This document shows positions 1-64,000 of a stretch of DNA of 64,000 nt, one piece after another (position 1 is the stretch's first letter; every line of letters begins with the position of its first letter). The stretch spans positions 3,968,001 to 4,032,000 of the forward strand of contig OZ223209.1 in NCBI GenBank assembly GCA_965140415.1, in the 5' to 3' direction. A model generated the notes under the pieces. It saw only the letters and a program-made list of their open reading frames with translations. It did not search any database and was not told the origin of the DNA. The position numbers and the translations under genes were made by a program. This DNA is from Myxococcota bacterium (GTDB lineage: Bacteria > Myxococcota_A > SURF-8).

Positions 1-151
1 GTCTACTGGCTACCCCGCCATCCCTTCAAAGAAACGGCTGAAATCCCGCAAAGCCGAGCAGCCAGACGTCGCAAGAGTAGCAAACAGGTAAAATTGAAAT
101 CGAAAAACAAGCATTAAGGTCTTCGGTCCGGTAGCGAGGAGAAAAACGACC

Positions 152-883
152 ATGGCCTCCCCGAAATTGCATCTGGTGAAAGAAAATGAGTCGCAGGACA
201 CGTATCAGCCGGATGCCTCGGTTTGCTATTTGATCGAACCCGACCCCGAATCGAATTCGGAACAGAGACTCATTTCGAAACTTGGGGGACTCCCCTACTG
301 GCCGGCATCCCACCCGTGGCCCTGCTGCACCGGATGTGGAGAACCCCTAACCTTTATTTTCCAGGTTCGTACAGACGATGTCATGCGCGTTCAATTCGGA
401 CCACCACGGATGATCTGTTTTTTTTACTGCTACAACTGCCATCCCTGGTGGGACGTGGAAGGCAAAGGCTTTCTGCTGACCTATTTGCCATTCAATGCCA
501 ATGAAAAGCTACTCGCAGCCAAGCATAGCCCACTGGATACTGGAGCGGTTCCAGTCCAACAAGCACTCAAATTCATTGAGGAATCGGACTATCCTATTTC
601 GCAAGAACTGGAATCGTTCCCGGAAGATGAAAACCAGAGAGAGCTATTCCGACAATCGTTCCCGAATAGAACAGAAAGCAAAATCGGCGGTTTTCCATCC
701 TGGCTGCAAAAGGCAGACATTCCACGCTGTCCCAAAAGCCATCAACCGATGGAATTCATCGGCCAACTCAATTCCAATCGGAAATGGAATGTGATCTTTC
801 CCGACATGGGACGAGTGTTGTTTTTCAGAAATCCCGAGGCAGATTCATCCCATTCTAATTCCATTGTCATTCAGAGTGAATGA
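152..883 (+). CDS. DUF1963/YwqG-like protein
   Basis: Two internal repeats of SKxGGxPxW...P.C..C..P(L/M).FI.Q (ISKLGGLPYW/WPCCTGCGEPLTFIFQ and SKIGGFPSWLQ/PRCPKSHQPMEFIGQ); AGGAG upstream of the ATG. Confidence 0.7.
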   Translation: MASPKLHLVKENESQDTYQPDASVCYLIEPDPESNSEQRLISKLGGLPYWPASHPWPCCTGCGEPLTFIFQVRTDDVMRVQFGPPRMICFFYCYNCHPWWDVEGKGFLLTYLPFNANEKLLAAKHSPLDTGAVPVQQALKFIEESDYPISQELESFPEDENQRELFRQSFPNRTESKIGGFPSWLQKADIPRCPKSHQPMEFIGQLNSNRKWNVIFPDMGRVLFFRNPEADSSHSNSIVIQSE

Positions 884-967
884 AACCACCTCCGTGAAAA
901 GTCTTTGCCGCATCTTGAATCATCTGCTATTTTCAAGTTATGTATGCATTGTGAAGAGGAAAACAGT

Positions 968-1456
968 ATGAACGTGCTCGAATTGAAACCGGAAGCAGAT
1001 TGGCGAAACGCTTTAACGGAACTCGCGAATGAGATGCGAATGGCCGTTTCCTTGGTCGATCCAGAAGGCAAACCGCTATTCACGGTTGGAAACCTGAATC
1101 CGTTATGTTCGCATATCCGTCACAAGGAAAGCGATCGGGATGCCATTTGCGGTGAAACCTCACGCGATATGACCCAACTGCTTCACCAGACCGGCGAAGC
1201 GGTAACCAGTACCTGTAGGGGTGGTTTGTTGCGCGTTTCCGTTCCGATCTTCGTAGACAAGAAACTCATTGGACAGGTGGCAGCCTGCGGCATCTCCGTA
1301 CAGGGAAAGCCGTTTGAATCATCCGCTCTTTCCAAACAGCTTGGTTTGACTGATTCCGAAATCGATTCGTTGATGCAGGGTGTAGAGACTCGCAGCGAAA
1401 CGACCGGAGCCGTTTTGGCCGAGCGCATTACGGAAGCGCTGCAACTGATCCATTAA
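968..1456 (+). CDS. Stand-alone PocR sensory-domain protein
   Basis: PocR-type Cys pattern (NPLCSHIR...AIC...TCRGGL...VPIFVDKKLIGQVAACG); GAGGA RBS before ATG 968. Confidence 0.7.
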   Translation: MNVLELKPEADWRNALTELANEMRMAVSLVDPEGKPLFTVGNLNPLCSHIRHKESDRDAICGETSRDMTQLLHQTGEAVTSTCRGGLLRVSVPIFVDKKLIGQVAACGISVQGKPFESSALSKQLGLTDSEIDSLMQGVETRSETTGAVLAERITEALQLIH

Positions 1457-1541
1457 GGCAAGTTACTTGTAACAGCGAAGAGTAGTTAACTTCGCATTAC
1501 AGGTACAAACGGTTGGCAATCTGTCTGATTTGTATGATTGA

Positions 1542-2345
1542 CTACATTGTAAAATTACGTACGCGATCCGTTACATCCACTCGTCTTCCCAGAACGCCTC
1601 TAATATGACCGTTCGTTTTTAACGGGGCCACCATAATGTGCACAACACGTCCTTTGGATTTTACGTCTTGAGCAATGGTTTCACCGCTTAATCCCTTCGT
1701 CAAGAAATCGAGTAATAACAGTCTCTGTTCTTCATCCAGGCTGTCAATTTCATCGATGGATTTCCCGATGGCGTCTCCCCAGTTTCGGCGACTATCGGAA
1801 TTCTGAAGAAACACTTTAAGATCCAGATCCATCGCCCAGAATTCATGCGGAAGACTATCCAGTAAGCCGTGTAAGAGCGATTCCCGTTCTTTAAGTGATA
1901 CCGTTCGCTCTCGTATCATCTGCTCAAGCCGCTGCTGGTATCGCAGATTTTCTTCCGACAAGCGCTTGTTTTCGTCTCTCAAGGTTTTGACTTTGGCTGC
2001 GTGAGCGACGACCTGGCACATATGTTCCCCGGAAACCGGCTTGCTTAAATAATCGTAAACCCGCCCCCGCATGGCCTCAATCGCGGTGGAAACCGTCGGT
2101 TCCCCTGAAATTAAAATGATTTCAATTTCTTCTGACCGCTCGCGAACCGCCCGGACAAGGTCCATCCCGGTCATTCTAGGTAGAATCACATCGGCTACAA
2201 CCACATCGATCGGTTGTTGATCCAACAGTTGAACTGCCTCTTCTGCGGATCCGGCGGCGCTCACCACATGACCTTCATCTTCCAGAAATTCTTTAAATGT
2301 AATCCGAATTCCTCGTTCGTCATCTACAATCAAGACCCGCGCCAT
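1542..2345 (-). CDS. Response regulator (REC + coiled coil + PAS), no output domain
   Basis: VLIVDDE, phospho-Asp in VVADVILP, YDYLSKP; the C-terminal PAS/PAC ends at RVDVTDR. Confidence 0.85.
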   Translation of the reverse strand: MARVLIVDDERGIRITFKEFLEDEGHVVSAAGSAEEAVQLLDQQPIDVVVADVILPRMTGMDLVRAVRERSEEIEIILISGEPTVSTAIEAMRGRVYDYLSKPVSGEHMCQVVAHAAKVKTLRDENKRLSEENLRYQQRLEQMIRERTVSLKERESLLHGLLDSLPHEFWAMDLDLKVFLQNSDSRRNWGDAIGKSIDEIDSLDEEQRLLLLDFLTKGLSGETIAQDVKSKGRVVHIMVAPLKTNGHIRGVLGRRVDVTDRVRNFTM

Positions 2346-2566
2346 TCATTCACCTATCATGTATTAACAATGCCGGAACTTCTTTAATTAACTAGGATAT
2401 ATCATTTCCACACACCCTCACAATCTGGCATAATTACAGAATACCGAGGGAAAGTCGAGGATAAAAGACCACTACTTGCTCTGTTCATTCCCGATCCCCT
2501 CTGTTTTTTTCATCTAGACGATATGAGAAAGAAGGATTCTACACTTGTTCAATACAAGTTTGGATG

Positions 2567-3322
2567 TTATGGCGTCCACGCACACCGGCCGCAAAACAGA
2601 AAATACTCCTGGTTTCCCTTTGGTCCTTTTATCGGCGCTTTCGCGGCAGGTTCGCAACAAAAACCTCTTTCCGTAACGAAATCGGAAATCCCCTGAACGG
2701 CACTTAATTGCAGGCTCTCCTCTCGCACGACGCCACCTTTACCAACATGCTCCTTGCCGACTTCGAATTGAGGTTTGACCATCGCCAATAAGCGCGCACC
2801 TTCGTTCATAAACGGCACCAGATACGGAATCACTCCCTGCAAGGAAATAAAAGAAACATCCACAACGATCAGGTCGATGTGCTCCTCCGAAATCGTCTCT
2901 CGTGTCAGCTTTTTCACGTGGAACCCTTCGCGGCAAATCACACGCTCATCGTTTCGTAAGGACCAGGCCAATTGATTCGTTCCGACGTCAATGGTGTATA
3001 CCCGCCTAGCTCCACGTTGCAGCAAACAATCGGTGAATCCTCCCGTAGAAGCTCCAATATCCAAACAACACCACCCGGAAGGATCGATATGATAATGGTC
3101 CAGCGCTCCGGCAAGCTTCAACCCGCCTCGCGACACGAAGGGACAGTTATCTCCTTTCAATCGGATCTGCGCATCTTCCGGTACAGGGGTTCCCGCCTTG
3201 GTTTCGGCATGCTCACCCACCACGACCAATCCGGCCAGAATCAGCGCTTTCGCACGTTCCCGACTGGGAGCCAGCCCTTGTTCTACCAACAAAACATCCA
3301 AGCGTTTCTTAGCCGTTTTCAT
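2567..3322 (-). CDS. tlyA: TlyA family rRNA (cytidine-2'-O)-methyltransferase
   Basis: S4 domain KKRLDVLLVEQGL; FVSRGGLKL; LDIGASTGGFTDCLLQRGA; DVSFISL; VKPQFE; GPKGNQEY. Confidence 0.95.
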   Translation of the reverse strand: MKTAKKRLDVLLVEQGLAPSRERAKALILAGLVVVGEHAETKAGTPVPEDAQIRLKGDNCPFVSRGGLKLAGALDHYHIDPSGWCCLDIGASTGGFTDCLLQRGARRVYTIDVGTNQLAWSLRNDERVICREGFHVKKLTRETISEEHIDLIVVDVSFISLQGVIPYLVPFMNEGARLLAMVKPQFEVGKEHVGKGGVVREESLQLSAVQGISDFVTERGFCCEPAAKAPIKGPKGNQEYFLFCGRCAWTP

Positions 3323-3511
3323 GATTTCCTAAGCGAATCCGTGAACAGTTGTAAGCAATAATCACGAGAAAAGCGAAATAAAAGCATCCTGTTCACAGAC
3401 TTTGTAGTAAAGATGTGATTCCGACGTTCCAGGACCAATCTAAAAATTCAGAGAAGCCCATTTGTTTGAAACCTATGGTTTTATCCAGGCAATCGAACGA
3501 AGGCGGCGCTT

Positions 3512-3745
3512 TTACTCCTCATCAGCTTCCAATTCAAAGGGAATGCTTTCCTCTCCACCCAGTTCTTTCATGATCAATTCCACTTTGCGTTCCATTTCCT
3601 GTAACCGTGTCGCTCCCTCTTTGGCGAGATCGACACCGGAACGAAACGCTTCCAGCGATTTTTCCAGGCTCAGATCGCCGTCTTCCAGTTGATCCACGAC
3701 TTTTCCAAGTCGCTCAAGAATCTGTTCGAAAGATGCCTTTGCCAT
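3512..3745 (-). CDS. xseB: Exodeoxyribonuclease VII small subunit
   Basis: SFEQILERLGKVVDQLEDGDLSLEKSLEAFRSGV signature, 77 aa. Confidence 0.92.
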   Translation of the reverse strand: MAKASFEQILERLGKVVDQLEDGDLSLEKSLEAFRSGVDLAKEGATRLQEMERKVELIMKELGGEESIPFELEADEE

Positions 3746-3763
3746 ATCCGATCCTTTCCAAAC

Positions 3764-4936
3764 TCAGGTGGGATCGCCCGGATAGATCGGGGAGATCTGC
3801 CGCAAACGCTTTACGATCGGTGGGAGTGTCTCCAGCACATAATCCACATCCTGCTCCGTGCTGAAGCGCCCCAGAGAAAAACGCAGAGAGGCGCGAGCCA
3901 ATTCTGCCTTCATACCCAGCGCAGAAAGAACATGGCTCGGCTCGGTGGAACCGGAAGCGCAGGCGCTACCGGAACTAACGGCAATACCCGTCATATCCAA
4001 AGAAAGCAACAGTGCTTCGCCTTCTACGTATTCGAATGACAGGTTCGACGTGTTGCACACACGCCCTGAAACCGCACCATTCAAGTGGACGTAAGGAACC
4101 TGTTGCATGATTCCCTCTTCCAGCTTTTTTCTCAGCGCATCGATGCGCTCGGCATCCTGTTGCAGGTCTTCCTTGATGATGCGGCAGGCTTCCCCCAGCG
4201 CAATGATTCCCAACACGTTTTCCGTTCCTGCACGTAAACCGAATTCCTGATGACCACCATGCAAAAGATTTTGAATGCGGATTCCCGGTCGCACGTACTG
4301 CCCACCGATTCCCTTGGGAGCATAGATCTTGTGACCGGCGAAACTGAGAATGTCCACATCCAGTTCCTGTACATCGACCGGAATCTTTCCCAATCCCTGC
4401 ACGGCGTCGGTATGAGTGAGAATCCCCTTTTCGCGACAAAGCGCGGCGATTTCCTTAACGGGAAAAATCACACCCGTTTCATTGTTCGCCAACATAACCG
4501 AAACCAGCACGGTCTCGTCCGTAATCGCCTCGGCAACCTGCTCCACTCGCAATTGCCCGTTACCGTCAACAGGCAAATAGGTAACTTTCGCCCCTTCCTG
4601 TTTTTCCAGCCAGTCACAGGTACCTAAAACCGCAGGATGTTCCACGGCGGTCGTAATGATGTGGTTTCCTTTTTCGCGATTGGCAAAAAAGGCACCTTTA
4701 ATCGCGTGATTGTCGCCCTCCGAACCTCCGGCGGTAAACAGGATGTTGTCGGGGTCTGTATTGATAGTAGCAGCGATATTTTCACGCGCTTCCGTTATGG
4801 CCTGTCGAGCCATACGTCCATAAGCATGAAAAGAAGAGGGATTACCGAAACTATCTTTTTTCAGGTAGGGAATGGCGCGTTCCGCTACGCGAGGGTCAAC
4901 GGGTGTCGTCGCGTTATAATCCATGTAAACCTGCAT
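3764..4936 (-). CDS. nifS: Cysteine desulfurase (NifS/IscS type)
   Basis: YMDYNATTP, GNPSS, HTDAVQ, PLP-Lys motif FAGHKIYAPKG, catalytic SSGSAC; start chosen from GGAG RBS spacing. Confidence 0.93.
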   Translation of the reverse strand: MQVYMDYNATTPVDPRVAERAIPYLKKDSFGNPSSFHAYGRMARQAITEARENIAATINTDPDNILFTAGGSEGDNHAIKGAFFANREKGNHIITTAVEHPAVLGTCDWLEKQEGAKVTYLPVDGNGQLRVEQVAEAITDETVLVSVMLANNETGVIFPVKEIAALCREKGILTHTDAVQGLGKIPVDVQELDVDILSFAGHKIYAPKGIGGQYVRPGIRIQNLLHGGHQEFGLRAGTENVLGIIALGEACRIIKEDLQQDAERIDALRKKLEEGIMQQVPYVHLNGAVSGRVCNTSNLSFEYVEGEALLLSLDMTGIAVSSGSACASGSTEPSHVLSALGMKAELARASLRFSLGRFSTEQDVDYVLETLPPIVKRLRQISPIYPGDPT

Positions 4937-5071
4937 ACCCATTTCTCCTGGTCCATACTGAGCGTGGGATTTCACACTCAGATTCAACGATTGATAAGCA
5001 TTCGATCCAATTGGCAATGTAACAGAAAAGACCGACGGGAACAATGGCGCTTTAGATACGCTCTCGAGATG

Positions 5072-5911
5072 TCAGAGCTTCTTAATAGCTGCCCTAGCCT
5101 TTTTGGCCGAACCGGTTTTGGGGAAGCGATCGATACATTCTTCATAGAACAGCTTTGCGTCGTCCTTCATGCCAAGCGACCGGAAACATTCACCAAGCAT
5201 ATACAAAGCATCATCTACCGCATCGCCTTTCGGATATTTATCCGCCACTTTCTGAAATTCCATCACGGCCTGATGATAATTCTTTTCCTGGTAATAACTT
5301 TCCCCGATCCAATACTGGGCGTTATCGGCCAGTTTGTCATCCCCATGCTTTTTCAGAAAAATCGCCATCAAGCGACGTGATTCAACCGTATTCTTCTGCT
5401 TGACGATCAATGCCTTCGCTTTGTCGTACAACCCTTTCGGGTCGTCGTCAGGCACCGCTTCGATCGGCGTTTCTATGATCTGCTGAGTCTGCTGTTTCTT
5501 TTGATCGGGAGAAGCTACTCCCAGCTTGGCTTCCAATACGAGCACCCGTTTTTCCAGATCCGCCACTTGCTTTTGTAGTTTCATATCCAGTTGATCGAGA
5601 TTGAAACCGTTCTTTTCGATCATTCCATTCAGCATTTTAAGGTCGCGTTGAATACGACTGAGCTCCAAGTGGTCACTGGCGGTCGTCAGTCTATTGTTGT
5701 GCATCGTCTTATCCAGATCCTTACGGACGGTAGACATCTGCTCGTCGTTCTTTTCGACGTAACCGTTCAAATTCTGCTGCACACTCTCCAACTCGGTTTT
5801 CAACGCGATGATATCCTGCTTCATCACGTCGCCATCCTTATTGGTTACACAGGCCGAGAGCAATAACAGGCAGAATCCAATAACCAAAACGTAAGACGCA
5901 ACTCGTTTCAT
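5072..5911 (-). CDS. cpoB: Tol-Pal system protein CpoB/YbgF (lipoprotein, coiled coil + TPR)
   Basis: Lipobox LSAC; LADNAQYWIGESYY and YPKGDAVDDALY TPR motifs; directly downstream of pal. Confidence 0.88.
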   Translation of the reverse strand: MKRVASYVLVIGFCLLLLSACVTNKDGDVMKQDIIALKTELESVQQNLNGYVEKNDEQMSTVRKDLDKTMHNNRLTTASDHLELSRIQRDLKMLNGMIEKNGFNLDQLDMKLQKQVADLEKRVLVLEAKLGVASPDQKKQQTQQIIETPIEAVPDDDPKGLYDKAKALIVKQKNTVESRRLMAIFLKKHGDDKLADNAQYWIGESYYQEKNYHQAVMEFQKVADKYPKGDAVDDALYMLGECFRSLGMKDDAKLFYEECIDRFPKTGSAKKARAAIKKL

Positions 5912-5932
5912 GGCTTCCTCAACTCGGTCCAT

Positions 5933-5977
5933 AAAAAAACGGACGCCCCTTTCCTGTTCTGAAAAAGGGGCCATCCG
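5933..5977 (-). terminator. Intrinsic terminator between pal and cpoB
   Basis: Minus-strand hairpin GGATGGCCCCTTT...AAAGGGGCGTCC followed by a T7 run. Confidence 0.7.
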
Positions 5978-6004
5978 ACAGTTTCACGTTATACCGAAGA
6001 ATAA

Positions 6005-6667
6005 TTAGCGCGACAGCGTTTCCGCACGACGGTTCTTCGCCCAAGCATCTTCGTTGCTTGCCGAATCAACCGGACGTTCCTCACCGTAGCTGATGACCTT
6101 GATCTTGCTGCGCTCCACGCCCATGTCGCTCAAGTAGTTGCGAACCGACTCGGCGCGCTTCTGTCCCAGCGACAGGTTGTATTCCAACGAACCACGCTCA
6201 TCGCAATGACCTTCGATGGTGATCGCTGCAAAGCCACGCTTTTTAATGCACTCGGCGTTGTCACGCAACTGACGCTGCGCGTCCGAAGTCAGGTAGTATT
6301 CGTCGAAATCGAAATTCACGGTTTGCAGTTCGCAACGCGGTTCGGTGCAACGATTGTTTTCACAGATCTCATTGCTACCGCAATCGGCGTTACTCTGGCA
6401 CTCGTATTTACACTTGTTGTTGACGCAAATCTTGTTGTTGGAGCAATCCTCATTGGAAGTGCACTCGGGTGGAGGAGGCGGCGGAGCTTTGCGAATACAG
6501 CGACCACCTTCGCACTCGCGACCGGCAGGGCAATCTGCGCTCGTTTCGCACTCCGGCTTCGGAGGAGGCGGCTCCTTGGTGCAGGACAACGGCAGCATGG
6601 ACACCAGCAGCAACGCGGCGGCTCCCATCAAAAGGAAAAGAGAACCGTTCCGATTCGCTTTCTTCAT
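6005..6667 (-). CDS. pal: Peptidoglycan-associated lipoprotein (Pal/OmpA C-domain) with three Cys-rich repeats
   Basis: Lipobox PLSC; NFDFD, IEGHCDERGSLEYNLSLGQKRA, SYGEERP, NRRAE; three C-x4-DC-x5-C-x4-C repeats and poly-Pro linkers. Confidence 0.9.
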   Translation of the reverse strand: MKKANRNGSLFLLMGAAALLLVSMLPLSCTKEPPPPKPECETSADCPAGRECEGGRCIRKAPPPPPPECTSNEDCSNNKICVNNKCKYECQSNADCGSNEICENNRCTEPRCELQTVNFDFDEYYLTSDAQRQLRDNAECIKKRGFAAITIEGHCDERGSLEYNLSLGQKRAESVRNYLSDMGVERSKIKVISYGEERPVDSASNEDAWAKNRRAETLSR

Positions 6668-6829
6668 CTGTTCCTCCTCTTTCTCGCTTCTGCAAAAATC
6701 GTTTGATATGCTGGGTATTCACAAAGGCTTATAGACCTTTTGCTTATTGGGTTGCCCGCAGCCTCACACATCCCAGCGGACCTTGCTTTTTCCCGCATGA
6801 AACTTCTCTAGTTCCTAGTGGTTAGGCGT

Positions 6830-6858
6830 ATACTAACAGTCTGAATCCTCGTTGTCAA
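6830..6858 (-). promoter_or_regulatory. sigma70-type promoter for pal-cpoB
   Basis: TTGACA-N17-TAGTAT with a TG extension on the minus strand. Confidence 0.6.
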
Positions 6859-7111
6859 CGAGAACCATCAGACCCTAACCTCCCTAGCTTAAAGAACATT
6901 CCACTTCTCGAACCCTTTTATCCTTTGCACCATTTCCTGTCAAGAGGAAAACGCTTGAGAAAGAGGATAAATACACTCGATGTATCTTTCTTCACCGTTC
7001 TATTTCCCATTTGAAGATACGCAAAAGCAATCTCCTGCCAAAATTTCCATTTTTTAAAAAAAAGAAGAAACATATCCTGTCGTTTATAGGTTCAATCGAA
7101 GCTTTTTTCTC

Positions 7112-7140
7112 TTGTCACCCGTGAACTGATTCGTTACACT
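7112..7140 (+). promoter_or_regulatory. sigma70-type promoter for the S1-domain gene
   Basis: TTGTCA-N17-TACACT. Confidence 0.5.
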
Positions 7141-7214
7141 CCAGCACGCCTTACGAGCCTTGAGGCTCTTCTGTAAACAGATCGACGAATTTAGCGTCAC
7201 CTAAGGAATTAACG

Positions 7215-8861
7215 ATGACCACGAATGAAAACGACCAGCAATCTTTTGCAGACCTTTTAGATGCCAATCCCGACCTCCCCGGCGACAACCCGATTTATCC
7301 CGGCGATCAAGTGACGGGGCACGTAGTCATGATTTCCGATGAAACGGTATTCATCGACTACGGCGGAAAAGCCGAAGCCTGGGCCAGTCGCGCGGAATTG
7401 ACGGATGAAGAAGGCAATCTGACGGTAGCTGAAGGTGATGAGATCGAGTTGACGCTATTGGAATACGGTCCCAGTGGAGCCCATTTAGGCAAACATTTCC
7501 AACGCGGCTTAGGTCAGGATGGTCTTCGCCAGATCGGACAAGCCTATGAGAGCGGTATTCCCATCGAAGGTCATGTCGCCAAAACCATCAAAGGTGGATT
7601 CGAAGTGACGATCGCCGGCGCACGCGCCTTCTGCCCCATTTCCCAGATCGACATCGAATTCGTGCAGGAAGCGGAACTCTTCGTCGATCAAAGCTACCTG
7701 TTCAAGGTGGTCGAATACGAAGCCGACTCCAAGCATCCGAATGTCGTGGTGTCACGAAGGGAAGTGTTGCAGGAGGAACGAGACAAACAGGCTGAACAAA
7801 CCAGAACGCGGCTGGAAATCGGAGCTGACTTCGAATGCGTGGTTCGTAAACTGATGCCGTACGGCGTGTTTGTCGATATGGGTGGACTAGATGGCTTCAT
7901 CCACATCAGCGAACTGGCAAGACGCCGCGTCAATGCTGCTGAAGAAGTGGTTTCCGTCGGTCAGCATGTCACTGCCCAGGTGATCAAACTGGAAACGGAC
8001 GACCGAGGACGTGAAAGAATCAGCCTGTCCATGCGCGTATTGGAATCGGACCCCTGGGAAGACGGACTGCCCTTCACCGATGGCAGCACTCTGGTGGGAA
8101 AGGTGATGCGCCATACCGATTTCGGAATTTTCGTCGAACTGGTTCCCGGTGTCGAAGGTCTGCTGCATCGCAGCGAAATTTCTTATGACCGTGACTTCGA
8201 TGCCAGCTCGGAATATCCGGAAGGCAGCGAGATCGAACTGAAGGTGCTCTCCATCGATCTGGAAAAACGCCGCATTTCTCTTTCGAAGAAAGCCTTGCAG
8301 ATGCAAGACCTTCCCGAAGCAGAACTTCCCGAAAACGACAGTGATTCTCGAACACGTACTCGAAGCGGCAACGTGATTCGACGTCGTAAGGACCAGACAC
8401 AAGAGGAAGAATCACCAAATCAACCTGAAGTGCAGGCCGCCCCGGAAGTTCCCGAAGCCAGCTTCGACGAAGATATGGATCGTTGGGAACAAGCCATGCA
8501 AAAAGAAGCCCCCAAAGCACCGACACCACGGGTGGGACTGGTAACCCAGGGAATCATTGCCGATCTGATGCCTTACGGCGCGTTTGTCGATCTGCCTGAA
8601 CTGGGCGACCGCATGCGAGGACTGGTTCACAATACCGAACTGGTCGCAACGGAAGGCAATCCGCAGCAGGGCTTGAAAGAAGGTGATCCTTTGGAAGTGG
8701 AGATTATCCGCATCGATGAAAAAGGTCGACTGAGCCTGTCTCACAAAAAGGTGCAGATGCGAAAAGAACGCGAAGAATACTCCAAGTTCATGAACAAGCA
8801 GGGAAAAAGCACCGGCACCAGCATGGCGGATCTGCTGAAGGGAATTAAACTCGATAAATAA
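7215..8861 (+). CDS. Ribosomal protein S1-like multi-S1-domain RNA-binding protein
   Basis: Repeated S1 motifs (YGVFVDMGGLDGFIHISEL, FGIFVELVPGVEGLLHRSEI, YGAFVDL...GLVHNTEL); long acidic/Pro linker before the last S1 domain; probably an rpsA paralogue. Confidence 0.85.
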   Translation: MTTNENDQQSFADLLDANPDLPGDNPIYPGDQVTGHVVMISDETVFIDYGGKAEAWASRAELTDEEGNLTVAEGDEIELTLLEYGPSGAHLGKHFQRGLGQDGLRQIGQAYESGIPIEGHVAKTIKGGFEVTIAGARAFCPISQIDIEFVQEAELFVDQSYLFKVVEYEADSKHPNVVVSRREVLQEERDKQAEQTRTRLEIGADFECVVRKLMPYGVFVDMGGLDGFIHISELARRRVNAAEEVVSVGQHVTAQVIKLETDDRGRERISLSMRVLESDPWEDGLPFTDGSTLVGKVMRHTDFGIFVELVPGVEGLLHRSEISYDRDFDASSEYPEGSEIELKVLSIDLEKRRISLSKKALQMQDLPEAELPENDSDSRTRTRSGNVIRRRKDQTQEEESPNQPEVQAAPEVPEASFDEDMDRWEQAMQKEAPKAPTPRVGLVTQGIIADLMPYGAFVDLPELGDRMRGLVHNTELVATEGNPQQGLKEGDPLEVEIIRIDEKGRLSLSHKKVQMRKEREEYSKFMNKQGKSTGTSMADLLKGIKLDK

Positions 8862-8867
8862 CGAAGT

Positions 8868-10925
8868 TTACGGCTCGCCAGCCGCAGTCACACGCAGTCC
8901 CAGCCAGGCCGTAAATCCTGAAGCGGGATAACCGTGGCGCGGCTGGTAATCGGCATCCAGGATATTGTCCGCTTTCAGCCAAATAGAAAAACCATCGGTG
9001 GGAAGTAAGTCGATCCGCGCATTCCAGACATAGTAAGGGTCCAATTCTCCCCATTTTCCAGTATCTTCATCCTGGTAATCCTGCCCACCTACAGCCTGAA
9101 ACCGGGTGGTCAGTCGCAGCCAGCGAAATGGTTGTTCGCGCAACCCTATAAAACCCTTATGTGTCGGATGATACTCCAAACGGTCGTCCGGCGAGTCCGC
9201 ATTGAGACGCTTGCTATAAAGATAGGCGTACCCGCCTTCCACTCGCAAGCCGAAATCGAAATTGAAGGCTACGTTGGCCTCCGCCCCGGCCAAGCGAACC
9301 CGGTCCACATTCTGAATCTGCGTCGTTCCATCGCCCAATTTGGCTTCTGCAATCAAATCGACCACTTCCGACTCGAACCCTCCAACCTGCAACAAAAACC
9401 AGTCCATAGGCGTCCAGTTCACATCCAGTCCGAAGGTATACGCCGTTTCCGCCGAAAGATCCGGGTTGGTTTCCCGCGTTCCGAACGCACTGGAATAGCG
9501 CTCGCTCAATGTCGGCATACGACCACGCCGTGCCGCAACCAACTCAAGCGTGACATCGGGATGAGGCGACACGTTCACTTCCAATGCCGGGCCGAAAAAC
9601 AGATCCGTTTCCGCTTGCAGGTTGTCCGGCACATCCAGCAGACGCTCCACTTCCGTCAGCAGAGAAAGCGAGGTCGATACGACCCGGTTCCATACGGCTT
9701 CCAGTTCCAACCCGGACGAAAACACGAAGCGCGACAGAGGCGGATCGTCCTCTTCCCCTTCCTCCCGACTCTCGTGTCGATCCTCGCGGGCATCGAACCA
9801 ACTCGAAAAGGAAAGTGCATCGATTCCGGTCGGATGAGCGCGCACGGACAAGTCCAGGCGTCCACCCAAAATGCGGTCGTCGTGAGTGGAAGTAAAGGCT
9901 CGTGGACCATCCTGCGTACTGTAACTGTCGTCGTCGTAACTATCCAAGGTGTTCGACAAGAACGCCCCGTGAAAGGTTTCTTTTACGTGAATGCCGTGAG
10001 CGTATTCTCCGCTATGACTCAGCACCACATTCAAGTCCCGCCAGTCCGACCAGCGCCAGAATCGAGGCGTCCTGGAATAGATGTTTCTAGGAACGCCATA
10101 GGCGCCCTGAAAATAGGTAGCTTCGGCCTGAATACGATGTCCTTTCGCCGGGTCGAGAGAAATTTTCGCCAGCACGTGACCGCCTAGGCGATCCGAGTTA
10201 TCCCGCAGCCCGCCCTTCTCGTTGCGAGCTTCATCAAACGATCTGGACAAACGAAAACCGTTCGAGTGCTCGAAACCGGCGGTTAAAAGGAAGTGAACCG
10301 GCGACAACGTATCGCTCACTGCGAGGGACACCAGTTGATCGTCCAACATCCCGAATTGCAGATTGGCATCCAAAAATGGACCGCTACCCGGTTGCCGGGT
10401 AATAATATTTACGGCTCCCCCCAGTCCGGCGGGTCCATAACGAACACTTCCCGCACCTTTAAGCACCACGATGCGCTCTACAACTTCGGAAGGCACTTTG
10501 CCTAAATCGATCTGGCCGGTATATGGAGCGAAAACCGGCAGACCATCCACCAATACCATCACCTGGCGCTGATCGAATCCCCGCAAAATAAAAGTCTTCT
10601 CTCCACGAGAACCGGTCGATGCCTGAACGGCAGGCAGGCTATCCAATGCATCCACGACTTTTACGGCTCCAAGCTCGCGAATCGACTCGCGATCCATCGT
10701 CTGCACCATGACGCCTTCATGCGGCAGACGTTCGGAACGCACCGTTACCGCTTCGATACTGGCAACATCCTCACCGGATTCCTTTTCGCTTACCTGTGTT
10801 TGATCGAATTCCTCACTTGTTTCTGCTACGGCAACGGATGTGCAGACGATAACCGACATCAAAGCGACGATAGCAGCCATAATGCTTAAGATGCGACTCT
10901 GGAATCCAGGCTTCGTCATCCTCAC
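8868..10925 (-). CDS. TonB-dependent receptor
   Basis: Signal peptide; TonB-box-like EAVTVRS; plug motifs ILRGFDQRQVMVLVDG and ERIVVLKGAGSVRYGPAGLGGAVNIIT; NPDLSAE; C-terminal NILDADY...G...WLGLRV. Confidence 0.92.
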   Translation of the reverse strand: MRMTKPGFQSRILSIMAAIVALMSVIVCTSVAVAETSEEFDQTQVSEKESGEDVASIEAVTVRSERLPHEGVMVQTMDRESIRELGAVKVVDALDSLPAVQASTGSRGEKTFILRGFDQRQVMVLVDGLPVFAPYTGQIDLGKVPSEVVERIVVLKGAGSVRYGPAGLGGAVNIITRQPGSGPFLDANLQFGMLDDQLVSLAVSDTLSPVHFLLTAGFEHSNGFRLSRSFDEARNEKGGLRDNSDRLGGHVLAKISLDPAKGHRIQAEATYFQGAYGVPRNIYSRTPRFWRWSDWRDLNVVLSHSGEYAHGIHVKETFHGAFLSNTLDSYDDDSYSTQDGPRAFTSTHDDRILGGRLDLSVRAHPTGIDALSFSSWFDAREDRHESREEGEEDDPPLSRFVFSSGLELEAVWNRVVSTSLSLLTEVERLLDVPDNLQAETDLFFGPALEVNVSPHPDVTLELVAARRGRMPTLSERYSSAFGTRETNPDLSAETAYTFGLDVNWTPMDWFLLQVGGFESEVVDLIAEAKLGDGTTQIQNVDRVRLAGAEANVAFNFDFGLRVEGGYAYLYSKRLNADSPDDRLEYHPTHKGFIGLREQPFRWLRLTTRFQAVGGQDYQDEDTGKWGELDPYYVWNARIDLLPTDGFSIWLKADNILDADYQPRHGYPASGFTAWLGLRVTAAGEP

Positions 10926-12065
10926 TTACTGCTCCTCTTCAACAAGCTCAGCGAATTCCTTAACCGCCTGTTCGATTTGCTGCAAGAAATCATGTTTCTG
11001 GCTATCAGTGGCAGGGAAACGCAACTCAACCGGGTTGGTATAACCGAGTCTGGAAGTCATATGCTCGACCAATCCAAGCCGAACCGATAACACCCATACA
11101 CCACCCCGCATCGGCAAAGTGCGCGCAAGAACGGGCCAATGCCCTGCTCCCTGACGTTCCACTCGCCCGATTTCATCCACGATGAAAACATCCGCCTGTT
11201 TCTGAGACAACAGATGTTCACCGGCCTGCTGTACGGCGGACTCGTTCAGGCTCCACGCCTTGGGACCATGTTCCACCTTTTTTCGAGCCAGTTCGAAACA
11301 GCTTCCGTCCGGTAACAGTTTAAGATCGTAGCCGATGCGTCGATCAGCCTGCATGGCCGATGGCTGGATGAATCCGCCCACCGACAATCCCCGTGACTGT
11401 AAATGCGTTACAAGATCTTGTAAAAAGCGGCTTTTCCCACTACCGGGTTCGCCCGTCACCACAAACAACATCGCGCTTTTCCGTTTCGCCATCCACACAT
11501 CCAGATTCTGTGCCACTTCATCCGCCAGATCCGCAGCATGAGCGACCATCCGCGCCAGGCGATCCAACATCCCGCGCCGCTCTCCATTGGACTTTTCCTG
11601 CCAACCTTTGATCATTTGCGGCAACAGTTGAATTCCCAAGGCCATTGCCCCGCCTGCCCCCGCAAAACCGACGCGAGAGAAAACCCGCACAAGGAAATCA
11701 GGACTGATCTTGCGCGATAACGCCATGATGAAACTAACGAAAGTCGCTGCTCGTATCACGATAAGCAATCCAACCTGCAACCCATCCAAAGAGATTGGAA
11801 TACCGGCAAATGTTTCGTATTTCTTTCCTAAAAGCAGCCCGCTCATTGCTGCCAGAAAAAGACCGATGAGCCAAAACCGACGATTTCCGATGCTATAGAG
11901 AACGGATCTTTCTGTAAAAGCAAACAAAGTAACGACTAGCAGAAGACCTGCGGTCGCCAACCACAGGTTTTTCGGTGCCTGCAAAACGATTGCAGTGGCA
12001 CCAACGGTCAACAGCAACCACAAGGGACACTGCCGCTCGCGCTTGGGCCTATGAGAGGGCATCAT
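10926..12065 (-). CDS. EcfT/CbiQ-like membrane domain fused to a THEP1/DUF2478-like P-loop NTPase
   Basis: N-terminal hydrophobic helices with GLLIVIR...ISPDFL...FSRVG...MALGIQLLP; C-terminal VTGEPGSGKS, VGGF, IGYDL, VFIVDEIGRVE; no LSGGQ. Confidence 0.65.
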   Translation of the reverse strand: MMPSHRPKRERQCPLWLLLTVGATAIVLQAPKNLWLATAGLLLVVTLFAFTERSVLYSIGNRRFWLIGLFLAAMSGLLLGKKYETFAGIPISLDGLQVGLLIVIRAATFVSFIMALSRKISPDFLVRVFSRVGFAGAGGAMALGIQLLPQMIKGWQEKSNGERRGMLDRLARMVAHAADLADEVAQNLDVWMAKRKSAMLFVVTGEPGSGKSRFLQDLVTHLQSRGLSVGGFIQPSAMQADRRIGYDLKLLPDGSCFELARKKVEHGPKAWSLNESAVQQAGEHLLSQKQADVFIVDEIGRVERQGAGHWPVLARTLPMRGGVWVLSVRLGLVEHMTSRLGYTNPVELRFPATDSQKHDFLQQIEQAVKEFAELVEEEQ

Positions 12066-12678
12066 CCAACTCCCTCCTTAAAGCCTGCACACGCAGACCG
12101 AGCCGATATCCCAGCCAACCGGCGACCGCCCCAAACAGGAACGTAAACACCAGCGCCAGAACCAGAGCCCAGACCGCCCATTCATCCCCCAGTTGCAGCC
12201 AACCGGCTCCTCGTTTTAACAGCATGTAGTACATGCGCAGAACATCGATACCATAAATCACACTTGTGAAGAAAAGCCCCTGCCCGATGACCATCACCGA
12301 ATTGACCGCCCCGGCCAGAGAGGCACGTAATGGTCCCAGTTTCCCCGAAGTGCCAGCAATCAGTTCCAGAATCAGCGCTTCGATAAAAATCCCGATCATG
12401 GGCCAGAGAATCGCCACTCCGGGAGAGATGAGCTTTAACAACATGCAAACGACACCCGCCCGTATCATGAGTCCACGCATGGGAAAGATAGTCAATCCTG
12501 CCAGCAGAATCACCGAACCGATGGCAGACATCAACACGCCGGAAAAAGGCACTCGAAGTACATGCAGAAGCATACCCAGAGTAACCTCTAATGAGCCCCA
12601 TAGAGCCCCGAAGACCGTCGCGTAAATCCATACTAGGCTCAAAGGCTTTGCTGACTGGACAACCGCTGTCGATGGCAC
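12049..12678 (-). CDS. Small integral membrane protein, ECF S-component-like
   Basis: 209 aa, about 6 hydrophobic helices, FGALWGSLEVTLGMLLH..RVPFSG; overlaps the next gene by 17 nt. Confidence 0.6.
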   Translation of the reverse strand: MPSTAVVQSAKPLSLVWIYATVFGALWGSLEVTLGMLLHVLRVPFSGVLMSAIGSVILLAGLTIFPMRGLMIRAGVVCMLLKLISPGVAILWPMIGIFIEALILELIAGTSGKLGPLRASLAGAVNSVMVIGQGLFFTSVIYGIDVLRMYYMLLKRGAGWLQLGDEWAVWALVLALVFTFLFGAVAGWLGYRLGLRVQALRRELDDALS

Positions 12679-12817
12679 TTTTTTCCCCTTTTCACGAAAA
12701 CATCGCCAATCAGGGATAACAGCCCCGAGCGATCAGGGTCAAGTTAAATTGCAGGGTAAGGATTGCACTTTAACGGAATAGATCGATAGCCGCTCGTTAT
12801 CCGTAGTAGAAACTTGC

Positions 12818-12843
12818 GCGTTATGCACAACTGGCTATAATGC
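12818..12843. promoter_or_regulatory. Imperfect palindrome GCGTTAT-N12-ATAATGC (ModE-box-like), overlapping a plus-strand TATAAT
   Basis: 6 of 7 arm positions match; arm sequence and spacing fit the ModE consensus CGTTAT-N12-ATAACG. Confidence 0.35.
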
Positions 12844-12959
12844 CTGCATCGACAGGTTTTTAATGACGAGAGCATGCGCAAAGCGGCAGGAAGCGTTGAC
12901 ACGGCGTTTCTCTCTGTTTTGTGCTGATCACGATTCTCTACCAACAGGAGAAAGATCGT

Positions 12960-14132
12960 ATGAAGATCCACGAGTACCAAGCCAAGGAGTTGTTCCGCCG
13001 CTACGGCGTAGCGGTGCCAGACGGAGAAATGGTCGATAAGGTGGACGACGCCGTGAAAGTCGCGGAGCGCATTGGAGCACCGGTTATGGTTGTCAAAGCG
13101 CAGATCCACGCCGGTGGTCGAGGCAAAGGCGGGGGCGTGAAACTGGCGAAAAGCCTGGATGACGTCCGCAGCCATGCCGAAGCGATCCTTGGCATGAACC
13201 TGGTGACCCACCAGACCGGTCCTGAAGGGAAACAGGTCAATCGCCTTCTTGTTGAAGCCGGTAGCGATATCCAGCGCGAATTGTACCTGGGTATGGTGCT
13301 GGATCGCAGTAGCCAGACCATCGCGGTGATGGCTTCTACCGAAGGCGGCATGGAAATCGAAGAAGTCGCCGCCAACACCCCGGAGAAAATCTTAAAGGTT
13401 TTCGCTCCGATTTCCTTTGGTTTGCCCGGTTATCAGGCCCGACAACTGGCTTTCGGTCTCGGGTTGGAAGGCAAACAGGTTGGCCAGGCCGTCAAGCTGA
13501 TTCAGAACCTGTTCAAGATGTTCGTCGAGTTGGACTGCTCCCTGGTGGAAATCAATCCACTGGTCGTCACCGCCGACGATCAACTACTGGCGCTGGACGG
13601 CAAAGTCAATTTCGACGACAACGCCCTGTATCGCCACAAAGATATCGAAGAGTTGCGCGATGCTACCGAAGAAGACCCCATGGAGCTTGAAGCTGCGGAA
13701 CATGGCCTGAGCTACATCAAACTGGACGGCAACATCGGCTGTCTCGTCAATGGAGCCGGGCTGGCCATGGCGACGTTGGATGTCATCAAAGCCTATGGCG
13801 GCGAACCGGCAAACTTTCTGGATGTCGGGGGCGGCGCAAACGCCAAACAGGTGGCCAAGGCATTTACCATTATTCTTTCCGATCCCAATGTGGAAGCCAT
13901 CCTGGTGAACATCTTCGGCGGCATCATGCGCTGTGACGTCATTGCCGAGGGCGTCATCGAAGCGGTAAAAGAAGTAAAACTGAGCGTGCCACTGGTTGTC
14001 CGGTTGTACGGAACGAAAATGGAGGAAGGTCGCCGCATGATCAACGAATCCGGCCTGCCAATCATCTCCGCCGAACGTTTGGACGATGGCGCACGCAAGG
14101 TCGTCGCAGCGGCGAAAGGAGGCAACCAATGA
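12960..14132 (+). CDS. sucC: Succinyl-CoA synthetase beta subunit
   Basis: [63 protein letters not shown]. Confidence 0.98.
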
Positions 14133-15007
14133 GCATCCTGGTACATGAAAACACACGGGTTGTCGTTCAAGGAATCACCGGCAAGACAGGTCAATTCCAC
14201 ACGCAACTGATGCGCGAATACGGCACAAATATTGTAGCCGGCGTTACCCCCGGCAAGGGCGGTCTCGATTTGGAAGGCGTTCCGCTGTTCAATACCGTGG
14301 CCGAAGCGGCCAAGCAAACCGGGGCCAATGCCTCGGTGATTTTCGTTCCTCCCCCCTTCGCAGCCGATGCCATTCTGGAAGCGATGGACGCTGAATTGGA
14401 ACTGGCAGTCGCCATTACCGAAGGCATTCCTACCCTCGATATGGCGCGTGTGGCCGACCGCATGAAGGACAGCAAGACCCGTCTTATCGGGCCGAACTGT
14501 CCGGGTGTGATTACGCCGGAAGTTGCCAAACTGGGCATCATGCCCGGCGCGATCCACAAACCCGGTCCCATCGGAGTGATCAGCCGTTCTGGAACGCTTA
14601 CATATGTGGCGGTTAACCAATTGAGCCAGATCGGGCTCGGGCAGTCGACAGGCGTAGGCATCGGCGGCGACCCGATCATCGGATCGTCATTTATCGACGT
14701 GCTGGACCTGTTCGAAAAAGACGGAAAGACAGAAGCCGTGGTCATGATCGGCGAAATCGGAGGCGATATGGAAGAAATGGCCGCCGAATTCATCCGCGAT
14801 CATATGAGCAAACCGGTGGTCGGCTTTATCGCCGGACAGACCGCACCTCCCGGCAAACGCATGGGACACGCGGGTGCGATCGTCTCCGGTGGCAAAGGCA
14901 CGGCAGCCGCCAAAATTTCCAAGCTTGAGGAATGCGGAGTCAAAGTGTCCATGCTTCCCACTCAGATCGGCCAGACCATGGCAGAGCTGATCGGCTGGAA
15001 AGGTTAA
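14129..15007 (+). CDS. sucD: Succinyl-CoA synthetase alpha subunit
   Basis: [36 protein letters not shown], phospho-His motif [12 protein letters not shown] overlap with sucC. Confidence 0.98.
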
Positions 15008-15044
15008 GCTCCTTTTAGCACCATTTAACAACATGAAACAGCAT

Positions 15045-15079
15045 GAGCCTCCGGTTTGCACTGGAGGCTCTTTTTTTTT
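15045..15079 (+). terminator. Intrinsic terminator after sucD
   Basis: GAGCCTCCGGT-TTGC-ACTGGAGGCTC followed by T9. Confidence 0.9.
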
Positions 15080-15129
15080 CAGATCCGGGAGTCCTTGTTC
15101 AAGACGTCGATTTCTGTTAGGCTCTATCC

Positions 15130-16251
15130 ATGACGGTATATACTCGACAGTATCCAATTCGAATTGTGTGGTTGTTGCTTGCCATTCTGGTGTCGTTCCC
15201 CCCTCAAGCTTTTGCCCAGGATAAGCTTAGCCCGCTTAAGCAGATCTCCCGCCTTGGAACGGGTGAATGGGGCGCGGATATCGACGGCGTCCCCTTTTTC
15301 AACCGTCCTCAGGACATTTTCGATGATGGAACGGTGCTTCTCGTTGCCGACACCTATAACCACTGTATTCGAAGAGTGTCCAAAACGGACGGGAAGACGA
15401 AAACCATTTTGGGAACTTGCGGTCAAGCCGGTTTCGAAGGGATTGAAGACGGCATGATTGGGAACACGTCATCAGTGCTTCTCGATCACCCGGTATCCCT
15501 TGCGTTGGATAACGTTGGCAATTCCCTTTTTGTCATCGATAGTGGAAACCGGCGTATACTGCAAGTTGTCGGAGAATCCTGCCAGGTTCTGCTTCTTAGC
15601 CTTGAAGACAACCGATTCAATCCCGAATCGATTGTTGCCATTCGCAGCGATTTGTCCGGCGGCGCGTATTTGACGGATGCAGGTAATCATCGGGTCTTGC
15701 ACCTGAAGATAAATTACCCGGATGAAATCGTAGAAGGCGAATTTCTGGAAGCAGAATTGACAGTGCTTGCCGGAAACGGTCTCGCCGGTTACACACCCGA
15801 TCAAAGAGACGCGGCGCTATCGCGCCTGAATACACCTACCGACGTTCTACCCTTCTACAACAGCAGCGGCCTGGCAGCCATCTACCTGCTCGATTCGAAA
15901 AACGCCCTGCTGCGTCGTCTACTGCCCGGAGAACAAACTCCCTGGCTGATTTCCAACCATGCTGGATCAGACAACATCAATACTGCTCAACTCACGTCTG
16001 GCGCAGCACAGCTTTACCAGTTCAAGCGTCCCTACCGGTTAAGCGCGTTTTCCAGTCTCGGTAAAACGACATTGCTCGTTTCCGATCCCCCGGCAAAAAG
16101 AGTGATCGGAATCAACGATTTCCGCTTCGTCTCAATTCTGCTGGATGAACAGGAACTGCAAGGCCCCCACGGCATGACCGTAGATGAAAACGGCGACTTG
16201 TGGATCTTCGACGACCCCGGCTATTTGATACGATTCCGGCTTGATCCCTGA
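15130..16251 (+). CDS. Secreted NHL-repeat beta-propeller protein
   Basis: Signal peptide ending AFA; NHL motifs FNRPQDI...VADTYNHCIR, LDHPVSLALD...VIDSGNRRI, LTDAGNHRV, GPHGMTVD. Confidence 0.75.
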   Translation: MTVYTRQYPIRIVWLLLAILVSFPPQAFAQDKLSPLKQISRLGTGEWGADIDGVPFFNRPQDIFDDGTVLLVADTYNHCIRRVSKTDGKTKTILGTCGQAGFEGIEDGMIGNTSSVLLDHPVSLALDNVGNSLFVIDSGNRRILQVVGESCQVLLLSLEDNRFNPESIVAIRSDLSGGAYLTDAGNHRVLHLKINYPDEIVEGEFLEAELTVLAGNGLAGYTPDQRDAALSRLNTPTDVLPFYNSSGLAAIYLLDSKNALLRRLLPGEQTPWLISNHAGSDNINTAQLTSGAAQLYQFKRPYRLSAFSSLGKTTLLVSDPPAKRVIGINDFRFVSILLDEQELQGPHGMTVDENGDLWIFDDPGYLIRFRLDP

Positions 16252-16259
16252 AATCTCCA

Positions 16260-17921
16260 TCAATAATCGAAGCTCGATCCACCGATAAACTCTCGTAGAA
16301 TCGAGGTCGGCGGCACTTCGTGCGGGAACACCGGAATGAACAGATCCAGGAATTTAAACAAGCGGTAAGCCTCTACATACGCTTCGTCATGTGGCGGAAC
16401 TTCCATCAAGTATCGCTTCAGGTAAGGCTTCAACACCGCCTGCTCGTATACCAGCGCCGTATCGAACATCACATCCGCTTCTTCCTGGAAGGGGAAAATA
16501 TACTTGTTCTCTCCATCACGAACAGAGGGCCACATGTGTATCGTCTGAGAGGCCAGATAACCTCTAAACAAGCGGTCGCGTACAATGCGCCGTAACAGGC
16601 GCGCATCGGAGGTGAAAATCCGATTGCTGCCATCGATGCGCAGCTGGGTCAATGCGGACAGATAGATTTTGAATTTCTCATTATTGGAAACAAGCGATGT
16701 CAATTTGGGATTCAAACCGTGAATGCCTTCGACAATCACTACCTGGTTCTCTTCCAATTTCAGCACCTTGTACTTATCTTTTCGGCGCTCGCCGCGCACA
16801 AAATCGAAAACCGGGGTCTTGACTTCCTCTCCATCGAGCAATTGGCGCAGGTGGTGATTGAACAAGTCGAAATCCAGTGCTTCCAGACATTCGAAGTTAT
16901 AGGATCCATCCTCGTTCAAAGGAGTTTCGGAGCGATTGACATAGTAGTTGTCCATGGAAATCATCACCGGGCGTATACCGTTTACCTGCAACTGAATCGC
17001 CAGACGCTTGGTCGACGTGGTCTTGCCTGAAGACGAAGGTCCGGCGATGAGCACCAACCGCACCTTATCGCGTTTCTCCGAGATCTCATCGGCAATACGA
17101 ACGATCTTCTTTTCCTGCAACCCTTCACTTACTTTAATGATTTCCGAAATCGAGCCGTCGATACATGCCTGGTTCAACTGGCCGACATTGAGCACTCCCA
17201 TCATTTCATTCCACTTCTTGGTTTCCCGATACTGGCTGAACAGCTTGGGCTGAGGTGGCAACTCAACATGCACCTCGCCCTTTCGATTGGGAAAACTCAA
17301 GACGAAACCGGGTAGTTTAGGCAATAGCGAATAAAGCTTGCAACTACCGGTGCTGGGAGCCATGGGACCATAACAAAGAAACCGGAAGTCGCCCATCACG
17401 ACCCAGGGTATTTCAGGGATATTTCGCTGGCGGATCAATAGCACTTTTTCAGGATAATTGTTTGCGGAGAAAAACTCCTCCGCTTCCTCGCAGGTTACCA
17501 GCGATACGCGAATCGGCCAGTCGGCTGCAACGATTTCCTGCATCCGGTTTTCTACAGCAGCCAGCATCTCGACCGTCAGGGGACCGTCATGGGTATTGGC
17601 ATCGAAATAATATCCATCTGCCAATGACTGACCGATCTCCAGGCGAACTTTCGGATACAGATCGTAGAAAGCCTTATACAAGAGCATCTGAACGGTGCGC
17701 CGATATATATTGGCGCCTTCCTTGCTGCTGTAATCGACGGTGTTTACCGTGCAGTTGGACACCAGCGGTCGATGCAAACTCATCATGCGATTATTGATGA
17801 TACAACCGATCGGATCAAGCTCTCCTGGATGAGGATAGCTCTCCAACAATTTGGCTGCGCTGGTACCGGTTTTGGTTTTTACTTCCTGACCGTTCAGTTG
17901 CACAACAATCCGCTTGCTCAT
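16260..17921 (-). CDS. Nucleoside (uridine) kinase with N-terminal TGS/ThrRS-like domains
   Basis: LIAGPSSSGKTT, SMDNYY, IVEGIHGLN, DARLLRRIVRD, YIFPFQE, SILREFIGGS. Confidence 0.9.
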   Translation of the reverse strand: MSKRIVVQLNGQEVKTKTGTSAAKLLESYPHPGELDPIGCIINNRMMSLHRPLVSNCTVNTVDYSSKEGANIYRRTVQMLLYKAFYDLYPKVRLEIGQSLADGYYFDANTHDGPLTVEMLAAVENRMQEIVAADWPIRVSLVTCEEAEEFFSANNYPEKVLLIRQRNIPEIPWVVMGDFRFLCYGPMAPSTGSCKLYSLLPKLPGFVLSFPNRKGEVHVELPPQPKLFSQYRETKKWNEMMGVLNVGQLNQACIDGSISEIIKVSEGLQEKKIVRIADEISEKRDKVRLVLIAGPSSSGKTTSTKRLAIQLQVNGIRPVMISMDNYYVNRSETPLNEDGSYNFECLEALDFDLFNHHLRQLLDGEEVKTPVFDFVRGERRKDKYKVLKLEENQVVIVEGIHGLNPKLTSLVSNNEKFKIYLSALTQLRIDGSNRIFTSDARLLRRIVRDRLFRGYLASQTIHMWPSVRDGENKYIFPFQEEADVMFDTALVYEQAVLKPYLKRYLMEVPPHDEAYVEAYRLFKFLDLFIPVFPHEVPPTSILREFIGGSSFDY

Positions 17922-17978
17922 TGTAACTCCTTGAGGAATTCCCGTTCACCCATCGTTTAAGCAACATCCACCATTTCG

Positions 17979-19616
17979 TTAGGAACCGAATTGACTGGCT
18001 GCCAGCCATTTGGGAGAGGTAATGGGAATCAGGAAATAGAATTTCGATCCGATATTCAACTTGCTTTCCACCCAGACCCGGCCACCATGCAATTCGACAA
18101 ACTTCTTGACGATGGCCAGCCCCAACCCCGCGCCTTCATACTTTTTTGTCATCGAACCATCGGCCTGCTGGAATTCTCCGAAAATCCGTTCCTGGTTTTC
18201 CAATGAAATACCGATCCCGGTATCGGAGACGCAGAACTTGGCAAAATCGCCTTCTTTTGTAACACGAACGCTGATCTCGCCATTGTCGCCCGTAAATTTC
18301 AAGGCATTGGAAACAAGATTGAACACAACCTGCTTGATCTTTCTCTCATCGGCAGTAACAGTCGTGATCTTTTCATCGACATCCACCGTTAAAGCGATAT
18401 TGTGTTTTGTGGTTTTTTCCTTCATCAAATTCAATGACAAGCGTATCAGATCCAGAACAGAAAATTCGCTTAACTCCAACTCCATCTTTCCCGCTTCAAT
18501 TTTGGACAGATCGAGGATATCGTTGATCAGCGACAACAGATGACGACCCGATTCCAGAATATCCTGGGAATACTCCTTCTGTTTGTCGTTTAAGGGACCA
18601 AACAACTCATCGCGCAGCACTTCGGAAAAACCGATGACAGCGTTTAGCGGCGTACGTAATTCGTGGCTCATATTCGCCAGGAACTCGGATTTATGCCGAT
18701 TGGCATCCAATGCGCGCCGGGTTTGAAACTCGAGCTCTTCCTTGATCTCAGTCAACTCAAGATTCTTGCGCGCCATTTGTTGCGCCAGGTTCTTTAACTC
18801 GGTGATATCCTGCAAGAATACATAAGCAGAATCAGAACCACGATACGAACTGACGCTACCAAGCATAATCCTTCCGCCGATGCGGAACTCGCGATTCTTC
18901 GAAACGATATCCTCTCCAACCGAGCGGCAGATATGTGAAAAACTCTTGCCGCCATCCTGGAACAGTTCCTTGATGTTGTTGATCCTTCCAAGACGATTTA
19001 CTTTAAGAAAATCCAGCATCGCCTGGTTGAGGTAGGTTAAATCACCTCGATTGTTGCAGCAAAATAGCGGATTGGGAGCCTCGCGAGGAAATTTGGAGAG
19101 TCTCACCATTTCCTGCTCGCTACTGAGCAAGTGGTGAACGTCTTCGGCATGAAGAATCAGCGCCCCCAAATACCGGCTAAGATGTCCGGCGGCAAAGGAC
19201 CATTGTTCTTCATTGTCCCACTCGTTTTCCGAAATGAGCGTTACGATTCCATAAGGACGGTTTCGATCGAACAGGGGAATCAATATTCCGAAAAGCTGCT
19301 TAACCGCTCCACCAGAATTTACCTCCCGCGAGCAGAAACGGCACTCCTTTTTGGCCAGAACTTGCTGAAATTCCAGCTCCGGATCATGCAGATCTTTTTG
19401 GGAAAGGAACCCCTGAGCAAGTTCTCCAATAGACGCTACCAGTTGAATACGCTGTGCCTTCTGAATGTAGATGGTTCCCTGCTGCAAATCAAGACGCTCG
19501 ATAATCGTGGCAAGAATCCGCGCAAAACTTTTCGAATTCTCGACGATTTGCAGTTGCTCGACCAAAGCAAGCTGCAATTCAATCAACAGGTTCAGGTCTG
19601 GTGCCTTTGTACTCAT
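17979..19616 (-). CDS. Cytoplasmic sensor histidine kinase (GAF-PAS-HisKA-HATPase)
   Basis: KSEFLANMSHELRTPLN, NLVSNALKFT, DTGIGI, GAGLGLA; no transmembrane helix seen. Confidence 0.92.
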   Translation of the reverse strand: MSTKAPDLNLLIELQLALVEQLQIVENSKSFARILATIIERLDLQQGTIYIQKAQRIQLVASIGELAQGFLSQKDLHDPELEFQQVLAKKECRFCSREVNSGGAVKQLFGILIPLFDRNRPYGIVTLISENEWDNEEQWSFAAGHLSRYLGALILHAEDVHHLLSSEQEMVRLSKFPREAPNPLFCCNNRGDLTYLNQAMLDFLKVNRLGRINNIKELFQDGGKSFSHICRSVGEDIVSKNREFRIGGRIMLGSVSSYRGSDSAYVFLQDITELKNLAQQMARKNLELTEIKEELEFQTRRALDANRHKSEFLANMSHELRTPLNAVIGFSEVLRDELFGPLNDKQKEYSQDILESGRHLLSLINDILDLSKIEAGKMELELSEFSVLDLIRLSLNLMKEKTTKHNIALTVDVDEKITTVTADERKIKQVVFNLVSNALKFTGDNGEISVRVTKEGDFAKFCVSDTGIGISLENQERIFGEFQQADGSMTKKYEGAGLGLAIVKKFVELHGGRVWVESKLNIGSKFYFLIPITSPKWLAASQFGS

Positions 19617-19654
19617 TACACAAATCCATCAGCTTGCTGTCAGCCTGCCTGGTT

Positions 19655-20044
19655 TTACGGCAGAAATTTTTCTACTTCGTTTGCAAACTCGCGGGTATCG
19701 ATTGGTTTAGGAATGTAGCCATTAAATCCATTTTGAAGGAAACGTTCTTCGTCCCCTTTCATGGCAAATGCTGTAAGCGCAATAATCGGGATCTTTTTGG
19801 TTTCACTTTTTTCGCGCAACAAACGAGCTGCTTCCAGCCCGTTCAAAATCGGCAGTTGGATATCCATAATCACTAGATCAGGGCGATGCAAACGGGCAAT
19901 ATTAATTCCCTCTTCTCCATCCGTGGCGACCAGAATAGTATGCCCCTTCAGTTCGAGCAGATCTCTACAAAGCTTCAAGTTTTTCGGATTATCCTCTACG
20001 ATCAGAATCGTGCTAGGCAGTTTCCGCAACATCTCCTCCTTCAC
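19655..20044 (-). CDS. Single-domain response regulator (DivK-like)
   Basis: ILIVEDN, PDLVIMDIQLP, IIALTAFAMKGD, YIPKP. Confidence 0.92.
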   Translation of the reverse strand: MKEEMLRKLPSTILIVEDNPKNLKLCRDLLELKGHTILVATDGEEGINIARLHRPDLVIMDIQLPILNGLEAARLLREKSETKKIPIIALTAFAMKGDEERFLQNGFNGYIPKPIDTREFANEVEKFLP

Positions 20045-20261
20045 TGCGTAACATGAGCAGCAATTTTGCTATTTTACCATCTTGCCATGGCACTTCAAAA
20101 GAAAATCTGGCGATTAGAGCGGAATTCAGTTGAAATTGGCATCAATCCAGCGGAATCAGGAAAATAGGCAGCAAAGCCGACTTTACCCACTCAACTTCCA
20201 AAATCTGATGTATCACTGCAATGACATGGCAAAGTATGCAGTGTACATCAATATTCAAACA

Positions 20262-20765
20262 TCAATGATCCGCTCCGGTAACCTCTTCGTGAGGAAGTCG
20301 AAGCTTAAAATCTTCATTGTGCATGAAACACATGGCAACTTTGCCATCTTTTACTTCGCAGGTTCCGAAACGAAACGTAACATCTATGGTTGGTGTACCT
20401 TTAAAATCCGTCGAGAATTCATAAGGTAACTCAAACTCCAAGCCGTTCTCAACGGCTTTCTTGGCATCCGCTTTTCTCAATGTTGTTTTGGGCAGCAGAA
20501 TTCCTGGCTGCACTTTGACAACAAGCTTTACTGGAAACTCAAGATTGATCTTTCGCCCTGTTTTAGGCTTAACACTGATCGCCACTTTCCCCTTGTTTTT
20601 TTGTGGTGATGGCATGTCAATATGCAACTGATAATTCGGGTTATTTCGCACAGACGCAGTATCTTTACTGGTTTCAGTTGTATCTGCCCAAACAAAGGAC
20701 ATCGATAAAACCAAAAGAAGCACGGACAAACTTGCAGTAGAAACAATTGATTTTACAAACAGCAT
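20262..20765 (-). CDS. Secreted protein, Ig-like fold resembling the DsbD N-domain
   Basis: Signal peptide ending VWA; KINLEFP; C-terminal Cys pair FGTC-x8-CF. Confidence 0.55.
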   Translation of the reverse strand: MLFVKSIVSTASLSVLLLVLSMSFVWADTTETSKDTASVRNNPNYQLHIDMPSPQKNKGKVAISVKPKTGRKINLEFPVKLVVKVQPGILLPKTTLRKADAKKAVENGLEFELPYEFSTDFKGTPTIDVTFRFGTCEVKDGKVAMCFMHNEDFKLRLPHEEVTGADH

Positions 20766-20814
20766 GACAACTCTCGTTTATTTGTTTTGCATGATGGTTT
20801 TGGAAACTTGGGAT

Positions 20815-21249
20815 TTACTGAATCGGGATTGTACGAGCTTTGCGCTTGGGCAAACGAATTTCTAAGAGTCCGTTATTTAAAGAAGTTGCGACTCCTTCTT
20901 CTTCGATTTCGCCGGACAAGCGAAAAGAACGTTCGAAATGCCCATAGTAGCGCTCGGCCTGGTGATAGGTTGCAGTGCTTTCCACACTTTCCGGTCTTCG
21001 TTCCCCGAAAACAGTCAATTCAGCTCCTTTGAGAACGATATGAATTTCCTTCTTTTTCAGACCGGGCAATTCACCATAAACCAAGTAGGCTTCATCGGTT
21101 TCAACGATATCAAAAGCGGGATCCCAGTTGATGTCGGTTCGAACTTCGCCAAAAGTTTCCATCTGGGTCAACCCATGCTTGACAAGTTCGTTCATCCTAC
21201 GCCGAATGTCCATCAACGTTTTATAAGGGTCGTAATTGTTTCGGCCCAT
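20815..21249 (-). CDS. Hsp20/alpha-crystallin small heat-shock protein
   Basis: PAFDIVET, ELPGL, LTVFGERR, ERYYGHFERSFRL, NGLLEIRLPK, C-terminal IPI. Confidence 0.93.
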   Translation of the reverse strand: MGRNNYDPYKTLMDIRRRMNELVKHGLTQMETFGEVRTDINWDPAFDIVETDEAYLVYGELPGLKKKEIHIVLKGAELTVFGERRPESVESTATYHQAERYYGHFERSFRLSGEIEEEGVATSLNNGLLEIRLPKRKARTIPIQ

Positions 21250-21307
21250 TTTTAGAACCCCTTCCTCATCTCCGTTTGTCACACGTTCATAGCTTGCTTT
21301 CGCAATA

Positions 21308-21337
21308 AGCATAGGACCATACATCACCTGGTGTCAA
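21308..21337 (-). promoter_or_regulatory. sigma70-type promoter for hsp20
   Basis: TTGACA-N18-TATGCT. Confidence 0.45.
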
Positions 21338-21340
21338 GAG

Positions 21341-21850
21341 CTATTCACTTGATTTTCCCAGGGATTGCAGCATCCTTTCACTGATCCGTTTGCGAACTCG
21401 CAACTGGTAACGGTAGGCTCGTTCGATAATCGTCTTCAATTCCGGATCGGAAGCATGATCGGTAATGTTTTTAATGCGCTGTTCATCCAGGTAGTCAGTC
21501 AAAGGGAGCTCTTCCCGCTCCGCCTGCGCTTCGAACTCGGCTAAAGGAATCACCTTCATTTTGATGGAACGGATGTTTTTCTCCGGCAGCTTCTGTCGTA
21601 ATCGATCCAATATCGCAGGAATGTGAAACTGCAATTCATTCATCCAGGCAGAGGATTCTACCGCCAGCACCAGCACATCTTTACGGACGCGAAGCGGCAC
21701 AGTGTGTTTGGCAACCATATCTCCAACGGTTTCAGTCCAAACGGAGCGCACCATGAAGCTATTCAGCCGCCCGCGAAAGCGCAGATAGCCAGCCATGCGC
21801 TGCAAGACTTTCGAAGCTGTTTCCACATTGTGATAACGCACACTCACCAC
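21341..21850 (-). CDS. DUF721/DciA family protein
   Basis: WTETVG..VAKHT.P......LVLAVESSAWMNELQF....IL..L DUF721 pattern. Confidence 0.8.
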   Translation of the reverse strand: MVSVRYHNVETASKVLQRMAGYLRFRGRLNSFMVRSVWTETVGDMVAKHTVPLRVRKDVLVLAVESSAWMNELQFHIPAILDRLRQKLPEKNIRSIKMKVIPLAEFEAQAEREELPLTDYLDEQRIKNITDHASDPELKTIIERAYRYQLRVRKRISERMLQSLGKSSE

Positions 21851-22006
21851 GACACCTCACACTGCTTTCCACCTGATAATAAGACCTGCAAAGGGAATGG
21901 TTTTATTTCTCAATTCCGAAAAAAACTCCGCTTTTAATTTCGATGATTAAAACACCCGAACTTAAAAAACGTACAACGATGAGAAAACCTTAAACTGGGA
22001 TAACAA

Positions 22007-24160
22007 TCACTCGCTTTCATCCTCTTCATTTGAACCGGATTCGGCAATGGGGAAATACACGAAGAAAGTCGAGCCTTCATCGACTTTGCTTTCGACTTTG
22101 ATATCCCCGCCATATTGATTGATGATGCGATAAGCCACATTCAAACCGATACCGGTTCCTCTTCCACTGGGCTTGGTGGTAAACAATGGAGCGAATATCT
22201 TGTCCAGATTCTCTTCTGTAATACCACAGCCGGTATCTTCGACCTCGGCAACTACCATGAGATCGTCGTAAGTCCGTAAACGTAACAATAACGAGCCCTT
22301 GCCTTCCATGGCATCAATCGCATTGACGATCAGATTGATGAAAATCTGCTGGCATTGTCCCTTGTTTCCACGAACCGCGGGCACCGGCTGGAAATCGCGC
22401 TTGACGATAATATCCCCGAAACTGCGAGTGTGATAGGCTAACTCCAGGGATTCCTTGATCACTTCGACCAGATCCACCGAGCCAACCTGATCGTTTTTGA
22501 CGGTTCGGGCGTAATTGGACAGTTCACGCACGATCTCCGCCATACGGTTAATGTACTCGATCATATCGCGTGTGGAAGATTTTACCTTGAGTTGGTTGTT
22601 AATATTCTTCAGGATATATTGCGACTTTAACAGAAGCGCCTGCAAAGGATTGTTGATTTCATGGGCGACACCAGCCGCCAGGATACCGATACCAGCCAAC
22701 TTTTCAGATTGAACCAGCTGAAACTGCATGGAACGCATTTCACTGAGCGAACTTTCAAGTTCATTCGTACGCTCCTGAACCCGCTTTTCCAGATTGCCGA
22801 CATAGCGCCTTAGTTTGCGCTCCATCTTTTTGTAAGCAGTAATATCATGCAACACACCGATGATGTGCGGATCATCATGGAAAGAAGCCAATTGGGCTTT
22901 ACATTCCACGACTGATTTCGAACCATCTTTGCGCTTCATCATAAATTCTACCGGAGGAGAACCTTTTCCCGACCGAATTTGATTCCACCATTGCAACACC
23001 GCACGATCATCGCGAGTAACAATCAAGTCCAAAAAGTTCTTTCCAATCAATTCGTTCCTATGAAATCCCGTAATCCTGGCAAAAGCGCGATTGATAAAAA
23101 TCAGCTTTCCGTTCTGAGTGATGAAATAACCTTCATTGATTTCCTCGATCAACTGCCTGTACCGTTGCTCAGTCTCATCCAAATCTTTGCTACGCTCTTC
23201 AATGATCTGCTGCAAATCGTTGGTATAGCGCCACAGTTGCTCCTGCAAATCCCGCTTTTCTGAAATGTCCAAGCCCATTCCCAGGATTCCAACGATTTTT
23301 CCCGATTCGTATTGAATCGGAAGCATCGAAAACGCAACCAGGACTTTACGACCATCCATGGCTTTAAATGGAACTTCCGCTTCCCAACGTCGATTGATCA
23401 GTTGTGGTGCTTCGTTAGGATCAAACAGAATGGGCTGCTCCGCTTCGTGATCTCCCAATTCGGCCAGCTTTCGCCCAATCAACTCGTTTATAGGGTAACC
23501 CAGCGCTCTCCTGACCGATTCGGAGCAACTCCGAATCGCGAAATCCCGATCCAATACAAAAATCAAGAAATCACCATCATATGCAAGCACCGTCCGAATG
23601 AAGCTCTGTAACCGATCCAGTTGCTTCAGAGATTCTTCCGCCGCAGCCTGGCGAATGGCCAGTTCGGATGGAGGGGGTGGCTGCATATTGGTTTCTGCTA
23701 CCGCTTGAGATGTATTGGCCGATAGTTCCACCTCGGTGTCAGACCATTCGGAATCGAAACTAGGAGCGCCTCCACCGAATAACAAACTGGCTTTGTTAAA
23801 TGCCGCCGATAACCAACTGTCATACAAGGGGAATTGGAAATCGAAAAATTGTTTAAATTCATCAGGCTGGAGTTGATCGACAAACTTGTACTTCAACAAC
23901 GTGAGCGCCTGAAAATATGGCAGATATCCTCCAGGATCGTATGGTTCAGACGCCAGACATGGAGGAAGCTGATGCAACATGCGGGCAAGCAAATCCAATT
24001 CGTGACGTATTAGAGATTCCTTTAATGAAATCAACAACAGACGAGCATTCTTGCGCGTCATTCGACTTGAGGATTCCGAAGTACGTTCGAAAAAGCGCTG
24101 CAAATGCACGGTCAGTGCATCCAGATCGCGTTCGATAATTTCCTCTATCTTCACAGGCAT
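22007..24160 (-). CDS. Cytoplasmic PAS-PAS sensor histidine kinase
   Basis: Two PAS/PAC domains (DISEKR, DITAYK); [47 protein letters not shown]. Confidence 0.92.
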
Positions 24161-24356
24161 AGGAAAAGTAAGCTAAATCCGTTAGTTAGATGTATAAGCA
24201 AAACCAATCGTCGTTGGATTATACATTAAAGTCGAGCTTTGTGAAGTATCAAAAAGAATTACGAAAAACTCCCCCATCGATGAATTCAAGAAGCGAATGC
24301 GTACTTGACCCCATCAATGGAGGAGTTGAACGTTCTGGTAATGAAAGAAAGATCGC

Positions 24357-27248
24357 TTACTCGCAGGTTGCCTTCAGTTCGATCTCGTCGAAACGCCCTG
24401 AATTACCATTGCCATAATGGTACAATTGGATTTTGGAAGCCTGCACCGCCGCGTGATGATAAAACGGCATATCCTGCTGGATCAATCCATCGTCCAGGTA
24501 CACATCTGCCGTTTTCGCATCCCAATCAAACACCAATCCGATTTTAAACCAACGGTTGGCAACACACGTATTCAACGCCACATGTCCATTGGCGTTTTCC
24601 TGTCCTAGGAAAAACTGCAAACCCGTAGTTGTAATATTGAAATGAGCGATGATCTTTTCGTTGTTCTCGGAATCCGGCCCATAGAGCAGAACATAGTTTT
24701 TGAACTGACTGCTGCTCAGGCATTCATCGGTCTGAACCCAGAAGGACATCGCGCATGGCTGGTACGGATTAAAGCTTTTTTGTAAACCATGATAGTGAGC
24801 GCTGCTGACCGTTTTCGTCAATAGCAGGCTATTGTTGCTGCCATCGGCAGCCGTCGAAGAATCGACCTGGGCGGAGAAATCGGTGCCGATTGTCTCCCAG
24901 GCATCCATCGTTCCATCTTCAAACCCATCTCCGCTCCAAGGCTGCGGCGGTTCTACATATTCTGCCGTCACCTCACCAGATGCTAGTGCAGATTCGAACT
25001 GTGACCAGGCTTGCGAATCTTCTTTCAAATAGTGATCCAGCCAAGGCACAATGTATTGCAAAGCTAAAGGAGTCTGAGCGCCTGAACCGATTGTGCTTCC
25101 TTGATGGTTGCTGGGAATAGGTGTTCCGTAGAAACAATGGTCATAGTAATATTCCGCGTTTTCACAAGTAGTCAGTCCAGGACCACTCGGATCGCTATAG
25201 CCGCAGTGATCGCCTTGATCGATCGTCACACGGAACTTTCCTTGGTCACCGGGTAAGTTGTCGTAGATCGGCTCGGAATGAACCACTGGCGGCGTAATGC
25301 AATCCTCACCCGCATCCAAAATCAAAGCCGGAATCGTCACACCCGCAGCAGCATTGATCGGCCACGTACCACTGATCGGATCGGCGTCTGACAAATCTCC
25401 CAATGGTGCGAGAGACACGATTGTTACTGGAACCTGATGATTTCCACTGTCAGCCAATGCATTGGCCGCTGCATTGAAATCCGCTCCCGCACCGGTAGAG
25501 TGTCCCATCAAGGCGGAAGCTTGTCCCACATGCCCATTGAACATGGAGGAGGAATCCGAACCGAGTTGCTGCATCTTGTCCAGCAGGAAATTCAAGTCGA
25601 TGGCATAGGCATCGACATCAATGGTAGCATTCGAACTCAACTTGTTCGCCAAGACCACGATGTATCCTCTCGGCACCAGTTCTTCCCACAGATAGGCATA
25701 ATCCGCGTAGTTTTGCTGATATCCATGTCCGAATACCACAACCGGAAAAACACCGTTTGCCACAGCAGCAGTTGTTCTGGCACTTATAGCCGGATAGCGA
25801 ATCTCGGCAGGAAAGCCGCCACTTCCATATTGGCTGTCATCGAAAACAACACTCGTTTCCCCAATCGCGTATTCGACCGGTTCAAGATCTCCATCAACTT
25901 GATCGCCATCCGCCAGATCACCATCAACCAGATCGCCGTCTACAACATCCCCGTCAACCCAGTCACCATCCGTCAGGTCACCATCGATGAAATCTCCATC
26001 GATCAGGTCGCCATCGACGAAATCCCCATCAATTACATCGCCATCGATCATGTTACAATCCTGCAACTGTTCGAATTCGTCGAAATATCCGACAGAGTTA
26101 CCCGAATAATGCCAGATGTTGATTCGTCCCACCGATTCGGCAGCACGTTTAAAAGAAACTGCAACTTGCTTCAACACACCATCCAAGTAGACATCCAAAG
26201 TCTGGTTTTCCCAGTCCGGTTCGACTTCCACGTGGAACCAGGTGCTTGGCACACACGCACCCAGGTTGTGATAGACAAACGCATCGTCCATCACACGCAG
26301 TTGCCCGGCGTTGATCACGAACCAGAAAAAAGTACCACCGCTATCCATATCGGTAAAGCTGACTCCGCTTTGATAACCTGTCGCTCCTGGACAAGTTTCC
26401 GTGTACACCCAAAATCCGATGCGGCAGGAAGCGCAAGCATCGAAAGAAATGTTTGCACCGCTGTCGTTGCCGTTGTCCTCGTTTTTTTCAAGCCGGAATG
26501 CATGCTCTGTACCATTCGCCCCCAATGTATCAATTGCACTGAGCGTATAGCGGGAATTCGCAGACCAGTCGTCTACATTTCCATCTTCGAAGTCATCACC
26601 AGGATAAGAACAGGAGCAACTACAATCCGGCACCACGAGTTCGTCATCGCCGTCTACCGGCGTGTCACCATCTATCGGAGTATCACCGTCTACCGGCATG
26701 TCACCATCCACCGGAGTGTCACCGTCTACTGGCATGTCACCATCTGCCGGATTGTCACCGTCGACTGGCATGTCACCGTCGACTGGCGTGTCACCATCTA
26801 CCGGCATGTCACCATCCACCGGCATGTCACCGTCGACTGGCGTGTCACCATCTACCGGCATGTCACCATCCACCGGCATGTCACCGTCGACTGGCGTGTC
26901 ACCATCGACCGGCATGTCGCCGTCTATCGGCGTGTCACCATCCACCGGAGTGTCGCCATCTACCGGCGTGTCTCCGTCTACTGGCGTGTCACCGTCCACC
27001 GGAGAGTCACCGTCCACCGGAGTGTCACCGTCGACTGGCGTGTCACCATCCACCGGCGTGTCGCCATCTACCGGCGTGTCGCCATCTACCGGCGTGTCTC
27101 CGTCTACCGGCGTGTCACCGTCAATTGGAGAGTCATTGCTAATTTCCTGATCTCCATCGGAAGGGTTGTCGTCATCCCCACCGGAACAACTTGCAAGCAT
27201 CATCGTGCAACATAATGCGAGAATCCACAACCCCCATGTCGCTCTCAT
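24357..27248 (-). CDS. DGD-repeat lipoprotein with a chlorophyllase/cutinase-like alpha/beta hydrolase flanked by two beta-sandwich domains
   Basis: Lipobox LASC; FPVVVFGHG, GHSTGAG nucleophile elbow, GEDCIT (Asp), GDHCGY (His); duplicated GDxFEDG...FWV...DW...DVYLDG...FDE domains. Confidence 0.8.
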   Translation of the reverse strand: MRATWGLWILALCCTMMLASCSGGDDDNPSDGDQEISNDSPIDGDTPVDGDTPVDGDTPVDGDTPVDGDTPVDGDTPVDGDSPVDGDTPVDGDTPVDGDTPVDGDTPIDGDMPVDGDTPVDGDMPVDGDMPVDGDTPVDGDMPVDGDMPVDGDTPVDGDMPVDGDNPADGDMPVDGDTPVDGDMPVDGDTPIDGDTPVDGDDELVVPDCSCSCSYPGDDFEDGNVDDWSANSRYTLSAIDTLGANGTEHAFRLEKNEDNGNDSGANISFDACASCRIGFWVYTETCPGATGYQSGVSFTDMDSGGTFFWFVINAGQLRVMDDAFVYHNLGACVPSTWFHVEVEPDWENQTLDVYLDGVLKQVAVSFKRAAESVGRINIWHYSGNSVGYFDEFEQLQDCNMIDGDVIDGDFVDGDLIDGDFIDGDLTDGDWVDGDVVDGDLVDGDLADGDQVDGDLEPVEYAIGETSVVFDDSQYGSGGFPAEIRYPAISARTTAAVANGVFPVVVFGHGYQQNYADYAYLWEELVPRGYIVVLANKLSSNATIDVDAYAIDLNFLLDKMQQLGSDSSSMFNGHVGQASALMGHSTGAGADFNAAANALADSGNHQVPVTIVSLAPLGDLSDADPISGTWPINAAAGVTIPALILDAGEDCITPPVVHSEPIYDNLPGDQGKFRVTIDQGDHCGYSDPSGPGLTTCENAEYYYDHCFYGTPIPSNHQGSTIGSGAQTPLALQYIVPWLDHYLKEDSQAWSQFESALASGEVTAEYVEPPQPWSGDGFEDGTMDAWETIGTDFSAQVDSSTAADGSNNSLLLTKTVSSAHYHGLQKSFNPYQPCAMSFWVQTDECLSSSQFKNYVLLYGPDSENNEKIIAHFNITTTGLQFFLGQENANGHVALNTCVANRWFKIGLVFDWDAKTADVYLDDGLIQQDMPFYHHAAVQASKIQLYHYGNGNSGRFDEIELKATCE
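25887..26051 (-). repeat. 11 x 15-nt coding tandem repeat, xxDGD
   Basis: MIDGD VIDGD FVDGD LIDGD FIDGD LTDGD WVDGD VVDGD LVDGD LADGD QVDGD. Confidence 0.95.
26643..27128 (-). repeat. 27 x 18-nt coding tandem repeat, P(V/I/A)DGD(T/M/S/N/D)
   Basis: Counted from the translation; 486 nt with synonymous variation between units. Confidence 0.95.
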
Positions 27249-27531
27249 CGCGTTTCTCCTTGAATTACTATAACTTCTCAAATTATTAAATTTTTTACGC
27301 TCCCTATACGGTAAATCACAGAAGAAGCCTTTCCCTGCATGGCACACGACATCAATGCAAGGAAAATTGAGTTTACCCATGTTCAACTAATCGGCAGTTT
27401 GTTCTGAATAATCAATAAAATCGTTATTATTCAAAAATGTAGGCAGGGCGAAACACAGTAGAAGAATTGCAGAATACACAAGGTTTGATGTTGCTTGAAC
27501 TTGGTATTGAAATAACCAATGAACCGTTGAG

Positions 27532-27912
27532 TTATCGATGCCTCGACAACCAAGCTAGAGCCTTATCCATGTCTTTTGTGACCATTGCATTGAACTCGGA
27601 GGATTCACTCAGCGCCTCAAACATTCGCCCAATTCCATAGGCAAAGGTGCTATCTACAACCAAAGCAATCCGTGCGCCTACCAACATATTTCGGAATGGA
27701 TACATTTCTGAAGTGATCTGCCTGAAATCCTCCAACCCTAAATCTGTTTCCTTTGTCATTCTGGCATCGTAAACTTCTCGCAAGGGCAATTTTAGATGAG
27801 GGTCAGCAAACAGAACTTTTGGATACTCAAAAAGATCGACTTTAGAAAGGAATTCCGGCACATCGATCAATACGATTCCAGTCTCTTCCTGAATTGTATA
27901 CTTCAATCCCAT
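27532..27912 (-). CDS. SpoIIAA-like (STAS/SEC14) small protein
   Basis: EVYDAR, RIALVVDSTFAYGIGRMFE, C-terminal ALAWL. Confidence 0.7.
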   Translation of the reverse strand: MGLKYTIQEETGIVLIDVPEFLSKVDLFEYPKVLFADPHLKLPLREVYDARMTKETDLGLEDFRQITSEMYPFRNMLVGARIALVVDSTFAYGIGRMFEALSESSEFNAMVTKDMDKALAWLSRHR

Positions 27913-28062
27913 ACCTACCTCGTGCAGTCAATCAGCGACCACTAAGTATCAGAAATTGGGTTGCACTTCAGATTCAACGTACTACAGGAACCGGACAGAA
28001 AATGTCCTATTGATTCATTCTTCTAGAAGAAATTAGAAAAAGCGTTGACAATTGAGAGCCAG

Positions 28063-28734
28063 TCAAAGTCGTCTGTTTAAACTGGCAATATAGTCACGGA
28101 TAGCCCTTTGGCCACCATCATGAAAGCGAATGAATTCAACACCTACGCCTGGAGAAGCATGCAGTAATTCGGCCATCTCCGTATTGATTACGTGCACGAC
28201 TTTAGCCTCGGCATGAATCACTTTCAACAAATCGACAAGTACCAGATGCAGGGCAACGACGGTGTTGATCGGCGGAGGGTTCCGAGTCCGCACGAACATG
28301 CCACCATGACGGATGTTCTGTTCATATTCGATGGCCAGATCCCGCTGAGTAGGAAACGCGACTCTCAAAACATGTCGAGTTCCAGGAGAATGTGCAAACT
28401 CCTGAAATCCTTCAATAACATTCTCAATTAGATTAAGATACTTCCCGTCCCTGTGAAGGATTTCCAGTCCAAGATCTTTTCTTGCCCCTAAATCGTGCAC
28501 TCCCAGATCATTGCCGGACCAGCAAACTCGCCCTTCCATCATAACCCGTTTTTTCTGTACAGGAATCAACACTTTAAGTTTGATATCAGGGTCAAACAGA
28601 GTATCCGCGCTGATGCACATGCCCTTTAAAGAAAGGTTCTTAACTGAACCAGAGAGGCTTGGAACCTCCGGACCGAAAAGTACCTTATTCAACCAAGGTA
28701 ACCGCCTTTGCCTTCGCATCTCCGGAGAACTCAT
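28063..28734 (-). CDS. Tandem PilZ-domain protein (second domain Myxococcus TIGR02266-like)
   Basis: Domain 1 has RRQRR and NLSLKG; domain 2 has NIRHGGMFVRT and PGVGVEF; start uncertain. Confidence 0.8.
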   Translation of the reverse strand: MSSPEMRRQRRLPWLNKVLFGPEVPSLSGSVKNLSLKGMCISADTLFDPDIKLKVLIPVQKKRVMMEGRVCWSGNDLGVHDLGARKDLGLEILHRDGKYLNLIENVIEGFQEFAHSPGTRHVLRVAFPTQRDLAIEYEQNIRHGGMFVRTRNPPPINTVVALHLVLVDLLKVIHAEAKVVHVINTEMAELLHASPGVGVEFIRFHDGGQRAIRDYIASLNRRL

Positions 28735-28912
28735 CGGAATTCCTTTCCGTGCACGATTCGGCATCTTTCTGTTTCTAGTCCATCCAAATAAACGATCACA
28801 TTCACGGGGAAAAAATGCCATAAATAGCAAGGCCGCCGTATTGAATTGCAATAAAAGAAAAACTCGAAATAATATCAAATAGAAAGCAGTCTCAGAATTG
28901 GAGGAAAAACCA

Positions 28913-29449
28913 ATGCATACACTGATCGTTTATCAAAGCTACTATGGTTCCACAGCCCAAATGGCGCGTTGGATCTCTCAGCGCATTGGCGGAATCGCCA
29001 AACCGGTTTCCGAAGTCACATCCATTGATGAATACGATCTGATCATCATTGGGACACCGATTTATTGCGAGCGCCCATTAGATGAAATCCAGCAATTCGT
29101 TGAACGTTATCGTGACGGTCTCTCGAATAAAGCCACTGCGGTTTACGCCGCTTGTCTGGATACAGAAGAGATCATTCTGGGTGGAAGACACGTTGGTCCG
29201 ATCACTTCGCTACAACCACTAGTAAACAAGCTCCCCTCTCCGCCATTATTGGTACAGGGGCTACCAGGAGAAGTACTGGCCGATCGTTTGACCCAAAAGC
29301 ACCGCGCAGATCTGGAAGACTATTTATCCGTCGTTTCCACGGGTTCCAACGTTCCCGGCATACACAACCGAACTTACATGGACAAAAGCCGGGTATGGCG
29401 TTTCGCCGAACGGGTGCAGTACTTGTTTGACAAACACGCTAAACGATAG
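28913..29449 (+). CDS. Flavodoxin-domain protein (HemG-like)
   Basis: LIVYQSYYGSTAQMA, YDLIIIGTPIY; GGAGG RBS. Confidence 0.8.
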   Translation: MHTLIVYQSYYGSTAQMARWISQRIGGIAKPVSEVTSIDEYDLIIIGTPIYCERPLDEIQQFVERYRDGLSNKATAVYAACLDTEEIILGGRHVGPITSLQPLVNKLPSPPLLVQGLPGEVLADRLTQKHRADLEDYLSVVSTGSNVPGIHNRTYMDKSRVWRFAERVQYLFDKHAKR

Positions 29450-29813
29450 ACCCAGCGTCATTGCATTGCCGTAATTGATTTTCGTCTCACTACTAACCCC
29501 ATTGGTTGTTTTCCTACTGTTCGTAATGCAACCCAAATTGACCTCGACAATTACGGTTGAATATTGTAGCTTGAAAGGGAGGGATGATTTGGAAGACAAC
29601 TACGTTCGAGGTGGCATCCGCAGTAGATAGCAACTGCTGATGAAAGAAGCGAGGGAGAGTTTCGTGCGTAATACTGGCCCTCGTCAGCGAGTGTAAAAAT
29701 CAGAAGCTTCTTTAAGTCATGTACCTTCTTTGGCAACTTTTCCTTCATTAGTCGCCATTCGAAGTTGAAGACAAAAGGTTTGCCAAACGAGATTCGTTAA
29801 TAGGATTGCAAAT

Positions 29814-32800
29814 ATGGCCACTGTTCTGATTGTAGACGATGAAAAAGGAATGCGACATTCACTGGGTCGTTTCCTCCAATCGGACGGCCATGAAGTTCAC
29901 GCCGCCCCCAACGCACATGATGCACTGAAAATCCTGGAAAGCCAAGCCCTGGACATCGTACTCTGCGATATTATAATGCCCAGGATGTCGGGAATCGAAC
30001 TGATGCATCGCATCAGCGATCAATACCCCGAGATCAAAGTGATCATGATTACGGGAGAACCGACCTTGGAAACAGCCCTGGAAGCGGTACGCGCCGGGGC
30101 TTTTGACTATCTGACCAAGCCGGTGGATCGCAGCACGATTCGAAAAATCGTGCAAACAGCCGCACGCATCAAACAGTTGGAAGAGGAAAATCGGCGCTAT
30201 CAGCAGGATCTGGAACAACAGGTATCTGAGCGCACAGCCCAACTTCTAAGCTATACGGAACGGCTGAAACAACTTTCCGAGCAAACACGTCGCTTTGCCA
30301 CTTGCAGGGACTTGCAACAACTTGCCAACAAAGTAATGGACACGCTCTCTAGGAGCATGAATGCAGCCGGGGGCAGTTTCTACATTCGAAACAACGGGCA
30401 ACTTAAGCTTCTGTTCGCACTGGATGCAGGACATCAACAATCGACGGTTTCATTGCCCCCCTCCCCCAACAGCGTCATCGGCAAAGCCATGCGCGACAAG
30501 CAGGCGTTTGTTGTGGAAAGCCTTAAAAAAGAGGCAAACCTGCGCGGGTCCGGTTGGGGTGGATACGAAAACGATTCTCTGCTCATTCTGCCATTAAAAA
30601 ACGAAAAAAAGAGTATCATCGGTGTGCTGGCCATTCACGATAAAGAAACGCCTCCCTTTACCGAACAGGATCTGGAACTGGGGCGCATTGTCGAAGCTCA
30701 TGCAGTAGATGCAATCCGAAACATCGAGTTAAGCCGTGTTGTAACGGAAAATGAACGAAAATATCGAGAACTGGCGGAAAATTCCCAAACCGGAATATAC
30801 GTGCATCAACATGGTAAACTGGTTTACGCTAATCAGCGAATGGCCGATATTCTTGAATTCGATTCCAACTCACTGAAAGAATTGATGGCAGCAGACGTTC
30901 AAACATTCGTTCATCCCGATGACCGTGCCATGTTCGAACAATTCAGCCACAACCAACTGCGAGGAGGAGATGCGCCTCAAACTTTCGAGTTGCGGCTCAT
31001 TTCCCGTAAGGGACAGATCATTTGGGCGAACGTCGCCTCTTCGGTAGTCACGTATAACAGCGAAAACGCGATCATGGGAAACCTGATCGATATTACCGAC
31101 CGCAAACGTGCAGAAGAAGTGTTGCTGGAAAGTGAAAAACGCTACCGAACGTTGTTTGAATCCGCTGGAGATGCCATCTTTCTGATGGAAAACGATCGTA
31201 TCGTCGATTGCAACAACAGCACCTTGCGCATGCTGCGGGCGACTCGCCGCGATGTTTTGGGGGCAACAACACTTGCTTTCTCCCCTCAATTACAATCAGA
31301 TAGCGCTCGCTCTGAACGACTGATTTCAGAAAACATCAAACGTGCACTGGATGGTGACTCCGTTTCATTCGAATGGCGCTTCGTTCGTCTGGACGGCACG
31401 ATCTTCGATGCCGATGTCACCATCAACCGGCTTTCCAGTTCCGAACAGGATTTCTATTTACTGGCGATCATCCGTGACATCACAGACCGCCGCATTGCGG
31501 AAGAGGCGGTTAAACAAAGCGAGAAACGCTACAGACTGCTGGTAGAAAACGCACCTATCGGAATTCTCTCCATGGATCGGCACGGCAATATCACTAGTGC
31601 CAATCCGGCGCTGGTTCGGATTCTCGGTTCTCCGTCTTTGGAAGACACGCTCAAAATCAATATGATTTCCTATACAAGAATGGTCAACAGCGGGCTTTCC
31701 GAAGAAATCGTTCGCTGTATGAAGGAAGGCGAGATCATTCAATCCGAACATCCCTACACATCCAAGTGGGGAAAAAAGCTGCAATTGCGCTATTACATCA
31801 CCCCTATCAAAGATGAAACGGATACCATCAACGGCTGTTTGGTATTGGTGGAGGACTTTTCCGAATTCAACGAAGCGCAACTTGAACGTGACAAGTTAGA
31901 GGAACAACTGCGTCAATCGCAGAAAATGGAAGCAATCGGACGTTTAGCTGGTGGTGTAGCGCACGACTTCAACAACCTGCTGACAGGCATCTCAGGCAAT
32001 GCCTCATTGGCATTATTGGATTTGCCCCCCGATAACCCCTTGTGCCAAACCATGAACGAAATTGCAGGCGCAGCGGGACGAGCAGCGGAACTGACCAAGC
32101 AATTACTTGCTTTCAGCCGCAAGCAGATCATCGAACCCAAAATTCTGGATTTAAACGAGTTAATTCAGAATCTGCATCGTATGCTTGCGCGCTTAATCGG
32201 CGAAGACATCCAGTTGGAAACCGAATTCAGAAATTCCCCTTGTACGGTTCTGGCAGACGCAGGTCAAATCGAGCAGGTGCTGATCAATCTGGCAATCAAT
32301 GCCCGTGATGCGATGCCAAAAGGAGGAACCCTCACCATTGAAACCAAGCGAATGCAAATCGACAAATCCTATTTCCAGGATCATCCGAGTCTGGAAATAG
32401 GCGATTATGCCGTGCTTACGGTAACGGATACCGGCCAGGGCATGGATCTGAAAACAAAAGAACGTCTCTTCGAACCATTCTTCACGACTAAACCTCAAGG
32501 ACGCGGGACCGGTCTGGGATTGGCCACGACCTATGGTATCATCAAACAACACAATGGCTTTATCGAAGCGGATTCCGAGCCGAATCAAGGTTCTGCCTTT
32601 ACGTTGTATCTTCCCTACAATGAGAACAAGCCTGTTAAAAAAGAAAAATCCGACCAACCCAAAATGCCGACGGGCACAGAAACCATTCTCGTTGTCGAGG
32701 ATGAATCCATTGTCCGGAAAATGGCCGTAAAAATCCTGAATCGTCAAGGCTACCATGTATTGTTTGCCTCTGAGGGAAACGAAGCCTTGCAAATCGCCAA

Positions 32801-33044
32801 GGATTATGACAAACATATTGACTTGTTGATGACCGATGTCGTTATGCCGAATATGAATGGCCGTGAATTGTCTGAACAATTGACACAATCTCGGCCAGAA
32901 TTGCGAGTGCTCTTCACTTCGGGATATACCGAAGATGTTGTAGCGCATCACGGCGTACTTGATGAAGGTGTTCACTTTGTAAACAAACCATATTCACCGG
33001 AAACCCTTGCCAGAAAGGTACGGGAAGTACTCGACAAAGTTTGA
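29814..33044 (+). CDS. Hybrid histidine kinase REC-GAF-PAS-PAS-PAS-HisKA-HATPase-REC
   Basis: QSQKMEAIGRLAGGVAHDFNNLL, NLAINARDAMP, PFFTTK..GRGTGLGL; N- and C-terminal receiver domains. Confidence 0.95.
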   Translation: MATVLIVDDEKGMRHSLGRFLQSDGHEVHAAPNAHDALKILESQALDIVLCDIIMPRMSGIELMHRISDQYPEIKVIMITGEPTLETALEAVRAGAFDYLTKPVDRSTIRKIVQTAARIKQLEEENRRYQQDLEQQVSERTAQLLSYTERLKQLSEQTRRFATCRDLQQLANKVMDTLSRSMNAAGGSFYIRNNGQLKLLFALDAGHQQSTVSLPPSPNSVIGKAMRDKQAFVVESLKKEANLRGSGWGGYENDSLLILPLKNEKKSIIGVLAIHDKETPPFTEQDLELGRIVEAHAVDAIRNIELSRVVTENERKYRELAENSQTGIYVHQHGKLVYANQRMADILEFDSNSLKELMAADVQTFVHPDDRAMFEQFSHNQLRGGDAPQTFELRLISRKGQIIWANVASSVVTYNSENAIMGNLIDITDRKRAEEVLLESEKRYRTLFESAGDAIFLMENDRIVDCNNSTLRMLRATRRDVLGATTLAFSPQLQSDSARSERLISENIKRALDGDSVSFEWRFVRLDGTIFDADVTINRLSSSEQDFYLLAIIRDITDRRIAEEAVKQSEKRYRLLVENAPIGILSMDRHGNITSANPALVRILGSPSLEDTLKINMISYTRMVNSGLSEEIVRCMKEGEIIQSEHPYTSKWGKKLQLRYYITPIKDETDTINGCLVLVEDFSEFNEAQLERDKLEEQLRQSQKMEAIGRLAGGVAHDFNNLLTGISGNASLALLDLPPDNPLCQTMNEIAGAAGRAAELTKQLLAFSRKQIIEPKILDLNELIQNLHRMLARLIGEDIQLETEFRNSPCTVLADAGQIEQVLINLAINARDAMPKGGTLTIETKRMQIDKSYFQDHPSLEIGDYAVLTVTDTGQGMDLKTKERLFEPFFTTKPQGRGTGLGLATTYGIIKQHNGFIEADSEPNQGSAFTLYLPYNENKPVKKEKSDQPKMPTGTETILVVEDESIVRKMAVKILNRQGYHVLFASEGNEALQIAKDYDKHIDLLMTDVVMPNMNGRELSEQLTQSRPELRVLFTSGYTEDVVAHHGVLDEGVHFVNKPYSPETLARKVREVLDKV

Positions 33045-33180
33045 GAGTTCCAATCTTTCTTCCGGAATATGGGCGACACCGCCACCGAAAATTATGCTAA
33101 CAGGTCCACACAGCAGCTTCTTCGATACCTCGTAAGATTGATGAGGTAACGAGGTTCCGATTTCATTTTAAAAAAAAGGC

Positions 33181-33221
33181 TTGACGGTGTGTATCTCCCG
33201 ACTAGAATGGCATGTCAGTCA
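33181..33221 (+). promoter_or_regulatory. sigma70-type promoter with an overlapping imperfect palindrome (possible TetR operator)
   Basis: TTGACG-N16-TAGAAT; AGAATGGC-AT-GTCAGTCA at 33204-33221. Confidence 0.45.
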
Positions 33222-33254
33222 GCCACAAAACTACAGGTTGGCAGTGAGAGAACA

Positions 33255-33914
33255 ATGGATCCACAGGAACGCAAACAAGGAATACTGGAAGCAGCAAAGC
33301 AGGTCTTTGCCGAAAAGGGTTATCATGATGCCGGAGTAGCCGACATCATTCAAAAGGCGAATATCGCTCGCGGTACGTTTTATCTCTACTTCAAGAGCAA
33401 ACATCAGGTTTTTACCGCACTGGTGGAAAACATCGTCGAGTCGATTCGTAGCATCCTGGTCCCTCCGACATTCGATCAGGAAGACGCAATTCTGCTTTGT
33501 CTAAAAGACAATTTAGAGCGCGTCAAGAACTTTTTCATGAATGATCCTGATCTGTTACGAATCTTTACAAATGAACGTACCGCATTAGATCTCGACTCTC
33601 GCGAACGACTTGGAGAGTTGCAGGTGCAACTCGTTGCGCTAATGAGTGATTTGGTCAAGCAAGCACAAAATCGCGAAATTTTGCGCCCGTTGAACCCGGA
33701 TATCGTCGCTTATGCGTTTTTCGGCTCGTTAAAAGAGCTTTTTGAAAACCAAATGATGAGCGGCTATTTGGAAGCGGAAAGCGATCAAATTACCAGCACC
33801 TTGTTGGATTTATACATGTTCGGTTTGATTACGCCCGCCTATCAAATCAAGGCGCAAACAGAACTGGACAAAGCGAAACAGCAGGAAGACGGTAAGACTC
33901 CTCAGGAGAACTAA
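33255..33914 (+). CDS. TetR/AcrR family transcriptional regulator
   Basis: RKQGILEAAKQVFAEKGYH...IARGTFYLYFKSK helix-turn-helix. Confidence 0.93.
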   Translation: MDPQERKQGILEAAKQVFAEKGYHDAGVADIIQKANIARGTFYLYFKSKHQVFTALVENIVESIRSILVPPTFDQEDAILLCLKDNLERVKNFFMNDPDLLRIFTNERTALDLDSRERLGELQVQLVALMSDLVKQAQNREILRPLNPDIVAYAFFGSLKELFENQMMSGYLEAESDQITSTLLDLYMFGLITPAYQIKAQTELDKAKQQEDGKTPQEN

Positions 33915-34008
33915 CGGCACTGTCGTCTGCTAAAAAACATACTTTTCCTGCGTGTCCAACACTTTGACAAGGATGTTTGGAACACGTGAAATGATAGGAG
34001 ACATGGTT

Positions 34009-34821
34009 ATGACGCGTATCGCGACATTCTTTCAGTTAATAACGATCACGATGGTATTGCTGGCAGCAACATCTCTTTTCGCCCAACAACAAGAAAACGA
34101 AACTCCTTCAAAAAAAGAAGTGAAAACAAATACATCTGCAACACTGACTCCGCAACAGATTCTTGAAAAAACCGATTATCTAAACAGTGGCTACGACGAT
34201 CAGATTATGGACAACACGATGACAATCGTGGATGTGGACGGCTCTAAGAAATCCTATAACATGTGGGTCAAGCAGAAAGGTGCGGAGACGCGCTTCGTCC
34301 GCTTCACTTCGGGTGAAATCAAGAACATGTCCATGCTTGTGGAACCGGGCAACAAGGTACACGTTTATCTACCTGGATTCAAAAAAGTGCGCAAAGTCGC
34401 CGCCCATGCCATGAACCAATCCTTTGCCGGCTCCGACTTTTCCAACGAAGACATTTCCAGCGCTTCCTGGGGAAAAAATTACATTCCGGCAATCGAGCGT
34501 GAAGATGACACAGCCTGGTATCTGAAATGTACTCCCAAACCCGATGTAGATGTCAACTACGCCTGGGTAGTCGTTAAAGTGGACAAGAAAAATTTCCACC
34601 AGTTGGGAGTGGATTATTTCAATGACAAGGGCGAACGGGTCAAGTATCAGACCTGTGAGCAGCTTACGACCTTCCCCGGTGGCGCAGTGCGAAACAAAAT
34701 TGTCACGATGGGTGATCCTCGCACCGGTCACAAAACGATCTTGACCGTCAATGATTTGAAGGTCAACCAAGGTCTGAGCGATTCCATTTTCAGCGTACGC
34801 CAGTTACGCTGGGGACGGTAA
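34009..34821 (+). CDS. Outer-membrane lipoprotein-sorting (LolA-like) periplasmic protein
   Basis: Signal peptide; VRFTS, YLPGFKKVRKV, SFAGSDFSNED, NQGLSDSIFSVRQL. Confidence 0.85.
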   Translation: MTRIATFFQLITITMVLLAATSLFAQQQENETPSKKEVKTNTSATLTPQQILEKTDYLNSGYDDQIMDNTMTIVDVDGSKKSYNMWVKQKGAETRFVRFTSGEIKNMSMLVEPGNKVHVYLPGFKKVRKVAAHAMNQSFAGSDFSNEDISSASWGKNYIPAIEREDDTAWYLKCTPKPDVDVNYAWVVVKVDKKNFHQLGVDYFNDKGERVKYQTCEQLTTFPGGAVRNKIVTMGDPRTGHKTILTVNDLKVNQGLSDSIFSVRQLRWGR

Positions 34822-34979
34822 TTCGTCAACGCCGTTGTGCGGGGCAACGGTAAACATGATCCGGTAATGGAAAAAAGTAAAGGAAATCAAGTACCCGAGC
34901 GGTCGGGAGGGTTGGGGTTTGTCAATCTCTCCCAGTCGCAGAGGCTTTTTTATTATCAACCCTTTAGACAGATGGTACC

Positions 34980-36551
34980 ATGAAAACACACACTCTACGG
35001 ATTTTAGCTCTCTCCCTGTTTCTGCTGGCATGCCACCCCCTCGCGGTTCATGCAGCGGATTGGACGGAAATGATCGATTTCTCCGGCTTTCTGGAGAGCG
35101 ATCTTCGCTTTATCATTGAAGATACACGCGGACTTAAAGAAGGAGATGGATACGAATTCCAATCCAACCGCAACGATCTCAATTTCCGCTTGAGCATCTA
35201 CCCGACGGATCGAGTCAAAGTGGTAATCGATTCCCGCTTCCGCTTCTATGGTTTCAGCGAATCCGAATACCTGACCGATCTGAATATTCGGGACAAGACC
35301 GACCCGTGGAGCCTGCACCTGGACGAAGCCTACGTCAGCATCCAAGGCGTACTCTGGGAGAATTTGGATGTCAAAATCGGACGTATGGCGTTGACTTGGG
35401 GAACAGCCGATCAGTTCAACCCAACCGACAATATCAACGCGCGCGACTTCACAGACCCACTGGACTACACCACCAAAGTCCCCAATGAAATGGTGGAAAT
35501 CAATATGTATCCCACCGATTGGCTTACACTGAGCGTCGTATGGGTTCCGATATTCAAACACTCACTGCTGCCCTCTTCCGCCAATCTGGGCTTTGCCGTC
35601 GATTACGATGATGATGGCAATATGTATGCCATCCCGGCGCTACCCATCGACGACACAGGCAAGCAGCAATTGGCCGCTCTGGGTGAACTGCTTGGTCCGC
35701 CCAGCACCGATGGAACCATGGATACCAGCAATTTACATTTCGAGGATATCCTGATCAATTTACGCCAGCCTTCAAGGAAAATCGAAAACTCCCAAGTTGC
35801 AGCCAAAGCGCAATTCAGTGTGTGGGATCTCGACTTCTCTTTCAGCTACTACTATGGCCGGTTCTCGTATCCCGTTCCGGTCAGTGCGGCGGCTGTCGTC
35901 GATTCCCCGACACCGGATTTCCAGAAATTCAACATCGGCATTCTGGTCGATGTTTTATATCCGCGCATGCACGTCGCAGGTTTCGACTTCAGCTATTCCG
36001 CGTCATGGCTGTTCGACATCGGTATTTTCGGCGAAATGGCAGTCATTTTCCCGGAGCAGGTCAATTTCGGTCTGCGCGCCTATCTCGACGGAGAACAGGT
36101 CAGCGCCGACATTCATAATGTCAATGTACCTGATGAACCTTTCATCAAGGCGACAGTCGGATGGGACTACACCTTCACCAGTTGGCTGTATGTCAACACC
36201 CAATACGTACGCGGCTTCTTCGATGAATTCAACGACATGTACGGTATTCACAATTATTGGGTAATGGCGCTGGAATTCAAATTTTTGGATGATGAGTTAC
36301 AGTTCCGCATCGCCAACGTACTCAACTGTGACGATCTCTCCGATAACTTCTTCCCGCAGCTGACCTGGATCATCGTTCCATCGGTGCAGGTCATTGCCGG
36401 AGCTTTTGTTTACTTCGGCAAAAACGATCGCACGGACCCGGATAATCCCGCAGGACTGGATAATCTGGCTGACTACGCGGATAAAGAAAAGTTCGGATGG
36501 CGTGCCACTGGCCGTAGCATTGCATTCGTCAAAGTCAAGGTCAACTGGTAG
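34980..36551 (+). CDS. Outer-membrane beta-barrel, DUF1302-like
   Basis: Signal peptide ending VHA; LDEAYV, KIGRMALTWGTADQFNPTDNIN; C-terminal FVKVKVNW. Confidence 0.75.
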   Translation: MKTHTLRILALSLFLLACHPLAVHAADWTEMIDFSGFLESDLRFIIEDTRGLKEGDGYEFQSNRNDLNFRLSIYPTDRVKVVIDSRFRFYGFSESEYLTDLNIRDKTDPWSLHLDEAYVSIQGVLWENLDVKIGRMALTWGTADQFNPTDNINARDFTDPLDYTTKVPNEMVEINMYPTDWLTLSVVWVPIFKHSLLPSSANLGFAVDYDDDGNMYAIPALPIDDTGKQQLAALGELLGPPSTDGTMDTSNLHFEDILINLRQPSRKIENSQVAAKAQFSVWDLDFSFSYYYGRFSYPVPVSAAAVVDSPTPDFQKFNIGILVDVLYPRMHVAGFDFSYSASWLFDIGIFGEMAVIFPEQVNFGLRAYLDGEQVSADIHNVNVPDEPFIKATVGWDYTFTSWLYVNTQYVRGFFDEFNDMYGIHNYWVMALEFKFLDDELQFRIANVLNCDDLSDNFFPQLTWIIVPSVQVIAGAFVYFGKNDRTDPDNPAGLDNLADYADKEKFGWRATGRSIAFVKVKVNW

Positions 36552-36565
36552 GCAAGGAGAGAAAC

Positions 36566-37894
36566 ATGTATAAACTTAAAACAATCATTCCCGTATTTCT
36601 TTTCGTTCTCTCCCTGCTTTCTCTTTCCGGCTGCTGGGAGACCGATGGACTGGACTTGCTGGACGAAATGTATCCCCCGGATGGCGATGCCGATCTCGAT
36701 GCCGAGTTGCAGGAAATCGATTTGGGTGAAGTAAGTGGAGAAGGCCTTCCCGGGCGCTGGGCCATGAAAATGACTCTGCACGGCACAATCAAACCGCTTT
36801 CAACTGATCTGGATCTGTCATTGACGAATTACTTCATCGCCGACATCAACGAAGACGGTTCGCTGATGCGCCTGACCTTCTGCCAGCAAGACTCGGATAT
36901 CAACGCTGAATTCGCGAAATCGGAACTGTTGGACGAAACCGCAGAGAAACTCCGCGAAACCTTGATCGATGTCCCTCTGGAAGGAGCAGGAGACAAACTT
37001 CCCGCCAACACCGTTGGCTGGACCTGGGGAGTTCAGATGGAAGATCCGATCAACGACAGCTTCCCCACTGAAAAAGATGACAGCCGTATCTTCGATCAGG
37101 ATGAGGACGGCAATCCTGGAGTTTCCGTGCATATCGTCTTGGGTGATGCGACCCGCTACATGGCTCGCCGTTCCGTATGGAATCTGTCGGATGGCGTGTT
37201 GACGGCGGATAAGGACGGCCAGAAGGACCAGTGGATTCTCGGTACAATCGATACTTTCCAGATCGATGAAAAGGCGGTAGGTGCCAGCGATCCGATGTAT
37301 GAAGCGACCGCACCGATCAACCCGGTACTGGAAAACAATCTGTATATCATGAAGCGTGTGCCTGGCGGCGCCATGCCCAATGCAACAGATGGTGACATAA
37401 CTGACGGCGATGTGGTTGACGGCGATAACGCTCCCGATGGCGACACAACTGACGGTGATGTGACCGATGGCGATACCGCTCCCGATGGCGACATCACTGA
37501 CGGTGATGTGGCCGATGGTGATACCGCTCCCGATGGCGACACAACTGACGGCGATGTAGTTGATGGCGATACCACTCCCGACGGCGACACAACTGACGGT
37601 GATGTCGTTGATGGCGATATCACTCCCGATGGCGACACAACTGACGGTGATGTCGTTGATGGCGACACCGCTCCCGACGGCGACACAACTGACGGTGATT
37701 TAGTCGATGGCGATACGATTCCTGACGGAGACATCACAGATGGAGATGTTACTTCAGATGGCGTCATGGAGTCTGTTGAAGCACAAGAAAGCGACACCAC
37801 AAAACGAGCACGAATTCTGGATGATACGGGCTACACCTGTGAAGATCTGCTGCGAGACCGAGCTTCACTTTTCGTAGATGTACCAACCGATTAG
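36566..37894 (+). CDS. Lipoprotein with a DQDEDGNPGV motif and a DGD super-repeat
   Basis: Lipobox LSGC; globular region followed by 23 DGD units and a short Cys-containing tail. Confidence 0.8.
   Translation: MYKLKTIIPVFLFVLSLLSLSGCWETDGLDLLDEMYPPDGDADLDAELQEIDLGEVSGEGLPGRWAMKMTLHGTIKPLSTDLDLSLTNYFIADINEDGSLMRLTFCQQDSDINAEFAKSELLDETAEKLRETLIDVPLEGAGDKLPANTVGWTWGVQMEDPINDSFPTEKDDSRIFDQDEDGNPGVSVHIVLGDATRYMARRSVWNLSDGVLTADKDGQKDQWILGTIDTFQIDEKAVGASDPMYEATAPINPVLENNLYIMKRVPGGAMPNATDGDITDGDVVDGDNAPDGDTTDGDVTDGDTAPDGDITDGDVADGDTAPDGDTTDGDVVDGDTTPDGDTTDGDVVDGDITPDGDTTDGDVVDGDTAPDGDTTDGDLVDGDTIPDGDITDGDVTSDGVMESVEAQESDTTKRARILDDTGYTCEDLLRDRASLFVDVPTD
37388..37747 (+). repeat. 48-nt (16-aa, 5+5+6) higher-order DGD repeat, 7.5 copies
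   Basis: DGDTT-DGDVV-DGDTAP periodicity; 23 DGD triplets in 360 nt. Confidence 0.95.
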
Positions 37895-37946
37895 GATATT
37901 CGGACGGCATTCGTAGGATTCGATCAAATTAAGGAGTAACATCGTT

Positions 37947-40586
37947 ATGGGCATCTGGGAATCAATTACCCGTTGGACACGTACACACCGCATCATCAGC
38001 ATTACCTTGGCTGTCTTGATCACTGCGATTTGCATTTCCATTGCACCGTCGATCGATTTTTCCGCGGATGCCACCCAGTATCTGCCTCAAGACAATGAGA
38101 ACGTTGCGTTCTGGTTGGAAAAAACCAACAACTACGGCGGATTCGACATTCTCATGATCGGTCTTGAGGAACCGGGGAAACCCTTGCAATCCGATAGCCT
38201 TATGCGTCTGGCGCGCATCAGCGACCGCTTGACCCAGGCCAAAGCGGAAGGCATCTTGTGGGTGCGCAGTCTGGCAAATATTCCAACGGTTCATGAAGCA
38301 CCAAACGGCACATTGAACAACGAAATGCTGGTCAACGCCATCCCGCGTACGCCCAAGGCTCGCGAGGATCTGGCCAAGCGCATCCTGCGCGACACACAAG
38401 CCCCCGGCTCGCTGGTCAGCCTCGATCTGAAGGGCTATGTCATCATGTTGCGTGCCGATAAACGCAAGGACATGCGTAAAACGGCCCGTTTCGTACAGAA
38501 TCTGGTGGAAGAAGAACGTGGCGATATGAAAGCCTATTTTTTCGGTGCGCCCTTCGTCGCCATTCAAATCACCAACAAGATTTACCGTATGCTTCCCTGG
38601 ATGATCCCGCTGTTTTTACTCGGTTTGTTCATTGTGCTGCGGATGCGGGTTCGCCACATACGTACAAGCGCCATCATTATCGGCAGTACCGGCGTGGCGA
38701 TTCTGTGGTGGTTCGGTCTGCTTACGATATTCGGTATCGAATTGAGCTCTACCGGTCTAAACGGTGTCTTCAGTGTGCTTGTCGCCGGTTCGATCCTCTT
38801 CGGTAGCGGGGCGGAACTGTGGTTGCGGAGAGATCCCAAAGACACGCCACCGTCGCCCTTCCCTGTCCGGCTTGGACTGCTCGCCCTGCTTGGTGCAGTT
38901 GCCTTTGGTCTGTTATCACAACTGACCGGCTCTTTCCTGACAGACTTTGCCTTAGCCAGTGCTTTCGGTCTGGTAGCGGTTCTCCTTGTTGGCCTGTTGC
39001 TTTTCCCGGCATTAATTGGAATGCTTGCTCCCGCACCCCGATTTTCGCAATCAGGTTCTGCAAACACCGGTATGTTTAGCGGAAAAGCTCGGGGCATCCT
39101 GATCGCAGTACTCTTAATCGTCGGTTTTGTCGGTGCGCCTAATATGCGCTTTTTCATCAATCTGCAAGATATGTTCAGCAGTCGGGATGAAATCGGCGCA
39201 GCGGTGGATTTCTTCGAGCGCAAACTCGGTGGAGCGGACTTCCTTCAAATCAATATCAAAGCGGATCTGCGAGATCCGGAAACCATGCGTCGCATCATGT
39301 GCTTAAGTGACCTGCTGGAAGGCAACGGGCATTTTGCGGACATTCGTTCGATCTCCCAGATTGTTGGATTCCTTGCGGAAAACTTCGGTGGCATTCATCG
39401 TATTCCGGATGAACGCGATGCCCTGGACAATCTGTGGTTCTTCCTTGAAGGGAATGAAGACATCCGATCTTTCGTACTGGATGATCGCTCTGAAACCATG
39501 ATTGTAGCCCGCATTCCGGGCGATCCTGCTCGCCAGATCGATTGGGCGGCAGAAGCTCAAAAAACCATCGATTTAAGCAAAGCCAAAGGAATCGAAGCCG
39601 CGCGCCTACGCCTACAAGCACTGGTCTCTCGCTATAAACTGGCCATTGACTCCAACAAAATCAATGCGATTCTAGCTGCTGTCAACGGCAAGCCTTCCAC
39701 ATCCTTGGATGAAAGGGAATCAGCCTCCTTACTGGAAGAGTTGCATACCTTCCTTTTATCGGATCAGGCTCCTTTCGCTCTAGCCGAAAGCGACTGGGAA
39801 ACAATCAAACCACTGTTAACCAGCGACGATTCCACAATTGAAAAGCAATTGCCACAAGCCATTTCCGGCCTGCAAAGTTACATCGAAATGGAGTATCCCC
39901 CGGAAGTGGCTAAGGAGCTAAGCGACACTCTGATCGTTCGTAAAGCACAAATCATTCAACGCGTCATCTCCGAACGACTGGTTGCGGAACTGACTAAGGG
40001 ATTGGATGCGAATACGATTCCAGGAGCCTTTCTACAACGCGCCCAAGGCGTCATGGCCGACTACCTAGCCCCGATTGCGAGCAACAATCCAGAAATCGAA
40101 TTCCGTATTACCGGTTTCCCAGCCCTGGCTGGTCCTGTTGAAGAACAGATGCTGAATGCACTGTACATACAATTGTTCGGGTTGAGTCTATTACTGGCGC
40201 TGGTCACACTGATTGCGCTGCGAAGCATCCGCCCCGCTCTTGTCATTCTGCTTGCTTGCAGCTTGGCTTCCCTGCTGGCGCTTGCTTTCGGGTGGCTGTT
40301 CAGCATTCATTCCGATTCGGCTTCCAGTACACTCTACATCCTGGCTCCGCTGGCAACCTTCCTGCTCTCGTTTAGATTGCTGGTTCCGTGGGACGATGAA
40401 AGCGGCACGGTGCGCATTATCCCCACTGCGTTTGCCATCGCTTTCGCTTTGGGAGCGCTTTCCCTGCTCGTTACCGGCGTTCCTCCTGTGATGCGACTGG
40501 GAGCGGTCATGTCGGATAGTCTGGTTGTCGCCACACTGGTCAGCAGTTTGGCGATTCGTTTCAACAATGGAAATTCAAACGGCTAA
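37947..40586 (+). CDS. MMPL/RND family transporter
   Basis: Two halves, each TM + periplasmic loop + about 5 TM; YGGFDILMIG and LGGADFLQIN; VRSLAN and IRSISQ; FFGAPFV and ITGFPAL. Confidence 0.85.
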   Translation: MGIWESITRWTRTHRIISITLAVLITAICISIAPSIDFSADATQYLPQDNENVAFWLEKTNNYGGFDILMIGLEEPGKPLQSDSLMRLARISDRLTQAKAEGILWVRSLANIPTVHEAPNGTLNNEMLVNAIPRTPKAREDLAKRILRDTQAPGSLVSLDLKGYVIMLRADKRKDMRKTARFVQNLVEEERGDMKAYFFGAPFVAIQITNKIYRMLPWMIPLFLLGLFIVLRMRVRHIRTSAIIIGSTGVAILWWFGLLTIFGIELSSTGLNGVFSVLVAGSILFGSGAELWLRRDPKDTPPSPFPVRLGLLALLGAVAFGLLSQLTGSFLTDFALASAFGLVAVLLVGLLLFPALIGMLAPAPRFSQSGSANTGMFSGKARGILIAVLLIVGFVGAPNMRFFINLQDMFSSRDEIGAAVDFFERKLGGADFLQINIKADLRDPETMRRIMCLSDLLEGNGHFADIRSISQIVGFLAENFGGIHRIPDERDALDNLWFFLEGNEDIRSFVLDDRSETMIVARIPGDPARQIDWAAEAQKTIDLSKAKGIEAARLRLQALVSRYKLAIDSNKINAILAAVNGKPSTSLDERESASLLEELHTFLLSDQAPFALAESDWETIKPLLTSDDSTIEKQLPQAISGLQSYIEMEYPPEVAKELSDTLIVRKAQIIQRVISERLVAELTKGLDANTIPGAFLQRAQGVMADYLAPIASNNPEIEFRITGFPALAGPVEEQMLNALYIQLFGLSLLLALVTLIALRSIRPALVILLACSLASLLALAFGWLFSIHSDSASSTLYILAPLATFLLSFRLLVPWDDESGTVRIIPTAFAIAFALGALSLLVTGVPPVMRLGAVMSDSLVVATLVSSLAIRFNNGNSNG

Positions 40587-40649
40587 TCCGTCATCTTCCA
40601 TACGGCTTTCCGTTTACAACGCTAAAACCTCATGCTACGGTCATAATCA

Positions 40650-41564
40650 GTGATGGCCGTAGCATGGGAGCAAATATTGACCCGAATAAGCAAACATGAC
40701 GAGCGCCGTGTACGAATCGCGTTCGGTGCGCTTGAAATCAACGACCGCGAGTTTTTCGCGTTGCTGGATGATGCCAAACCCGCTCAACGCGGCTTGGTCC
40801 GCCATTCGCAAGCTCCAATATTGATCAAACTCTACAACCAATTCGGGTTACATGTCACTCTCGGCGATTTTGCCCTGGACTCAAACCGGGGATTGATGTC
40901 TACACGTCCCCTCGCCTCACCACAAGACCGCATTGTCTTCTATGCTGCTAAACAGGCCGAGCATGCCGCTTACCTGAAAGATTTGGAAAGACGAACGCTC
41001 GACGAGAAACCATCTTTTACGGAAAACACTGAAAAGCTTGGACTCGCACTGGGTTATCCGGCCTGTTGCATCCGCTTTTTTTTACAGCATCACCACCTGA
41101 CTACACCGGAATTCCACTTTGCCGTCATCAAGCAAACCAATGGAAGCGCCGTCGCAGAACTGAACCCATTCGAGCCGAAACGTCTGATCAGCCACGAACC
41201 ATGCTCGCTTAATTGCAAGGAATCCATACAAATCGCCAAACAGATCAATCTAGCCCAACCTCAGCCGCTGTCCCGTGAAGAACTATGTGGTAGTTATATA
41301 AGTTTTTCCAGCGGGGCCTGGGTCAAACTGGAAACCACAGGTGATCGGCGACGTATCGTTCGTTATCGCTGTCTGAATAGCTCGGAAGGCTCCTATCCCG
41401 GCACAAATTCCAACAATGTGCCACCCCAAGCCTTATGGCAGCTTTTACAACAGCACGGAACTTTGCATCTTGGCGAAAACAAATTGACCGTCAGTCACAA
41501 CGGCCAACATCCGATTGCTTTGAAAGGTCGTAACAAGCAGTGGCAATGGGTGGAGTTCGTTTAG
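40650..41564 (+). CDS. DUF483-like protein with a probable metal-binding Cys/His cluster
   Basis: LGLALGYPACCIRFF and LISHEPCSLNCKES motifs. Confidence 0.6.
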   Translation: MMAVAWEQILTRISKHDERRVRIAFGALEINDREFFALLDDAKPAQRGLVRHSQAPILIKLYNQFGLHVTLGDFALDSNRGLMSTRPLASPQDRIVFYAAKQAEHAAYLKDLERRTLDEKPSFTENTEKLGLALGYPACCIRFFLQHHHLTTPEFHFAVIKQTNGSAVAELNPFEPKRLISHEPCSLNCKESIQIAKQINLAQPQPLSREELCGSYISFSSGAWVKLETTGDRRRIVRYRCLNSSEGSYPGTNSNNVPPQALWQLLQQHGTLHLGENKLTVSHNGQHPIALKGRNKQWQWVEFV

Positions 41565-41599
41565 AATAAACCTGAGACTACCAACAAACACGAAAAGGA

Positions 41600-41979
41600 T
41601 GTCAACATCCATAAACGACATACGCGCGGCAAATGCCGCGCGTATATTCAGCTTTAAAAAAAGCGGGTCAGGTCGTTGGCTGGTTACTCCCGTTCATGCC
41701 ACACGCAAAACAGATCCAAACAAATAATACCCCTGTCTCTAACTACCCCGTGTAGCGGCCTCCCCGCAAGGCAATGATGGCATCTCTTCTCTGTAGCCAT
41801 CCATGAACCGGTTTGCCCGGTCCGCGTTTGAACTCCCCTCCTCACCCCTATGAGGATAACACTCATTCGATCACTCGAATCAGGCCGGAAGCAACGCGAA
41901 AGAACCTGGATTCCAAAATAACAAAAAACAACGGGAACCTAACCCAAAACCTCTATTCTCACTCAATCTCCCTTGCGCC
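41600..41979 (-). ncRNA. Candidate sigma54-dependent structured sRNA (family unknown)
   Basis: ORF-poor region downstream of a sigma54 motif; at least 7 hairpins plus long-range helices; G-U pairs and a GUGA tetraloop occur only in the minus orientation; 3' end uncertain. Confidence 0.6.
41620..41645. terminator. Strong GC hairpin, probable bidirectional terminator or 3' end of the ncRNA
   Basis: ATACGCGCGGC-AAAT-GCCGCGCGTAT, perfect 11-bp stem. Confidence 0.7.
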
Positions 41980-41989
41980 TAATAACACT

Positions 41990-42006
41990 TGCAAAGTTCA
42001 TTCCAA
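41990..42006 (-). promoter_or_regulatory. sigma54 (-24/-12) promoter
   Basis: TTGGAATGAACTTTGCA: GG-N10-GC, two mismatches to YTGGCACGNNNNTTGCW. Confidence 0.7.
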
Positions 42007-42089
42007 TTCGAAAACTACTACACACTGATATCTATCAGCATGATATTACTAAAATTATCAATCAATACCCTTGTAGTAAATCCGTTGAG

Positions 42090-42147
42090 CGTCAATCTAG
42101 TGACAAATTTTGTCATTTTCCTGTAAAATTTGCGACACCACTGACAA
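42090..42147. promoter_or_regulatory. Candidate enhancer (bEBP binding) sites
   Basis: CGTCA-N6-TGACA overlapping a perfect TGACA-N5-TGTCA (42101-42115), with further CGACA/TGACA half-sites; about 110-170 nt upstream of the predicted +1. Confidence 0.5.
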
Positions 42148-42263
42148 TCTTCGCCCAACATGAAAAAGAGATCAAAAACAAAGCGGTTATTCCTGATAAT
42201 TTGGAAAATTGCAATGTTTTTTGTAACATTAAGGAAGATATTTCTGCTATCCAAATGACTTCG

Positions 42264-42983
42264 TCACTCCTCAATTTCAACAAGCGACAGCTCCAGCTCC
42301 ATCTGGTTCTTCGGCATCGGCAATGTCACCGTAGAAGAGGAAAAGTCCTGCCGCTGTTGTTCATCTATGAACAAAGCAGGAAACAACACGCGCCCGACCG
42401 GAAGATCCGTAAAAGAACACGTTAAAGAAGAAGCCTGCTCCTCGCAAACAACCATCGGCAGTTGAAAACCGGTCTCTTGATCGATCATCGCAGCAGAAAT
42501 CACCTCTTCCGACTCAGCCCCCAACACCACAAGATCCATCTCCGAAGTTTCAAGCCGACTGACGGTCAAATCGACCATTCGAGTTTCTCCTGCCACAAGA
42601 TCCAATATTGCGGGCTCTTCCGTTGCATAACTTTTCAAGGTTTCCCCCTGCACCTTGAATAGTACAGCAGAGATGCTTCTCTCCGCTCCCGCCTCCACCT
42701 CAAGGCTCAACTCATACGCACTGGTCATATCAACTTCCGGTCCCAACACAAGTTGTCCGGTTTGAGGCTCAGTGAAATCCGCTGCATCCACCTTAACCTG
42801 AAACGCTACGGAAAATGCGTCTTCCTGCTCCTGCAACACTCTTGGCACCAAGCCGGTTTCATCCGTTATTTTAAGCGATACCGCTACACCGGCAGGTGCA
42901 TCTTCACCTTGAACGAAACAGCCGCCTAGGACAAGCGTCATCAATCCGGTCAGCAGGAACATCTTTATTGTTTGCCGTGCCAT
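42264..42983 (-). CDS. Hypothetical lipoprotein (beta-rich)
   Basis: Lipobox LGGC; last gene of a coupled operon. Confidence 0.7.
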   Translation of the reverse strand: MARQTIKMFLLTGLMTLVLGGCFVQGEDAPAGVAVSLKITDETGLVPRVLQEQEDAFSVAFQVKVDAADFTEPQTGQLVLGPEVDMTSAYELSLEVEAGAERSISAVLFKVQGETLKSYATEEPAILDLVAGETRMVDLTVSRLETSEMDLVVLGAESEEVISAAMIDQETGFQLPMVVCEEQASSLTCSFTDLPVGRVLFPALFIDEQQRQDFSSSTVTLPMPKNQMELELSLVEIEE

Positions 42984-42984
42984 A

Positions 42985-43788
42985 CTATTCCTTCACTTGC
43001 AAACGTACGGTAATCGTCGCCTTGCCGTGTTCCACTTCAACCCCCTGGCTCTGGCCGTTGACTTCTCCCGCACTGCCGCTGGAACCGGATTCCAAGCAGA
43101 CCGACTCGCCAGCGCTGGCGCGTTCGTCACGCTGCTGCCCGCCTTCGTTGCCGCCTCCGATTCCCACGTCCGCCTCGGTTACCGATACCGGAGCTTCAAA
43201 ATCAATCGGGCTATCGCCTTTTGTTTGCATTCCGGCGGTGCGAATTCCTTCGGGAACGGGTAGTTTCTTCCCTTCCGCCGAAAAACAATCCCATTCCGAT
43301 TCCGGCGATTTCGAATCGTCATGCCGAGAATGAGAAATGATTTCCTTCCCTTCACAATCCGTTAAACGGCTACCTTGCATCAAGCAGACGCTTCCCTGTT
43401 GATCCTCAATTTTGAATCGGCAGGTACCATGACAGGTCACATCCCGCTGGCGTCTGCAAGCGGTACTCCACGCGATGCTTTTTCCCGGAGGAGTTTCAAC
43501 TACGACACTACCTATCATCAATTTCGGAATCGGACTCAAGCGCAGACGGCTATTCTCCTCCAACAACACCAAACCCCGCTCCGGCGCGAACAAACGCACC
43601 CAGGCGCCTTTTCCCGTCGCGATTTCCGTTCCTAAAGGCACTCCGGCTTTGGTTTCCGGCACACTTGGATTGCGATTGACAATCACCGCCCCTTGCTGCT
43701 CTAGAATACTCCATTGCTGCGCCTGAGCCGGCATTGCCCACAAAACGCCCAGCAACAGTATCATGCCAAACAATACGTTTCGCATCAC
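42985..43788 (-). CDS. Secreted FecR-domain protein
   Basis: Signal peptide ending AQA; GTEIATGKGAWVRL....GLVLLEENSRLRL FecR pattern; low-complexity C-terminus. Confidence 0.65.
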   Translation of the reverse strand: MMRNVLFGMILLLGVLWAMPAQAQQWSILEQQGAVIVNRNPSVPETKAGVPLGTEIATGKGAWVRLFAPERGLVLLEENSRLRLSPIPKLMIGSVVVETPPGKSIAWSTACRRQRDVTCHGTCRFKIEDQQGSVCLMQGSRLTDCEGKEIISHSRHDDSKSPESEWDCFSAEGKKLPVPEGIRTAGMQTKGDSPIDFEAPVSVTEADVGIGGGNEGGQQRDERASAGESVCLESGSSGSAGEVNGQSQGVEVEHGKATITVRLQVKE

Positions 43789-45362
43789 CAGGCCCCCTTT
43801 CCGGTGAAGGTCAACATCACCCGGTGCTGAGTGTATTGATATAGATCCACCGTGCTGCGGTTATGGGTAGCATCGTAGGAAACGGAAAGGTCGAAATTGG
43901 CGGTCGGCGTGTAACTCAATGAAGCACCACCAGACAGCAAATGGTCACGCCGCGCCTCCGGCCAGTTCTGACTATCGTCGGAATGGTGATTGTTCAGATA
44001 TTCATAGCGCATCCATCCCACCAGTGAAACGCCATCGACCACAAGTCCGGAGAGTCCGGCAAACGGCCCCACGCCCCAGCGATCGTAATCCGCTCGACGT
44101 GCATTCTCGTAACGGCCATGAGCCTCTAAGAAAAGCTTGAGCCGTTCATCCAGAAAGAAGAAAGACTGTCCCAGGGTCGCACGCCCAAACGTATTGTCGC
44201 GTCCACGATGATGATAAAAACCGCGCCCTGCTGAAACTTTCAGGGAAGTTTGCGTGGTTGACTCTCCCAACTCGCCTTCGGTCACCGCATAACGCAGCCA
44301 ACCGGAATGAGACTCGCTATAAACGTACGTATCCGGCTCTTCAGCCATCGTTCCGCCATCCAGCCCGACCAACGAACCGCTGTATCCGACTTGAATTTCC
44401 TGATCCAGCCCGCCACCAATGAAGCGCAGACGATATCGTGGCGATACCAGTAGCGTCCAGGAAGAAAAATCATCTGCCGGATCTTCGTAATAAAAAGTAC
44501 GAGACAATGACAAATCCGCTCCAAGCAGATGTCGCGCCTTGCGCAACGGATAAACACCCAGTTTCAGCCGCAAACTTGTTCCAAACGAATCGGGGCTTTG
44601 CCCGCTCTCACTCGCAGGATCGTCCGGCTGCTGAATGACATTGCTTTCGTACAACAGGGAAATCGCTCCCGCCACGCTGATCAAGGGATAGCGCTGGGGA
44701 CCATCATAGGCCATCTGCAACATTCGCTGCGCCGAATCGGAAAAGGCATTCGGGCTACCAGGTCGGTCGATGTAGTTCGTTAAACTGCGTCTGGCGTGCA
44801 CGTTATCCTTCTGCTGCAATTGAGCCAGTCCGAGATAATAGTCGATCAATGGCAATTCGGACTTTGCCATTTGCGGAACCTTTTTAAAGTGACTTTCGGC
44901 TGTCATTGGATCCTGCAATCCCAGTGCAGCCAATCCAAGCAGGTAGTGATAGCGAGACCGCTGTGAATCGACCAGCAGCGTTTCGGCTTTGCGCAGAGTC
45001 CGCTGAGCCCAAACATGCTTTTCGCGTGCGAGATATACTTCGGCCAAGCGAAAATGAAGAGTGACACTCTTAGGTTGTGCGCGTAATGCACGCGCATAAG
45101 CCTTCTCTGCCTGTTTCCACTGTCGATTGCTTACATGCCAGGCAGCCATGGCTGTCAGCGCCTGCCAGCACTGCCGATCCTGTTGAAACGCCTGCTTCCA
45201 TGTTTGAATGGCGGACTGTTCTTCTCCTTGCAGCACCATCGCCTGCCCCTGTGCAACGGCGAAATTGCAAACCACATCTGCTTGCGCCGATGCAAATGGG
45301 ATCTGGCAACCCAACAAGATCGCAAGCCCCAACACCGATAGCAGGACTTTATTCCACGCCAT
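43785..45362 (-). CDS. TPR repeats + C-terminal outer-membrane beta-barrel (Slam/DUF560-like architecture)
   Basis: Signal peptide; TPR helices (YHYLLGLAAL, YYLGLAQL); barrel starting LLYESNV; end HNRSTVDLYQYTQHRVMLTFTGKGAW. Confidence 0.7.
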   Translation of the reverse strand: MAWNKVLLSVLGLAILLGCQIPFASAQADVVCNFAVAQGQAMVLQGEEQSAIQTWKQAFQQDRQCWQALTAMAAWHVSNRQWKQAEKAYARALRAQPKSVTLHFRLAEVYLAREKHVWAQRTLRKAETLLVDSQRSRYHYLLGLAALGLQDPMTAESHFKKVPQMAKSELPLIDYYLGLAQLQQKDNVHARRSLTNYIDRPGSPNAFSDSAQRMLQMAYDGPQRYPLISVAGAISLLYESNVIQQPDDPASESGQSPDSFGTSLRLKLGVYPLRKARHLLGADLSLSRTFYYEDPADDFSSWTLLVSPRYRLRFIGGGLDQEIQVGYSGSLVGLDGGTMAEEPDTYVYSESHSGWLRYAVTEGELGESTTQTSLKVSAGRGFYHHRGRDNTFGRATLGQSFFFLDERLKLFLEAHGRYENARRADYDRWGVGPFAGLSGLVVDGVSLVGWMRYEYLNNHHSDDSQNWPEARRDHLLSGGASLSYTPTANFDLSVSYDATHNRSTVDLYQYTQHRVMLTFTGKGAW

Positions 45363-46206
45363 TTACGATGTCCTTTTCCTCTTCGATCCGGTCCCGCAAT
45401 TCCGTTTCCGTTTTAATTCCATGATAGAATTTGCCGTTAATGAAAATCCCCGGCGTTCCAATCACTCCCAGAGCCAGTCCTTCCATCTTTTCCTTGCGGA
45501 TACGGTCCAGGACATCCTTGGATTTCATGTCCTTTTTAAAACGTTCAAGATCCAACCCCAGCTTGCTCGCACACTGGTTCAATACTTCTTGCGAAAGGTC
45601 ATCACTTTCATAAAGAAGATCGTACATCGGCCAGAATTTTCCCTGCTTCTCCGCAGCCAATAACGCCTGGGCGGATACGAGTGCACTTTTGTGCTGTTTT
45701 ACCGGAAAGTTCTTGTAGTAATAGGTGATTAATCCGGTCTTTTCCTGGCTGATTCGTCGTAAAGCCGGAGCCGCAACGTTACAATACGGGCACTCGAAGT
45801 CCGCATAAACCACCACTTTGACCGCAGCCTTGGGATCACCGGAAGGCAATAATCCCGTTACATCGATCTGTTGCGTTTTGGGAGGATAGGCAGAGGCGGC
45901 CCGTTGCTCGATTTCGCGCAGAATATCCGCCTCGCTTTTACCTAAGATCGCGCGACGCACGACATAGGCCGCCAAACGCCTGGGAGTGTGCAAACTCGGT
46001 TCTTCATTCAAACAAGTCAGGATGGTATCGGAACATCCGGCATAGCATTCCGCCTTTTTCAGCACCGCTTCCGCCGTTGCCTTTTGTGTCCCCTGTAATT
46101 CCTTCGCGCCTTCAATCGCCGACCAAGGAATTGGATTCTGCTCCGCCCAAACCGGCATTGCGAACAGACACAGTAACAGGACACACATCCACCCACTCCG
46201 ACTCAT
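45349..46206 (-). CDS. Periplasmic DsbA/thioredoxin-fold oxidoreductase
   Basis: YADFECPYC, cis-Pro loop GTPGIFING; extra N-terminal CYAGC...TCL domain. Confidence 0.88.
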   Translation of the reverse strand: MSRSGWMCVLLLCLFAMPVWAEQNPIPWSAIEGAKELQGTQKATAEAVLKKAECYAGCSDTILTCLNEEPSLHTPRRLAAYVVRRAILGKSEADILREIEQRAASAYPPKTQQIDVTGLLPSGDPKAAVKVVVYADFECPYCNVAAPALRRISQEKTGLITYYYKNFPVKQHKSALVSAQALLAAEKQGKFWPMYDLLYESDDLSQEVLNQCASKLGLDLERFKKDMKSKDVLDRIRKEKMEGLALGVIGTPGIFINGKFYHGIKTETELRDRIEEEKDIVNGVE

Positions 46207-46682
46207 TATCCTCTCCTTTTTATCCAGCGGTCCAGGCCGTAACGACCATCATCACATATCAGAACGAAACCGGAACAAAACAACCACCCCAGATCGCGAA
46301 ACACGGTATGTACCCCGATCTCGTCGGCAGCCGCCTGACTGGCAAAGCAGCCGCAAGACATCTTCAGGTCTTTGGTCAGTGCAATACCCAAAGCGGCAAT
46401 AAACATCAGCATCATACCACTCACCAACAAAGCGGCTTCGCGCGTCCACAATCCCGCAATCAAACTTGCACCCACGATCAACTCAAGCCACGGCAGAAAC
46501 AAGGTAAACACATTGATCATCGCCAGCGGCAAAATCTGGTAGGTCGCAACCGACAGGGCGAAGACCTGCGGATCGTAGATTTTAAACAGGCTGGCCAATA
46601 CGAATACCAACCCGATATACACTCGTAGCGGTAACGCCAAACGCACCGCCCATGTTTTCATGTGCGTTCGCTCCAGCATCAC
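46206..46682 (-). CDS. MauE/DoxX family redox-associated membrane protein
   Basis: FKIYDP..F...V..YQILP, LPWLEL..G..L..G, SCGCF, RD. Confidence 0.88.
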   Translation of the reverse strand: MMLERTHMKTWAVRLALPLRVYIGLVFVLASLFKIYDPQVFALSVATYQILPLAMINVFTLFLPWLELIVGASLIAGLWTREAALLVSGMMLMFIAALGIALTKDLKMSCGCFASQAAADEIGVHTVFRDLGWLFCSGFVLICDDGRYGLDRWIKRRG

Positions 46683-47179
46683 TCGCCCTTCCCGTTTTCA
46701 AACAAACGTCGATATGTAGGCTCGTCCTTCAAATACCCCACATTCTCCAACTCGGTGGAGATCAATTCATCGGCCAATGCCTTGGCGGAAACGGCATCTC
46801 CTACCACAAGCAACGTGCGCCCCTCCTGTTTCTCGGCCAAACTCTTCACAATTTCTTCCGAAACGGGAAAGATAGGATCGTATGGAACCGAAAGTGCGGA
46901 ATCGGCATGTCCAACTTCAAACTGAGCGCCTGGCCGAGCATCGACAATCAGAAAACGCGCCCTGTCCAGCAAAACCGTGTCGAGAGAAATCTCCTGAGAC
47001 GTCTTCAGGGTTTCGGGACAATCCTGAAAAATCTCGTATGGTTGTTGTGCGACCCAAGGCAATGGGGTAGGTCGAGCTGCATTAACGACAAACGCCAGCA
47101 ACGCAGATAGCGAAACCAGAATCGCCATCCGTATGATCGAGCGCGTAATGATGCGCCGGTATCCCTCCATCAGACTCAT
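46679..47179 (-). CDS. Membrane-anchored rhodanese-like domain protein
   Basis: N-terminal TM with VNAARP..LPW; IVDARPGAQFEVGHADSALSVP; the usual active-site Cys loop reads LVVGD. Confidence 0.75.
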   Translation of the reverse strand: MSLMEGYRRIITRSIIRMAILVSLSALLAFVVNAARPTPLPWVAQQPYEIFQDCPETLKTSQEISLDTVLLDRARFLIVDARPGAQFEVGHADSALSVPYDPIFPVSEEIVKSLAEKQEGRTLLVVGDAVSAKALADELISTELENVGYLKDEPTYRRLFENGKGE

Positions 47180-47181
47180 CC

Positions 47182-48246
47182 TTACTTACAACAGCGGAAT
47201 CCCACGTTATTGATCGCTTCGGCTCCGTCTTTTCGAATGTACGTACACATGTGCAGCTTTTTCGAATTGCTGCAATTGTAAGCGCCCCCGCGCGCCTGCC
47301 CGCTCGGGTCGCTATCCCACTCCCAGACATTGCCGTTTAAATCGTAGGCGCCATACTCTCCCACGCAGTCCTCCAACACACCGGTCGGCACGACTTTGAA
47401 TACGACCTTGCCGTCATCCAACGCCTGTAATCCGCAACCGAACACGGGTTGCTCGCAAAACGTATCGATACCATTACAAGTTGCAGCCTCGTAGTCGGCT
47501 CCATAACAATAGTCCGCCTCCTCGCTGCCTTGACAAGCCGAGAGCCATTCGCCAGGGTTGCACAGTCGTTTCTCAGCGTGTTCGCAAGCCGATGCAGCCT
47601 GCTGTACGGAGAGATTCACCCAGGGCAATACGCCTTGTCTGGAAGTAGCTCGGCTTTCATCCGTTCCCGCGCTCGATTCCGTTGCATCGGGACGCGAAGC
47701 TTCATAGCGATCGATACAAAACAGCCCATCTACCGCAACCATATCTTCCGGACAACAAAGCAGATCCTCGTCGATCAGCCAGTCACAGTCGTTATCGATA
47801 CCGTCACAGATTTCGACACCGCCATTGGTAATCGTACATTCGCAACCTTCATCGATCTGGCCGTTGCAATCGTTATCCACACTATCGCAAACTTCTTCCG
47901 GATCTGCTGTCGGTTTGCATTCGCAACCGTTCTGAGGTTGCAAATCGGCATCGAAAAAGCCTTCATCACAAGCGATTAGACGACACTCACCGTGCACGCA
48001 TTCACTATCTGCTTGCGGTGCGCGTGGGTAGGGGCAACCTTGACAGCCCACGGAATTTTCGCAGCGGTTATTGATACAGCTTTCATCGATGTCGCAATCG
48101 AGGTCTTCCTGGCATTGCAGAATACAGGTTTTCTCTTCGCTACAGATCTGCACACCGCCGCAATCCTCATCCGTCAAACATTCACCCTCGACCACACAAG
48201 CCGAAAGTAGAAACAGACAACCCAAACTCCACACGAATACTCGCAT
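47182..48246 (-). CDS. Cys-rich lipoprotein with a C-terminal FGE-sulfatase (SUMF1/C-type-lectin fold) domain
   Basis: Lipobox LSAC; CxxxxDC repeats; two E.CD..DNDC motifs; CPEDM, FCIDRYEAS, KRLC...EW..AC, YDLNGNVWEW, RGG, GFRCC. Confidence 0.85.
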   Translation of the reverse strand: MRVFVWSLGCLFLLSACVVEGECLTDEDCGGVQICSEEKTCILQCQEDLDCDIDESCINNRCENSVGCQGCPYPRAPQADSECVHGECRLIACDEGFFDADLQPQNGCECKPTADPEEVCDSVDNDCNGQIDEGCECTITNGGVEICDGIDNDCDWLIDEDLLCCPEDMVAVDGLFCIDRYEASRPDATESSAGTDESRATSRQGVLPWVNLSVQQAASACEHAEKRLCNPGEWLSACQGSEEADYCYGADYEAATCNGIDTFCEQPVFGCGLQALDDGKVVFKVVPTGVLEDCVGEYGAYDLNGNVWEWDSDPSGQARGGAYNCSNSKKLHMCTYIRKDGAEAINNVGFRCCK

Positions 48247-48329
48247 CGCTCTTTCCCAATATCTTAAATCACGGTCAATTCAGAGAGAACCACAAACCGG
48301 TCCCATCCAATAATACCGGTGTTTTCCCA

Positions 48330-48357
48330 AGAGTACCACTGTATGGAGCTTTTGCAA
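48330..48357 (-). promoter_or_regulatory. sigma70-type promoter for the seven-gene operon
   Basis: TTGCAA-N16-TACTCT with a TGn extension. Confidence 0.4.
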
Positions 48358-48385
48358 GAGTTGGCTTGAAAAAACTTAGGTATTC

Positions 48386-49252
48386 CTAACGAAGGGTGTC
48401 TACATTGGAGGGTTGAGAGGCTTGGAAGCCATAGGCGTTTTCGATGCGCTGGCGCTGAATTTGGGCTTTCTGGTCAAGCTGCTGCTGTTCACGTTCGACA
48501 TCGCGCTCGATTTCACGATCCATTTGCATTTCCGCCTCACGCGCTTCTCTCTGCTGCTTAGCCTCTTCCTCTCGCAGAATTCGGGCTTCCGCCTCCAATT
48601 TACGCAGTTCCTGGCGTGCTTCCTGCTCGTTGGCACTGGCGCGAGCGGCAGTGGATTGATCCTGGGCCGAGGTTTCCGGCGGTGCAAGGGCTGCGGCTCG
48701 TACAATCTGCATTTTCGCGATGGTGCTTTCCGGTTCACGCTCCTTGGACGCGTCGATCCCGACTTCACCACCAACGGCATAGCGTCCGCCATCCGGCCCC
48801 TTTTCATATACATAATTGGGACCGGAAGTAATGTACTGCCCTCCCACTGCGACATGCATCTGCTCGTGCTGACGAACTTCCCTGTCCCGGCCACGTAGGT
48901 AGGACAGGTACTCCTGCTCCTCGGCAGTCATGACACTGCCATCGGGTCGCTTGGCGCTGGCACTGGTCTTCGCCTCTTTTTCGTTTTCTGCCTGCTCTTT
49001 TTTAGCTTGTTGCTCGCGAAGCAACCGGGTGTCGTCGTCTTCAATGGGAGGCTTGATTTCACCGGGAATACGGGTGGGGAAGATTTGAGGCACAACTGTA
49101 CCCGACCCCTCTGCGGAGCCGGTTGCGGAAGCCGTACTGGTCGACATAGTATCCTGAGAGACGGCTACGTCCCTTTGCCCTACGGATCGCCTTCCATGGC
49201 TTCCCCCCCCGAAGGATGGCCAAGTTGACTGGGCAAGGCCGGTCACTTTCAT
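48386..49252 (-). CDS. SprA-related family protein (putative metalloprotease)
   Basis: RDREVRQHEQMH, YEKGPDGGRYAVGGEVGID, RAAALAP...SAQD; ATG lies 7 nt after GGAGG. Confidence 0.85.
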   Translation of the reverse strand: MKVTGLAQSTWPSFGGGSHGRRSVGQRDVAVSQDTMSTSTASATGSAEGSGTVVPQIFPTRIPGEIKPPIEDDDTRLLREQQAKKEQAENEKEAKTSASAKRPDGSVMTAEEQEYLSYLRGRDREVRQHEQMHVAVGGQYITSGPNYVYEKGPDGGRYAVGGEVGIDASKEREPESTIAKMQIVRAAALAPPETSAQDQSTAARASANEQEARQELRKLEAEARILREEEAKQQREAREAEMQMDREIERDVEREQQQLDQKAQIQRQRIENAYGFQASQPSNVDTLR

Positions 49253-49281
49253 CGCCACACCTCCATGTCCCTCAACTGTAA

Positions 49282-49309
49282 ATTATACAAGTTATAGAAC
49301 TTCTGTCAA
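49282..49309 (-). promoter_or_regulatory. Consensus sigma70 promoter with a palindrome in the spacer
   Basis: TTGACA-N16-TATAAT; AAGTT-N4-AACTT within the spacer. Confidence 0.7.
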
Positions 49310-49459
49310 TAGCTTTAAAAGCATTCTCAAAAAAATGGAATGTTACCCCATTTTTCCAATCATTGACCTTGTGAAATGCATGACGTATGCTGTTTCGCGA
49401 CTGATGATCCAGCATCGAACTCCGACCCCATGGGTCTTTTGAACAGGAAGGACAATCCC

Positions 49460-50176
49460 ATGACTCAGTATCGCATCCGGCCCTTGGTAGTGGGTTTGAA
49501 TGAAACCGACCAGGGCATTATGACCTATCAGAAATTCTACGGAGAGCGCATTCACCTGCCCATCTATGTATTTGCGCTGGAAGGCGGTCCCCAGAAGATC
49601 CTGATCGATACCGGACTGGAAGATTTCATCGTGCCGGAAGGCGTGGAAGAAAAATACGGTTTCAAAGTGCTGCATTTCGAAGATGCACTGGCTTCTATCG
49701 GCTGGAAACCGGAAGATGTAGACATCATCATCCACACGCATTTACACAACGATCATTGTGAGAATGATTATAAGTGCAAAAACGCCAAAGTTTACGTGCA
49801 AAAACAAGAACTTGAGTTCATGAAGAATCCGCATCCCCTGGACCATCGCTACTACGACGATGTCCTGGATGAAAGCGAGGTAATCGAAATCGACGGTGAC
49901 ATGGAGATCGTAGAAGGAATCCAGGTTTTCCTTAGTCCCGGACACACACCAGGGGGACAATCGGTGGCAATCGACACATCTGCGGGAAAAGCCTTGATTA
50001 CCGGTTTTTGCAGTAATAGCCGTAACTTCCCTAAAAATGGACCCGCCATCGTGCCGGGAGTTCATCTTGATGCGATGCAGTGCTATGATAGTGTACAGAA
50101 AGTCGTTGATTTTAAAGCGGATATCTTGATTCCGTTACATGCCATCGAAATCGGCGCGAAGAGCAGCATTCCCTGA
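49460..50176 (+). CDS. Metallo-beta-lactamase fold hydrolase, AHL-lactonase-like family
   Basis: ILIDTG, HTHLHNDH, SPGHTPGGQS, IPLH. Confidence 0.85.
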   Translation: MTQYRIRPLVVGLNETDQGIMTYQKFYGERIHLPIYVFALEGGPQKILIDTGLEDFIVPEGVEEKYGFKVLHFEDALASIGWKPEDVDIIIHTHLHNDHCENDYKCKNAKVYVQKQELEFMKNPHPLDHRYYDDVLDESEVIEIDGDMEIVEGIQVFLSPGHTPGGQSVAIDTSAGKALITGFCSNSRNFPKNGPAIVPGVHLDAMQCYDSVQKVVDFKADILIPLHAIEIGAKSSIP

Positions 50177-50201
50177 TTCGCATGAAAACGCGAGGCAGAA
50201 A

Positions 50202-50247
50202 CGGACTTTATCCTGTTTCTGAAAACTCAGATTCAGGATAAAGCCCG
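50202..50247 (-). terminator. Long hairpin between convergent genes
   Basis: CGGGCTTTATCCTG-AA-TCTGA-GTTT-TCAGA-AA-CAGGATAAAGTCCG on the minus strand. Confidence 0.6.
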
Positions 50248-50272
50248 AACTGTCCTCAGTGAGGAAATTGAG

Positions 50273-50626
50273 CTATCCTTCCAGAAATTCTCCACCTTCA
50301 GAGAGTTCATGAGTGGAAACCGCCTGCTCGATCAACTTACGTGCCTCCTCCAATAAGCGGCTGTCCACCACCAGGTGAACGTCCCCCATGATTCCGGCAG
50401 AAGTTGGAAATGATGAACTTTCCAGACTTCTCAAATTACTGACAATCCCCTCCTCTGCCAATATGGATTGCAGTTTGTCTGCTTCCATTCGATTGGCGCA
50501 GGCATACAACTCGACAAAATCCAGATCTGCTACTTCATCGAGTTGCTCGACAAGATCCTGACCACACTCGGCGCATACATCTGCACCACTGACGTACTCG
50601 ATTCGGCAATTCGGACAGTACGGCAT
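50273..50626 (-). CDS. Zinc-ribbon + DUF2007 putative signal-transducing protein
   Basis: MPYCPNCRIEY...CAECG..LV; EA...QSILAEEGI. Confidence 0.75.
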   Translation of the reverse strand: MPYCPNCRIEYVSGADVCAECGQDLVEQLDEVADLDFVELYACANRMEADKLQSILAEEGIVSNLRSLESSSFPTSAGIMGDVHLVVDSRLLEEARKLIEQAVSTHELSEGGEFLEG

Positions 50627-50881
50627 GTGACCCTCCTCCCATTTTCTTAGGATTCGACAGGTAAAAGCCTTCCTTCTAAATGATCCCCCTTCTTCCCTTC
50701 AGGGTCAATCGAAAAACGCGTACAGTCCATTTTTTCAATCCTCGGGTTTGCTGCTATGGCATCCCTAAATTTATCTTGTCAAGCGCTCACGAGCATGATA
50801 ATACTGACTTTCCAAAGCAATAGCGTTGTATTTTCAACTCAACGATTCCACCTATTTGGTCAATATAAGGAGATATAGTTC

Positions 50882-51637
50882 ATGTCAGGTCACAATAAAT
50901 GGAGTTCCATCAAGCACCGCAAAGGCGCCCAGGATGCCAAGCGCGGCAAGATGTTCACCAAATTCATTAAGGAAATTACGATGGCGGCCCGCGAGGGCGG
51001 CGGCGATCCGAACTCGAATGCGCGCTTACGTACGGCTATCGCCACGGCCAAGTCCGGCAGTATGCCCAATGACAACATCGATCGCGCCATCAAAAAAGGC
51101 ACCGGCGAACTGGAAGGCGGTCAGTTTGAAGAAATCACCTATGAAGGCTACGGTCCCGGTGGAGTGGCTCTGCTGATCGAAACCGTTTCCGATAACCGTA
51201 ACCGCACCACGGCGGAAGTCCGCCACTGCCTCTCCAAAAACAACGGAAACCTGGGCGAAAACGGTTGCGTATCGTGGATGTTCGACCGCTGCGGCTCCAT
51301 TACCATCGAAGGTGAAAACCTCGATGAAGACGAAGTGATGGAATTCGGGCTGGAGTTGGACGGCTTCAAAGATCTGGAAAAAGACGGTGATTCCATTACG
51401 ATCTCTACCGAAATGACATCGCTGTATTCCATTCGCGAAGCATTGGCCGAAAAGGGCTATAACGTTACCGAAGCCAAACTGAACCGTATTCCCCAGAACA
51501 CCGTGCAGATCGAAGGTAAAAAGGCCCAGCAGCTTTTCAAACTGATGGATATGCTGGAAGACAATGACGACGTACAGGACGTGTACGCCAATTACGAAAT
51601 CGACGATGAGGAAATGGAGCGTCTCACCGGGGAATAG
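50882..51637 (+). CDS. yebC: YebC/PmpR family protein
   Basis: MSGHNKWSSIKHRKG, YEGYGPGG, DNRNRT, DDVQDVYAN. Confidence 0.97.
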   Translation: MSGHNKWSSIKHRKGAQDAKRGKMFTKFIKEITMAAREGGGDPNSNARLRTAIATAKSGSMPNDNIDRAIKKGTGELEGGQFEEITYEGYGPGGVALLIETVSDNRNRTTAEVRHCLSKNNGNLGENGCVSWMFDRCGSITIEGENLDEDEVMEFGLELDGFKDLEKDGDSITISTEMTSLYSIREALAEKGYNVTEAKLNRIPQNTVQIEGKKAQQLFKLMDMLEDNDDVQDVYANYEIDDEEMERLTGE

Positions 51638-51666
51638 CCGGTTGAGGCTTTAGGAGATTACCTTTC

Positions 51667-52134
51667 ATGCGCATCCTTGGTATCGATCCCGGCAGCCGGT
51701 TCACCGGTTATGGTGTTGTAGAAGAGCAGTCGGGAAGATTGATCCATGTGGATTGCGGAGTAATCGCGCCATCCCCGAAACTTCCCATGGCGCAGCGCTT
51801 AAGCCATATCACCGATGGCCTGGAGCGCGTCATTGCCGAACATGCCCCGGATGCGGCATCGATTGAAGAAGTCTTTTCCGGTCGCAACTGGCGTAGTGCG
51901 CTGAAACTGGGGCAGGCACGTGGTGCCGCCCTGGTCGCTTTGGCTCACCACAATCTGGATGTAGCCGAGTACACACCGACAGTAATTAAAAAAACGGTTG
52001 TCGGCTACGGACGCGCGGAGAAAGAACAAATCCAGCACATGGTACGTGTGCTGCTGGGACTGCCTGAAAATCCGGAAGAAAACGCGGCGGATGCGCTTGC
52101 CATTGCGATTTGTCGCTTATTTCACAACCGCTAA
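51667..52134 (+). CDS. ruvC: Holliday junction resolvase RuvC
   Basis: ILGIDPG..TGYG, IEEVF, LGQARG, GYGRAEKEQ, ADALAIA. Confidence 0.97.
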   Translation: MRILGIDPGSRFTGYGVVEEQSGRLIHVDCGVIAPSPKLPMAQRLSHITDGLERVIAEHAPDAASIEEVFSGRNWRSALKLGQARGAALVALAHHNLDVAEYTPTVIKKTVVGYGRAEKEQIQHMVRVLLGLPENPEENAADALAIAICRLFHNR

Positions 52135-52160
52135 CCGATGCTTTAAGGAGTCGCGCTGCA

Positions 52161-52760
52161 ATGATCGCTGGCTTGCATGGAACACTGGTTGAAAAAGATC
52201 CCGACCGGGTCGTAATCGACGTGAACGGCGTCTATTACGAAGTGTTCGTAAGTCTTAGCACGTTGTCCGACTTACCGGAACCGGGAGAGCAGACGGAACT
52301 GATCTGTCACACTTACGTACGGGAAGATATCCTGGCGCTCTACGGTTTTTCCAGCAAGCTCGAAAAGGAATTGTTCCTTTCCTTGATCTCCGTTTCGGGC
52401 ATCGGTCCCAAGCAGGCGGGTTCGATTCTGTCCGGTCTGGCTCCGGCAGATCTGGCCCAGGCGGTCGTCAATGAAGACGTCGCCGGCTTGACACGCATTC
52501 CCGGTGTTGGAAAGAAAAAGGCGGAACGCCTTATTCTGGATCTGAAGGAAAAGCTGCAAAAACGCCTGATGCTGGAAAAGGAAGAGATTCCCTCGGTGGG
52601 TGGTCGCTTCACCTGTCAAGGCGATCTGGTTGCAGCATTGGAAAGCCTGGGGTACAAACGCAAGCAGATTCAACGAGTGATCGAAACGCTCTCCGAAACG
52701 CATGAAAAGAATACTCCGGTCGAGGAACTGATTCGACACGCCCTGCAAGAGTTGCAATAA
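52161..52760 (+). CDS. ruvA: Holliday junction branch migration protein RuvA
   Basis: [47 protein letters not shown] before ATG 52161. Confidence 0.97.
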
Positions 52761-53830
52761 TGACCAGTAGAGATCAACATACGCTTTCACCGAACGCGAA
52801 CAACACGGATAGCCAACTTGAACGGGTGATCCGTCCGCGTACGCTGGATGAATACGTGGGTCAGACTCCAGTGGTGGAAAACCTACGGGTTTTCATCGAA
52901 GCCGCTAAAATGCGTGGCGACGTGCTGGACCACACACTGATCTTCTCTCCGCCGGGCTTGGGTAAAACCACGTTGGGAAATATCATTGCCAACGAGCTGA
53001 ATGTGTCTCTTCATAGCAGTTCGGGTCCGGCAATCGATAAAAAAGGAGATCTGGCCGGTCCGCTTACCAATCTGAAACGCGGCGATGTCCTCTTTATCGA
53101 CGAAATCCATCGTTTGAACCCGGTGATCGAAGAAAACCTGTATCCGGCGATGGAAGACTATTGTTTTGATATCATTACGGGCGAAGGACCGGCGGCACGC
53201 AATATCAAGCTGCCGATTCAACCTTTTTCGCTGATCGGAGCGACTACCCGAGCTGGCATGTTGACTTCCCCTCTTCGCGACCGTTTCGGCATCATCATTG
53301 AGCTGTCCTATTACAGCCCGGACGAACTCGTTCAGATCGTGCGAAGAAATTCCAAGATTCTGAACATCGCTATTGAAGACAAAGCAGCCTGGGAGATCGC
53401 CCGGCGTTCACGAGGAACACCTCGCATTACCAACCGCCTGCTGCGCCGCGTGCGTGATTTCGCGAATGTCGCAAAAGAGAAAAGTATCACATTAAAGATC
53501 GCCCGGTTCGCCTTGGAAAAGCTATGCATCGACGAAGAAGGGCTGGACCAGAGCGATCAGAAAATCCTGAATACCATCGTTCACATGTTCAACGGCGGAC
53601 CAGTCGGTCAGAACACGTTATGTGCAGCTCTTTCAATGGAAAGAGAATCTCTTGAGGACGTTTACGAACCTTACCTGATCCAGCAGGGCTATATCCAGCG
53701 CACACCGAAAGGTCGTGTAGCGACCTTACGCTGTTACCAACACTTGGGCATTGCACCTCCTACGGGGCAGCCTTCCCTCTTTCCATACACTTCCAGCGAC
53801 GAGAATGGCTTCGAATCGAACAACGATTAG
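52760..53830 (+). CDS. ruvB: Holliday junction branch migration helicase RuvB
   Basis: [49 protein letters not shown]. Confidence 0.98.
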
Positions 53831-54623
53831 CCGCCCGGTATCCTTCGACGGCATAGGAGTACACAGTGGTCGTCCCTGCCACATCAGTGTACTTCCATCG
53901 GACTCCTGCGGCCTGGTCTTCGTTCGCATGGGACGACGTATTCCGGCAAGTGTATCTACTGTCCGATCATCTCGTTTCTGCGTTACACTGGGAACAGAGG
54001 ATGTTGAAGTCGCAACCGTCGAGCATCTACTTGCGGCATTATTCGGCTGCGGCATCGATGATGCCGTTATTCAGGTCGATGGTCCTGAAATTCCGATTTT
54101 GGATGGTAGTGCCCTACCCTTTTTTCGTGCCTTCACAACTTGCGGTCTCCGGCAAAACGAAACGAAACGAAGCTGCATTACACTTAGCAACACCATCAAA
54201 GTTTCCGACGGCGAAAGTTATCTCATCGCCGAACCGGCTGAAAAGCTTGAACTGGACGTAAACATTCGTTACGACCACCCTCTTTTAGCATCACAGCATT
54301 ATCAAAATTTCTTTTCTAAAACACAATTCGCAAACGATCTTGTATCAGCCCGAACGTTCGGCTTTATCCGCGACTATCCCACCATGTACAAACAGGGTTT
54401 TGCAAAAGGCGCTGGAGAGGAAAATACGGTCGCTTTCGACAATGACGGTATTCTCAACCCGCCACTGCGTTTCCCGGATGAACCCGTCCGCCACAAAACT
54501 CTGGATCTTTTAGGTGATTTAGCTTTATTAGGTGCACCAATCGAAGCCCGTATCCATTCGCACATGGGAGGTCATTCTCTTAATGTGCGACTTGTGAAAC
54601 GCATCCTTCAACAAATCGGATAA
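53805..54623 (+). CDS. lpxC: UDP-3-O-acyl-N-acetylglucosamine deacetylase
   Basis: [45 protein letters not shown]. Confidence 0.95.
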
Positions 54624-54705
54624 ACACCCAAGCGGATTCTTTAAGATTTACCTGGAGTGTCAATCCTTCCGGAAAACGTAGACTGACCACTTCTCACAAA
54701 GACGC

Positions 54706-54743
54706 AAAAAGGGCCGGAAGCATTCGCCTCCGACCCTTTTTTT
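54706..54743 (-). terminator. Intrinsic terminator (T-runs on both sides, best pairing on the minus strand)
   Basis: GGGTCGGAGGC-GAAT-GCTTCCGGCCC-TTTTT. Confidence 0.85.
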
Positions 54744-54759
54744 GTTTACGCCCTACGGC

Positions 54760-57700
54760 TTAGTAGCCGATGGTCCAGTTCGACATGTTCTGCCAGAACG
54801 AGGAGAAGTCGTTCAGCAAGGTCATGGTCGATTCCATGTGCTCCAGGGTGTTGTTCAGATAAGATGCCGGATAAGGAGTGCCGGGACATTCATCCGTATA
54901 GAAGTTGCCCGGAACCATACCCGCCGTGCCTTCGCCGTACTCGGGATTTTCCAAGGTGGCGTTCTTAGCACACAACATACGAATGTTGCGGTAGCGTTCC
55001 AACAGGTCGTAAGCCGGGAAGGAACGATCGTCGCCAGGAACTTTGTGCGCACGGTAGTAATAGGTTTCTTTCGAGTTCAGCACTTCGATTTCGTCCTCAT
55101 TCGGCGCCGCCCACAAGTGACGTTCACCGACCGGAATGATATCGGTTGTGTAGTACTGGAACACGGTGTTATCCGCCATGGTGTTGGCCTGATTGAAGAT
55201 GCTCCAGAAGATCGGCTCGACCTTGTCAAAGTAAACCCAACTGGCGTGGATCGGGAAGTAGGTTTTGCCTTCCTGCGCGCTCAGTCGCTGGCACATATTC
55301 ATCGTGTTATCCACCGCATCCGGCTTGTAATCGTTCGGATTCGGTGTTTCACCGGTAGCGGGCTGCGCCCAATCGTCGGTCCAGTTCCACTGGTGCAGCA
55401 TGTTGACCGGCGGCTGGTACACTTTCATCTTGTATTTGTTCACACCGGTCTGTTCGACACAGTAGCGGCTGAACTGCAACATGTGATCTTCGTTCATGAT
55501 GTCGGACATCAAATTGTAGTTGGCATTGTCGAAACCATCGGATAGATAGGCAAAGGCATTAGCCATATTTTCGTAGCCATACTTGTCCACCGGCCAACCG
55601 GCGTTCGTCAGTACGAAACCAGCCGCATCTTTTTCGATCGTGAAGCCCTTGACCATGAGCTTTTCTTCCATGATGCCCAAGTCATCCTGACGGTTCCAGT
55701 GGTTCTTGTGATGATGACCGTAGCGCAGGTCCACATCGAGAATGGCGCCGCCCAGCGTTTCCTCAAGAGTCGCCTCATCGTAGATGTACGGATTCTTGAC
55801 GAAGTACTGCTTGTTTTCGTCTTCAAGCCAGCTGGTGAGCACGTGCTTACCCACATCCGGGCTGTACAGCACATCGTAAACCAGGAAGTTGTAACCTTCC
55901 ATACCGGCAATCAGGTAATCGCCAGCACCACCCGGGGTCAGAGTCTTGGTCACTTCCTGACCGTTAATGACTTCCGTCCACTCTTCAATGCCGTTGACCG
56001 CATACATGTAGTCTTTACGAGCCAGCGAGTTGCTGGGATCCTGAGGATCGGTCGTACGACCAGTAAGAATGTCCTGCCACTCCGGCAACTGGAAGCGATA
56101 GTAGTTCAAATCCAATGCGAAGTGAGCGAACGGGAACATACGCCAGAAACTGCCCCAGAAAGCGCGCTGACGACGGAAGCGCGGATTACCACGGCGGAAG
56201 AAACGCCAGAAGTAGAAGCGCTTGTACTGATCCGCCATATTACGGATGATATCGCGAGCGGTGTAGCCCTTATCCCACACGTTACACATCGGATCTTCGT
56301 AACGCCAGTGATCGGTACCGAACAGGTAAGGCTTGATGTCGCCATTGAGCTGGATACCCACGCGGCTGCCTTCTACCGGCATAGCATGAGTGACACCCTT
56401 TTCTTCGTTCAGATCCAAGGTGACTTCCGGTTCGTAGCGCAACTCCCAAACGGGAACCTTGGGATTGTAGCAGTACGTCATACCGGCTTTGTCGGTGCAC
56501 ACACAGTCCTCGTCGTTCTGCCCATCTTTCGGTGAACCGGGAACACAGGAACAGGTAATGTTATACAGGTCATCAGCAGTACAGTAGCGGTACTCCAACA
56601 GAGGTTCGACGACCACTTTGGGAAGTCCGTACTCATTCATTTCCACATTGTTGGATCCATCCAGCTTGTACTTCTCGACACCCTTTCCATAGACATACAG
56701 GAAAGCGGCGATGTCATACTTACCTAGACCGAAACCGTGGAAGTAAAATTCATCCATGTAATCCATGACGGAGGAGTACATGTACCAATCCATCGGAGTC
56801 GCAATGGTTTTCTGGAGATAGAATTTCTCGATCGGCACCGGATCGCGACCCTTTTTCGTTTTGAACTCCGCGATCTTGGCGTCCAAGTCTTTCTGAAGTT
56901 CAGGCTTCGCTTTCCAGTAACCGGTCTTCATCAGTTCGCCGTCTTCATTGACCCACTGATCGCCAATGTAGTTCAGCTCATCGGCACTGGCGTTGAAGTT
57001 ATGGCGCAGACCCAAGGAGTGACCCATTTCATGCTCGGCAACGCCCTTGAACATGATGCGCTCGACAGCGCGACGGATGTCTTCACGAGAGTAACCAGCG
57101 TCGTCCATCTTTTCGATGATTTCCAGGAAACCACCATCGAGCCATTCACCCATGAAGTAGCAACCCTTGGACAATTCGATTTCGCGATCGCGATTGGCGA
57201 TCATCGCCTCTTTGGTACCCCAATACAGCGGCGAAATCCCATACAGCATTTCTTCGTTGTAAGCGGTTGCTTCGGGGAATACGAAATCCAACACACCGCT
57301 CATGGCCATTTCGGTTTCCCAACGGGTTCCCTTGATGGCGCTCAGATCCAACGCTCCCTGTATCGTGGGGAGATGCTTGGCTTGAAGCACTTTGAGCATT
57401 TCAGCTTTTTCTTTGTTGGACTGTATTGAAAGCTCATCACTCTTCTTTCCGAGAGAGAGTTCACGGAAAGCCGGGTTATGCAAGGAAGAGGTCTTCCATT
57501 CCGGAGAGCCAGGCATCACAGGAGGAGGATTCACTTCGTCTTCCGGACGCGACTGCACTTCACCCTGGGTCGGGCGATTCGTGTATTCAGCGTCGATAAT
57601 CAGATCGTTCAACAGTTCTTCGTAACGCTCACGCGTCGGGTTGAAGCCGGCAAACAGATCATCATCCTCGCCGCTGTCGCCATCACGCATGCCTTTGATC

Positions 57701-59505
57701 ATGAAATAGCGTTCCAGTTCGCGGTGGGTCGACCACTGCAACACGGAACCGGCAATATGCGAAGAAGCCGAAAGGATCTGACCGGTTTCGGGATTGTCCG
57801 ACCACTGCGACACACCCAGAATACCGTATTCCGTGGGAGTATCTACCCAGTAGAAGAAGCTGTAACGAGCATCACCCAGTTCCGCTTTATAACGCGGCAC
57901 TTTGTTGCCTTCGCTGTCAACTTCGCAACGATGCTCACGCGTCACTTCGCAAGCCACCGGATAATTTACAGGCACGGCAACGCGAGAATCGATATCATCG
58001 CCAAAGATGGCTCTGATTTCATCCGGGGTAATCAGGTTCGGCAAACCTTCCGGGTTCACGCCGTCACGATCGTAATCATATTCCAAGAACTCATTACGAC
58101 GCAGTACGAACACATCGTTTTCATCCTCGGTGAAGCAGTACCGCTTCATTTCGGCAATCATGGCCGCCTGACGATCCGTGAACGCACCCTGATCTTCATC
58201 ATTCCAGTCACTCGGCGGCACCTGGCTCTCGATGGTGTAATCCAGGTAATAAAACTTCGAATCGTCCAATGTCATATCTTCAGGCCAGGTCTCGAAAGCA
58301 TCCGGCATGAAAAGAGAAGTGGCGGGATTGTCTTCGGAGATACCGGTAACCATCTGGCTCAGGCCATCGGCCAACTTGATCTGGGGACCGAAATCAGACT
58401 CGAAACCTTCGCCGTTTTCATCAAACGACTCACGCGCCATCTGGCCTTCGTATTTAGCCTTGGCAAACGCGTAGTTGTAATCGGCGGCGATCGAACAAGT
58501 CGTCAGAGCCAGATACTCGGGGAAGTTCGGGCTCAAGTAGGTGATGATTTTATGACCGTTTTCAATGTTGAAATAGTTGGCCCACTTGTGAATGTAGTTG
58601 TCACGGTAGCCGTATTGCGGGTCCACTGCGCGATAGTCGCGGGTGAAGAAACCGAACCGACGGAACATGTCATCCTGGTACTCCAACGGCACGAAACCGT
58701 TGTTGTCCAACTCTTCACGATCCACACGCCAAAAGAAGTGGCGGTATTCCATACGAGCCGGTTCCCAGCTGATGAACTCGTAAACATCTTCCCACGTATA
58801 AATGTTACGCCAGGAGTTGTTCGGGGACACGATCACGTCGGTGTAGAACGACAGCGAATCGGCCAGTTGGTCGCCGCCCGCCATGTGACGCATCTCGTAT
58901 TCCTTCGGATTGATCGCCTGGTTGTTCTTGTCGTGCCATTCCATCTGGTAATAGCCGGCAACAGGCTCATAGTAGAACGGATTATCCCAGTCGATGGTCA
59001 TGTTGAGATACTTCATTTCGAAGTTCGTCAACGCACTCGACGAAGGATCGATCACCATGTAGCGCGTCTGCCACCAGGGGTTGTCGCGATTCTCGGTCAG
59101 AATCGGCAGATCCTCACCGGTCGTGGTGTTTTCCGCCAGTTCGATGTCGAACTGATCCAGAATCGGGAACGCCAACACCGGCGTTTCCGCCAGGTCTTGT
59201 TTTCCTTCGGTATCCACGATGTTCTTGGTGTCGTACAGCGAGTAGGCGATCAACCAGTTCTGGGTGATTTCCCAACGGATCATCTTCAGATCGTTGGTTT
59301 CACCGATGAACGAGTAATCGACCGAGTACGGCAGATCGGTTACGGTCTGCTTGTAAAACCAATCTCCCTCGAACAGGCGCTTATCCAGAGCCAGAGGGTT
59401 GGTTTTGTCGACGGGAGCACGTTCTGTCATACATCCTGCAAGGATGAAAGCCAGAAGCATCGCGCTTCCCAAAACTGCGGCAACTTTTCTCAAATGGGCC
59501 ATCAT
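54760..59505 (-). CDS. Large lipoprotein zinc-dependent metalloprotease (Met-zincin, EcxA/DUF4953-like)
   Basis: Lipobox LAGC; HEMGHSLGLRHNF (HExxHxxGxxH); Met-turn SSVMDY; LGKYDIAA; GDARYS, DNPETGQI. Confidence 0.88.
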   Translation of the reverse strand: MMAHLRKVAAVLGSAMLLAFILAGCMTERAPVDKTNPLALDKRLFEGDWFYKQTVTDLPYSVDYSFIGETNDLKMIRWEITQNWLIAYSLYDTKNIVDTEGKQDLAETPVLAFPILDQFDIELAENTTTGEDLPILTENRDNPWWQTRYMVIDPSSSALTNFEMKYLNMTIDWDNPFYYEPVAGYYQMEWHDKNNQAINPKEYEMRHMAGGDQLADSLSFYTDVIVSPNNSWRNIYTWEDVYEFISWEPARMEYRHFFWRVDREELDNNGFVPLEYQDDMFRRFGFFTRDYRAVDPQYGYRDNYIHKWANYFNIENGHKIITYLSPNFPEYLALTTCSIAADYNYAFAKAKYEGQMARESFDENGEGFESDFGPQIKLADGLSQMVTGISEDNPATSLFMPDAFETWPEDMTLDDSKFYYLDYTIESQVPPSDWNDEDQGAFTDRQAAMIAEMKRYCFTEDENDVFVLRRNEFLEYDYDRDGVNPEGLPNLITPDEIRAIFGDDIDSRVAVPVNYPVACEVTREHRCEVDSEGNKVPRYKAELGDARYSFFYWVDTPTEYGILGVSQWSDNPETGQILSASSHIAGSVLQWSTHRELERYFMIKGMRDGDSGEDDDLFAGFNPTRERYEELLNDLIIDAEYTNRPTQGEVQSRPEDEVNPPPVMPGSPEWKTSSLHNPAFRELSLGKKSDELSIQSNKEKAEMLKVLQAKHLPTIQGALDLSAIKGTRWETEMAMSGVLDFVFPEATAYNEEMLYGISPLYWGTKEAMIANRDREIELSKGCYFMGEWLDGGFLEIIEKMDDAGYSREDIRRAVERIMFKGVAEHEMGHSLGLRHNFNASADELNYIGDQWVNEDGELMKTGYWKAKPELQKDLDAKIAEFKTKKGRDPVPIEKFYLQKTIATPMDWYMYSSVMDYMDEFYFHGFGLGKYDIAAFLYVYGKGVEKYKLDGSNNVEMNEYGLPKVVVEPLLEYRYCTADDLYNITCSCVPGSPKDGQNDEDCVCTDKAGMTYCYNPKVPVWELRYEPEVTLDLNEEKGVTHAMPVEGSRVGIQLNGDIKPYLFGTDHWRYEDPMCNVWDKGYTARDIIRNMADQYKRFYFWRFFRRGNPRFRRQRAFWGSFWRMFPFAHFALDLNYYRFQLPEWQDILTGRTTDPQDPSNSLARKDYMYAVNGIEEWTEVINGQEVTKTLTPGGAGDYLIAGMEGYNFLVYDVLYSPDVGKHVLTSWLEDENKQYFVKNPYIYDEATLEETLGGAILDVDLRYGHHHKNHWNRQDDLGIMEEKLMVKGFTIEKDAAGFVLTNAGWPVDKYGYENMANAFAYLSDGFDNANYNLMSDIMNEDHMLQFSRYCVEQTGVNKYKMKVYQPPVNMLHQWNWTDDWAQPATGETPNPNDYKPDAVDNTMNMCQRLSAQEGKTYFPIHASWVYFDKVEPIFWSIFNQANTMADNTVFQYYTTDIIPVGERHLWAAPNEDEIEVLNSKETYYYRAHKVPGDDRSFPAYDLLERYRNIRMLCAKNATLENPEYGEGTAGMVPGNFYTDECPGTPYPASYLNNTLEHMESTMTLLNDFSSFWQNMSNWTIGY

Positions 59506-59555
59506 GATCCTATCGCCTCCTTAAGAACTACAGACCACTAGAGTAATGAATTCTC

Positions 59556-60560
59556 TTAGAATGAGTAACTCAAAGTCAAAGACGCCGCAGAGAACTGCGG
59601 GTCCAATGGATATGTGTAATCGTTCTGGAAACCGCCGTAACGCCGTTCGGGACCGGCAGTGGAGATTCCCAGTGAAACATTCAGATTCTCGTATGCGTTG
59701 ATGCCGATATCGGCGGAATACGCAATGTTGTTGTGACGCGCTTCGTTTCCGTCGCTGGTGTGGTAGCGCCAGTTATACGACCAGACGACAGCCACGCCCA
59801 TGTTCAGTTTCCATACGCTCAAACGCAACGAGGTGGCATTGCTGTAGGTCCACTCATTTAAAGGAATGGATTCAATGCCGCCATCGACATCGGACTTGAA
59901 CCGGTAGTCGGTATAGCCATGAACGTTTTTCTGGAAGCTGTTCGAGTTGGACAGCGACAAGCCCCATTTGCTGATGGAGAAACTCACACCCGGCTTGATG
60001 GCGTAATACCATTTGCGCGTCCATCCGGCGAAACGGCTGGTTTCGGGCAACACCTGCACCAGAGACGGCGTAATGGTGAACCCGGTGATTTCCGGATCGA
60101 TCTGAAACGCACGGCTGATACTAATGGATAGCGGATCGAAATCCGCTTCGTTGATCCTCACATCGTTTCCGCCAACCACATCGGAGGGATACAGCGTGCT
60201 GACATAGCCTCCCAGGTGAATGCTCAGCGAAATGTCCTTGGGCAGCATAAAGCTCGGATCCAGGGACAGAGAGTTGGACACCACCGGGCGCTCACGCGCC
60301 AGATTGTGCGATAAGGTGTACGAAATCGAAACGTTCCACCATTTGGCTTCTTCTTTCGCTTCGGTGTCGTTGCTTTCAACGGCGACACCTTCGCCTGCGA
60401 CCGTATCGGTCTTGGCATCGGCGGTATCGGCCTGAGCAAGGACGAGATTCCCCTGATCAATAGGGGAAGAATTCATGTTATCGTCGGCGTTCGCGCTCAA
60501 TCCGAAACACAATACAAAAAGAGCCAACAATAACCCAGCAACTGACGTGCGCTCTTTCAA
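59556..60560 (-). CDS. Outer-membrane beta-barrel protein, function unknown
   Basis: TTG start after AGGAGG; signal peptide ending ANA; alternating beta pattern; C-terminal ASLTLSYSF. Confidence 0.75.
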   Translation of the reverse strand: MKERTSVAGLLLALFVLCFGLSANADDNMNSSPIDQGNLVLAQADTADAKTDTVAGEGVAVESNDTEAKEEAKWWNVSISYTLSHNLARERPVVSNSLSLDPSFMLPKDISLSIHLGGYVSTLYPSDVVGGNDVRINEADFDPLSISISRAFQIDPEITGFTITPSLVQVLPETSRFAGWTRKWYYAIKPGVSFSISKWGLSLSNSNSFQKNVHGYTDYRFKSDVDGGIESIPLNEWTYSNATSLRLSVWKLNMGVAVVWSYNWRYHTSDGNEARHNNIAYSADIGINAYENLNVSLGISTAGPERRYGGFQNDYTYPLDPQFSAASLTLSYSF

Positions 60561-60624
60561 CGTGGCCTCCTAAGAGATGACATCGAGGGTAGGTGGCACC
60601 AAGCCAAGGGTGCCCAGCCGCTAC

Positions 60625-60653
60625 ACTCTAATGAGAATGCATACTGTTGTCAA
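60625..60653 (-). promoter_or_regulatory. sigma70-type promoter for the barrel-protease operon
   Basis: TTGACA-N17-TAGAGT. Confidence 0.5.
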
Positions 60654-60721
60654 ACAATTCTTGACTTTTTCTGAACCAAACGCAAACAACGGAAACGTGA
60701 CGGAATCCAGCCGTTTACAAA

Positions 60722-61399
60722 TTACGGATAGCGGCTTAGAACCAGGCGGAATTCATGCTTCTTTCCAGAGAATTCCACAACCAATACAGCTAGTTGCGTG
60801 GGGTTGAAGTCGCTATAATAAAAGCCTGCAAACACGTCTTGTTTATACAGGCAAACATCCTTTTCGCACAGGGTCTTTTGAACGGCGTCCCGGAGCACGT
60901 CTCCAGGTTGGATCGTTCGAATGCCCTGCCGCAAGCTGATTTTCAAATCCTTGAACGCCTTTTCCGAAGCCCCGACCAGATAAAGCGGAAACAACAGGTA
61001 ATCCTGCTTTAGAATATCAGAATAGTCATCTGGTTTCAGAACCTTACCTTCGCTGGCAGCCATCGCGGCACGGTGGCTGATCTGGAAAAGCTTGGTCATT
61101 ATGTAGCCGTTGGTTTCGGTTCCCGGCGTTCCAAATTCATAATTTTTAAAGATCGATTCAGGCTGCGCTTTTTGCGCCTGACCTTTTTTGATCGCGTCTT
61201 GCACCTGTTCGGGGGTTGGGCTGGTTTCGACTGCCACAGCCTGCGAAGCCATGGAAAGCAGGACGTAAACTGCCAGAATCTCCAGAAAAAGCGACAATGC
61301 GAACGAACCGTTTCGAGGCCGGACGCATAACCTGAAAGTCGTAATACCGGTTCCGTTCTGGTTTCGCGCGCGCCGCAGCTTCTTCTCCATTTCACCCAA
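60722..61399 (-). CDS. Hypothetical exported protein (start uncertain)
   Basis: Hydrophobic segment ending AVA followed by a globular-looking region. Confidence 0.6.
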   Translation of the reverse strand: MGEMEKKLRRARNQNGTGITTFRLCVRPRNGSFALSLFLEILAVYVLLSMASQAVAVETSPTPEQVQDAIKKGQAQKAQPESIFKNYEFGTPGTETNGYIMTKLFQISHRAAMAASEGKVLKPDDYSDILKQDYLLFPLYLVGASEKAFKDLKISLRQGIRTIQPGDVLRDAVQKTLCEKDVCLYKQDVFAGFYYSDFNPTQLAVLVVEFSGKKHEFRLVLSRYP

Positions 61400-61895
61400 A
61401 GTACAACGATCACGATCTCATTGTACGAGGCGTCGCCATAAATGCAAGACAAAAATGCAGAAAAATTATTGTTTTTCGATAAAACCTTACTGCGTTGCCA
61501 TAAGACTTTTATTAATACAATCCTAATGCATTGATATTATTAGTATATTGTAATTTCTGCCATATTGCCGCACTGCATCAAGCAAATTACATCAGCGCTC
61601 CTAAAATACAACGGCAGAAGAAAATAGCCTTAATATTTCGGCAAAACCTCCTGACATGTTCATTTATTTTCCAGATTGAGCGCGCAATTTACTTGAGTGT
61701 AAATCTTGAGACTCGCCCCTCCTCCCACTCGCCATCCGGCTTCTTCAACTTCCAGTAGACTCAATTTTCGATAGATAAAACCTGCAACCGAACCTCAGAC
61801 AGAGTTATTTTAAGAAAAAGCGTCACACCTTGCTTGAACGGCTCCTTATCGCATGATAGTATTCATGCGTTTCCTTTTCATACAGGAGTTCTCTT

Positions 61896-63185
61896 ATGCA
61901 GATGGCCAAGATCCTGTTCTTGATACTTGCCTGCCTGGCTTTCTTCCCCGCTTGTCAAAGCAGCGATTCTACCTGCAATCAACAACCTACCGATGGCGAT
62001 ACAGATTGCCCTACTTGCAGCACCTGTGCGGATGCCGATAAGACGTCCTGCCCATCTAACGGTGATCCGGACTGCCAAACTTGCGAAGTCTGCCCAAGTT
62101 GTGGCGACCCGGATTGTCCCTCCTGTCCCGCCTGTGATGGAGATGTGGAAACCGACGCCGAATCGGATGGAGATCTCGAACCGGAACAACCCAGACAGCG
62201 CATCGGTAACGACTGTCGTAACAACCACTGCTTTCCCGTCGCTCCGACAGGTCAGAAAACCTGCTACGACAACGTGGGTGAAATTCCCTGCCCTGGCGAA
62301 GCGGGCAGTGTAAGCTGTGCCGAGACACCCTTCTGCGGTCAGGACGCCCAGTATGCACCACAAATGGAAACCAGCGAGCGATTCGTCATTTCCTCCTTGA
62401 ATGAAAAGGAAGTTGTAACAGATCGGCAAACGGGTCTGGTATGGGAACGGGAAAGCTTTAATCAGAGATGGGCAACTGCCAGTGGGCATTGCTTCTCCTT
62501 AGCGCAAGATGATTCACTCGATTGGCGTTTGCCTTCACTGCTTGAGCTTAGAAGCATTGTCAACCACGACTATTATGACCCGGTCATTGATGATCAACTA
62601 TTCGAAGGCGTCGATATTTGTGGATGGACTTCTTCTCTCGCATTCTGGGGATACCCGATTACATTGACGATGTGGAATGGCTTATCCACTATTGAATGTG
62701 GAGGCACCGGTGGGCCAGATACATATGCCGAAATTCGCTGCGTACATGGCGGCCCTGAAATCAAGATTGGAGAACGTTTCGAAACACTACAGCATGGAGT
62801 AGAGCAGAGCATTATTTGGGATCGAACTACCTTGTTACAATGGCAAAGCAACATTCAGGAAAACAAAACCTGGCAAGAGGCGTTATCCTATTGCGAAGCT
62901 CTTGACTACAGCGGTTATAGCGATTGGCGCTTACCGAATATCAACGAAGCAGTTAGTCTTACCGATATGGCCTTCTATCCTCAGAATGACATTCTTGCAA
63001 CACAATTTCCGGCGATGCCCAAACTGCGTTTCCATACCTCCACCACCTACGCAGGAGATCATACTATCAATTGGATTGTAGACTACTTTGAGCGACTGTA
63101 CCAGGCCGGTCATTGGGACCACACGGATAAAACCACCCCATTGGCCGTACGATGCGTGCGAGGACGGAGTTATGTAGAGGAATAG
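61896..63185 (+). CDS. Lipoprotein with a Cys-rich N-terminus and two DUF1566 (Lcl C-terminal) domains
   Basis: Lipobox FPAC; TGQKTCYD...GQDAQY; VTDRQTGLVWE, WRLPSLLEL, IRCV; DRTTLLQWQ, TWQEALSYC, DWRLPNINE, VRCVRG. Confidence 0.88.
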   Translation: MQMAKILFLILACLAFFPACQSSDSTCNQQPTDGDTDCPTCSTCADADKTSCPSNGDPDCQTCEVCPSCGDPDCPSCPACDGDVETDAESDGDLEPEQPRQRIGNDCRNNHCFPVAPTGQKTCYDNVGEIPCPGEAGSVSCAETPFCGQDAQYAPQMETSERFVISSLNEKEVVTDRQTGLVWERESFNQRWATASGHCFSLAQDDSLDWRLPSLLELRSIVNHDYYDPVIDDQLFEGVDICGWTSSLAFWGYPITLTMWNGLSTIECGGTGGPDTYAEIRCVHGGPEIKIGERFETLQHGVEQSIIWDRTTLLQWQSNIQENKTWQEALSYCEALDYSGYSDWRLPNINEAVSLTDMAFYPQNDILATQFPAMPKLRFHTSTTYAGDHTINWIVDYFERLYQAGHWDHTDKTTPLAVRCVRGRSYVEE

Positions 63186-63199
63186 CCTGCAAGGCTACC

Positions 63200-64000
63200 C
63201 TACGGATAACTGAAGCCCTGCGTGTTTCCTTGTCCAAAGGGAGTTTCCTTTTCCGATGGCTCCAACAGTCCGGCAAAGGGCGGGTAGGCTTCGCCTGCGC
63301 CTAGGCGCACCTGTCCGGCAGGTCGCACTCGGATTGCGGCAACTCCTTCCACCGGGCAGCTATGCTCGCATTGACCGCAGCCGTTGCACCGCGTTTCGTT
63401 GACGACCGGGCGACGGTCGCCGTTTTCAACTTCCACCCAATCGATCGCGCCGTAGGTGCAGTGCTCGTCGCAGACCAGACAGACCCGCCCGCGCTCGTAA
63501 ACCACGCAGCGCATCGGATCGAGAATGGCGTTACCGATACGAGCCGATTTCTTTTGAATCAGATCCAGTGCCCGGATGGCGTCGGTCGGGCAGACTTGCC
63601 CGCAGCCGTTGCAGTTCTGATCGCAAGCGCCCAGGCGCATCGTCGGCACCGGCGTCATGAATCCGGCAGCCCCGGCTTCGGTCAGCGCCGGTTGCAGGCA
63701 GCCGGTCGGACAGGCTTTGATACACTGCCCACAACGCACACAGGTGGCCAGGAAATCGTCCTCGGGGATAGCTCCAGGCGGACGCAAAGCCTTATCGGAA
63801 ATCAGCCTGCGAGCCGGATTGAGCGCCAGCCAGCTTGCCGTCAAGGCCCCACCACCGATCCAACCCAGCGCCTGCCTGCGCGACAGATCGGTGCTTGGAT
63901 TCAAGCCGGTTTTGGATAAGCTCGGGTTAAAACTGGTCACATTCAGGTGGCAATCCGTCACGCAGCGCCCGCACTGGATGCACTCGGCGCTATCATAACC
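63200..64000 (-). CDS. 4Fe-4S ferredoxin, MauM/NapG-like C-terminal part of a larger protein (5' end outside the window)
   Basis: Frame open to the window edge (ECIQCGRCVTDC); LRPPGA..E..FL..CVRCGQC..ACP; several CxxCxxCxxxCP motifs. Confidence 0.85.
   Translation of the reverse strand, partial: GYDSAECIQCGRCVTDCHLNVTSFNPSLSKTGLNPSTDLSRRQALGWIGGGALTASWLALNPARRLISDKALRPPGAIPEDDFLATCVRCGQCIKACPTGCLQPALTEAGAAGFMTPVPTMRLGACDQNCNGCGQVCPTDAIRALDLIQKKSARIGNAILDPMRCVVYERGRVCLVCDEHCTYGAIDWVEVENGDRRPVVNETRCNGCGQCEHSCPVEGVAAIRVRPAGQVRLGAGEAYPPFAGLLEPSEKETPFGQGNTQGFSYP

Follow-up and report, generated by a model that had tools for sequence, protein, structure and literature searches.

Does the long gap between two convergent genes in this chromosome encode an RNA, or is it no more than a spacer? 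In the 64 000-nucleotide stretch of DNA analysed here, which we call the window, the coordinates place the gap at 41565–42263 (699 nt), between the end of a DUF483-like gene on the plus strand (41564) and the end of the last gene of an operon on the minus strand (42264), which encodes a protein of 239 aa. Its size puts it in the top 17 of the 623 convergent gaps of the genome. A preliminary description had claimed that the gap is free of credible ORFs and that it carries a structured small RNA transcribed from a sigma-54 promoter. The first of these claims was borne out, as the ORFs of the gap lack family support: when the six of them were compared with Pfam, the best match had an E-value of 0.057, far below the cut-offs. 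As to the second, we lean towards reading the gap as a separate minus-strand gene for a non-coding RNA, predicted to be driven by an enhancer-binding protein and sigma-54 RNA polymerase and to be co-regulated with pilin. The host belongs to an almost unstudied class of deltaproteobacterial type.

A search of the 64 kb window against Rfam 15 gave no match at the gathering threshold; at E ≤ 10 the best was DicF, which scored 16.5 bits where 48 are required. The locus is therefore not a 6S RNA, tmRNA, RNase P RNA, SRP RNA or curated riboswitch, in agreement with the preliminary description, which had recognized none of these in it. Pxr, CrcZ, Qrr, GlmY/Z and CsrB/Rsm are among the other families that it failed to match. 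Retrons, omega-RNAs, CRISPR arrays and MITEs were considered and rejected, because no RT, TnpB or IscB gene was found near the locus and a paralogue search with blastn and nhmmer found no second copy of the region in its own genome. A sponge of the CsrB type was likewise rejected; about eight GGA motifs are present in 390 nt, where about nine are expected.

The -24/-12 element of the gap (Table 1) has the GG-N10-GC spacing that marks sigma-54 promoters and, from promoter geometry, would direct initiation near 41979, about 12 nt after the GC. The genome has a single rpoN gene (E 3.8e-66) and 32 matches to the sigma-54 activator family PF00158, 29 of them at E ≤ 1e-25; none of the 32 falls within the window. 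We scored the element with a matrix built from 53 non-coding sites of its own genome that have at most one mismatch to TGGCAC-N5-TTGC, a training set from which the candidate, with two mismatches, was absent. It ranked 46th among all GG-N10-GC sites. Of the 46 at or above its score, 34 are non-coding, in the sense that a crude ORF map, which leaves ∼10% of the genome free, has no ORF there. With the iterated matrix, 45 non-coding sites scored at least 17, and 36 of these have an ORF of at least 100 aa within 400 nt downstream; thus the matrix picks up real promoters. The -24 element of the candidate reads TGGAAT, and the A that follows GG, where C is usual, is the sole case among the 45 top non-coding sites. 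Taken by itself, TGG-N8-TTGCW is present at 596 places in the genome. Other orphan sigma-54 promoters are predicted in it, at G000:C1:283686 and 5063323. A scan of the minus strand found no sigma-70-like site. The inverted repeat just upstream of the -24 element may be a site for a second regulator, or else the stem of a weak terminator-like hairpin (42042–42021) that would act on read-through from the operon.

Further upstream lies a box of the enhancer type that spans positions -107 to -92 relative to the -24 GG, and thus falls within the 80–150 nt at which an upstream activator site is expected. It is accompanied by distal enhancer-like sites, namely TTGTCAG (42147–42141) and TGTCGCAAATTTTACA, a TGT-N10-ACA sequence (42137–42122), with TGTC half-sites at -142 and -133. 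The same arrangement marks the promoter of type IV pilin. The best-scoring sigma-54 site of the genome precedes a gene for a 125-aa pilin with the N-terminal methylation motif PF07963 (E 7e-9), here called pilA, and CAAANTTTGTCAC occurs just twice in the 6 Mb genome, at pilA and at the RNA locus. The pilin box, TGTCAAACTTTGTCAC, and that of the RNA locus, TGACAAAATTTGTCAC, are offset by 2 nt relative to the -24 GG; the core begins at -109 at the pilA promoters of the host genome (G000) and of two relatives (G006 and G009), and at -98 in a third (G133). The proximal box of the RNA locus is identical at 16 of 16 positions to that of the G006 pilA promoter, and in G000, G006 and G009 the pilA promoter has, in addition to its proximal box, a TTGTCAC/GTCAC site 40–50 nt farther upstream. 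Besides these binding sites, the promoter regions of the RNA locus and pilA have nothing in common. No activator gene lies beside pilA.

When 401 genomes of the phylum were scanned with the pattern AAANTTTGTCAC-N85-105-TGG-N8-TTGC, five matches were obtained in four genomes and none with the reversed control, the box motif having been partly defined only after the pilin and RNA loci were compared. Four of the five are the pilin promoters of G000, G006, G009 and G133, and the remaining one is the RNA locus. Within the order (10 genomes), a looser pattern gave 11 matches and no control matches; the pilA promoter of G001 was a new one among them, so that the box is kept at five pilin promoters, that of the host genome and those of four relatives. 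It also precedes a gene for a 1041-aa beta-propeller/LVIVD lipoprotein in the host genome and genes for acidic lipoproteins in G002 and G008. No conserved second member of the regulon emerged from this, the only tblastn homologue of the 1041-aa protein being in G002, on the opposite strand and upstream of the box. Together, the genome-trained matrix and the upstream box common to pilin promoters strengthen the sigma-54 reading of the motif. As the type IV pilin promoter has this box too, equally far upstream, we propose that the RNA would be produced together with pilin.

Table 1. Features of the candidate RNA locus, in window coordinates; P, pairing probability.
Feature	Position	Strand	Remarks
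Distal enhancer-like sites	42121-42149	-	about -118 to -143 from the -24 GG
Proximal enhancer-type box GACAAAATTTGTCACT	42099-42114	-	AAANTTTGTCAC core begins at -107 from the -24 GG
Inverted repeat CTGATA-GA-TATCAG	42025-42038	.	just upstream of the -24 element; from sequence and terminator-like scan
-24/-12 element TTGGAATGAACTTTGCA	42006-41990	-	GG 42004-42003, GC 41992-41991
Predicted RNA, shortest version (324 nt)	41656-41979	-	predicted +1 near 41979; predicted 3' end at the U7 run
Closing helix, 5' arm (GGGUUAGGU and CGUUG)	41929-41945	-	pairs with 41678-41665; P 0.97 (9 bp), 0.77 (5 bp)
Stacked-helix sub-domain, GCGUU/AACGC and GCUUCC/GGGAGU	41824-41897	-	P 0.95-0.99; same helices in every fold
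GNRA hairpin AUUCGA-GUGA-UCGAAU	41880-41865	-	within sub-domain 41824-41897
Hairpin UCCUCA-UAGGGG-UGAGGA	41856-41839	-	loop AGGG; within sub-domain 41824-41897
Hairpin GGACCGG-GCAAA-CCGGUUC	41805-41823	-	P 0.88; GACCGG-GCAAA-CCGGUU is 41822-41806
Variable hairpin GAUGGC-N14-GCCAUC	41776-41801	-	P 0.99
Hairpin GCCUU-GCGGG-GAGGC	41758-41772	-	P 0.94
Long imperfect hairpin closed by GCUACACG/CGUGUGGC	41698-41756	-	8 bp closing helix, P 0.98
Closing helix, 3' arm (CAACG and ACCUGACCC)	41665-41678	-	followed by GC, then U7 (41662-41656)
13 bp GC-rich hairpin	41618-41647	.	P 0.93; weak U tails on both strands
Small hairpin GGAUG-UUGA-CAUCC, then UUUUCGUGUUUGUU	41590-41610	-	last possible 3' end; from terminator-like scan

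Reading the minus strand across 41300–42400 placed every motif and hairpin where the preliminary description had put it, including the long-range pairing UUCGCGUU/AACGCGGA with GCUUCC/GGGAGU and the GC-rich hairpin at 41645–41620. The ensemble altered the architecture in two respects. The local hairpin GCUAC-ACGGG-GUAGU is displaced by the 8 bp helix 41756–41749/41705–41698 (P 0.98), and a long-range helix absent from the preliminary description, 41945–41937/41673–41665 (P 0.97), closes the domain just before the U7 run. This run is thus preceded by a long-range helix, with no compact terminator hairpin before it. Longer versions of the predicted RNA would end near 41612 or 41590, giving an overall range of 324–390 nt; the small hairpin at 41610–41597 has a U-rich tail, and the 13 bp hairpin may be a two-way terminator that also serves the convergent DUF483-like gene.

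Comparison with shuffled sequences, a check that had been proposed at the outset, favoured the minus strand over both the shuffles and the plus strand. For 361 nt, the minus strand folds at -136.7 kcal/mol (z -4.23, with 0 of 100 shuffles as good) and the plus strand at -97.7 kcal/mol (z -3.27). For 328 nt, z was -3.00, and a separate script gave -3.40 for the minus strand and -1.64 for the plus strand. The difference is seen again in the 176-nt core, where z was -2.37 on the minus strand, with 1 of 200 shuffles as good, and -0.85 on the plus strand, with 37 of 200. Three of 23 other long gaps of the genome, taken on their better strand, also reach z ≤ -3, so we regard the fold as unusual, not extreme.

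Homologues were sought widely. None was found by blastn in 60 relatives, and a covariance model (R1) gave none in the nine other genomes of the class, whose 10 genomes also make up the order. In 150 genomes of the phylum it returned two partial matches at chance level (E 0.04 and 0.1), and at eight syntenic loci, searched with filters off, the best score was 10.8 bits and no homologue was recovered. A metagenome scan with the 239-aa protein gave no homologous locus, a second with a pattern of three G-rich elements was empty, and plasmid and phage collections held no homologue. The relatives searched are distant, with flanking proteins 25–38% identical. None of six loci with homologues of the 239-aa gene has a long gap downstream of it; L007, which tblastn could not place, is not among the six. 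For the DUF483-like gene a single full-length relative was found, in G002 (31% identity), and there a convergent ORF lies 27 nt farther on. The RNA candidate is known from its own lineage only, with no conservation found in these searches beyond a near-identical strain. Homologues with compensatory changes, by which structured RNAs are recognized, were thus not found, and the variation at hand amounts to four letters in one low-depth contig, described below. The proposal of an independent sigma-54-dependent small RNA has held up in its lack of ORFs with family support, its lack of Rfam matches, its strand-asymmetric fold and its promoter, but not in the conservation among relatives that had been set as a test of it.

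Contigs from four sequencing runs were compared with the locus; contigs cannot reveal transcript starts. X4, an RNA library from a wetland in another study, yielded a 290-nt contig (41735–42024, depth 2.7). Its far end lies 45 nt upstream of where the RNA is predicted to start, so that it takes in the promoter, which does not agree with initiation at 41979, and it may be DNA carry-over. Coverage in X4 is confined to this interval, and the lack of cover elsewhere carries no evidential weight. The contig has four variants, of which the one at 41800 lies in the stem of the variable hairpin and the other three, among them 41784 and 41782 in the loop of that hairpin, in a loop or a linker; the change at 41800 turns an A-U into a G-U pair and retains pairing on the minus strand only. 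Run X3, whose library type is not on record, has a 328-nt contig (41645–41972) at depth 26.4, with 2.6–4.7 for the four other listed contigs; since depths of contigs do not allow parts of a stretch to be ranked, we do not take it as a sign of expression. X1, near-identical throughout the stretch, is possibly the DNA from which the sequence came. Six contig ends in X2 fall at GATC sites, and it behaves as a proximity-ligation DNA library, uninformative on RNA.

The principal alternative reading is that the gap holds regulatory DNA with no functional RNA, the promoter being a chance or vestigial one or a decoy site, any transcript noise, and the fold a product of a G+U-rich spacer and terminator hairpins. 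We consider this unlikely, while giving it real weight. The restriction to a near-identical strain, the comparable z-scores of three control gaps, the departure from C after GG and the fact that the sole RNA-library contig crosses the predicted promoter would all suit it. A vestige would be expected to drift, however, and the box is intact, matching that of a relative's pilin promoter throughout and being correctly spaced and oriented with respect to a -24/-12 element of high rank; the strand-specific core fold and the length of the gap also speak for an RNA. It is improbable, in our judgement, that the locus is instead a decayed gene, in which the promoter once served a pilin paralogue or another gene of the regulon and the downstream region is its remnant. 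The minus-strand frame from 41966 reads ..RGFGLGSRCFLLFWNPGSFALLPA and then a stop, which by eye is loosely like a pilin N-terminus, its span from GF to PA being 23 residues against 24 in pilin, and the region shares the 11-mer GCTTCCGGCCT with the G006 and G009 pilA genes at matching codons. Yet when a profile of five pilin N-termini was run against the three-frame translation, 1050 of 1500 shuffles reached the observed score, as did 29–293 of 300 shuffles in local DNA alignments to five pilA loci; moreover, the 28-aa peptide has no Pfam N_methyl match, and the likeness of the two promoter regions stops at the binding sites.

Transcription might also enter from upstream, in which case the RNA would be the 3'-UTR of the seven-gene operon, a transcript reading through from it, or the product of another promoter upstream of 42024; to this we give similarly little credence. 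The X4 contig, in that it includes the promoter, and the want of a strong terminator after the 239-aa gene, where there is only the weak hairpin already mentioned, are as this reading predicts, whereas the minus strand offers no sigma-70-like site, the X4 contig is shallow and may be DNA, and the geometry of the enhancer box and the -24/-12 element fits a start at 41979. Finally, it seems very improbable that the gap encodes a small protein, either the 60-aa ORF at 41866–41684 or the 28-aa ORF at 41966–41883. Both are open on the right strand, and the former has a CHHC motif, but neither has a family match, and the 60-aa ORF has no homologue among proteins of 33–105 residues; no Shine–Dalgarno sequence is suitably spaced, and a hairpin arm takes up the ATG. 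All four X4 variants are non-synonymous in the 60-aa frame, read by eye, and two of them remove cysteines of the CHHC motif.

For an independent RNA gene, the reading that we favour, the following sequence of events is proposed. An NtrC/PilR-type enhancer-binding protein would bind the TGTC-type sites at about -95 to -145, including the proximal box at 42114–42099, and activate sigma-54 RNA polymerase at the -24/-12 element (42006–41990). The transcript would begin near 41979, and its 3' end would lie at 41656, in the U7 run, or at one of the two downstream hairpins. The resulting 324–390 nt would fold into a multi-branch domain closed by the long-range helix, with a 5' leader of 34 nt and an internal linker rich in U left single-stranded. 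Made together with pilin, the RNA would presumably be trans-acting, through base pairing or protein binding, and so tie other functions to pilus production. A bolder version, which we offer tentatively and hold to be rather doubtful, is that this ∼330–390-nt multi-branched RNA belongs directly to the type IV pilus regulon, made with pilin from a PilR-type enhancer and sigma-54 promoter, and that it couples pili to cell-surface or metabolic functions. It might do so by base pairing or, perhaps by way of the NGGG hairpin loops that recur in it, by serving as a sponge or scaffold; it would then be the first small RNA arm of a PilSR-type system. When the 5' leader and the U-rich linker were paired in silico with 4141 start regions, taken from a crude ORF map, the duplex energies were no better than those of reversed sequences; pilA ranked 3718th and 3997th, and no prominent base-pairing target appeared among the 4141.

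Pilin genes are under sigma-54-dependent regulators in Geobacter, Myxococcus and Pseudomonas (PMC3333781), and PilR regulons extend past pilA (PMC6058289). Type IV pilus two-component systems are known to control more than pilin, and an RNA output is not described in the literature searched, which likewise yielded no PilR-dependent small RNA; what is called 'PilR' in cyanobacteria is an antisense RNA, alike in name alone. If the present reading is right, the locus gives a handle on how pili are coupled to other functions in an uncultivated wetland lineage, and it suggests that a shared enhancer box and -24/-12 element with no ORF downstream can reveal lineage-specific RNAs that homology misses. 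If the RNA proves to be unexpressed, the locus becomes a caution that promoter match and fold, however good, are insufficient for an RNA gene.

The proposed logic has precedents. CrcZ (CbrB), Qrr1–4 (LuxO) and GlmY (GlrR) are trans-acting regulatory RNAs whose synthesis depends on a two-component enhancer-binding protein and sigma-54; CrcZ is about 400 nt long and acts as a protein sponge. RNAs of this kind, Qrr, CrcZ, GlmY and Pxr among them, tend to occupy decision points of bacterial behaviour. The candidate is like CrcZ, Qrr1–4 and GlmY in its proposed enhancer-binding-protein/sigma-54 control, and like CrcZ in size, but it has no Rfam match, no A-rich repeats of the CrcZ type, no enrichment in GGA, and an activator box of the pilin type. 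With Pxr of Myxococcus xanthus and relatives it shares an intergenic position, a deltaproteobacterial-type lineage, a predicted sigma-54 promoter and a fold of several stem-loops (PMC5568312). Pxr has 108 nt and three stem-loops and lies always just downstream of the enhancer-binding-protein gene nla19 (PMC5568312), whereas the candidate is three times longer and multi-branched and has no activator gene nearby and no Rfam match. The regulator DVU0679 targets a small RNA (PMC3333781) whose promoter, by its description, is bound by a sigma-54-dependent two-component regulator, as is proposed for the candidate. That RNA, too, was found from a binding site and a -24/-12 element with no ORF downstream; it differs in adjoining its own regulator gene and in having no link to pili. 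A parallel in promoter design is the control of pilA by PilS–PilR and sigma-54 in Pseudomonas, Myxococcus and Geobacter, with which the candidate shares a TGTC-type enhancer ∼100 nt from a -24/-12 promoter; there the product is pilin, whereas that of the candidate locus is predicted to be a non-coding RNA.

The candidate RNA, a predicted minus-strand non-coding RNA with +1 near 41979 and a 3' end at 41656, ~41612 or 41590, lies in a gap flanked by convergent genes (see table). The gap is 699 nt long, among the top 17 of 623 convergent gaps (crude ORF map), and its G+C content is 42.5% compared with 52.4% for the genome. The adjacent seven-gene operon, in which a weak rhodanese-like match falls under the Pfam cut-off, has the appearance of a cluster for envelope redox chemistry or maturation. 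The perfect inverted repeat next to the promoter could be a second-regulator site or part of a weak operon terminator. Reading of the minus-strand sequence recovered each motif and hairpin of the preliminary description in its place.

Features of the gap and its surroundings (P, probability from the partition function computed over 41979-41590)
Feature	Coordinates	Strand	Details
DUF483-like gene	40650-41564	+	PF04467, E 6.6e-6
Gap	41565-42263		
239-aa gene	42264-42983	-	last of seven-gene operon
Seven-gene operon	42264-48246	-	Pfam: MauE/DoxX, DsbA-like thioredoxin, FGE-sulfatase/MopE-like, TPR, two without family
Enhancer-type box	42114-42099	-	
Perfect inverted repeat CTGATA-GA-TATCAG	42025-42038		immediately 5' of -24 element
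-24/-12 element	42006-41990	-	GG 42004-42003
Closing helix	41945-41937/41673-41665	-	P 0.97
Closing helix, additional pairs	41933-41929/41678-41674	-	P 0.77
Stacked sub-domain	41897-41824	-	GUGA hairpin and AGGG-loop hairpin; P 0.95-0.99
Hairpins	41823-41805, 41801-41776, 41772-41758	-	high probability
Long hairpin	41756-41698	-	P 0.98

The genome has one rpoN and 32 matches to the sigma-54 activator family, 29 with E <= 1e-25. Because the bare pattern TGG-N8-TTGCW is common (596 in the genome), a matrix was trained on 53 non-coding sites that departed from TGGCAC-N5-TTGC at no more than one position. The candidate element has two mismatches and was outside this training set; it ranked 46th among all GG-N10-GC sites on both strands, in line with the earlier judgement of a good -24/-12 motif. 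Sites at or above the candidate lie mostly (34 of 46) in the ~10% of the sequence that the crude ORF map leaves uncovered, and three of the five in its mismatch class are non-coding. With an iterated matrix, whose training may include the candidate, 45 non-coding sites scored >= 17; 36 had an ORF of at least 100 aa within 400 nt and nine did not, among them the candidate (longest downstream ORF, 60 aa). Against the promoter reading, the candidate alone of those 45 has A instead of C after GG.

Two further sites outside the window are recorded here. Downstream of the sigma-54 site that scores third in the genome (G000:C1:5063323-5063700, +) come a GTTG-repeat-rich leader of ~250 nt and then a 29-aa ORF, MKAVFELF... 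A second orphan sigma-54 site, CATTGTTGGCATGAACATTGCAG (G000:C1:283686-284130, +), lies ~140 nt beyond the end of a gene for an enhancer-binding protein (281812-283548). The ~400 nt that follow it contain no long ORF and end in a hairpin of terminator type whose tail is U-rich; this arrangement recalls Pxr/nla19 and points to a further candidate sigma-54 sRNA.

The palindrome TGACAAAATTTGTCA, upstream of the candidate promoter, was searched genome-wide with up to 2 mismatches, and one match lies upstream of the genome's best sigma-54 site, which drives a 125-aa type IV pilin (PF07963, E 7e-9). The box reads TGTCAAACTTTGTCAC at the pilin promoter and TGACAAAATTTGTCAC at the RNA promoter, at positions 2 nt apart relative to the -24 GG; both promoters have more TGTC/GTCAC sites 30-50 nt upstream of it, and they hold the genome's two copies of CAAANTTTGTCAC. 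Since the motif was defined after both loci had been compared, it was tested in other genomes. AAANTTTGTCAC-N85-105-TGG-N8-TTGC gave five matches in 4 of 401 phylum genomes (reversed control, 0), four of which precede pilin genes (in G000, the genome under study, and its relatives G006, G009 and G133), the fifth being the candidate locus, whose box agrees with the G006 pilin-promoter box at all 16 nt. A looser pattern gave 11 matches in 10 genomes of the order (controls, 0): at pilin genes in G000, G001, G006 and G009, at the candidate locus, at lipoprotein genes in G000, G002 and G008, and at three remaining sites that are probably chance. The box is thus a conserved element of pilin promoters, and it is present at the candidate promoter in the right place and orientation; this unexpected link strengthens the sigma-54 reading.

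Pilin genes of Geobacter, Myxococcus and Pseudomonas are controlled by sigma-54-dependent regulators (passages of PMC3333781), and PilR uses the M. xanthus pilA sigma-54 promoter (passages of PMC6211767). The activator at the box would presumably be a PilR orthologue; no activator gene was found beside pilA or inside the window.

The pilin gene stands apart from pilus assembly genes, with an ABC transporter downstream of it; ~6 kb upstream (L099:3262-5772, +, in the excerpt around the pilin gene) lie two NIR_SIR/ferredoxin-domain genes side by side (459 and 357 aa), similar to a dissimilatory sulfite reductase pair. A third AAANTTTGTCAC copy, outside the window (G000:C1:4186973, -), lies ~650 nt upstream of a strong sigma-54 site (4186292, -). 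A gene for a 1041-aa lipoprotein with a beta-propeller (PF09826) and LVIVD repeats (L113:2784-5909, -; G000:C1:4818783-4821908) has a top sigma-54 promoter with a TTTGTCAC box ~95 nt upstream, as at the pilin and candidate RNA, with which it may be co-regulated; its G002 homologue adjoins a similar box on the opposite strand.

Folding was compared with shuffles on both strands, and at all three lengths the minus strand beat both the shuffles and the plus strand, as the preliminary description had anticipated. On the minus strand the 361-nt stretch folded at -136.7 kcal/mol, which none of 100 shuffles equalled (z -4.23); the plus strand gave -97.7 kcal/mol (z -3.27), a signal largely due to a symmetric GC hairpin (41645-41620). 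For the 328-nt stretch the minus-strand z was -3.00 (-3.40 with our own script; plus, -1.64 with that script), and for the 176-nt core -2.37 (1 of 200 shuffles as good; plus, -0.85, 37 of 200). For comparison, 23 other gaps of at least 400 nt in the same genome were folded over their central 328 nt, and three gave z <= -3 on the better strand; the fold is better than average for spacers of this genome, not unique. After the closing helix's 3' arm come GC and then U7; most of the first 34 nt at the 5' end is unpaired, as is most of a U-rich linker (about 41930-41898). As to mode of action, the hairpin loops of NGGG type (41849-41846 and 41767-41763) are no more than suggestive.

The best-supported reading, towards which we lean, is an independent RNA whose transcription depends on an enhancer-binding protein with sigma-54 and which is co-regulated with the pilin. 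That the gap instead encodes a small protein is very improbable. ORFs of 40-150 aa overlap it on both strands; a Pfam search of six gave a best E of 0.057, far short of cut-offs, the 28-aa ORF (41966-41883) has no Pfam family, and the 60-aa minus-strand ORF (41866-41684) has no relatives among the 33-105-residue proteins of a large collection, in line with the earlier statement that the gap has no credible ORF. A decayed pilin-type gene is doubtful, its tests not rising above shuffles. In the whole 64-kb window no Rfam 15 family reached its gathering threshold, in line with the exclusion of 6S, tmRNA, RNase P, SRP and riboswitches; at E <= 10, 41400-42400 had five matches, all far under threshold (best, DicF, 16.5 bits vs 48).

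An RNA from read-through or started upstream is likewise doubtful, and bears on one result from public runs, which were compared as contigs only. X4, recorded as metatranscriptomic (wetland, another study), has one 290-nt contig (41735-42024) in which five letters differ, four of them listed; at depth 2.7 these may be errors. The change at 41800 turns A-U into G-U in the 41801-41776 hairpin, keeping the pairing on the minus strand only, those at 41784 and 41782 fall within its 14-nt loop, and that at 41773 in a linker; four letters, possibly errors, thus fit the predicted fold. In the 60-aa frame all four are non-synonymous and two lose cysteines, in one near-identical variant. The contig spans the promoter, which is at odds with a start at 41979 except in the case of DNA carry-over or read-through; as a single low-depth contig crossing the promoter, it leaves transcription of the candidate RNA unproven. 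In another run, X2, six contig ends in 40600-43000 fall exactly at GATC sites and have foreign loose ends, as a proximity-ligation DNA library would give. Promoter-like DNA without function, or transcriptional noise, is unlikely, yet the foremost of these alternatives. Homologues were not found beyond the near-identical X4 strain in the relatives' genomes, metagenomes, plasmids and phages searched. The class is poorly sampled (the collection has just 10 species genomes for it), identity of the flanking 239-aa protein in class genomes is 25-38%, and the best RpoN relative (labelled Myxococcota MAG) reaches 55% identity; that genomes at this distance lack the candidate RNA means that it is young or fast-evolving, not necessarily unconstrained. 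When the 5' leader and U-rich linker were searched for duplexes with 4141 start regions, they performed no better than the reversed sequences, pilA ranking 3718th and 3997th. For the independent sigma-54 sRNA first proposed, then, promoter rank, pilin-type box and minus-strand fold speak in favour, and the promoter-crossing contig and lack of homologues against. We conclude that the feature is real and well described, its expression unproven and its conservation not found.

CrcZ, Qrr and GlmY are regulatory RNAs made via a two-component enhancer-binding protein and sigma-54, a control logic that the candidate RNA would share. Full-text literature searches turned up no sRNA under PilR control; the supplements of PMC3333781 and a Geobacter PilR-site survey may contain cases. 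By sequence, the candidate RNA appears to lie outside the Pxr, Dv_sRNA2, CrcZ, Qrr and GlmY families. As described in parts of PMC5568312 and PMC3333781, respectively, Pxr and Dv_sRNA2 adjoin their activator gene, whereas the candidate RNA does not; it would resemble both as a predicted regulatory RNA made by a two-component-type enhancer-binding protein with sigma-54.
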